This document shows, in pieces, positions 1 through 35,858 of a stretch of 35,858 nt of DNA. Below the pieces are notes generated by a model, which saw only the letters and a program-made list of their open reading frames with translations, did not search any database and was not told where the DNA came from. Source of the stretch: an uncultured archaeon (GTDB lineage Archaea > Asgardarchaeota > Lokiarchaeia > Sigyniarchaeales > SOKP01); NCBI GenBank assembly GCA_964388035.1, contig CAYLZE010000044.1, positions 1,949 to 37,806 of the forward strand, in the 5' to 3' direction. Every line of letters starts with the position of its first letter. The stretch's first letter is position 1. Both the position numbers and the translations under genes were made by a program.

Positions 1-272
1 CAACGTTAAAAATTATAAATAAAATGTGATTTAATCGTGACTTGCAAATGAGGTGAAAATTCCACTGACTAATGATATCATGCTTTCTATTTTTTATATT
101 CTAAATGTCGCTTTAGATTAAAAGTTCAAAAAATAAGCAGTTTTTGAATTCCATAGATTTTTATACGTTGGAAATTCAATAAATATTAAGCATAAAAAAA
201 ATTAAAAAGTTATAAAACCTAGCTTTTATAATATATTTATACTATACATCATAAAATAAATTCAATTAAAAT

Positions 273-286
273 CAAAACTTTTAAAT
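273..286 (+). promoter_or_regulatory. Putative archaeal BRE/TATA promoter
   Basis: CAAAAC-TTTTAAA about 40-50 bp upstream of the ORF at 327/336. Confidence 0.45.
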
Positions 287-326
287 TTATAGTGCATCTT
301 TAATCTACATTAAACAAAAAGGAAAC

Positions 327-599
327 GTGAAAAATATGGCTAAGAAAGAGTTATTTATCAAGAGGGTGTATGAAATAGTTAACGAGCTTAAAATCCCGCT
401 TATTGACGAGCGTGTCTATGATAAGGTAAGCTTCGGAGGCGATGCTATAGCGAGCGTTATCTTCAAATTTGAGGAGGATGAATCCGTAATTCGAGGTTTC
501 CTTGGTTTAGCAGAGTATTTTCACACGGTTGTTATAAAAAAGAAGGATGATTTCTATATTCCTCATAATGGATTAATATTCCGTTTGATCTCTTCTTAA
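327..599 (+). CDS. Small hypothetical protein (start GTG 327 or ATG 336)
   Basis: 90-aa ORF with globular-like composition, promoter-like motif upstream and T-tract downstream. Confidence 0.75.
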   Translation: MKNMAKKELFIKRVYEIVNELKIPLIDERVYDKVSFGGDAIASVIFKFEEDESVIRGFLGLAEYFHTVVIKKKDDFYIPHNGLIFRLISS

Positions 600-604
600 A
601 TACG

Positions 605-624
605 TTTTTTTTTACTTTTTTTTT
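605..624 (+). terminator. Oligo-T archaeal terminator
   Basis: Two T runs of 9 nt each immediately after the stop at 599. Confidence 0.55.
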
Positions 625-697
625 AAACTCTCCTTATTTTATATCCAAAACTGCAATCATTCGAATTAGGTTAAAATTCAAAATTTGATTACAAAAT

Positions 698-939
698 ATG
701 ATTAATATTAAGCTGACTATGCCGGGATTTCTGTTTATAAAAATAAAAAACATCCTGAGATTAAAAGGGACACTATTGTCCAGTCAGCTCTAGAACAATA
801 TTTAAAAGTAAAAGAATTAGAGGATAAAATCACAACTAATAGCATTCTTACCAAGGATGATATAAATGAATCAAGTGATGAAATAACTAAACGAAGTTAG
901 CAGAAATACAAGGAATATCTTAAAGAAACAAAAAAATGA
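698..939 (+). pseudogene. Decayed ribbon-helix-helix (VapB/CopG-type) antitoxin-like gene
   Basis: ATG698 gives MINIKLTMPGFLFIKIK, then a -1 shift near 745 gives KHPEIKRDTIVQSALEQYLKVKELEDKITTNSILTKDDINESSDEITKRS*QKYKEYLKETKK*. Internal TAG at 898-900. Resembles archaeal MxNITLSIP..KKHPEIKWS..AIEEYL antitoxins (recalled pattern). Confidence 0.55.
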
Positions 940-992
940 TCTTACCAAGCTAGATATTAAATTTCAAATATCTCAAGATTGGTTGAATATAA

Positions 993-1721
993 TTATCTTA
1001 AATAATATTTTGATTTTTTTAGGATCTCGATGACCTCGGATTCGGGAAGATCATACCAATGCTGATATGCTTCAGCAACAGCGAATCTCCATGTATCTCG
1101 AATATTAGGGCAAATTACATTATTTACTTCCTTTAATATTTTTTGCACGGTAAGTAATGGTGCGGTTGGAGCGCAAACAAAAACTTTTTTAGGGTCATAC
1201 TTTTTTATCATTTTAATCGCTGCCAGCATGGTAAATCCAGAAGCTAAACCATCGTCTAGAATAAAAATATTTTGGTTTTGAATATTATTTGACAACAAAT
1301 CTACCGATTCTTGTATTTTATTATAAGCTTTCAATCTTTGTTCGATTTCCACTGTGGTTTCATTAACAGCACGGTTCAATTCATTTTCATTTAAACTTAA
1401 TTGCCGCAATAACGTTTGATTTATCAATATCGTTCCATCGGTAGTCATGGAGCCAAACCCTGCTTCGGGATTATAAGGAATTTTGATTTTACGAACAATT
1501 AAAATATCATAGGACAGATTTAATTTTTCACAAAATCCTTCTGAAACGGGTACTCCTCCATTGGGAATTGCAAAGCAAAAAGCATTTTTGGGTTTTTTTT
1601 GAATGATTTGATACAATTCTATATATTCTTGTTTTATAAAAGTTGCGAGGATTATTCCCGCTTTAAAGCGTGATTCATACTTTTCGAATTTCATTCCATT
1701 ACTCAATAAGAAGGATTTCAA
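993..1721 (-). CDS. Phosphoribosyltransferase family protein (COG1926-like); likely start ATG 1694
   Basis: AIPNGGVPV, VRKIKIPYNPEAGFG and PRPP-binding IFILDDGLASGFT motifs. Confidence 0.9.
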   Translation of the reverse strand: MKSFLLSNGMKFEKYESRFKAGIILATFIKQEYIELYQIIQKKPKNAFCFAIPNGGVPVSEGFCEKLNLSYDILIVRKIKIPYNPEAGFGSMTTDGTILINQTLLRQLSLNENELNRAVNETTVEIEQRLKAYNKIQESVDLLSNNIQNQNIFILDDGLASGFTMLAAIKMIKKYDPKKVFVCAPTAPLLTVQKILKEVNNVICPNIRDTWRFAVAEAYQHWYDLPESEVIEILKKSKYYLR

Positions 1722-1871
1722 TATAAACCTTAGATATAAGGTGCGGATTCCTCAAATAATGTATCGAAGTACAAAAAAATAAATAGGGTAAATCGACTTG
1801 TAATAGTTGTGAAATAAAAAGAATTTACATTGTTGTAAGGATATTCACTTTTTTATGTCGTTGGAAGAAAA

Positions 1872-3548
1872 ATGACTCAAGAAAATCTAAACGAGAAAAA
1901 AGCATCAGGGTCCTCGAGCGAGAAGGTAAATTCGTTAATTTCTATTTTGAAAAATTCACGGGATTTAGAAAGAAAGGAAGAAATTATCAATCAATTACTA
2001 AAATTACGTGATAAGGATTATCTTGCTGAACTAAAGAATTTATATTTAAGCGAATCTTTTTCAAGAATTAAGATTCAATTAATTGAGTTGATTTCAAGGT
2101 TATATTTGAGCGAAGGATTTGACTTTTTAACGAGCCAATATAAGCATGAGAAGGATTGGAAAGTACGAAAAAAGATCATAGAAACGATTGAGTTAGAAAA
2201 TAGCGAGATTGCAATTCCTTTTTTAATCGAAGCTTTAAAGGATAATAATATAGAATCTAAACGAGCCGCAATAATGGAATTGGGGCAATTGAAAGCGAAT
2301 GATGCCTTAGAGCCTTTATTAATCATGTTACAATATGGAAATAGTGAAATTTATCACGATATTATTAATACCATTATAAAAATATGCAAGAACGGAGAAC
2401 TTCAGGTGATTTTGAGGCATGCGGAGACTTCTAACATCTATATTAAAAGAGCGATTCCCCTCATTTTAGGACAATTAAAAGATGAGGGTGCTTTTGAGGT
2501 TCTAATTGGTTTACTTAAAGACTCTGACAAAGAGGTCAGAAAGACTGCCATAAAAGCTCTTAAAAGTATCATCGATTTGAGAAAGGTTGGTCATATTGCC
2601 CAATTGATTAATGATGAAAATTTAGAGGTCAGGAAAGAAGCAATTAAGGCCTTAGGTGATTTGGGAGCATTAAAAGCCATTAATCCCTTATTAGATCTCC
2701 TAAAAGATGGAAAAGCAGTCATTAGAAGTCTCGTAATTAAAGCCTTGGCTAAATTATTCAAAAAGACAGGTACGCATGAAGAAGTTCATAAAATCTTAGA
2801 AAAGCGAAATTCAACTTTGCGAAGGGGTGCTATCAAATTATTGGGATTAATTGGAGATCACGAGGATATATCACGACTGCTTCCTTTTTTTACCAGTAAA
2901 ATTACTCAAATAAGAAATAATGCTTTTAATGCGATTTTAAAAATTGCAAAAAAGCAAGAAAATAAGGAGAAAAGTATAATAATAATCTTAGAGTCTTTAA
3001 ATTCGGATAAATGGCAAATTCGAAAATATTGTGTAAAATTGTTAAGCAAGATCGGAAATGAAAATATTATTGAGGCCTTGTTTTATTTATTGGGAGATAA
3101 AAGCGGAGAAGTAAGAAAAGCTACCACGCAAACTTTAGCAAAATTCGGTAACGATAAAGTAATTGAAATCGCCAGACAATTCGTGGATGATAAAGCGTGG
3201 AAAATTCGACGGACGGCGGTAAAGCTTTTAGTAAAAATTGGCACCGAAGAAGCTCTTTCTCCCTTGATTTCTTGTTTAAGCGATGAGGATATTTATGTAA
3301 AACGGTGGGCCATCAAGGGTTTAGGACAATTGCAATCGGTTTCTGATTTAGAACCCCTCACTACCATGATAAAAGATAAGGATCCAAAAGTTCGTATAAT
3401 GGTCATTAAAGCTTTGAATGAAATTGGTGGGGATCAAGTAGTTCCTTTTCTAATAGAAGCGCTCGGAGATGACTTGTATGAAATTAAGAGGGAAGCAGAA
3501 AAAGCTTTGGAGCAAATAGATACGAATTGGATGGAAAAATATTTATAG
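1872..3548 (+). CDS. HEAT-repeat (PBS lyase HEAT-like) protein
   Basis: Many ~31-aa repeats of the type LxxLLxDxxxxVRxxAxxALGxLG over the whole length. Confidence 0.92.
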   Translation: MTQENLNEKKASGSSSEKVNSLISILKNSRDLERKEEIINQLLKLRDKDYLAELKNLYLSESFSRIKIQLIELISRLYLSEGFDFLTSQYKHEKDWKVRKKIIETIELENSEIAIPFLIEALKDNNIESKRAAIMELGQLKANDALEPLLIMLQYGNSEIYHDIINTIIKICKNGELQVILRHAETSNIYIKRAIPLILGQLKDEGAFEVLIGLLKDSDKEVRKTAIKALKSIIDLRKVGHIAQLINDENLEVRKEAIKALGDLGALKAINPLLDLLKDGKAVIRSLVIKALAKLFKKTGTHEEVHKILEKRNSTLRRGAIKLLGLIGDHEDISRLLPFFTSKITQIRNNAFNAILKIAKKQENKEKSIIIILESLNSDKWQIRKYCVKLLSKIGNENIIEALFYLLGDKSGEVRKATTQTLAKFGNDKVIEIARQFVDDKAWKIRRTAVKLLVKIGTEEALSPLISCLSDEDIYVKRWAIKGLGQLQSVSDLEPLTTMIKDKDPKVRIMVIKALNEIGGDQVVPFLIEALGDDLYEIKREAEKALEQIDTNWMEKYL

Positions 3549-3717
3549 TAGTTCTTTAACCTTTTTTTATTAATAATAATTTTCATTCTTCATTTGATAT
3601 AAAGAGGTTTTTCCTAGGTATTTTAATAAAAACTCTCTTTTCCTTTTGGGTAATTTTAAATAAAGATATTTCTATTAATTATAGGAATTCAAAAAACATG
3701 AGGAATCAGGAATAGGA

Positions 3718-5433
3718 ATGGAATTAGACGAAAGTATCTTGATGTTTAAAGAAGAAGCCCGGGGGCTAATAAATAATATTGAAGAAAATATCATAAAATT
3801 TGAAAAAGACCCTACTAATTTAAAAAGTGTGGAAGACTTATATTTTGTTTTTAATGGATTATCTTCCTTAATAAGCATGTTAAACATGGCAAATATAGCA
3901 AATTTTTGCCGTCAAGTAGAAAAATCCTTAGAGAAAATAAAAAGTAAAAAATTATCTGATAATAAAGTCGAAGATTTTTTGAATTTCATGTTTTCCAATT
4001 TAAGCGTGTTGCAAAAATTTTATGATAATATTCTAAAGGGAGAGATAGAAGATATTCTTCCTCAAGAATTAGAATTTCTTCATCAAAAATTGGATGATTT
4101 TGAGCGAGAATATCAAATAACCTTTATTGAGCCGATTCCTTATGAAAAGATTAGTTCTACAATTGTAGGAAAAAGTTGTTATAATATACTGATTCGCATT
4201 AAAGAAAGTTGCAAATTTAAAAAAGTACGCTTATTTTTTATTTTTCGAGCATTAAACAATGTGGGGAAGATCCTTTATAGTATTCCAGAACCCTCAAAAT
4301 TGGAAAATGGTGATTTTGAGTTCGAATTTGAGGTGTTTTTTATTTCGGAAGAAACAGAGTTCGAGATCAATAAAATATTGGATGAAATTCTAGAAATAGA
4401 GAATAAATTCATAAAAAAGATAGAGAAGGAAAAATTCAAAACTATAATTCAAGATTTTAGTCAGGAAATTCAAGAAAAGAATGCAGAAATTAATAAAAAA
4501 TTGGAAGAAAAAGAAACTCAAGCTATTAACGATGGAGATATTACTTCCCTCATCACAAGGATTATTCCAGAAGAAGTGGAAGAGATTCAAAAGGATAGAA
4601 CTAAGATCTTTTATAAGATCTATGTCCGCGTCAAATTAAAATGCAAATTTATGAAATTAAGGCTTTTTTTAGTCCTAAGAACCTTGAAATCTCATGGTGA
4701 AATCCACTGGACGATTCCACCACCTTCCACTTTAGAAAAAGGAGATATTGGGCTTGATTTTGAAGTGTATTATGTTAGCAAATTAAAAAAGAATATGATT
4801 ATCGATAATATTGAAAAGGTTAAAGATATCGTGAATATTTCAATTATAGAAATAAATCCCCTTGATTATAAAAAAATTATTTCGAAATTTATTCCCAAAA
4901 CTGAAATTAAGCAAGTTGGAACTCAAGTTTCAGATGTATCCTCAAAAACAAATGAGAAGTTTGGTTTAGTTCAAGAAAATCATTTAAATTCGCTCAAGGT
5001 AAACAATATTGGAATTCTTCACAATGAACCAATGACTCATGATAATAGTAAAGCACCCATGATTATCTACACCGATAGCATATTTTCTGTCTCAAACAAA
5101 ATATTTTTACCAAATACTCAATTTATCGATCTAATTTTGCATGAAAAGCGAGAAACAGTATTTTGCTGCTCTAAACAAATAGATACCCTTGAATTTTATC
5201 TTTATGTGGTAAAAGATGGTGTTTTTTTCGTTACTAGCGCTTCAGAAAATAACGATGTATTCAAGGAGTTCTTTAACATTTACGAAGGCGGATTTAGCAG
5301 CTTTATAGAGTTTTTAGACTCGAGAAAATACGGTATTGAAACGAGTTTCGATTATATTAGATTTAAGAAAAGTGATTTTTATAGTTCAGATATAAACTCT
5401 TATAAAAAATACTTAGAAACCCAAAAATATTAA
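3718..5433 (+). CDS. CheA-like protein: degenerate Hpt (P1) plus two P2 domains plus unknown C-terminal domain, no kinase
   Basis: FKEEARGLINNIEENIIKFEKDP (P1 helices); two copies of Y.I.(I/V)R(I/V)K..CKF.K.RLF....L...G.I....P.PS.LE.GD....FEV (P2-like, ~4180-4420 and ~4612-4860); no HATPase boxes. Confidence 0.75.
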   Translation: MELDESILMFKEEARGLINNIEENIIKFEKDPTNLKSVEDLYFVFNGLSSLISMLNMANIANFCRQVEKSLEKIKSKKLSDNKVEDFLNFMFSNLSVLQKFYDNILKGEIEDILPQELEFLHQKLDDFEREYQITFIEPIPYEKISSTIVGKSCYNILIRIKESCKFKKVRLFFIFRALNNVGKILYSIPEPSKLENGDFEFEFEVFFISEETEFEINKILDEILEIENKFIKKIEKEKFKTIIQDFSQEIQEKNAEINKKLEEKETQAINDGDITSLITRIIPEEVEEIQKDRTKIFYKIYVRVKLKCKFMKLRLFLVLRTLKSHGEIHWTIPPPSTLEKGDIGLDFEVYYVSKLKKNMIIDNIEKVKDIVNISIIEINPLDYKKIISKFIPKTEIKQVGTQVSDVSSKTNEKFGLVQENHLNSLKVNNIGILHNEPMTHDNSKAPMIIYTDSIFSVSNKIFLPNTQFIDLILHEKRETVFCCSKQIDTLEFYLYVVKDGVFFVTSASENNDVFKEFFNIYEGGFSSFIEFLDSRKYGIETSFDYIRFKKSDFYSSDINSYKKYLETQKY

Positions 5434-5458
5434 TCCTAGGAAGTTCCTAAGATTTTTT
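5432..5458 (+). terminator. Hairpin plus T-tract terminator
   Basis: AATCCTAGGAA-G-TTCCTAAGATT inverted repeat (one mismatch) running into TTTTTT, right at the stop codon. Confidence 0.45.
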
Positions 5459-5534
5459 ACGAAATTTTTAATAATTTGAACCATTATCCTTATTATAGTC
5501 TCATGTTGGACGCCAGAGATAATTCATTTCATAT

Positions 5535-6107
5535 TTGTGCAAGGGATTGGATATGGAAAAAAGTGATTCCAAATATAAGATTTTTAAGCAGACTTTTCCT
5601 TCTGAGACTTTATCAGTTTTGGGTCATATCTTTGCTGGAATCATTCTTACACTATTGATTTTACCTTTCCAAAGTTTTATCATTTTGATTTTGATCATTC
5701 CCGCTTTATTAAGCATGCGAGGCAATGTGAGTGGGCCATTTATCGCAAGAACTGCAAGAGATCTAATTTTGGGCACATTTAATAAGAAAACTTGGATTGA
5801 AAATGTGTTAGCTACTTATAGTCTATCTACAATAATTTCATTTGGTATGGGTTTATTTTCACTATTTTTAAACATTATTCTTATCAAATGCATGACCATC
5901 ACCAACTTTCAATTAATTTTCACTCCCATGCTAAGCGTTGTAATGTCTTTAACAATTTCAATGGCTTGCTCTACTTCCTTAAACTATTTAGCTTTTCGAC
6001 GGGGATTAAATCCAAACAATGTGGTAATTCCTGCCATGACTGCTATTGATGACTTGTTAACTATATTCAGTTTTTATCTTTCTCTATTAATTCTTGAGGT
6101 GCCTTAA
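5535..6107 (+). CDS. MgtE/SLC41-type divalent cation transporter membrane domain, subunit 1 (likely start ATG 5553)
   Basis: About 5 TM segments; PALLSMRGN (PX6GN) and GLNPNNVVIPAMTAIDD motifs. Confidence 0.85.
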   Translation: MCKGLDMEKSDSKYKIFKQTFPSETLSVLGHIFAGIILTLLILPFQSFIILILIIPALLSMRGNVSGPFIARTARDLILGTFNKKTWIENVLATYSLSTIISFGMGLFSLFLNIILIKCMTITNFQLIFTPMLSVVMSLTISMACSTSLNYLAFRRGLNPNNVVIPAMTAIDDLLTIFSFYLSLLILEVP

Positions 6108-6659
6108 GTGAGTTATTTTCTAAGAATATTTAAGGAATCGGTCATTATTGTGATCCTATCATCTGCCATCGGATTAGTCACGGGAACCTTGTTGTCCGAG
6201 AATGATCAAATTCTCTATTCCTTTCCAATAATTTTATTACTTTTACCTTCACTAAATTCTTTAATTGGAGATATTTCTTCCGTCCTTGTTTCTAGATTAA
6301 CCACTCATCTCTATATCGGAACAATTCAACCAAAAATCACGGCATCCGATCGATTAAAAGAAGATTTTTTAGGATTATTAATGACAATTGTGGCAAGTAT
6401 GGGGGTATTAATTGTATCGGGCTACTTAATTGCTGATATAATGGGAATTAGCATTGTTAGCCCCTTTATTATCATTTTTATTTTATTGGCAACAGTTTTT
6501 CTTCTATTCGGGAGTTTATTTTTTATTTTATTCATCGGATCAATTTTTGTTTTTCGTAGAGGGAAAGATCCTAACAATTTCTTGATACCTATGATAACCT
6601 CTTCTGCAGATCTTTTAAGCCCTTTATTTATTATCATTTTTATCACGATTTTTTTATAA
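6108..6659 (+). CDS. MgtE/SLC41-type divalent cation transporter membrane domain, subunit 2
   Basis: About 5 TM segments; PSLNSLIGD and GKDPNNFLIPMITSSAD motifs; GAGGTG SD-like site at 6096-6101 before the GTG. Confidence 0.85.
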   Translation: MSYFLRIFKESVIIVILSSAIGLVTGTLLSENDQILYSFPIILLLLPSLNSLIGDISSVLVSRLTTHLYIGTIQPKITASDRLKEDFLGLLMTIVASMGVLIVSGYLIADIMGISIVSPFIIIFILLATVFLLFGSLFFILFIGSIFVFRRGKDPNNFLIPMITSSADLLSPLFIIIFITIFL

Positions 6660-6912
6660 AGTATATAAAATTTACAAAAAATTGAACCCATTTTGAGAAG
6701 TCTTCTTAAAACGTATGAAATTGTATAAAAGGAATTAAAAAGTCATTATTTAGTTTAAATAAGTTGTAAAGTAAACCAAAAATGTAAGTTAATTAAAATG
6801 AGCTATTTTAAAGTAAGAATCTACGATTTAAATTTGCCTTTTTTTAAGAAAAAAGCCAGAGCATAATATTTATTTAGAATTATTAAATAAATCATAATGA
6901 GAAAAAAAGAAA

Positions 6913-8157
6913 ATGACAATCGATAAGAAACGATTTAAATATCAGCCCATCTCGCTAAAAGATATTTTAAGAGAAATGAAAAAAAACATCGATTTCATGA
7001 TTGATTTGGCTTATAGTGCTATAAAATTTGGAAGTAAGGAGATTGCTGATGAAGCATATAAAATCGAAGGTCGGATTCATGAACTCACTTTTCTTCTAAA
7101 CTTACAAATTATTTTAGCTCAACCTGGAGGGTTTAAAGATGCTAAGAAACTTGAACCAATCATTGTTATGGGATATTGTATCGATAAAATTAGTGATGCT
7201 TTATCCGATATTGCTCGCGTGGTTTATATTAATAACGATATTTTTGAATTTACCCAGCTTTTTTGGGACTCAGTTCCCGAACCTATCGTAAAAATCACAG
7301 TAAAGCCAGGTTGTCAATTAGTTGGAAGGCCACGCAAAAATATTCATTTTAGGTCCATGCATGGGGTGGATTTAATTGCAATTCGCCGGGGGGAAAAGTG
7401 GTTATTTGATAAAGAAGAAAAAATCCAAGAAAGTGATATTTTAATTGTAAAAGGTGAAATTTCTCCTATTCTAGAGCTTAAAGAATTATGTCAAGATGAG
7501 GATCCTATTTCCTTTGATTTAGAGAGAAGTGTAGACAAACCATATTTCGATCTTAGTAATCCAGATATCTTAGAAGGGTTAGAAGAATTGAAGAAGAATT
7601 ATATTTTGATTACAGATCTCTCTGAAACAATGATAGAACTGGCCCTAGCCGCACTTTTTTTCAATAATTATGAAGTGGCAGAAGATATTTTTGAAATGGA
7701 AGAATTAATGGATGGTTTGAACATTGCATTTGAAAAAGATTTGCTGGAAATGACCCCCTTACTTGAAAATCCAAAAGATTTAACCGGTATTATGCGGATA
7801 GTTTTTTCTTGTGAATTAATTTCTGATGCAGCGGCAAACATTGCGGAAAATATAATTAAAGGATTCAAACCTCATCCGATATTTCAAGAGGCTATAACAG
7901 AAACGGATGAAATAGTTGTGAGAGAAACATTATCTCAAGATTCATATTTTAAGGGTAAGACCTATATAGAACTTCAAGATAAGCGATATAAACGGGGATT
8001 TCACATTATCGCCCTAAAAAGAAAAGATAAGTGGATCTATCGCTTCAAACCTAACTTTCTCTTTAAGGAAGGAGATTTAATAATAGGGTGGGGCCCAAAT
8101 GAAACGGTAGATTCCTGGCGACGCTGTGTGAATCCGGAAAAATTCCGAGAGGATTAG
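6913..8157 (+). CDS. Tandem (PhoU-like + TrkA_C/RCK_C) x2 protein (COG3273-like), putative transporter regulator
   Basis: MIDLAYSA/MIELALAA helical repeats with ISDA; DLIAIRRG and HIIALKRK..FKEGDLII TrkA_C motifs. Confidence 0.85.
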   Translation: MTIDKKRFKYQPISLKDILREMKKNIDFMIDLAYSAIKFGSKEIADEAYKIEGRIHELTFLLNLQIILAQPGGFKDAKKLEPIIVMGYCIDKISDALSDIARVVYINNDIFEFTQLFWDSVPEPIVKITVKPGCQLVGRPRKNIHFRSMHGVDLIAIRRGEKWLFDKEEKIQESDILIVKGEISPILELKELCQDEDPISFDLERSVDKPYFDLSNPDILEGLEELKKNYILITDLSETMIELALAALFFNNYEVAEDIFEMEELMDGLNIAFEKDLLEMTPLLENPKDLTGIMRIVFSCELISDAAANIAENIIKGFKPHPIFQEAITETDEIVVRETLSQDSYFKGKTYIELQDKRYKRGFHIIALKRKDKWIYRFKPNFLFKEGDLIIGWGPNETVDSWRRCVNPEKFRED

Positions 8158-8169
8158 AAAGGGGATCGC

Positions 8170-8757
8170 ATGAACGAAAATGACATGGAAGGACGATTTA
8201 TTAATACAATGCTCGAAATTTCTAACCAAATTCAATTAAATTCTGAATCAATTAATATGGTGCACCTTAAAAATTTAATAGCTATGATTATTCAAACAAA
8301 GGATAATAAAAATCGAATATTTATATATGGGGCGGGAAGATCAGGATTTATTGGGCGTTGTTTTGCACAGAGATTAATGCATTTAGGTATCAAATCATGT
8401 TTTGTTTCCGATGCTGTCACGCATCAATATACCGAGAGAGATCTATTGATACTTATTAGTGGGAGTGGAGAGACAACCTCACCTGTAGCAATAGCTAAAA
8501 AAGCGAAATCAATCGGTGGAAAAATTGCACTATTTACGAGCAACCCTGAAAGCACAATTGGTACTCTTTCTGATTGTATTATTAAAATTACGGGAAAAAG
8601 TAAAGATATGGCAACAATTCAAGAAACACTAGCCCCTTATACTAGTTTATTTGATATTTCAACCCTTTCTGTTTTAGATTCTTTAGGGGGCGTATTAATG
8701 AATTTATTAAATGTTTCTGAAAAAGATATTGATAAGAGACATGCAACTATTGAATAA
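8170..8757 (+). CDS. hxlB: 6-phospho-3-hexuloisomerase (SIS domain)
   Basis: IFIYGAGRSG, FAQRLMHLG, ISGSGET and C-terminal RHATIE. Confidence 0.85.
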   Translation: MNENDMEGRFINTMLEISNQIQLNSESINMVHLKNLIAMIIQTKDNKNRIFIYGAGRSGFIGRCFAQRLMHLGIKSCFVSDAVTHQYTERDLLILISGSGETTSPVAIAKKAKSIGGKIALFTSNPESTIGTLSDCIIKITGKSKDMATIQETLAPYTSLFDISTLSVLDSLGGVLMNLLNVSEKDIDKRHATIE

Positions 8758-8779
8758 TTATAACGGTCTTATAACGGTC
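8758..8779. repeat. 11-bp tandem duplication (TTATAACGGTC x2)
   Basis: Exact direct repeat immediately after the hxlB stop. Confidence 0.7.
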
Positions 8780-8853
8780 TATTGAACTTGGTTTCTCCTT
8801 TTAATATATCTAGCACGTTAAGATTTTTAGGATAATTAAACTCAAAGATAATT

Positions 8854-11550
8854 ATGATAGAGAAGGAAGAGTCTGGAGGAGCGTTTGGAAAATGGTTTAT
8901 TGATGAAAATCACCTGCCTGCTTATAAATATACTTGTAATCAATATACTGACCCTCTCGCAAAAACGCCCACAACTTATGGATTTTCTATCGATCATTTC
9001 CATCAAATTGGAAATGATAATATTACAGCTACCGTACATAATGGAGGTCATGTGCAATTTTTGGAATCTAGCCGAGGCATACAATGGCTTACTTTCCAGA
9101 AAAAAGCAAGGGGCAAACTTGGTGGAGGAATAGCAATTGTAAATGAGGAAAAAGAGAAAGATTTCATCTCAGATTTATACGATAAAAATTCTCATCATAC
9201 ATTTGAATTATTTGACCGAATTTTCGGAATAGGTTATTTTCGAAAAGAGATTAAAGTTCACGAGATAGGAGTAGTTCACGACATCATTGCTCCTTTTTCT
9301 AATGATCCGGTGCTAATCTCTGAAATAACCGTTATAAATGAATCGCAAAAAGAAGTAAAAACCTTAACAATAATAGATTTCTGGGATATTTATATACATC
9401 ACGTATTAAAATCTTTAATCGTAACTTGGCGAAATAGAAAGAAATATGGGCACTCAAAGATATTAAATGTTGCGGGGAGACTCTTAAAGTTAATCCAAAG
9501 ACTTTCTTTAACTGATACTGAAAGTTCTAGAAAGAGATTTGACGATAAATTCAAGTTTAATTTTGAATATGATCCCAATTTGAACGCCTTAATATTAAGA
9601 CCGTATTATAGTTCTAAAATTCCAGTTAGAAAAGAACAAGAGGCAAAACACAATTATTATCCAAAAAGCATTTTTTTAGCAATGATTCAAGGTGATGCAG
9701 AGAGGATCTTTTTTGAACAAGAGAAAATTATTAAAAAAAACCATTTTGAAATTAATTGGAGAAATGCAGATTCGCCTGACAAAAATATTCGCAAGAATTC
9801 CATTAATAATCCGTGTCTCGCAATTGGCACCCGCATTACTCTTAAACCTGGTGAAGTGAGAAAAATTAGCTGTATATTTGGTTATGAAGAGAAAAAAAAA
9901 ATTTCTTCATTCTTATCCACGTATGAACATCTATGTAAAAATGATTCCCTTTCGAAATGGAATGCTCAACAATGGAAAAAATCAATGATTTTCATAGATC
10001 TTGAAGATTTTCCTTGGTTAGAAAGAGAAAGCAAGTGGCATTCTTATTATGTGCGGAGCGCTTGCTATTTTGATGAATATTGGAGAAAACATAAATTTCC
10101 CCAAGGGTCCGTGTATGAATTTGGTCACGGGTTTGATGGAGCAATTAGAGATTTCATCTTGTACTTATATTCCATCATTTTTATAAATCCGAAATTAGCA
10201 AAAGAATATCTTACTTACGCTCTGTCTTTCATGACCCATGAGGGTAAATTACCCTATGCAATTCACGGATTTGGTCAAACATTCACGGGTGGTCCGCACT
10301 CTAAACCTTCTGATTTATATCTCTTTTTAATATGGGGGATTCTTCAATATATCTATTCAACTCGAGATTTTGATTATTTAAAAGAAGAAATTCCATTTTA
10401 TCCAAAAACACAAAAACAAAGTTCCACAGTATTAAAAAGATTAGAAATGGCGTTAAATTATCTTGTTTCTGATAAAGTTGGATTTGGATCTCATGGGCTT
10501 CTTAAGTGCAATGATGGTGATTGGTCTGATGGAATCTCTCTAATGGTTAAAAATAGGAAAAAATTCATAGAAAATGGAGAATCAACTTTTAATTCAGCAT
10601 TTGCCGTGTATATTATCCCTAAATTAATTGAAATGCTCAAAGGAAGAAAAGTTAATGCAATTAAAGCATATTGGGATTATTATTCTCATTTAAAGGATGC
10701 AATATTAAAATCTTGGAATGGAAAATGGTTTTATAGAGGCTGGGACGGTATTGGAAATCCTATTGGTAATGATAACCTTTTTTTAGAACATCACGTATGG
10801 ATTTTGCTTGCTAGCTTTTTAGAAAAGGAACAAAATGAGAATTTAATAAATGAAATATATAATCGACTGGACAAGCCTTCCCCAATTGGGCAATATATAT
10901 CATTTCCAGCTCAAAGAACAAAATATAATGTTCTTCCTAAAGGTTGGGATGTCAATGGAGGAATATGGCACGCAATTAATTCTTTACTAACATGGGCATA
11001 TTCAGTGCATGATCCTGAAAAAGCGTTTCAGTCGTTAGTAAAAAATTCTTTACATCAAAGAGCCGCAATTTATCCTCACATTTGGTATGGAATTTGGAGT
11101 GGTCCAGATTCTTACATTGCGGATTATGCTGAAAATTCAGGGCAAGCTTTTTATCATCTTCCAACACCCATGTGCGACTTTCCCATCATGAATCTAAATC
11201 TTCATGCTTGCTATCTTCTTTCCCTTATTAAATTAGCGGGATTTGAAGAACAACCAAATGGCATCGTGATTAAATCAAGATTACCAATTCAAAATTTTTC
11301 ATTTCATTCACCCCTATTTTCCATAATAAAGTCATCTACTACATGGGAGATTGAATACAATCCTTTTATCTGTAAAGGAGTTAACTTAATAATTGAACAG
11401 CCTTCTTGGTGGAATGAGAAGTGTAAAATATCAATAGATGGTAAGTTGATTGAAAATACGTTAAATAAATGGGAACTAGTTGATAATAATATTTATGTAC
11501 ATGTTTTAGAAAATCTTGATAATATTAAACTTATATTAATAAAATCCTAA
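8854..11550 (+). CDS. GH94-like glycoside phosphorylase/hydrolase (beta-sandwich plus (alpha/alpha)6 barrel)
   Basis: GAIRD, SDLYLFL, GDWSDG (catalytic Asp region), ESTFNS, WNGKWFYRG and NGGIW motifs. Confidence 0.75.
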   Translation: MIEKEESGGAFGKWFIDENHLPAYKYTCNQYTDPLAKTPTTYGFSIDHFHQIGNDNITATVHNGGHVQFLESSRGIQWLTFQKKARGKLGGGIAIVNEEKEKDFISDLYDKNSHHTFELFDRIFGIGYFRKEIKVHEIGVVHDIIAPFSNDPVLISEITVINESQKEVKTLTIIDFWDIYIHHVLKSLIVTWRNRKKYGHSKILNVAGRLLKLIQRLSLTDTESSRKRFDDKFKFNFEYDPNLNALILRPYYSSKIPVRKEQEAKHNYYPKSIFLAMIQGDAERIFFEQEKIIKKNHFEINWRNADSPDKNIRKNSINNPCLAIGTRITLKPGEVRKISCIFGYEEKKKISSFLSTYEHLCKNDSLSKWNAQQWKKSMIFIDLEDFPWLERESKWHSYYVRSACYFDEYWRKHKFPQGSVYEFGHGFDGAIRDFILYLYSIIFINPKLAKEYLTYALSFMTHEGKLPYAIHGFGQTFTGGPHSKPSDLYLFLIWGILQYIYSTRDFDYLKEEIPFYPKTQKQSSTVLKRLEMALNYLVSDKVGFGSHGLLKCNDGDWSDGISLMVKNRKKFIENGESTFNSAFAVYIIPKLIEMLKGRKVNAIKAYWDYYSHLKDAILKSWNGKWFYRGWDGIGNPIGNDNLFLEHHVWILLASFLEKEQNENLINEIYNRLDKPSPIGQYISFPAQRTKYNVLPKGWDVNGGIWHAINSLLTWAYSVHDPEKAFQSLVKNSLHQRAAIYPHIWYGIWSGPDSYIADYAENSGQAFYHLPTPMCDFPIMNLNLHACYLLSLIKLAGFEEQPNGIVIKSRLPIQNFSFHSPLFSIIKSSTTWEIEYNPFICKGVNLIIEQPSWWNEKCKISIDGKLIENTLNKWELVDNNIYVHVLENLDNIKLILIKS

Positions 11551-11803
11551 AATCAGTATTCTAAGTTAATAATAAAAAAGACTTTCCTCTAAAATACTTC
11601 TTTTTTCAGTTTCTTAATTCCTATTTTGAATCCATGAAATGGTATATCTTCACTCATGACCTTTAATTAATTCTGTAAATTCATAAAAGTTCATTTGGAT
11701 AATAATCAAATTACTCCAAAATTATCTAAATATACTCATCTCCTAAAGCACACGAAAAGTTATTAATTATAAGTATTTTATCAGCAATTCTAAGTAATCA
11801 TTG

Positions 11804-11819
11804 CATTTAAATTTAAATG
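11804..11819. promoter_or_regulatory. 16-bp perfect palindrome upstream of the moeB-like gene
   Basis: CATTTAAATTTAAATG, about 20 bp before ATG 11839; AT-rich, so possibly chance. Confidence 0.25.
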
Positions 11820-11838
11820 GTTGTAATTTATCAATGTA

Positions 11839-12681
11839 ATGAGTATCATGAATCTAACAGAAAATCAAATTGAAAGATATTCCCGCCAAATAATATTAAA
11901 GGAGGTGGGAGGAATAGGCCAAATGAAATTATTAGATTCTACGATATCAATAATTGGGTTGGGTGCTTTAGGTTCTCCAACTGCGTATTACTTGACTGCA
12001 GCTGGAATAGGTCATTTAAAGATCATTGATTTTGATGTGGTAGAATTGTCTAATTTACATCGCCAAATCTTGCATTTTACCAATGATATTAATAAAAATA
12101 AAACCGCCAGTGCTTTTAGAAAGTTAAAAACATTGAATCCGGATTGTGAAATTGAAATTGTGAATGAGAGGCTTTCACCGAGCAACGTAAAAGCTATTAT
12201 AAAAAACTCTGATTTTGTTATCGAAGGCTCCGATAATCTACCCACTAAAATGTTAGTTAATGATGCTTGCGTCAATCTTAAAAAACCTTTTACTATTGCT
12301 GGTGTTTTAAGATTTCATGGACAGATCATTACTGTTATTCCAGAAAAGTTAACAACATGTTATAGGTGTGTTTTTGGAGACAACACAGAAAGCTCTTTAG
12401 GGATGTCTTGTTCTGAAGCTGGTGTTATGGGCTTAGTTCCCGCAATATTAGGAAGTTTAGAGGCTACTGAAGCTATCAAATTTCTCCTAAATAAGGGAGA
12501 ATTAATTATCAATAAAATCTTGTATGTCGATCTTTTAAATATGAATTTTAACTTTATTGATGTTTTTAGGAATGAAAACTGTTTAGCTTGTGGCTCCAGT
12601 GCCAAAGATTTAGTTCCAATTACTAATTATGGTTTTGATAATCTATGTCCTCGTTCGATGGAAACGGAAAAAATCAAATAA
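11839..12681 (+). CDS. moeB: MoeB/ThiF/UbaA family E1-like adenylyltransferase
   Basis: RYSRQI, GLGALG, DFDVVELSNLHRQ, CYRC, SCSEAGV and CLAC. Confidence 0.9.
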   Translation: MSIMNLTENQIERYSRQIILKEVGGIGQMKLLDSTISIIGLGALGSPTAYYLTAAGIGHLKIIDFDVVELSNLHRQILHFTNDINKNKTASAFRKLKTLNPDCEIEIVNERLSPSNVKAIIKNSDFVIEGSDNLPTKMLVNDACVNLKKPFTIAGVLRFHGQIITVIPEKLTTCYRCVFGDNTESSLGMSCSEAGVMGLVPAILGSLEATEAIKFLLNKGELIINKILYVDLLNMNFNFIDVFRNENCLACGSSAKDLVPITNYGFDNLCPRSMETEKIK

Positions 12682-12917
12682 ATTATTTAAACAAAATAGA
12701 TATCAGGGGAAAAATGTGTCCCATGACATTCGTTTACACCAAATTAGCATTAGAAAAGTTGAAAAAAGATGAAATTTTAGAAGTACTTTTAGATTTTGCT
12801 CCGGCAATTAAAAATATTCCCAACAGTTGCAAGCGTCAGGGCTTAGCGGAAGTAATAGAAATAGTTCCAATGCATACCTCGGAAAAAACTTGGAAATTAA
12901 TATTGAAGAAATTATGA
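12645..12917 (+). CDS. tusA: TusA/SirA family sulfurtransferase
   Basis: IDIRGKMCPMTFVYTKLALEKL..EILEVLLD..A..NIP. Confidence 0.88.
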   Translation: MSSFDGNGKNQINYLNKIDIRGKMCPMTFVYTKLALEKLKKDEILEVLLDFAPAIKNIPNSCKRQGLAEVIEIVPMHTSEKTWKLILKKL

Positions 12918-13107
12918 GGTTTTAAGCTCATGAAGATTATTTGAAACTCCTTCTCTAAGAAAATCTCGTTTTTAATCTATAATTATAAGAAAGGGATGAA
13001 TAAAGCCTTCAATCAACTCTAAAAAAACAAAATAGCTTAACAAGAGATATTAATTCAGAAACTAAATTTTTTAATTAATTATTACACCCTAAATTAATGG
13101 ATTTATT

Positions 13108-13395
13108 CTATCCCCCTGCAATGGCCGGTAATAGAGAGATTTCATCTCCATCACTTACATCGTATTCTTGTGACTTAAATGAACGAATGTCCTTTCCATT
13201 AAGGCTAAAAAGGATGTATTTCTTTATTATTTCGGGAGAATTTAATTTACTTGCTTTTATTTCCTCATTCAAGAGTGAGGTTACCTTTTCAATAACGCTT
13301 TCAAGGTTAATATTATCTTGTAATGAAAGTGTTAAATCCTCTTTTCCGATTAAATCAGATAAAATAGATAAAAATTTTATTTTTATTGAAATCAT
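13108..13395 (-). CDS. MoaD/ThiS/SAMP ubiquitin-like sulfur carrier
   Basis: Beta-grasp pattern LNGKDI..DGDEISLLPAIAGG with terminal Gly-Gly. Confidence 0.92.
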   Translation of the reverse strand: MISIKIKFLSILSDLIGKEDLTLSLQDNINLESVIEKVTSLLNEEIKASKLNSPEIIKKYILFSLNGKDIRSFKSQEYDVSDGDEISLLPAIAGG

Positions 13396-13461
13396 TTCAT
13401 TTTATTCCATTAGGAATGTATTATAATCTCTTTTAAATTTATTTTTAACATATAATTATTG

Positions 13462-13482
13462 ATAATCATTTATTATGATTAT
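13462..13482. promoter_or_regulatory. Inverted repeat, candidate operator in a divergent promoter
   Basis: ATAATCAT-N5-ATGATTAT between the divergent sulfur-carrier and SBP genes. Confidence 0.4.
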
Positions 13483-13531
13483 GAAATAAAATAAAGTTAT
13501 TATTATGACGAATAATTAATAACTCCTTCAG

Positions 13532-14485
13532 GTGAAACACTTTATAAAACATGCACTTAAAATAGGTCATTTATCAACGGCATATCACACAAATTTTATC
13601 ATTATGGGACAAGAAGACCTTGAAAAAGACTTGAAAAATAAAATAAATTGGCAGTTATTCGGTACAGGTCCAGAAATGGTGGAGGCGTTTGCGAAAGAAA
13701 AATTGGATGGTGGTTACATGGGATTACCTCCCGCTATTATTGGAATAGATCAAAATGTTCCTATAAAATGCGTTGCGGGTGGTCACATGGAAGGAACGAT
13801 AATGATAGCATTAAAAAAATACAAACCGATTTCCGTATTGAAATATGATCTACGTGAAGTTTTATCTCAATTTATAGGAAAGTCAATTGGAGTCCCAAGC
13901 AAGGGGTCCATTCATGATGTTATATTAAATCATTTTCTTGATAAATATGCCCTTCGAGATGACATTTCCGTTAAACATTATAAACAATCTGAATTCATTG
14001 CTCTGGATATGAAAAATGCCATTTTGGATGGAGGAGTTGGAACACCTTCGTTGGCAATTTTTGCTGCAACTATTACGGATTCCCATATAGTTATTACACC
14101 CGAATATTTATGGAAAAACAATCCTAGCTACGGTGTCTTTTTTCACAAAAAAATAATTGAAGAGGATCCTGAAACTGTAATTAAATTTTTAGATCTTCAT
14201 AAAAAAGCTTCTTATCTGCTTAGAAATTCTCCGGATCAAGCGGCAGAATTAATCGCAAGGTCTTTTAGCATATTAGATAAAAATTACGTTAAAAACATTT
14301 TAAAAATATCTCCGAAATATTGTATCGCTTTATCGGAAGATTACCTAAACTGTACTATGGAATTTATTAAAATATTAAGAGAATTGGGGTATGTCAAAAA
14401 CAATCTTACTAAGGAGGAAATATTTAATTTTGATTTCATAAAGAAAGTTCATCCTGAAGCTGAACATTATTCTCAACCCGACTAA
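13532..14485 (+). CDS. NitT/TauT/SsuA/THI5-like substrate-binding-fold protein without a signal peptide
   Basis: LKIGHL, F.TGPEMVEAF..LDGGYMGLPP, GKSIGVPSKGSIHD; no hydrophobic N-terminus. Confidence 0.82.
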   Translation: MKHFIKHALKIGHLSTAYHTNFIIMGQEDLEKDLKNKINWQLFGTGPEMVEAFAKEKLDGGYMGLPPAIIGIDQNVPIKCVAGGHMEGTIMIALKKYKPISVLKYDLREVLSQFIGKSIGVPSKGSIHDVILNHFLDKYALRDDISVKHYKQSEFIALDMKNAILDGGVGTPSLAIFAATITDSHIVITPEYLWKNNPSYGVFFHKKIIEEDPETVIKFLDLHKKASYLLRNSPDQAAELIARSFSILDKNYVKNILKISPKYCIALSEDYLNCTMEFIKILRELGYVKNNLTKEEIFNFDFIKKVHPEAEHYSQPD

Positions 14486-15420
14486 GAATATTCTAACATT
14501 TTATTGATCGGTCTTATGGCTTTTTCAGCTATTTCCTTGGGTACTTTTACTTCATAGGTTTTATCATCAAGATGTTCCAGCACACTTTTTATTAATTTAA
14601 GAGTATGCTTTTTCATATTATAACATATCATGTTATTATTTGGTAGATAGAATCTTTTTTCTGGGAAGTCATAGGCCAATTTATCTAAGAGTCCTTTCTC
14701 AGTTCCAATAATAAATTCATCCCCTTTAGCTAAATTTTGTTTTACATGATTATACATTTGAGCGGTGGATCCTACAAAATCTGCCGCATCGCGTACAGCT
14801 CTAGTACATTCGGGATGAACAAGCAGTTTAGCATTGGGATGCAAATCTTTTATTTTTATAATATCCTCGATAGACAATAAAGCATGAGTGATACAATGTC
14901 CATTTTCCGGCATTTTAATTACTTTAATATTTAATTTCTGTTCAACATAATCCGCTAAGTTAGCATCGGGACCAAAAAGTACCGTATCGCAATTGAATTC
15001 ATCCATTATTTTTTGAACGATTCTTACGGCATTAGATGAGGTACAACATATATCGGATTCTGCCTTTACCGCGGCAGTACTATTGACATATGTAACGACA
15101 GGAATATTGGGGTGTTGTAATTTATACTTTTTAACATCTTGAGCAGAAAGGAAGGCAGCCATGGGACAACAAGACTCTGGATTCGGTATTAATATCTTCT
15201 TCTCTTGATTTAAGATGGAAGCTGTTTCTGCCATGAAATCTACTCCAGCAAATATAATATAGTTTGAATCTACTTTTTCTTTGGCGTTTCGTGACAATTC
15301 AAGAGAGTCTCCAATAAAATCGGCAATTTGTTGGATCTCTAGTCGTTGATAATAATGAGCTAATAGAGTCACATCTTTATTTTTTTTCAGCTTAACTATT
15401 TCTGCTTGAAGGGGATTCAT
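14482..15420 (-). CDS. nadA: Quinolinate synthase
   Basis: LAHYYQ, GDSLEL, GVDFMAE, CPMA, YVNS, CTSSNA, GHC..H, HPEC, GST and C.NMK. Confidence 0.97.
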   Translation of the reverse strand: MNPLQAEIVKLKKNKDVTLLAHYYQRLEIQQIADFIGDSLELSRNAKEKVDSNYIIFAGVDFMAETASILNQEKKILIPNPESCCPMAAFLSAQDVKKYKLQHPNIPVVTYVNSTAAVKAESDICCTSSNAVRIVQKIMDEFNCDTVLFGPDANLADYVEQKLNIKVIKMPENGHCITHALLSIEDIIKIKDLHPNAKLLVHPECTRAVRDAADFVGSTAQMYNHVKQNLAKGDEFIIGTEKGLLDKLAYDFPEKRFYLPNNNMICYNMKKHTLKLIKSVLEHLDDKTYEVKVPKEIAEKAIRPINKMLEYS

Positions 15421-15641
15421 TGTAAAAAAATATTTTTCAAGTTCTTGAATAAGCTAATTATTATCAAATTAAAAAACTTAATCTTAAATTAATTTAAAGT
15501 AAAAGGAATTTTTAAAATCAATCAATAACCTCAGTAAAGGCAAAAAATATTTAATTTTCAAATGTATCTATTTGCATTTTTGTTACAAATCGAATTAATC
15601 AACAGAAAGATTACAATGTTCGTAAGCCAAGGGACTTTTTA

Positions 15642-16511
15642 TTAAATTAAAGATCGAAGGGTTTTTAAGTTCATTTTATCCTCTTCTAATGCCTTGCCTT
15701 TAGGGGTTTCTAAGATTCCTGGAAGATCTTTAAATCTCTCATCATTTATAAAAAAACTAAAAGGCTTTTTACCAATTTTTCCTTGTCCTATATGAGTATG
15801 TCTATCCACTTTTGAGCCCAAATCTTTTTCGGAATCATTGAGATGAAAAGCAAATAAGTAATCCAATCCTATGATATTATCAAATTCCTTCCACATCTGA
15901 TCATACTTTTCTTGCGTGGTAAAATCATATCCTGCAGCAAAAGAATGGCACGTGTCAAAACATATGCCTATTTTACTTTGATCTTGAATTTTATCGATAA
16001 TAGTTTTTAAGTCCTGAAAAGAACTTCCAAGATTGTTTCCTTGTCCTGCAGTGGTTTCTAATAATATTTTAAACTTGGGACGATCAATTTCTTTTAAAAG
16101 TATGTTTAGCTGGTTAGCTATCCGAGTTAAGGCAGACATCTCACTTTCGTTCTTATCTTCGATATTAATGGTTCCTGGATGCATAACTGCATATTCTACA
16201 TTTAATTGATTTACTTTTATCAGCTCATCTAACATCGCGTCATGGGATTTTGTTAACTTCTCCTCATCAGAAGTTGCTAAATTAATGAGATAACTATTAT
16301 GAGAGATAATGGGCCATATTTCATCCTTGAATTCCTCTTTTTTTTGAAGAAATTTTTCGATTTCTTCTTTATCTAATGGTTTGGAATTCCAAGATCTCAC
16401 ATTTCGTAAGAAAATTTGAATCGATTCACAACCTAACTTTTTTCCTGCCTCTATAGCAGTATACTTTCCTCCGGAAACACTCATGTGGACTCCTAACCGC
16501 AAAATTAACAC
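15642..16511 (-). CDS. nfo: Endonuclease IV (AP endonuclease)
   Basis: GVHMS, HNSYLINL, HPG, LLETTAGQG, CFDTCH, HLNDS, DRHTHIGQG and ILETP. Confidence 0.96.
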   Translation of the reverse strand: MLILRLGVHMSVSGGKYTAIEAGKKLGCESIQIFLRNVRSWNSKPLDKEEIEKFLQKKEEFKDEIWPIISHNSYLINLATSDEEKLTKSHDAMLDELIKVNQLNVEYAVMHPGTINIEDKNESEMSALTRIANQLNILLKEIDRPKFKILLETTAGQGNNLGSSFQDLKTIIDKIQDQSKIGICFDTCHSFAAGYDFTTQEKYDQMWKEFDNIIGLDYLFAFHLNDSEKDLGSKVDRHTHIGQGKIGKKPFSFFINDERFKDLPGILETPKGKALEEDKMNLKTLRSLI

Positions 16512-16575
16512 CTTAATGGTTGGCTTATATTACTAAAAGAGATAAGAAGAAGAAAAAGAAAAAAATTTGGATTTA

Positions 16576-17751
16576 TTAAGAATTTTTTATCTCATAATTT
16601 ATTTTATCTAATATTTCAATTAAATCAAGGACTTCGAAACCCATATTGAATTTTTGATTAGCATCTTCTAAATTTGTCCTGCAAAAAGGGCAAATAGAGG
16701 ATAAAATACCAGCTCCTGTTTCTTTTGCTTCCCTCAATCTCTCTTCGGAAATCTCTAATGCCCAATCGGGGTAGCCTATTTTAACTCCACCTCCCGCCCC
16801 GCAACACCATGCATTTTCTTTATTCCTTTTCATCTCTACGAGGTTTAATCCGGGAATTTTTTCGAGTACCTTTCTTGGAATATCATACATTCCTACATGT
16901 CTTCCAAGATGGCAAGGATCATGATATGTTACTACCTTATTGAAATCATCTTTAAAGTGAAGTTTTTCTTGATCCAAGAATTGTTTGATTAATTCAACTG
17001 TATGATAAACCATCAAACCATGATCATTTCCTTGCTTTACCCAATCTTGTTTTATAGTTCTATAGCATCCTGCGCATGAGGTAATGATTTTAGAAGCTCC
17101 TACGTTTTTTATTTGAGTAACGTTATAATTGATGATATCTTGGACGGTATCTATCTGTCCTGTTCGAATTAACGGACTACAGCAACAATGTTCATCTATG
17201 AGGGTAAAGTCAATATTTGCTTTTTTCAAAAACCTTAGAGTAGCATCACGAAGTTCTTTCTGGCGATAATTGGACGTACAACCGATAAAGTAAACCCATT
17301 CTGCCTCATCAGGTAGATCATACTTTCTCTTTAATTCTTCATTATTAGAATTTGGTTCACCATAAGGATTATGAAACTCAGAATTCATGGTACGATCATG
17401 CAATGCTTTCTGTTTATCAGGGCAAAAACCATTTAAAACTGCTTCTGCCCTTGCTGCTTCAATGAAATCTACCAAAAAATCGTTAAATTTGTCAAATTGG
17501 CACTGCTCCACGCAGTTTCCACATGTTGTACAAGCGTATAATATATTTGCTAAGTTCTCGCTCCAAGGAAGATCTCCCTTAAGAGTGGCATAGGCCAACC
17601 ATAATCTGCCTCCAGTTGAATAGGATTCAAATCGGAATTTTTTATAGGAAGGGCAATTTATTTCAGAAAAAGATTTGGTGAATTTGCAGTACCCACATCG
17701 AAAGCACCGATGAATCATGGACTTCCAATCTTGTATTTCTTGAGCATTCAT
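16576..17751 (-). CDS. Fe-S oxidoreductase with 2x[4Fe-4S] and CCG domains (GlcF/GlpC/HdrD-like)
   Basis: CFRCGYC..CP, CTTCGNCVEQC, FIGC, CCC, TSCAGC, YHDPCHLGR, CCGAGGG and CPFC. Confidence 0.92.
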   Translation of the reverse strand: MNAQEIQDWKSMIHRCFRCGYCKFTKSFSEINCPSYKKFRFESYSTGGRLWLAYATLKGDLPWSENLANILYACTTCGNCVEQCQFDKFNDFLVDFIEAARAEAVLNGFCPDKQKALHDRTMNSEFHNPYGEPNSNNEELKRKYDLPDEAEWVYFIGCTSNYRQKELRDATLRFLKKANIDFTLIDEHCCCSPLIRTGQIDTVQDIINYNVTQIKNVGASKIITSCAGCYRTIKQDWVKQGNDHGLMVYHTVELIKQFLDQEKLHFKDDFNKVVTYHDPCHLGRHVGMYDIPRKVLEKIPGLNLVEMKRNKENAWCCGAGGGVKIGYPDWALEISEERLREAKETGAGILSSICPFCRTNLEDANQKFNMGFEVLDLIEILDKINYEIKNS

Positions 17752-19124
17752 TTTTCAAGCACCTCCCAATTTCCTGGATTCATGATCCCATTTGGATCTA
17801 ATAATTTTCTAATTTGCGTATATACTTTTAGATAATTAGGATCCATTTTTTCCATAATCATTTTTTGAGCACCTACTTCTGGCTTCCACGGTATTCCCTC
17901 TAAGTTAAGAGCTTCTATGTTGGTTTCATGGAGGGCTTCTCTTGCATTTTCAATATCTTTTGGATCGGCCCTATTAAACGAATAAGAAATGAAAAACATT
18001 ATATTATGCGCCTTTCCTATTATCCGTGCTCCCATTGTGGGCACGATCCCATGCCTTTTTGAAATTTCAAATCCTTTTTCGATAATCTGAGGGATGTTTT
18101 CCAAGGGCATCATGGCACCAACGTATTCGAATCCACCTCCTTTTCTAAAATCGGCAGCTTTTGCTGCAAATTGAGGTTTTTCTAAAAAAATATCATAAAA
18201 TCTATCTGGCACTTTCATGTACCTAGTATTGTTTTTTCTATAGATTTTCTTTAATATTTTTGTTTTCTCATCAATTTCTTCTTGATTTTTACCTGTTATA
18301 TAGGTGATAATGGTGATATACCCTTTCATCCACTCGGGTTTATCTTGAATCCCTAAAAGGATATCTTCTATAATCTCTGTTTCAGTAACTGCGTGTAGGA
18401 GATCTGGAACATCTTTTGGTTCTTTTGCTAACCCAAATATGCAGGTTCTCATTTTTGGTCTTGGATAGAGTTTATAGGATAATTTTGTAATTATCCCGAG
18501 TGTACCAAATGAACTGATAAACATTCCAATCATGTCAGGAATTGGCCCTCTGGCAAACCAATATTTGGAAAGGGCACATGAGCCTAACTTGCATAATTCT
18601 CCATTAGGTAACACAACTTCCAATCCATTGATCATTTCGCCATGATCTCCATACATCTGTGATAAATAGCCCGAACCATGGATCAATGCATTACCTGCCA
18701 CTGTTACTGAAGGAGGAGCATCGGGCATGGAGTTTTCTAAAGTAGGATAAAATTGCTCCAAATGCGCCTTTAACTGACCCGTGGTTACTCCTGCTTCTAT
18801 TAATGCATAACGGCTTTTTTCATTAATTTCAAGGATATTATTCATTCGCTTTAGATCGATTACAATACCGCCTCTTACAGGAAGGGTAAGTCCGCTCAAA
18901 GTCAAGCCTCCTCCCATCGGGACGATAGGTATTTTTTCTTTGTTTGCCAAATTAATTATTTTTTGTATTTGATCAACCGTATCTGGCATGACCACGAAGT
19001 CTACTTTTCTGGGTAAGGAAGCTCCCGGATCAATGCCATAGATATATAAATCTTCAAGCTTATTAGAAACATATTCAGATCCAATTATGTCTTCTAATTC
19101 CTTTAGTATTGCATCTTTATTCAT
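17748..19124 (-). CDS. FAD-binding oxidoreductase (GlcD/VAO-PCMH family)
   Basis: VPMGGGLTLSG, DLKRMNNI, EAGV, GLEVVLPNG, GTLGIIT and DPNGIMNPG; 4-bp overlap with the downstream Fe-S gene. Confidence 0.92.
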   Translation of the reverse strand: MNKDAILKELEDIIGSEYVSNKLEDLYIYGIDPGASLPRKVDFVVMPDTVDQIQKIINLANKEKIPIVPMGGGLTLSGLTLPVRGGIVIDLKRMNNILEINEKSRYALIEAGVTTGQLKAHLEQFYPTLENSMPDAPPSVTVAGNALIHGSGYLSQMYGDHGEMINGLEVVLPNGELCKLGSCALSKYWFARGPIPDMIGMFISSFGTLGIITKLSYKLYPRPKMRTCIFGLAKEPKDVPDLLHAVTETEIIEDILLGIQDKPEWMKGYITIITYITGKNQEEIDEKTKILKKIYRKNNTRYMKVPDRFYDIFLEKPQFAAKAADFRKGGGFEYVGAMMPLENIPQIIEKGFEISKRHGIVPTMGARIIGKAHNIMFFISYSFNRADPKDIENAREALHETNIEALNLEGIPWKPEVGAQKMIMEKMDPNYLKVYTQIRKLLDPNGIMNPGNWEVLEK

Positions 19125-19367
19125 TAAAATAACCCATCTAAACGATTAGTTTTAGAATATATAAGAGGATATTTTACATAATGAAATTAAAAATTAAATA
19201 TCTATTATATATACTCTGTATCTTTTAAATAACTATGTTCTTTATAGATAAGTTTCCGTATTTATTAACAATTATTTTTATCTTGAGAACTTGGATGCCT
19301 TTTTTTTATTCTATTAATGAAGAATGCTTCTCCTTGGAAAAAACTAAACCTTTAAATTTTATACTGC

Positions 19368-19952
19368 ATGAGATTGATCAAATTACTGAGTCCAATTATC
19401 ATGTCTCTCGTAGGAAAAAAAGAAGGATTACTAAGATATGGGGGAATGGGAGCAATTCTCTTGGGTTTAATCATTTCAATAATATTTGATATTCTCTTAT
19501 TAACAACGGTTGTATTATATGCATTATTTATCGTATTGAATGCCGCTTGGCTTGTATTGATAGCTTTTTTGAAACTTGAAACGGATTTTATTGTAGATAA
19601 TTTCTTGAAATTAGTGATTATATTTAGTATAGGTTCTGCTGTATTACTTATTATTGGGGCATTATTAGTTAGTGGGAATTCCTTGCTATTTATTTTTATA
19701 TCCCTCTCAAGTATATCCCTAATCATAGCGTGGAATTATAGCTTATCGATATATAAAAAAGAGAAAGTTATTTTCCTTATAGGGGTCGTTTTTTACTTGA
19801 TAATATCTTTCATTTTCAGATTCTTTATACTTTTTACCATGTTCAATCTTTTATTTGAACTTCTAGCTATTGTTTTGATTATATTAGGAGTTATTCTAAT
19901 AATACTTGCTGAGTTATCAATGAAGAAAAAGGGATTATTAAATTACATTTAA
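19368..19952 (+). CDS. Hypothetical multi-pass membrane protein (~6 TM; likely start ATG 19401)
   Basis: Successive hydrophobic segments; fills the gap between neighbouring genes. Confidence 0.75.
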   Translation: MRLIKLLSPIIMSLVGKKEGLLRYGGMGAILLGLIISIIFDILLLTTVVLYALFIVLNAAWLVLIAFLKLETDFIVDNFLKLVIIFSIGSAVLLIIGALLVSGNSLLFIFISLSSISLIIAWNYSLSIYKKEKVIFLIGVVFYLIISFIFRFFILFTMFNLLFELLAIVLIILGVILIILAELSMKKKGLLNYI

Positions 19953-19953
19953 A

Positions 19954-21672
19954 TCATACTTCCAACCTTTTCCAAAGATTTTGAAAATCTTCTTTCTTAA
20001 ACGTAACTTTTAGATTTTTGGGATCAGAAGGTTCCTCTCTAAAGAATTCAGGCAAATCATTTTCATCTTGAGAGATTCCTGCTTTCTCATTGAACATGAT
20101 TTCATATTTTAGAATTTGCTTTCCAATTTTGATAACGTCCTCGCGTGTTAGATTGAGATCATATAGAGCATTTAGAGCATCTGTAATAATCTGCATTGTA
20201 CCATAATCGGGACCTATAAAGTAACAACATCCCATGGAATCCAATATCGTCGTGTATATCTGTAATTCATAGGATAAATCCAATTTATTATCATTTTCTG
20301 TTAAATCACCATAATCCCGGTTACTATTAGCTACCCGCCCCGCAATGGCTGCTCCTGCGGTATGATCCGCCCCCTGAGGTGAAGTTGCATATGTCACGCT
20401 CATACCCTTAAATACTCTCGGGTCATAACCAGATATTCCTTGCATTTTTACATGTGGAATTCTCGAAATATTCAATTCCTTCCCTAGGTGATATATCCCA
20501 TTTCCATAGAGCTTTCCTAACTTCGTATCATTCTTGATTTCTTGGAAGATTTTAAAAACTGCTTCTGAATCTCCCCATTCAATTTTACCGGCATCCATTG
20601 CCAATGCAATTGTATCTCCAAATTCTATAGTATCCAATCCTAAATCATCGCAATAATGATCAATACGAGCAATTACGTCAAGATCGTCAATGAGACAATT
20701 ACTACCATTCGCATAAATAGTTTCATATTCTAAGCTTGATGTGACATGGTTTCCATTTTCATCCAAGAATAGATTGGAACATTTAATGACGCAAGTGGGA
20801 CTGCAGGGGAGTCGCTTTTTTCCACCCCGCTTCACGACCAGCTCATGAAGTTTTTCACCGGATATTAATTCAGCTTTATCATAAGTTCCTTTTCTAAAAT
20901 TCTGGGTGGGTAATCCCCCAATTTCGCTCATTAATTTTACTGCTAAAGCTGTTCCATAAGTGGAAAGAGCTGTTTTTGTTTCTGCAAGGCGTTTTGCAAA
21001 AGGTTTTACGATTTCTTTAAATTTCTTAATATCTTGAATTTTGATTTGGGAGATTTTTGTGGGGAATATAACAACTGCTTTAACATTTTTCGAGCCCATT
21101 ACACCCCCTAATCCTCCTCTACCGGCATGTCGGCTAGGGTATCCTTCTAAATCATTTGTAGCTACCGTAGAGTTCTTATACATGTATTCTCCTGCGGGCC
21201 CAATTGAATAAATACCAATTTTTTCTCCATATTTAGTCCTTAATTGAGAATGTAATTCATAATTTCCCAATCCGGCATATTCTTGAGCAGGTTGGAACGT
21301 TATGCCTTTATCATCAATTAAAATCAGAATCTTCTCAGTGGATTTACCTTCCAAGATTAAAGCTCGAATGCCAAGTCTTGCTAACATCATGGAAGGTCTT
21401 CCTCCAACATTTGCCTCTTTAATTCCCATTGTCAAAGGACTTTTTGCTCCAACAGATGTACGAGCGGAATTTGGAAAAGAAGTTCCTGAAAGCAATCCAT
21501 TAGCAAGAATTAATTTATTATCAGAACTAAAAGGATCACACTTAGCAGGGACTTCTTCATAAATAATTTTCGAGGATAACCCCCGTGCACCAAATAAAAA
21601 AAATTTTGATTCTTTTGTTATTTCTTCATAGTTAATTGTGTGGGAAGTTAAATTAAGCCTTACAATTTTCAT
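19954..21672 (-). CDS. aor: Aldehyde:ferredoxin oxidoreductase family (W/Mo-pterin)
   Basis: AKSPLT.GIKEAN.GG, SIGPAGE, HAGRGGLGGVMGSKN.KA, C..TC.IKC, EYET, DDLGLDTI, YDPR and GADH. Confidence 0.93.
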   Translation of the reverse strand: MKIVRLNLTSHTINYEEITKESKFFLFGARGLSSKIIYEEVPAKCDPFSSDNKLILANGLLSGTSFPNSARTSVGAKSPLTMGIKEANVGGRPSMMLARLGIRALILEGKSTEKILILIDDKGITFQPAQEYAGLGNYELHSQLRTKYGEKIGIYSIGPAGEYMYKNSTVATNDLEGYPSRHAGRGGLGGVMGSKNVKAVVIFPTKISQIKIQDIKKFKEIVKPFAKRLAETKTALSTYGTALAVKLMSEIGGLPTQNFRKGTYDKAELISGEKLHELVVKRGGKKRLPCSPTCVIKCSNLFLDENGNHVTSSLEYETIYANGSNCLIDDLDVIARIDHYCDDLGLDTIEFGDTIALAMDAGKIEWGDSEAVFKIFQEIKNDTKLGKLYGNGIYHLGKELNISRIPHVKMQGISGYDPRVFKGMSVTYATSPQGADHTAGAAIAGRVANSNRDYGDLTENDNKLDLSYELQIYTTILDSMGCCYFIGPDYGTMQIITDALNALYDLNLTREDVIKIGKQILKYEIMFNEKAGISQDENDLPEFFREEPSDPKNLKVTFKKEDFQNLWKRLEV

Positions 21673-21833
21673 ATCAGTTTAAATAATGATTAATTTCTTT
21701 TTATTTTTACTTCTTTATCCTATTAATTTAACTTCTTTTTTGAAAATAAAATATCATGAACGATTTAAACCAATAGATCTCTAACAAATTGAAGGTTCTA
21801 CTTTAATAAACAAATAGAAGGAAAAGAAAAGGA

Positions 21834-22349
21834 TCAAAATGTATTATAATGAACAATATCCTCTAATGGAATTCGATCCTTAACTTCTTCCTTCTGCTTT
21901 AAAGGAAAACCTAAAGGTGTCAATCCAATCACGCGATACTCTTCAGGGATTTCTAATGCCTTCTTAATCTTTTTCTCATTGAACCATCCAATCCAGCAAG
22001 TAGCCAAGCCTTCTGCAGTGGCGGCTAAAATTAAATGTTCAAAACAAATGCCGAAATCAACGGTAAAGTATTTAACTCCATTTCCCCCCATTCCGGAGCC
22101 TTTTTCTGAAATAAGACCTACAATAAACATTGGTGCTTCCGTAAATTTAGAGGCCTGTCCGACTGCTTTTTTAACTAATTCTACCTTTTCAGGATCTTTA
22201 ACGACAATGTAATGCATGCCTTGCATGTTAGCCCATGTTGGTGCAAGCCTAGCGGCTTCTAAGATTCTGCTGATACTCTCATCAGAGGGCATTTCAGAAA
22301 GGTATTTTCTATAACTTCTCCTTTTCCTTATAACTTCATAAAAATCCAT
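21834..22349 (-). CDS. Nitroreductase family protein
   Basis: RRSYRKY, ILEAARLAPTWANMQ and LAATAEGLATCWIG. Confidence 0.93.
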   Translation of the reverse strand: MDFYEVIRKRRSYRKYLSEMPSDESISRILEAARLAPTWANMQGMHYIVVKDPEKVELVKKAVGQASKFTEAPMFIVGLISEKGSGMGGNGVKYFTVDFGICFEHLILAATAEGLATCWIGWFNEKKIKKALEIPEEYRVIGLTPLGFPLKQKEEVKDRIPLEDIVHYNTF

Positions 22350-22523
22350 ACAATCATCTCAATTAAATACATTATTAAGAGTTAATTCAATTAAACCATG
22401 TCAATATTTTAAGTTTTGCAAATTGCATTTATGAAGAATAAATCAAAAATGCAAAATATAGTGCTATTTTTTTAAATGCAATTAAATATAAGGTAATAAT
22501 TGAAGAAAATGTAAAAAAAGTAG

Positions 22524-22547
22524 CCTTTTCTAGAAAAGGTATAAATA
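22524..22547 (+). promoter_or_regulatory. 16-bp palindrome abutting a TATA box upstream of TFB
   Basis: CCTTTTCTAGAAAAGG (22524-22539) followed directly by TATAAATA (22540-22547). Confidence 0.5.
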
Positions 22548-22617
22548 TGAGAAGAGGATATAAGTTATTTAAAGTCCTTTTTTTGCTAATTTTTAATATT
22601 ATTTAGTATGATTAAAT

Positions 22618-23544
22618 ATGAATGCATATTATCGTGCGCTCTTAAAAAAGAATAAGAGTGAGCAAGAAGATTTATCCTTTACAAAGTGTTGTAATAACCA
22701 AATCATTGAATCGCGCGATGGTAATAAAGTTTGCCTTAACTGTGGAATGATTTTTGAAAGGACGTATGTTGGGGATGAACGGAGGGCTTATACCATGGAA
22801 GAAATAAATAATAGACGACGGACAGAACCTCGCTGGAGGAGTTTCGGTCCGAGAACCATGCTCCCTACTACGAAAAAAGATTCAAAAGGTAGATCAATTG
22901 GTCCTAAGGAACAATCCTTATTTTTACGCTTGTCAAAAATACAGAATTCCTTAATTTCAAGCATTGAACGAAACTTTTGGGAAGCCAAGCCTAAATTATC
23001 CATGCTCACATCTCGATTAAACATTCCGGAATACATAACAGAAACCGCGTGGAAGATTTATAGCATTGTTGCCAAAAAGAAAATGACAATGGGAAGATCG
23101 ATTGATGGTTTTATCGCGGGGGCTCTATATGTAGCGATACGAGTACATGCTTTTCCTCGCCTTTTGGATGAGGTGTGTGAAGTAGCTTTAATTCCAAGAA
23201 GAAATGTTATTCAAAGTTTAGGAATGATTAATAGACATATTCTTCCATGCTTAGGTTTAAAATATTCTCCGATTACTGCTGAAACTTTGATTTTTCGATT
23301 TGGAAATGAATTGCATGTACCCATGAAAATTCAAAAAAATGCAATCAATCTTCTCGTACATGCGTCCAAAAAGGGATTAGATCGGATCGGAAAAGACCCT
23401 AAAGGACTGGCAGCGGCATGTATTTATATCTCTGCGAGAAGTGCTTCAATAAGAATTACACAATCACACGTTGCGGTAGTGGCAAAAATAACCGAAGTCA
23501 CATTACGTTCTCGGATTAAACAAATTAAAAAAGTATTGAAATAA
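22618..23544 (+). CDS. tfb: Transcription initiation factor IIB (TFB) paralog
   Basis: Zn ribbon CC..VCLNCG, E.RAY B-reader, cyclin repeats GRSIDGFIAGALY and GKDPKGLAAACIY, HTH TEVTLRSR. Confidence 0.92.
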   Translation: MNAYYRALLKKNKSEQEDLSFTKCCNNQIIESRDGNKVCLNCGMIFERTYVGDERRAYTMEEINNRRRTEPRWRSFGPRTMLPTTKKDSKGRSIGPKEQSLFLRLSKIQNSLISSIERNFWEAKPKLSMLTSRLNIPEYITETAWKIYSIVAKKKMTMGRSIDGFIAGALYVAIRVHAFPRLLDEVCEVALIPRRNVIQSLGMINRHILPCLGLKYSPITAETLIFRFGNELHVPMKIQKNAINLLVHASKKGLDRIGKDPKGLAAACIYISARSASIRITQSHVAVVAKITEVTLRSRIKQIKKVLK

Positions 23545-23644
23545 TTTGATTAATGGTTCTTTAACTTATTCATTTTTTTAATAAATCGTAGGATGACTTT
23601 TATCTTGGTAGGAATCGTAAAAACTTGAGTGATAGAAAGAATGT

Positions 23645-24259
23645 TTAGTTTTCATTACGTGATATTTTATTACTCCAGTTTATAGCTCCTGCAGTGATAA
23701 AGAGTCCAAAAAATAAATACGTGCCGGTAATGGCATAATAAAAAATCCAACATGCTACCATTAAATACGGTGAGATTAAGGGGTTTAAGACGATTTCATT
23801 AAAAGTTGACGAGATTCCACCAACGGTTATATTAGTATTAGCAATTACCACGATGTATTCCAATTGAGTGAAGCTAGTAACCAGTTCGAAAATACCTAAA
23901 ATAATAATATATTTGGCAAGTACTAAATTGTTCATGGTTTTTTTCAATCGCAACCCTATAAATAATACCCCTAATAACAAATAGATAAGATTAATAATCA
24001 TTAATACAATCCAACATATCATTTTTGAGAACTCAATTATTCCCAGAGTGAAGATGATATCGCCTAATAAAATTGTTTTAGATTCAAAATGTAAGCTTAT
24101 ATTCATTAAAATATAAAAAGTTATAAACTCCAGCACGGAACCAATTACGAATGCAATTCCAAAGAAGAGCAAATATTTGGAAATATCTTTAAAATCCAAC
24201 ATGATTAAAAATAGTCTGCGTTTAATTATAAGTGAACTGCTTTTCTTAAAAAGTTTCAT
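23645..24259 (-). CDS. Hypothetical membrane protein (~4 TM; likely start ATG 24202)
   Basis: Four hydrophobic segments. Confidence 0.72.
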   Translation of the reverse strand: MKLFKKSSSLIIKRRLFLIMLDFKDISKYLLFFGIAFVIGSVLEFITFYILMNISLHFESKTILLGDIIFTLGIIEFSKMICWIVLMIINLIYLLLGVLFIGLRLKKTMNNLVLAKYIIILGIFELVTSFTQLEYIVVIANTNITVGGISSTFNEIVLNPLISPYLMVACWIFYYAITGTYLFFGLFITAGAINWSNKISRNEN

Positions 24260-24367
24260 CTCAATAATTTTTCATTAGTTAAGGGGAACAAAATAAAAAT
24301 GAGGAAACCTTTTTATTTTAAGAAAATTGAATAGAAAAATTAACTTATCTTTTTTCGGAGGAAATCC

Positions 24368-25393
24368 ATGAAAGAGTCCGATCATGAAAAAAATGGAAAG
24401 GTAGAATGTACCCATAAAAATGTTAAGGAAGAAGCTGGGTTTTTAGTTTGCCAAGATTGTGGATTGATTCTCTCAGATCAAGTAGTTTTTGATAGAGACT
24501 CATATACAAGTGATTTTTATGGACCTTCTCAATTGGAATACGAGAAAAAGATTTCATTGAAAGATTCAAAAGCGAAGCAAGATCCCATCATAAAAGAAAA
24601 ATATGATCACCTTATTACTCTTGACAAATGGTTTCGAGATTCAAAATCCAGTTTCGGAGAACAACGAAAGACTTTAGATTTATTAAAAAGTTATAATATA
24701 GGGCAGAACATAGATCAAACAAAATATCAAGAAATTAAGGAACGATATCTTCGATATAATCGAAAAACTCGTAAAACTTATCAAAACATGGTAATCATTT
24801 TCTTAGCAATCGTATGGTTGGAAATAAAAGATACCACAAATATTAGAATTGAGCAATACATTCACGCATGCAATGAATTGGGGCATAAGATTAATAAGAA
24901 AATGTTAAATAAAGCCATGGAAAAAATAAAGAAAACGGAAGAAAAGTGGTATAGATACCAAGGAGATAAAGTAGAGGGTAATGCACAGCTAATTCGAAAT
25001 AAGCTCGAAAGTGATATTAAAAACAAGATTAAAATCCTTTTTCAAAAAAATCTTAATGATATTTCCTTTGGGGAAGTTAAACACGAATTTTCTGATTTAA
25101 AAGAATTCGAGCAATTGAAGATTGAAATGCAATTGCTATTGGATGATCTTTTAAATAAAATATCTTATCAAGACATAAAGAATCTCAATTATAAAGCCTT
25201 CACCGCGGGTCTTTTATATTATATTGGACAAGCACTCGAAAATGAAAGGAGTAAGATTTTTACCCAAAATCTTATCGAATCCCTATCTAATTTTTCTGCC
25301 ACAACGATAAGAAAGAAATACAAAATTCTAACGAACTTATTAGGCGATCCTACTTCGATTTCAGACATGGAATTGAAAGAAAAGCAATTATAG
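24368..25393 (+). CDS. Highly divergent TFIIB-like protein (Zn ribbon plus cyclin-like folds)
   Basis: CTH..LVCQDCGLI Zn ribbon; C-terminal FTAGLLYY..FTQ..IE.LS.FSATTIRKKYKIL resembles TFB repeat 2 and its HTH. Confidence 0.68.
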   Translation: MKESDHEKNGKVECTHKNVKEEAGFLVCQDCGLILSDQVVFDRDSYTSDFYGPSQLEYEKKISLKDSKAKQDPIIKEKYDHLITLDKWFRDSKSSFGEQRKTLDLLKSYNIGQNIDQTKYQEIKERYLRYNRKTRKTYQNMVIIFLAIVWLEIKDTTNIRIEQYIHACNELGHKINKKMLNKAMEKIKKTEEKWYRYQGDKVEGNAQLIRNKLESDIKNKIKILFQKNLNDISFGEVKHEFSDLKEFEQLKIEMQLLLDDLLNKISYQDIKNLNYKAFTAGLLYYIGQALENERSKIFTQNLIESLSNFSATTIRKKYKILTNLLGDPTSISDMELKEKQL

Positions 25394-25479
25394 AAATGAA
25401 AAAGCCTTTAATTCTACAACACTATTATAATTATATAATCGAATTCACCAAATACTTACTATAAAATATTGATGATATT

Positions 25480-26403
25480 ATGAATGAAAAAACGACTCAG
25501 AAACCCAGTAAAATAAAGCATTTTCTGAAAAAATATGGAGCGATCATTTTTATCGCCATTATAGTTGTTATTTTTGCTTTATTAATCATCTCCCGAATTA
25601 ATTTTGGTCAATGGTTAGCAAACCTGGTGGTATCATTTTATAATACCTATGGAGATTTTGGAATTTATCTGGGAGTGTTTCTAATTTCAATATTTGGCAA
25701 CTTTACCGTGATATTTCCCGTACCATACACGATTGCGCTGATTGTGATCTCTGCTGTCGTGCCCGGAGTTAATCCTATATTTCTTGGGCTAGTTGGTGCA
25801 ACGGGAGCCAGTTTAGGAGAGACTTCCGCATGGTTAATAGGTCGTGGCTCGAAAGAAATGATTGGGGATTCCAAATCGATAGAAAGAATGAAAACATATG
25901 TAGATGCAGGTTGGGCCCCTTTACTAATATTCATTTTTGCTGCAACCCCTCTACCCGACGATGCCTTCTTGATTGTATTAGGAATCGCACAATATAGCAT
26001 TTTAAAAGCACTGTTTTATTGCTTTTTAGGGAAATTCGTTTTATGCTTTTTATGCAGCGCGCTCCCTATCTGGTTTGCAAATACTTCTATTGGCAACTTT
26101 CTCTTTGGGTTATTCGGAATTAATCTAGAAGCTGCACGCACGGGGATAATACCTCCAAGTTCTACAGCAGATTTAATTCAAAGTTCTGTTGTATGGTCTG
26201 CAACAATTATTATCATATTTTTATTTGTTTACATAGATTGGGGCAAGCTACTTCGGAAAATAGTTAAAGAGAAACCCAAAAATGAACAAACAATTGGAGA
26301 AGAAACCGTTAATACTAATTGTTTAAATTTCATTTTTCAAAAAATTGTCAATAGATTTCTGATATTTAAGCAAGGATTTAATATCTTTAGAGTGTTTTCT
26401 TGA
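25480..26403 (+). CDS. DedA/VTT superfamily membrane protein (VMP1/YqaA-like)
   Basis: GNFTVIFPVPY re-entrant segment, GATGASLGETSAWLIGRG, FAATPLPDD..LG and FLGK. Confidence 0.88.
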   Translation: MNEKTTQKPSKIKHFLKKYGAIIFIAIIVVIFALLIISRINFGQWLANLVVSFYNTYGDFGIYLGVFLISIFGNFTVIFPVPYTIALIVISAVVPGVNPIFLGLVGATGASLGETSAWLIGRGSKEMIGDSKSIERMKTYVDAGWAPLLIFIFAATPLPDDAFLIVLGIAQYSILKALFYCFLGKFVLCFLCSALPIWFANTSIGNFLFGLFGINLEAARTGIIPPSSTADLIQSSVVWSATIIIIFLFVYIDWGKLLRKIVKEKPKNEQTIGEETVNTNCLNFIFQKIVNRFLIFKQGFNIFRVFS

Positions 26404-26407
26404 TTCC

Positions 26408-26417
26408 TTTTTTTTTT
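26408..26417 (+). terminator. Oligo-T terminator candidate
   Basis: T10 run just after the DedA stop. Confidence 0.45.
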
Positions 26418-26556
26418 AATTATTTTAAAGAATGATTATTTAAATGTTGATATTTGATACCGCCTCAAAAAATTTTAAATCGTTAAAACGATAAATAAAA
26501 ATTATTCTTACGTTTTGTTGATATTAAGGGTAAATGGTTCTTAATTATAGATTTGC

Positions 26557-29415
26557 ATGAAAACTTCTACCATGGAATATTATTCACAATCACCCGAGGA
26601 TTTAGCTAGCGAATTTCGCACGGATTTAAGGAATGGATTGAAAATTAAAGATTTACACCAGCTTTATAAGAAATATGGATATAATGAATTATCCAAAATT
26701 AAAAAATCAATATGGAGAATCTACTTTTCTCCTATTTTCAATTTCCTTATCATTATTTTATTTGCTACTGCTGTTATTGTTAGTATTTTAGGAGAACCTC
26801 AGACAACGATAATTGTATTTTCCATGTTAATAATAAATGGCATTGCAGTCATAATACAGCAGAAAAGGGCAAGAAATACTCTAAATTCGTTAAGAAGTGA
26901 ATCTACATTAACTTCTAAGGTTATTCGGGATGGAATTATATTTGAAATTCCCATGAGAGAATTGGTTCCGGGGGATCTCATTTTATTATCTCAGGGGAAT
27001 AAAATTCCAGCAGATGCTAGAATTATTGAATTATCTAATTTATCCGTTGACGAGGCACCACTAACGGGAGAAAGCGAACCCGTAGAAAAGAAAATTGAGA
27101 TTTTAGAACAATCGAATTTAGCTATTCACGAGAGATTAAACATGATATTCATGGGAACATATGTCAACACGGGGCTTGCAAAAGCAATTGTTGTTCGTAC
27201 CGGAATGAAAAGTGAAATTGGTAAAATTGCTGGAAAGTTGAATCAATTGGGGTTAAAAGATTTGCTTCTTACTAAAAAATTAAATAGATTAGGATATTTT
27301 TTAGGAATTATTGTAGTTCTTGCATTGTTTTTTCTCATTATTTTTAAAACTTTCATTTTGATTGCTCAAGAGCAATTAAATCCTACAGCATTCGCCCATA
27401 TAATGGATAGTTCTATATTAAGAGCAATTGGCATTCTTCCTATTAATTTACCATTACTTTGCACGTTAGTCCTTATCACGGGAGTACTTGGCATGGCTCA
27501 ACAAGGAGTAATAGTTAAAAACCTTTCCTCTATTGAAACTCTTGGCAGAATATCCGTGATCTGTTCCGACAAAACGGGTACGATAACAAAAAATGAGATG
27601 ACGGTAGAAAGATTTTGGATAAATAACAAGGAATATAAAGTAACGGGTGCGGGCTATGATGAATACGGGGAAATTCTAGGGGACAATCAAGCAATAGATA
27701 TTGGTAATAATCTTACCCTTCAAATGTTTTTAGACGCGATTATTATTAATAATTCTGCAAATTTAGCTTATAAAGACATTAGAATAAGACAGCAAGAGAA
27801 GTTGGTGGAAGAAGCAGTTCGATTTGCAGAGGGCTCCCCGACCGAAGCAGCACTCCTAGTTTTGGCTGAAAAAATGGGAACAATACCTTATGATATTAGA
27901 CGAAAATATACGATTCTACGGGAATACTCGTTTAATTCAGAGATGAGAAGAATGAGCATCATCGGACAATTATTCTCAGACGATAAAAAAAATTTCCTTT
28001 TTGTGAAAGGTGCACCCGAAATCATTCTCAAATTATCAACGAATATTGAGATTGATGGTAACCTAAAAGAATTCGATTTATCTTTTAAAGAAAAAGTTCT
28101 TGAATTGATCAATTCAAGGGCCTCAGAAGGATATAGAATCATTGCAGTGGCTTATAAGCCAATTCCATCGATTCAAAACATGCATAGAGATATATTAGAA
28201 ACGAATTTGATTTTTCTTGCTTTTTTAAGCATCATGGATCCTCCGCGTGAAGGAGTAAAAGAGGCAGTTCTTGCTTGCAAGTTAGGAGGAATAAAAGTAG
28301 TAATGATCACGGGAGATCATCCTAATACAGCAAAAACTATTGCACTGAATACAGGCATATGGGAAGAGGGTGACATTTTTATAGAGGAGCCAGATTTAAA
28401 CCACGTATCAAGAGAGGATTTTAGAAAAGCCTCCGTTTTTGCGAGAGTAGAACCCCATAATAAAGAAACTATCGTTAGAAAATATCAAGAGGAAAAACAT
28501 ATCTGTGCCATGACAGGTGATGGGATCAATGATTCTTTAGCCTTGAAGGTGGCGGATGTTGGGATTGTTCCGGGAATAACAGGAACTATCGTTGCAAAAG
28601 AAACTGCAGATATTGTCATTTCCGATGATAATTTTGTTTCAATCGAGAAAGGTATAAGAATAGGAAGAGGGTTATTTTCAAAAATTAGAGTTATAATTTA
28701 TTTTTTTATTTGCGTGAATTTAGCAGAAGGAATAATTTTTTTCTTGTTTGAATTTCTTCCTTATTTTCAGTTATTTTCTTCTGAATGGCAACATATTTAT
28801 ATTTATGGAATTGCTCATTCATTACCTTCCATAGCTTTAGTGTTGGATAAACTTCCAAAGGATATAATGGGAGAACCTCCCCGAAAAAATGAAGAACTTC
28901 TCAGTAAAAACATGTGGAAATTGTTATTCTTTAATGCATTTTTGATAGGTGTTGGATTATTCTTGATTATTCAATTTACATTAGCGGGTCTTTTTCCTTT
29001 AAACGAATGGAATCTTAATCCGAAACTAAGCTTCATTCCTCCCGATTCAACTCAACAACAGTTATTAGAACAAAAAGCGAGAACCATGTTAATCACTACC
29101 ATTTTTATTATTGAGACCACCTTCGTATGGTCCTTTCGAAGACCTAATAAATCTTTCTATAAAAGCATTAAGGAGGAGTTCTCCTTCAATTTAATGTTTA
29201 TTTGCTTATTTACTTTAGGCATCCACTTGCTGGTTATCAATTTTTCTTATTATTTGAATAGCGTTTTATATTATGTTTATCACTTGGATATTAACTTAAA
29301 TTTAATCTTTTTAAGTCTCCAAGATTGGGGAACATGTATATTATTTAGCTTACCGGGAATTTTTGGAATCGAGCTCTATAAAAACCATGTCAGGAGAAAA
29401 AAGGTGTATTTTTAA
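26557..29415 (+). CDS. P-type ATPase, P2A-like scaffold with atypical PINLP TM4 (paralog 1)
   Basis: LTGES, CSDKTGTIT, KGAPE, DPPR, MITGD and TGDGIND; ~10 TM. Confidence 0.95.
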   Translation: MKTSTMEYYSQSPEDLASEFRTDLRNGLKIKDLHQLYKKYGYNELSKIKKSIWRIYFSPIFNFLIIILFATAVIVSILGEPQTTIIVFSMLIINGIAVIIQQKRARNTLNSLRSESTLTSKVIRDGIIFEIPMRELVPGDLILLSQGNKIPADARIIELSNLSVDEAPLTGESEPVEKKIEILEQSNLAIHERLNMIFMGTYVNTGLAKAIVVRTGMKSEIGKIAGKLNQLGLKDLLLTKKLNRLGYFLGIIVVLALFFLIIFKTFILIAQEQLNPTAFAHIMDSSILRAIGILPINLPLLCTLVLITGVLGMAQQGVIVKNLSSIETLGRISVICSDKTGTITKNEMTVERFWINNKEYKVTGAGYDEYGEILGDNQAIDIGNNLTLQMFLDAIIINNSANLAYKDIRIRQQEKLVEEAVRFAEGSPTEAALLVLAEKMGTIPYDIRRKYTILREYSFNSEMRRMSIIGQLFSDDKKNFLFVKGAPEIILKLSTNIEIDGNLKEFDLSFKEKVLELINSRASEGYRIIAVAYKPIPSIQNMHRDILETNLIFLAFLSIMDPPREGVKEAVLACKLGGIKVVMITGDHPNTAKTIALNTGIWEEGDIFIEEPDLNHVSREDFRKASVFARVEPHNKETIVRKYQEEKHICAMTGDGINDSLALKVADVGIVPGITGTIVAKETADIVISDDNFVSIEKGIRIGRGLFSKIRVIIYFFICVNLAEGIIFFLFEFLPYFQLFSSEWQHIYIYGIAHSLPSIALVLDKLPKDIMGEPPRKNEELLSKNMWKLLFFNAFLIGVGLFLIIQFTLAGLFPLNEWNLNPKLSFIPPDSTQQQLLEQKARTMLITTIFIIETTFVWSFRRPNKSFYKSIKEEFSFNLMFICLFTLGIHLLVINFSYYLNSVLYYVYHLDINLNLIFLSLQDWGTCILFSLPGIFGIELYKNHVRRKKVYF

Positions 29416-29549
29416 TATATTTTTTTTATTTCCAAGAACCAAGCTTATTTTTTAAATTTAAAGATTATGGTGTGGGTTTGAACAAAAAAACTCAATTAAA
29501 TTTGGATTTCAAGAAATCTTTTTTTCTAATACTATGTAGTAATGTAATC

Positions 29550-29807
29550 TCAACTTATTGAATCATCTGTCGGATTATTCTTTTCCATCTGGATTGATTT
29601 AATCATTTGTTCGCCCTTAATTTTTCGCTTGAGCTTTTCAATCGCAGGTAAATTTAATCTGATTTCTAATCGTGCAACTCTTTTCTCAATTTCGTCAATT
29701 TTATCTAGTAGATTTTCAAAGTTTTGAACTCTTTCTAAAATGTCTTCCAAATCATTAATCTTTAATTTTAATTTCTCTAAATCTATACTATCTAATTCCA
29801 ACGACAT
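29550..29807 (-). CDS. Small coiled-coil hypothetical protein
   Basis: 85 aa with heptad L/I pattern (LEKLKLKINDLEDIL..IDEIEKRVARLE). Confidence 0.7.
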   Translation of the reverse strand: MSLELDSIDLEKLKLKINDLEDILERVQNFENLLDKIDEIEKRVARLEIRLNLPAIEKLKRKIKGEQMIKSIQMEKNNPTDDSIS

Positions 29808-30298
29808 TTGTTTCTTCCCGTATATAAAGGATGTTATTTTATATTACACAAATATAATATATAAAGATTGTTATCTAAATGCGAAAAACCTCAAATTTAA
29901 ATCGACAACCAGCTAATAAAATAAATAGTTTTTTAACTAATTTGTTTTTTGTTTCAGTCCAAATTTCCATCTTTCCGCAATTTTACTCTCTAATGGAAAT
30001 TAATCTATCTTGCCATCATTTTTACAAATATTTTATTGTTAATTAATCATTATTTTAGTGCAATCATACAATCATGAAATGATTAATAATAAAATACCTT
30101 AGAAGGGTTTTAATTGGGTAAAATGAAAGTTAAAAATTAATAATTGAGACATATTCCATGGACATTTTTAAAATCTTGAAAGATTACTATTTTTTGCAAA
30201 ACCATTTGGAGAAGGTTAATTTTATTATTAGTTGCTTTTATTGTATAGATATATAAAAAAATCATAAAATCAACACAATTAAAAACTTAACACATTGA

Positions 30299-33193
30299 AT
30301 GCATATGGCGAGTATTAATGAAAAATATTATCAGTCGAGTATCGAAACGCTAAGCAAGCAATTGGACACGGATATTTATAATGGATTAAGTACTGAAGAA
30401 GCTAATTTAAGATTAGAGCAGTATGGTTACAATGTACTACCAGATGTTTCAAAGGGGTTTATAAAAATCTATTTAGCTCCACTCTTCAACTGGTTAATTG
30501 TTATATATCTGGTTTGTTCAATGATCATGCTCGTTGCCAGCTTGTTAGGTGAGGAAGGTAACTTTACCATGATAGTCCTTACTCTAGGCATAGTAGGGGT
30601 GAACTGCTTAATTGCTATTTTCCAGCAATATAGAGCTACAAAAAAGCTTGAAGCATTAAAACAATTAACAGCGCCTACCACCATGGTTATTCGAGACGGA
30701 AAGAAACAGGAAGTTTCTACAAAAAATATTGTCATTGGAGATATCTTAATAGTAAATCAAGGAGATAAAGTGGCTGCAGACGCCAGAATAATAGAATCTT
30801 CTAATCTTGAAGTGAATGAAGCATCTCTTACGGGAGAGAGTGAACCCGTGAGAAAACTTAATGATGGGAAACCTTTAAACTCTGGAGAGGAACTTCCAAT
30901 TTCAGAACAAAAAAATTCCGTTTTTTTTGGAACCTTTATTACAATGGGAAATGGTAAAACTCTCGTGGTAAAAACGGGAGCAAATACGGAGATTGGAAAA
31001 ATCTCCGCAGGTTTAGAAGAAGCGGGTTCAAGTGAAATACCGATTAGAGAAAAAATGAATAATTTTGGGAAATGGCTTGGATTAGTTATTGTGGCACTTT
31101 GGATTGTAACCTTAATTTTAAAATTAATCACCACTGGCGAGTTAAATATAGCTGGAAGCCTTAATGCTGCTCTTGATTTGATGCCCATTAATCTCCCTTT
31201 ATTAGTAACTATCATCCTTCTTACAGGAGTACTTGCGATGGCTCATTATGGGGTGATCGTGAGGAATATCGCATCGGTAGATAGTCTAGGTAGAATTAGT
31301 GTGGTCTGCTCGGATAAAACAGGTACTTTAACCAAAAATCAAATGAGCGTTCAGCATGTATGGTCTAACGGATCATTTTTTAAAGTTACGGGAAGTGGTT
31401 ATACTCCTGAAGGAGAAATCATTAAAATTGATGATAGTAAAAATCCTGAATATGTCAAGCATATAGAAAATTTTCCGCAATTAAAGCTTCTCCTCATCTC
31501 AGGATTTTTAAATAATAATTCCGCATTAGTTAAAAATTCAATTAAAGCTGGAAATAAACTAATTGATACATGGGATGTAATCGGTTCTCCTACGGAGGGA
31601 GCATTACTGGTATTATTCCAGAAAGGCATGGGGGATTATCTTCTTCAAGAATTTGGGGCAGTGAAAGAATTTCCCTTCACTTCAGCCTTAAAACGAATGA
31701 CTAAAATTTTTAGAAAAGAAGAAAAATATTACTCATTCACCAAAGGAGCAAGCGAAGTACTAATTCCACGGTGTACTAGGGTTTTAATTAAGGATGCAAG
31801 CATTGAATTTACCGATCAATTAAAAAATGAGGTAATGGCAAAAATTGATGAATATGCTGGAAAAGGGTATCGTATATTGAGCTTTTGCTACAAGGAATTT
31901 TACATGATGCCCTCTGATAGTGATGAATTAAGAGACCAATTCGAATCAGAAATGACATACTTAGGATTTGTAACGATTTTAGATCCTCCACGAGAAGGGG
32001 TAAAAGAATCTGTAGAACAATGTCATAATGCTGGTATTGAAGTGATCATGATAACCGGAGATTCTCCCGCAACGGCAAGATCCATATCAGAACAAATTTC
32101 CATCATAAAAAATGAAGATGAAAAAGTTGTCGAGGGAAAAGATATTGAAAGTACTCTTAATTCCCCAGAGTTTACTAAAATAAAGGTATTTGCAAGAGTT
32201 TCTCCCGAACATAAGGAAATGATAATTAAAAAATATCAGGAATTAGATCAAGTGATTGCGATGACAGGAGATGGAGTAAATGATGCACTAGCATTGAATT
32301 TGGCAGATGCCGGGTTGAGCATGGGGATTGCGGGAACGGATGTAGCTAAAGAGGCATCAGACATGGTAATATCAGACGATTCCTTTAATTCTATTGTAAA
32401 AGGTATTCATCAAGGAAGAGGAATTTTCACTAAAGTAAGGGGGGTGGTATTTTTTTACATTTGCATTAATGTATTCGAAGGTTTAGTCGCATTTATCTTG
32501 GCAGTTATTTTAGGATATCCATGGTGGCAAGATCCTTCCTCTGCTTATTACATGCAGTGGATATTTTTGTCCATATCACTTCATCTTTTTCCGGGCTTAA
32601 TTTTAACATTTGATACGATCTCTGACGATGTCATGAAAGAGAAACCGAGAGACGAGGAAGAAATCCTTTCCTTAAACACCATCATTCTGATGTGCATTTA
32701 TGGGGGCCTTTTATCCTTATCGATGATCATTACCTACTTCGTTGCATTAACCGGAGCATATCCCGTCTTTCCATTAAACCATGAATTGGGATTCTGGAAT
32801 CAAGGCTATTTATATACTTCTGAGACAATGAAATTAACCCCTACTGTCAAGTTAAATGAAGCAAAAGCCTTAACAATGCTAATGGTGACGCTTTTTTTCT
32901 GTGAGTCCTTCTTAGTACTTCAGATTCGACGCCCAAATAAATCTCTGATTGCAAGCATAAGACACGACAGTAATAAATTCATGTATATCTTGTTAGGCTT
33001 ATTATTTTTTGCTCTGCTTAGCTTCATGTACATTCCAGGATTTCAACTCACTCTAGCTGCAATTGGACTTAATTTCATGTTCATGCATTTGACTGCTCTT
33101 GATTGGTTAGTCTGTTTTTCCATCTCTTTAATTTGTATTGGCGCCTTTGAAGTGATAAAATATTATATCAGAATAAAAAAAATTATTTTATAA
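30299..33193 (+). CDS. P-type ATPase, P2A-like scaffold with atypical PINLP TM4 (paralog 2)
   Basis: LTGES, CSDKTGTLT, KGASE, DPPR, MITGD, TGDGVND and GTDVAKEASD; ~10 TM. Confidence 0.95.
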   Translation: MHMASINEKYYQSSIETLSKQLDTDIYNGLSTEEANLRLEQYGYNVLPDVSKGFIKIYLAPLFNWLIVIYLVCSMIMLVASLLGEEGNFTMIVLTLGIVGVNCLIAIFQQYRATKKLEALKQLTAPTTMVIRDGKKQEVSTKNIVIGDILIVNQGDKVAADARIIESSNLEVNEASLTGESEPVRKLNDGKPLNSGEELPISEQKNSVFFGTFITMGNGKTLVVKTGANTEIGKISAGLEEAGSSEIPIREKMNNFGKWLGLVIVALWIVTLILKLITTGELNIAGSLNAALDLMPINLPLLVTIILLTGVLAMAHYGVIVRNIASVDSLGRISVVCSDKTGTLTKNQMSVQHVWSNGSFFKVTGSGYTPEGEIIKIDDSKNPEYVKHIENFPQLKLLLISGFLNNNSALVKNSIKAGNKLIDTWDVIGSPTEGALLVLFQKGMGDYLLQEFGAVKEFPFTSALKRMTKIFRKEEKYYSFTKGASEVLIPRCTRVLIKDASIEFTDQLKNEVMAKIDEYAGKGYRILSFCYKEFYMMPSDSDELRDQFESEMTYLGFVTILDPPREGVKESVEQCHNAGIEVIMITGDSPATARSISEQISIIKNEDEKVVEGKDIESTLNSPEFTKIKVFARVSPEHKEMIIKKYQELDQVIAMTGDGVNDALALNLADAGLSMGIAGTDVAKEASDMVISDDSFNSIVKGIHQGRGIFTKVRGVVFFYICINVFEGLVAFILAVILGYPWWQDPSSAYYMQWIFLSISLHLFPGLILTFDTISDDVMKEKPRDEEEILSLNTIILMCIYGGLLSLSMIITYFVALTGAYPVFPLNHELGFWNQGYLYTSETMKLTPTVKLNEAKALTMLMVTLFFCESFLVLQIRRPNKSLIASIRHDSNKFMYILLGLLFFALLSFMYIPGFQLTLAAIGLNFMFMHLTALDWLVCFSISLICIGAFEVIKYYIRIKKIIL

Positions 33194-33474
33194 CCATTAT
33201 TTTTCTATTTTTTTCTGCATCTTTTTTAATAATTTCTAAAATTTTTTATTCTACTTCCTTAATTCTTAATTTTAATTCGTATTGTTCAATTTTATTCTAT
33301 ATTATATTTAATTCTTTTATTATGATTAAAAACAAATTCCTTAAGAGAACAAATTAAAAAGTGAACAAATCCATACTTTTATAAAGGCTCCGAATTAATA
33401 TTACAATAGATTAATTTTTAAGAGAGTTATCATTCAGTTGTTATGTAAAAAACTTTTCTACAAGTGATTTATTC

Positions 33475-34797
33475 ATGAATAAATCTTTAGTCTCTATAGT
33501 AAAATATGAGGAACCCTTTACATCCGTAAAGAAAGCAATTGAAATGTGTAATGGATTAGAACATTTACCCAAAAAAGCGAAAGTATTTATTAAACCAAAC
33601 ATCGTATTTTGGACCCGGGAATGTGAATTTCCTAAATGGGGCGTTTTGACAACCAGTCGGGTTATCGAGGATATTATTGTCGTTTTAAAAGAACATGAGA
33701 TAGATGATATAACCATTGGAGAGGGAATAGTCACGGAGGATCCGAAAGATAAAGAAACGCCAGCAGACGCTTTTGAAAAGCTAGGTTATAATGCACTCAT
33801 TGATAAGTATGGGATAAAAGTATATAATATTTTTGAACGTCCTTTTGAAAAAGTTGATCTAACAGATTCATTAACGGCTAAGATGAATGCTGATATGCTC
33901 AATTCTGATTTCTTGATCTCCGTTCCTGTTCTTAAAACTCATGCTCAATGTGTGGTAAGCCTGGGAATTAAAAATTTAAAGGGATTAATAAGTATTCCCA
34001 CTAGGAAAAAATTCCATGGTGCGGATCCTATTTTGAATTTACATCATAATGTAGCACAATTAGCAAATAAAGCTCCCCCCAGTTTAACGGTAATTGATGG
34101 AATTTATTCTCTCGAACGTGGACCTGCAATGGATGGAAAAGCACACAGAAGTAATATTATTGTTGCTTCAAATGATATTTTATCCGCAGATCTCGTCGGT
34201 TCTAACCTCTTAGGAATTGATCCTTCTGCAGTGCCACATTTAGTACAAGCTGCAAAAGACCGCCATCGCTCAACGGATCTTGAGGATGTTGAAGTTATAG
34301 GTGAATCTATAGAAGAATTAGCTACTCCTCATGAATGGGATTATGTGTATTATGGAGAGGATGACATGCCCATGCCTTATCAAAAAGCAGGTATCACGGG
34401 TATTAAGTACCACAAATATGACGCTACCATGTGTACCTACTGTTCCGCTCTTAACGGACTCTTGTTAATGGCCATTAAGACCGGATGGAAAGGTGAGCCT
34501 TTTGATAATATTGAAGTTTTAACCGGAAAAATAATGGAACCAACTCCGGGAATAAATAAAACCATTTTAGTGGGACAGTGCCAGATAAATAAAAATAAAA
34601 ATAATCCTAATATTAACGAGTTAATCATGATAAATGGTTGTCCTCCGAAAAGGGATGAAGTTAAGGAAGCACTTAAAAAAGCCGGCATTAGAGTTCCAGC
34701 CTATTTTTTCAAGAATTTAGATAAAGGGCCTTTATTATTCATGCAAAGATACCAAGGGAACCCTGAATTTGAAGAAAAATTTTATACCGTGATATAA
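33475..34797 (+). CDS. DUF362 domain-containing protein with Cys-containing C-terminal extension
   Basis: VFIKPN, IGEG, PVLKTH, SLGIKNLKG, VIDG and EGP-like RGP; C-terminal CTYC, GQC and GCPP. Confidence 0.85.
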   Translation: MNKSLVSIVKYEEPFTSVKKAIEMCNGLEHLPKKAKVFIKPNIVFWTRECEFPKWGVLTTSRVIEDIIVVLKEHEIDDITIGEGIVTEDPKDKETPADAFEKLGYNALIDKYGIKVYNIFERPFEKVDLTDSLTAKMNADMLNSDFLISVPVLKTHAQCVVSLGIKNLKGLISIPTRKKFHGADPILNLHHNVAQLANKAPPSLTVIDGIYSLERGPAMDGKAHRSNIIVASNDILSADLVGSNLLGIDPSAVPHLVQAAKDRHRSTDLEDVEVIGESIEELATPHEWDYVYYGEDDMPMPYQKAGITGIKYHKYDATMCTYCSALNGLLLMAIKTGWKGEPFDNIEVLTGKIMEPTPGINKTILVGQCQINKNKNNPNINELIMINGCPPKRDEVKEALKKAGIRVPAYFFKNLDKGPLLFMQRYQGNPEFEEKFYTVI

Positions 34798-35015
34798 TTC
34801 TATTTTTTTTTAATCCTTTTCAATTCTTATCATTCTATTGATCTAAGGATGTTAAAGATAGTGATCTCGCTATATTCATAGGTAAAAGGGATCGCTCGCG
34901 TTTAAAAAAATCTTCACGTGCAAATAAAAATGATCCCGTTTCGATTTTTCTCAGTTATGAAGATCTTCGCGATATATTTCTCAATTCGGAGAATTCCGCT
35001 TTAATTTTAACCAGC

Positions 35016-35777
35016 ATGTCATTTAGATATGATGCCATTACCCCCATGGTTGAAATAGAAAGCCTCTTGGATGGAGAATGGGTGGGCAAATTTGGACGAG
35101 CTTGTGCGAAGTATGATGAAATTTTTGAGAAATTGGGAGAGAGAGTAGAGAATGACTATAATGACCTCGAGAAAGTGGAGTTTGTTGCCAGTTTTTATCC
35201 CATTGGTGCGCAAGGCATTGATTATCGTAAAATAATTCTATCTTTCACTTTTGAAGCATTAAATGAACACGAGCGTGCTCGTGCGATCCTCAGCATTTTA
35301 TCCTTCCTTCAGGCCGATCAGAGCGTTCTTGTCGATATCACGCTCGGAGGTCATTCCCAGACGCACCTTTTTCAAGCAACGTTTAAAAGGGCTTTTTCGA
35401 CAGCAATCAAATCGACTTATAGCATGAGTCTGGGCGGAAAATTGAAATATCAAGATCAGCAATGGTTCAAGAATCTAATTGACAAGGAAGACGGAAAAGA
35501 GGAGGAGAACGGCTATAACGCCATTTACAAGGACGATAAGGTGATACCCTATTTCCTTGCCGCGCGCGGTCCGAACGGAGGGCAAATAACAATTGATGAG
35601 TATTTGAGTTTTCTCATAGGGAAATTGCGCACCGATAAGAATTTCGGTGATAAAATTTTAAAATTAATCCAAGAGGGGAAAATAGAAATATACTACGTGC
35701 AGCATCAAATTGGTAATAAGGATAAGAATGAGGTGGCGCGGCGCATTTTTATTCGCTTGCCCCCAAAGGGAAGTTAA
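35016..35777 (+). CDS. Hypothetical protein, possibly a 5'-truncated fragment (frame open from 34842)
   Basis: 253-aa ORF, visibly GC-richer than the rest; 58 in-frame sense codons upstream with no ATG/GTG/TTG. Confidence 0.6.
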   Translation: MSFRYDAITPMVEIESLLDGEWVGKFGRACAKYDEIFEKLGERVENDYNDLEKVEFVASFYPIGAQGIDYRKIILSFTFEALNEHERARAILSILSFLQADQSVLVDITLGGHSQTHLFQATFKRAFSTAIKSTYSMSLGGKLKYQDQQWFKNLIDKEDGKEEENGYNAIYKDDKVIPYFLAARGPNGGQITIDEYLSFLIGKLRTDKNFGDKILKLIQEGKIEIYYVQHQIGNKDKNEVARRIFIRLPPKGS

Positions 35778-35858
35778 GATTTGGGTTAAAAATTCATGCT
35801 GACGGAATATTTTCCCTTGTAATATTCGAGTTTTTTGTGGGGGATACTACTATCTTGC

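Follow-up and report, generated by a model that had tools for sequence, protein, structure and literature searches.

Here we describe two neighbouring genes, within a stretch of Asgard archaeal DNA of 35,858 nucleotides (the window), that encode intact P-type ATPases, designated pump A and pump B. On balance, we regard the two as probably ancient paralogues of an undescribed, P2A-derived and mostly Asgard subfamily, the His clade, that would act as a single-site exporter of a small non-calcium cation. In alignments with SERCA, Ca2+ site II is erased, the side chains of E309, N796 and D800 being gone, and site I is rebuilt as Asn-Glu-His-Glu, with N768, E771 and E908 kept, T799 lost and a His gained at position 800. 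The ATP engine, comprising the N, P and A domains, is intact. Some three in four Asgard genomes have members of this subfamily, which carry the database label of Ca2+-transporting ATPase and yet lack four of the Ca2+ ligands. The elements new to this analysis are the Thermoplasmatota branch, the apparently late origin of the TM4 Ile, the ENA precedent, the differences between A and B, and a quantified placement of the P4 ATPases.

Two intact pumps with a rewired membrane site

The two genes lie on the same strand, separated by 884 bases, and both reading frames are intact (Table 1). In addition to the tabulated motifs, KGAxE, DPPR and TGDGxND are present in both proteins, which pass the P-type ATPase superfamily test with TIGR01494 scores of 264 and 282 bits (cut-off 62). 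The TM4 Ile sits 42 residues N-terminal of the phosphorylated Asp. An earlier note on this DNA had located the P2A motifs, PINLP, the TM5 residues, the His and the TM8 Glu by inspection, and all of these assignments were correct in the sequence. Its manual register for TM6, by which N796 is replaced by Tyr or Ser, T799 by Ala or Leu and D800 by His in A and B, agrees with HMMER alignments to two P2A pumps. In the alignment with LMCA1 of Listeria, PINLP is paired with PEAL and the TM6 His with the Asp of NDSLP; in the family-profile alignment with SERCA2, the His is paired with the D of TDGLP, the TM5 N/E with SSNVGE and the TM8 E with TIEM.

Table 1. Coordinates of the pump genes, their diagnostic motifs and a neighbouring gene in the window
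Feature	Position	Strand	Description
DedA/VTT-domain membrane protein gene	25480..26403	+	Occasional neighbour of the pumps
Pump A	26557..29415	+	His-clade P-type ATPase, 952 aa, 10 TM helices
Pump B	30299..33193	+	His-clade P-type ATPase, 964 aa, 38% identity to A
TGES motif	A 27064, B 30830	+	Read in the sequence
TM4 PINLP of A	27439..27453	+	Ile296 = SERCA E309, Asn297 = G310
TM4 PINLP of B	31184..31198	+	Ile297, Asn298; B-specific Asp293 three residues before Pro
CSDKTGT phosphorylation motif of A	27562..27582	+	Asp338
CSDKTGT phosphorylation motif of B	31307..31327	+	Asp339
TM5 VNLAE of A	28714..28728	+	Asn721, Glu724 = SERCA N768, E771
TM5 INVFE of B	32465..32479	+	Asn724, Glu727 = SERCA N768, E771
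His754 of A	28816..28818	+	SERCA D800 position
His762 of B	32582..32584	+	SERCA D800 position
TM8 IIE of A	starts 29107; Glu853 codon 29113..29115	+	SERCA E908
TM8 FCE of B	starts 32897; Glu869 codon 32903..32905	+	SERCA E908

The AlphaFold model of pump A (pLDDT 87, pTM 0.81) shows a complete P2 fold of ten helices. The closest structures were LMCA1 (Z 35.1), SPCA1 and PfATP4, and P4 structures gave Z 25-28 with 17-20% identity in the structural alignments; since Z varies with conformation, these matches establish the fold only. P2A is the group of the best matches of the His clade by profile as well as by fold. A search of the ESM Atlas with the pumps yielded generic Cation_ATPase_C clusters only.

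Conservation within the His clade

Among 119 aligned members of the clade, His800 and E771 do not vary, N768 is found in 113 and E908 in 115. Hydrophobic or small residues prevail at N796 and T799, and the position of SERCA E309 is occupied by I, V, L, W or F and never by Glu, Ile being the residue in both A and B. In a set of 122 B-type and related sequences, the pattern of P[ILV]N[IL]P, N and E in TM5, H in TM6 and E in TM8 is invariant. The site is lost in a small sub-clade (P0261, P0276, P0280 and P0315) that has neither the His nor N768 and E908, and E908 is replaced by Ile in one family. Conservation across homologues rules out sequencing error or decay as the source of the PINL and His changes, in keeping with the earlier proposal that these are under selection. 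The expectation that both would be conserved was borne out for the His in all 119 aligned members and in part for PINL, the Ile being replaced by Trp or Phe in the basal members.

Distribution

The source assembly (5.5 Mb, 33% G+C) encodes 15 P-type ATPases as counted by the motif DKTG[TS][LIV]T, and close homologues carry Promethearchaeota (Lokiarchaeota) labels. The 15 include a third His-clade member on contig C74, which reads PVNLP and shares 55% identity with A, as well as three PEGL pumps that have the TM6 Asp, four P3A-like pumps (PVALP/PAALP), one MgtA-like pump and two P1B pumps. With the TM5-10 region of A as query, 299 of 400 Asgard genomes gave matches of E 1e-25 or better; the ordinary P2A pumps of the source genome do not reach this cut-off. 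The TM6 His was present in all 50 matches sampled across Asgard families, and TM4 read P(I/V)x(I/L)(P/V), with x mostly Asn, in each of the 49 in which TM4 was covered; in some Asgard members it reads PISIP. Named members are labelled as Loki-, Hel- and Odinarchaeota. Most Asgard groups other than that of the source genome have a single copy with unrelated neighbours, and "Ca. Lokiarchaeum ossiferum" has two members. Each of the 42 Asgard genomes checked for it encodes one or more additional P2-type pumps with a better score.

When 1.84 billion representatives were searched with a profile, some 80 clusters scored E 1e-30 or better, and beyond them came ordinary PEGL pumps. At this boundary lies a divergent branch in which the His is retained and TM4 reads PWSFP, PWNFP, PFNFP or PVNFP. 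This branch holds Loki and Hel records together with a genome whose neighbour genes cluster with Thermoplasmatota proteins. It occurs in 15 of the 37 genomes of one Thermoplasmatota class and was not found outside that class among 301 sampled Thermoplasmatota genomes. Strict Asgard specificity of the clade is thereby refuted, and its range as mapped here, a point raised in the earlier note, takes in the matched Asgard genomes and one Thermoplasmatota class.

A literature search for a description of the His clade found none, most subscription papers lying outside the search. No family of this kind is named in a 2023 review of the superfamily, which expects further prokaryotic families and treats P4 and P5 as exclusively eukaryotic (PMC10654040). 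The earlier view of an uncharacterised subfamily is supported. A putative Ca2+ ATPase has been reported in all five proteomes of one study (PMC7997004); counts of Asgard Ca2+ pumps may include His-clade members.

Comparison with known P-type ATPases

With the P2A pumps (LMCA1, SPCA1/PMR1 and SERCA), the His clade shares the domain layout, ten TM helices, TGES, DKTGT, DPPR and TGDGxND, as well as the TM5 N768/E771 and the TM8 E908, at ~29% identity. It differs from them in having PIN(L/I) for PEGL, in the replacement of N796, T799 and D800 (the last by His), in the neutral residues at the entry acids, in scores below the model cut-offs (TIGR01116, 429-430 vs 703; TIGR01522, 422-446 vs 798), and in forming a long-stemmed clade of its own. 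The statement of the earlier note that A and B are not canonical Ca2+ pumps is supported by the loss of E309, N796, T799 and D800 and by the coexistence of PEGL pumps.

A TM4 without Glu at the E309 position is found in two other groups of cation pumps. P3A proton pumps (AHA2, Pma1 and the archaeal MJ1226-like pumps) have Ile or Val there (PMC4937031), and also share with the His clade a titratable residue at D800 and the TM2 Asn; they differ from it in that the His clade has His for the TM6 Asp and Asn for the TM5 Arg, both of which are present in the P3A pumps of the source genome, and in forming a separate clade. The P2D pumps for Na+/K+ efflux are P2 pumps that lack E309 and D800 and yet pump cations: ENA1 of Neurospora exports Na+ with IPASL and TSGLP (PMC10779151). 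ENA differs from the His clade in its IPASL, its TM5 ENIAQ, its TSGLP and its other TM5/TM7 acids, and the His clade scores below the TIGR01523 cut-off. Since both P3A and P2D lack a Glu at this position, PINL is not specifically flippase-like, a point that the earlier note left out.

The P1B-4 pumps (sCoaT, CtpD) offer a functional resemblance only, through an invariant M6 His that serves as metal ligand or internal counter-ion (10.1101/2021.09.01.458532); their membrane topology is different and they carry an SPC motif. P5 pumps have PP(E/A)LP in TM4, and A and B score below the TIGR01657 cut-off. Taken over these families, the His clade appears closest in its workings to a P2 cation pump with one site, but it fails defining tests for P2A, P2D, P3A, P4 and P5.

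Proposed mechanism and cargo

In the cycle that we propose, one small non-calcium cation would bind the Asn-Glu-His-Glu site in E1 and so allow phosphorylation, and would be let go to the outside in E2P. The bulky TM4 residue would act as a hydrophobic lid. The His would be both a ligand and a built-in counter-ion, filling the emptied site so that dephosphorylation becomes possible. To our knowledge, no known P2 pump works with site I alone, and the known single-site pumps retain E309, which speaks against the proposal. A P2 pump of this kind, restricted to site I and based on a His, would represent new transport chemistry, whatever its cargo.

The two buried, invariant glutamates argue for a cation as cargo. 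The presence of another P2 pump in every genome checked makes a new cargo likely, and the coexistence of pumps with PEGL and D800 indicates that the His-clade pump is not the ordinary Ca2+ pump of its Asgard hosts. Replacement of Asp by His, together with the loss of an oxygen ligand, makes Ca2+ less likely and would suit a site of the Mn2+/Fe2+/Zn2+ type, and a transition metal is our tentative first candidate. In the Asgard branch, the acidic residues of P2A at the TM1/TM2 ends that form the cytosolic entrance (SERCA D59 and E109) have given way to uncharged Asn and Gln, and a de-acidified entrance of this kind would seem a poor fit for a divalent cation. Export of H+ or Na+ through a His-Glu relay is an almost equally probable, and likewise tentative, candidate. 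The loss of the site in the small sub-clade and of E908 in one family counts against the proposed cycle, and neighbouring genes gave no metal or ion clue at the loci examined. With two members in "Ca. Lokiarchaeum ossiferum", expression in another host offers a direct way to test the cargo.

Relation to the P4 flippases

A different reading, which we consider unlikely, is that the His clade consists of lipid flippases, either convergent with P4 or an archaeal sister group of it. The head group would travel along the TM1/2/4/6 groove past the Ile, held by backbone amides and the Asn of PIN, the His would take the role of the P4 TM5 Lys, and lipid would stimulate dephosphorylation. The resemblance to P4 (ATP8A1/2, Drs2, Neo1) lies in the Ile at E309 followed by a small polar residue (P-I-N/S-L/I, like PISL, with PISIP in some Asgard members), in the Asn at N768, and in a polar residue three before the Pro. 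The neutralised cation-entry acids, the near-core distribution in Asgard genomes and the DedA gene beside some of the pumps would also suit a flippase. Against this, the His clade has TGES where 20/20 P4 references have DGET, a hydrophobic residue at the TM5 Lys (K873), Tyr/Ser at the TM6 Asn (N905) and a second Pro in TM4. The P4 core, as seen in Drs2, is without negative charges and uses the TM5 Lys with the TM6 Asn (10.1101/606061), whereas the His clade keeps its two core glutamates. With TIGR01652 scores of 99-106 bits against a cut-off of 431, the pumps are not true P4s, as the earlier note had also held.

Trees were built with P2A, P3A, P3B, P1B and eukaryotic P4 references, the P4 sequences being taken from metagenome contigs; P5, eukaryotic P2B, P2C and P2D, including any ENA sequence, were outside the set. 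The His clade forms one monophyletic group (SH-aLRT 100, stem 0.39) in which the Thermoplasmatota branch is basal, and sits among bacterial-type P2A at an SH-aLRT of 82-88 only. The series AAIPEGLP, AAIP(W/F)(N/S)FP and xIMPIN(I/L)P suggests that TM4 changed stepwise from a P2A state, with the Ile arriving late. Given the Trp/Phe of the basal members, the Ile is probably convergent with that of P4; like the polar residue at minus three, it appears to be derived inside the clade, which counts against the flippase reading.

More than 120 columns are common to the His clade and P2A and absent from P4, and the diagnostic columns shared with P4 number 11 for the His clade versus 16 for P2A, so that there is no excess. 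With all columns, a tree forcing P4 and the clade together scored 22.65 above a short free search (p-AU 0.795). In a placement scan, in which the site columns were removed and P4 was put on each branch in turn, the best position was the base of P2 and the next was sister to the whole His clade (delta lnL 3.6, p-AU 0.39 under PMSF; 2.3 and 0.64 under LG). P1B, used as a control, showed no pull towards the His-clade stem. The signal for the sister position is carried by few scattered columns, and the stem of P4 is longer than three changes per site. Placement of P4 as sister to the Asgard branch alone was rejected under PMSF (p 0.02) and not rejected under LG (0.28). A position of P4 inside the clade, which had come out of an unfinished tree search, was 20 lnL units below the best when scored, and was rejected.

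In the scan, a common ancestry of the His clade and P4 to the exclusion of P2A corresponds to a position that is neither the best nor rejected, in a tree with a long P4 stem. The suggestion in the earlier note of a lipid cargo or an intermediate towards P4 is weakly supported and has low odds: the tests do not reject a sister position of P4 to the entire clade, and the core glutamates and the late Ile speak against a flippase. The full proposition, that the clade is the archaeal sister of P4 and moves lipids, so that P-type lipid flipping arose in the Asgard ancestors of eukaryotes, strikes us as improbable. P4 and P5 are without a known prokaryotic source, and the His clade is among the few positions that the data leave for P4. 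Searches for true P4 (TIGR01652) in 400 Asgard genomes, for P2C (TIGR01106, strict threshold) in 151 Asgard genomes and for CDC50 (PF03381) in the source genome found no match, each without a positive control, and P4B pumps do not need CDC50. No P4 or P5 reference sequences were found on viral contigs.

Other possible cation cargoes

A non-canonical Ca2+ (or Ca2+/Mn2+) pump, operating from site I only, would account for the retention of N768, E771 and E908 and for the P2A ancestry, and is in our judgement quite improbable. His is a poor Ca2+ ligand, and canonical PEGL pumps coexist with the His-clade pumps. CtpE does transport Ca2+ without the TM6 Asp (PMC10654040), but it retains PEGL, and here E309, N796, T799 and D800 are all gone. 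About as improbable is a cargo such as polyamine, ammonium or methylamine, small cations of organic or nitrogenous nature, by comparison with P5B and its non-Glu TM4. The aromatic or aliphatic lid of TM4 together with buried acids, and an outer TM6 with conserved aromatic and polar residues, would be consistent with it; the TIGR01657 scores of 233-252 bits fall far short of the cut-off of 618, and no neighbour gene hints at such a cargo.

Gene order and divergence of the two copies

In 66 of the 68 loci with enough flank, B directly follows A, and the pair is embedded in a longer conserved gene order that includes TFB, a TFIIB-zinc-ribbon protein, a GNAT and a DUF362 gene. As these loci belong to close kin and the wider order is conserved as well, the adjacency is ordinary synteny of one family and no proof of partnership. 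That either pump has decayed or lost its catalysis, or that the two work only as a heterodimer, is very improbable: the adjacency could be read in that way, but every catalytic motif is conserved in each, most Asgard groups are single-copy, and the two copies of "Ca. Lokiarchaeum ossiferum" are unlinked.

Of 81 loci, 11 have a DedA gene next to the pumps, in varying positions. DedA proteins are tied to lipid movement and also to upkeep of the proton-motive force, so this neighbour does not decide the cargo. A conserved lipid machine of pump and DedA was rejected on that count and on its occurrence in 0 of 40 wider Asgard loci by gene clustering.

Among A orthologues, and likewise among B orthologues, a distinct set of polar residues is conserved in the outer parts of TM4, TM5 and TM6. 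In outer TM4/TM6 the conserved residues are Arg289 and His746 in A, and Asn289, Asp293, Gln731 and Trp754 in B, a difference that suggests two cargo preferences.

Additional P-type ATPases in the source genome

A third His-clade pump, with PVNLP in TM4 and the TM6 His, is encoded on another contig of the source genome and shares 55% identity with A, the first pump of the tandem pair; it is an A-type duplicate of recent origin. The same Lokiarchaeia genome carries four P3A-like pumps (contigs C17, C49, C87 and C133), which have PVALP or PAALP in TM4, Arg in TM5 and ND in TM6. P3A function in prokaryotes is unproven (PMC10654040).

Variation within the His clade

In the PVSIP sub-clade (P0261, P0276, P0280, P0315), the His, N768 and E908 have all been lost and polar core residues are fewest, and a second change of cargo may have taken place. 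Genes for AFOR and NiFe-hydrogenase surround the one that encodes P0276. Two families among the sampled matches also vary: TM4 reads PISIP, PITIP, PIAIP or PIMIP in f13 (L087, L089, L094, L110, L123, L129), and Ile occupies the E908 position in f16 (L102, L107, L108, L118).

Gene neighbourhood

Of 81 loci, 56 keep, upstream of the pump genes, the gene for a 341-aa protein that weakly matches the TFIIB zinc ribbon; it is two genes away from that of a regular TFB. The 85-aa ORF between A and B, whose match to BLOC1_2 (E 0.005) is weak and under the cut-off, was not conserved at this position in the other pump loci compared; inserts in this gap vary, and include DedA and a C_GCAxxG_C_C protein.

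Features of the window and the third pump
Feature	Position	Strand
HEAT-repeat protein, adjacent to next	1872-3548	
571-aa protein, two CheA-type P2 domains	3718-5433	
PhoU + TrkA_C protein	6913-8157	
GH94-like protein, 898 aa	8854-11550	
Regular TFB	22618-23544	
341-aa protein, weak TFIIB zinc-ribbon match (E 0.0014)	24368-25393	
85-aa coiled-coil ORF	29550-29807	minus
Third His-clade pump	G000 C74:7111-9999 (outside window)	

Lokiarchaeia-type gene order is common to several Hod-, Thor- and Hermod-labelled records. The Lokiarchaeia-type A-B pair was also found in records titled Nanopelagicaceae and Aerophobetes (L036, L053), which are probably misbinned or mislabelled; in L036 the usual upstream genes accompany the pair.
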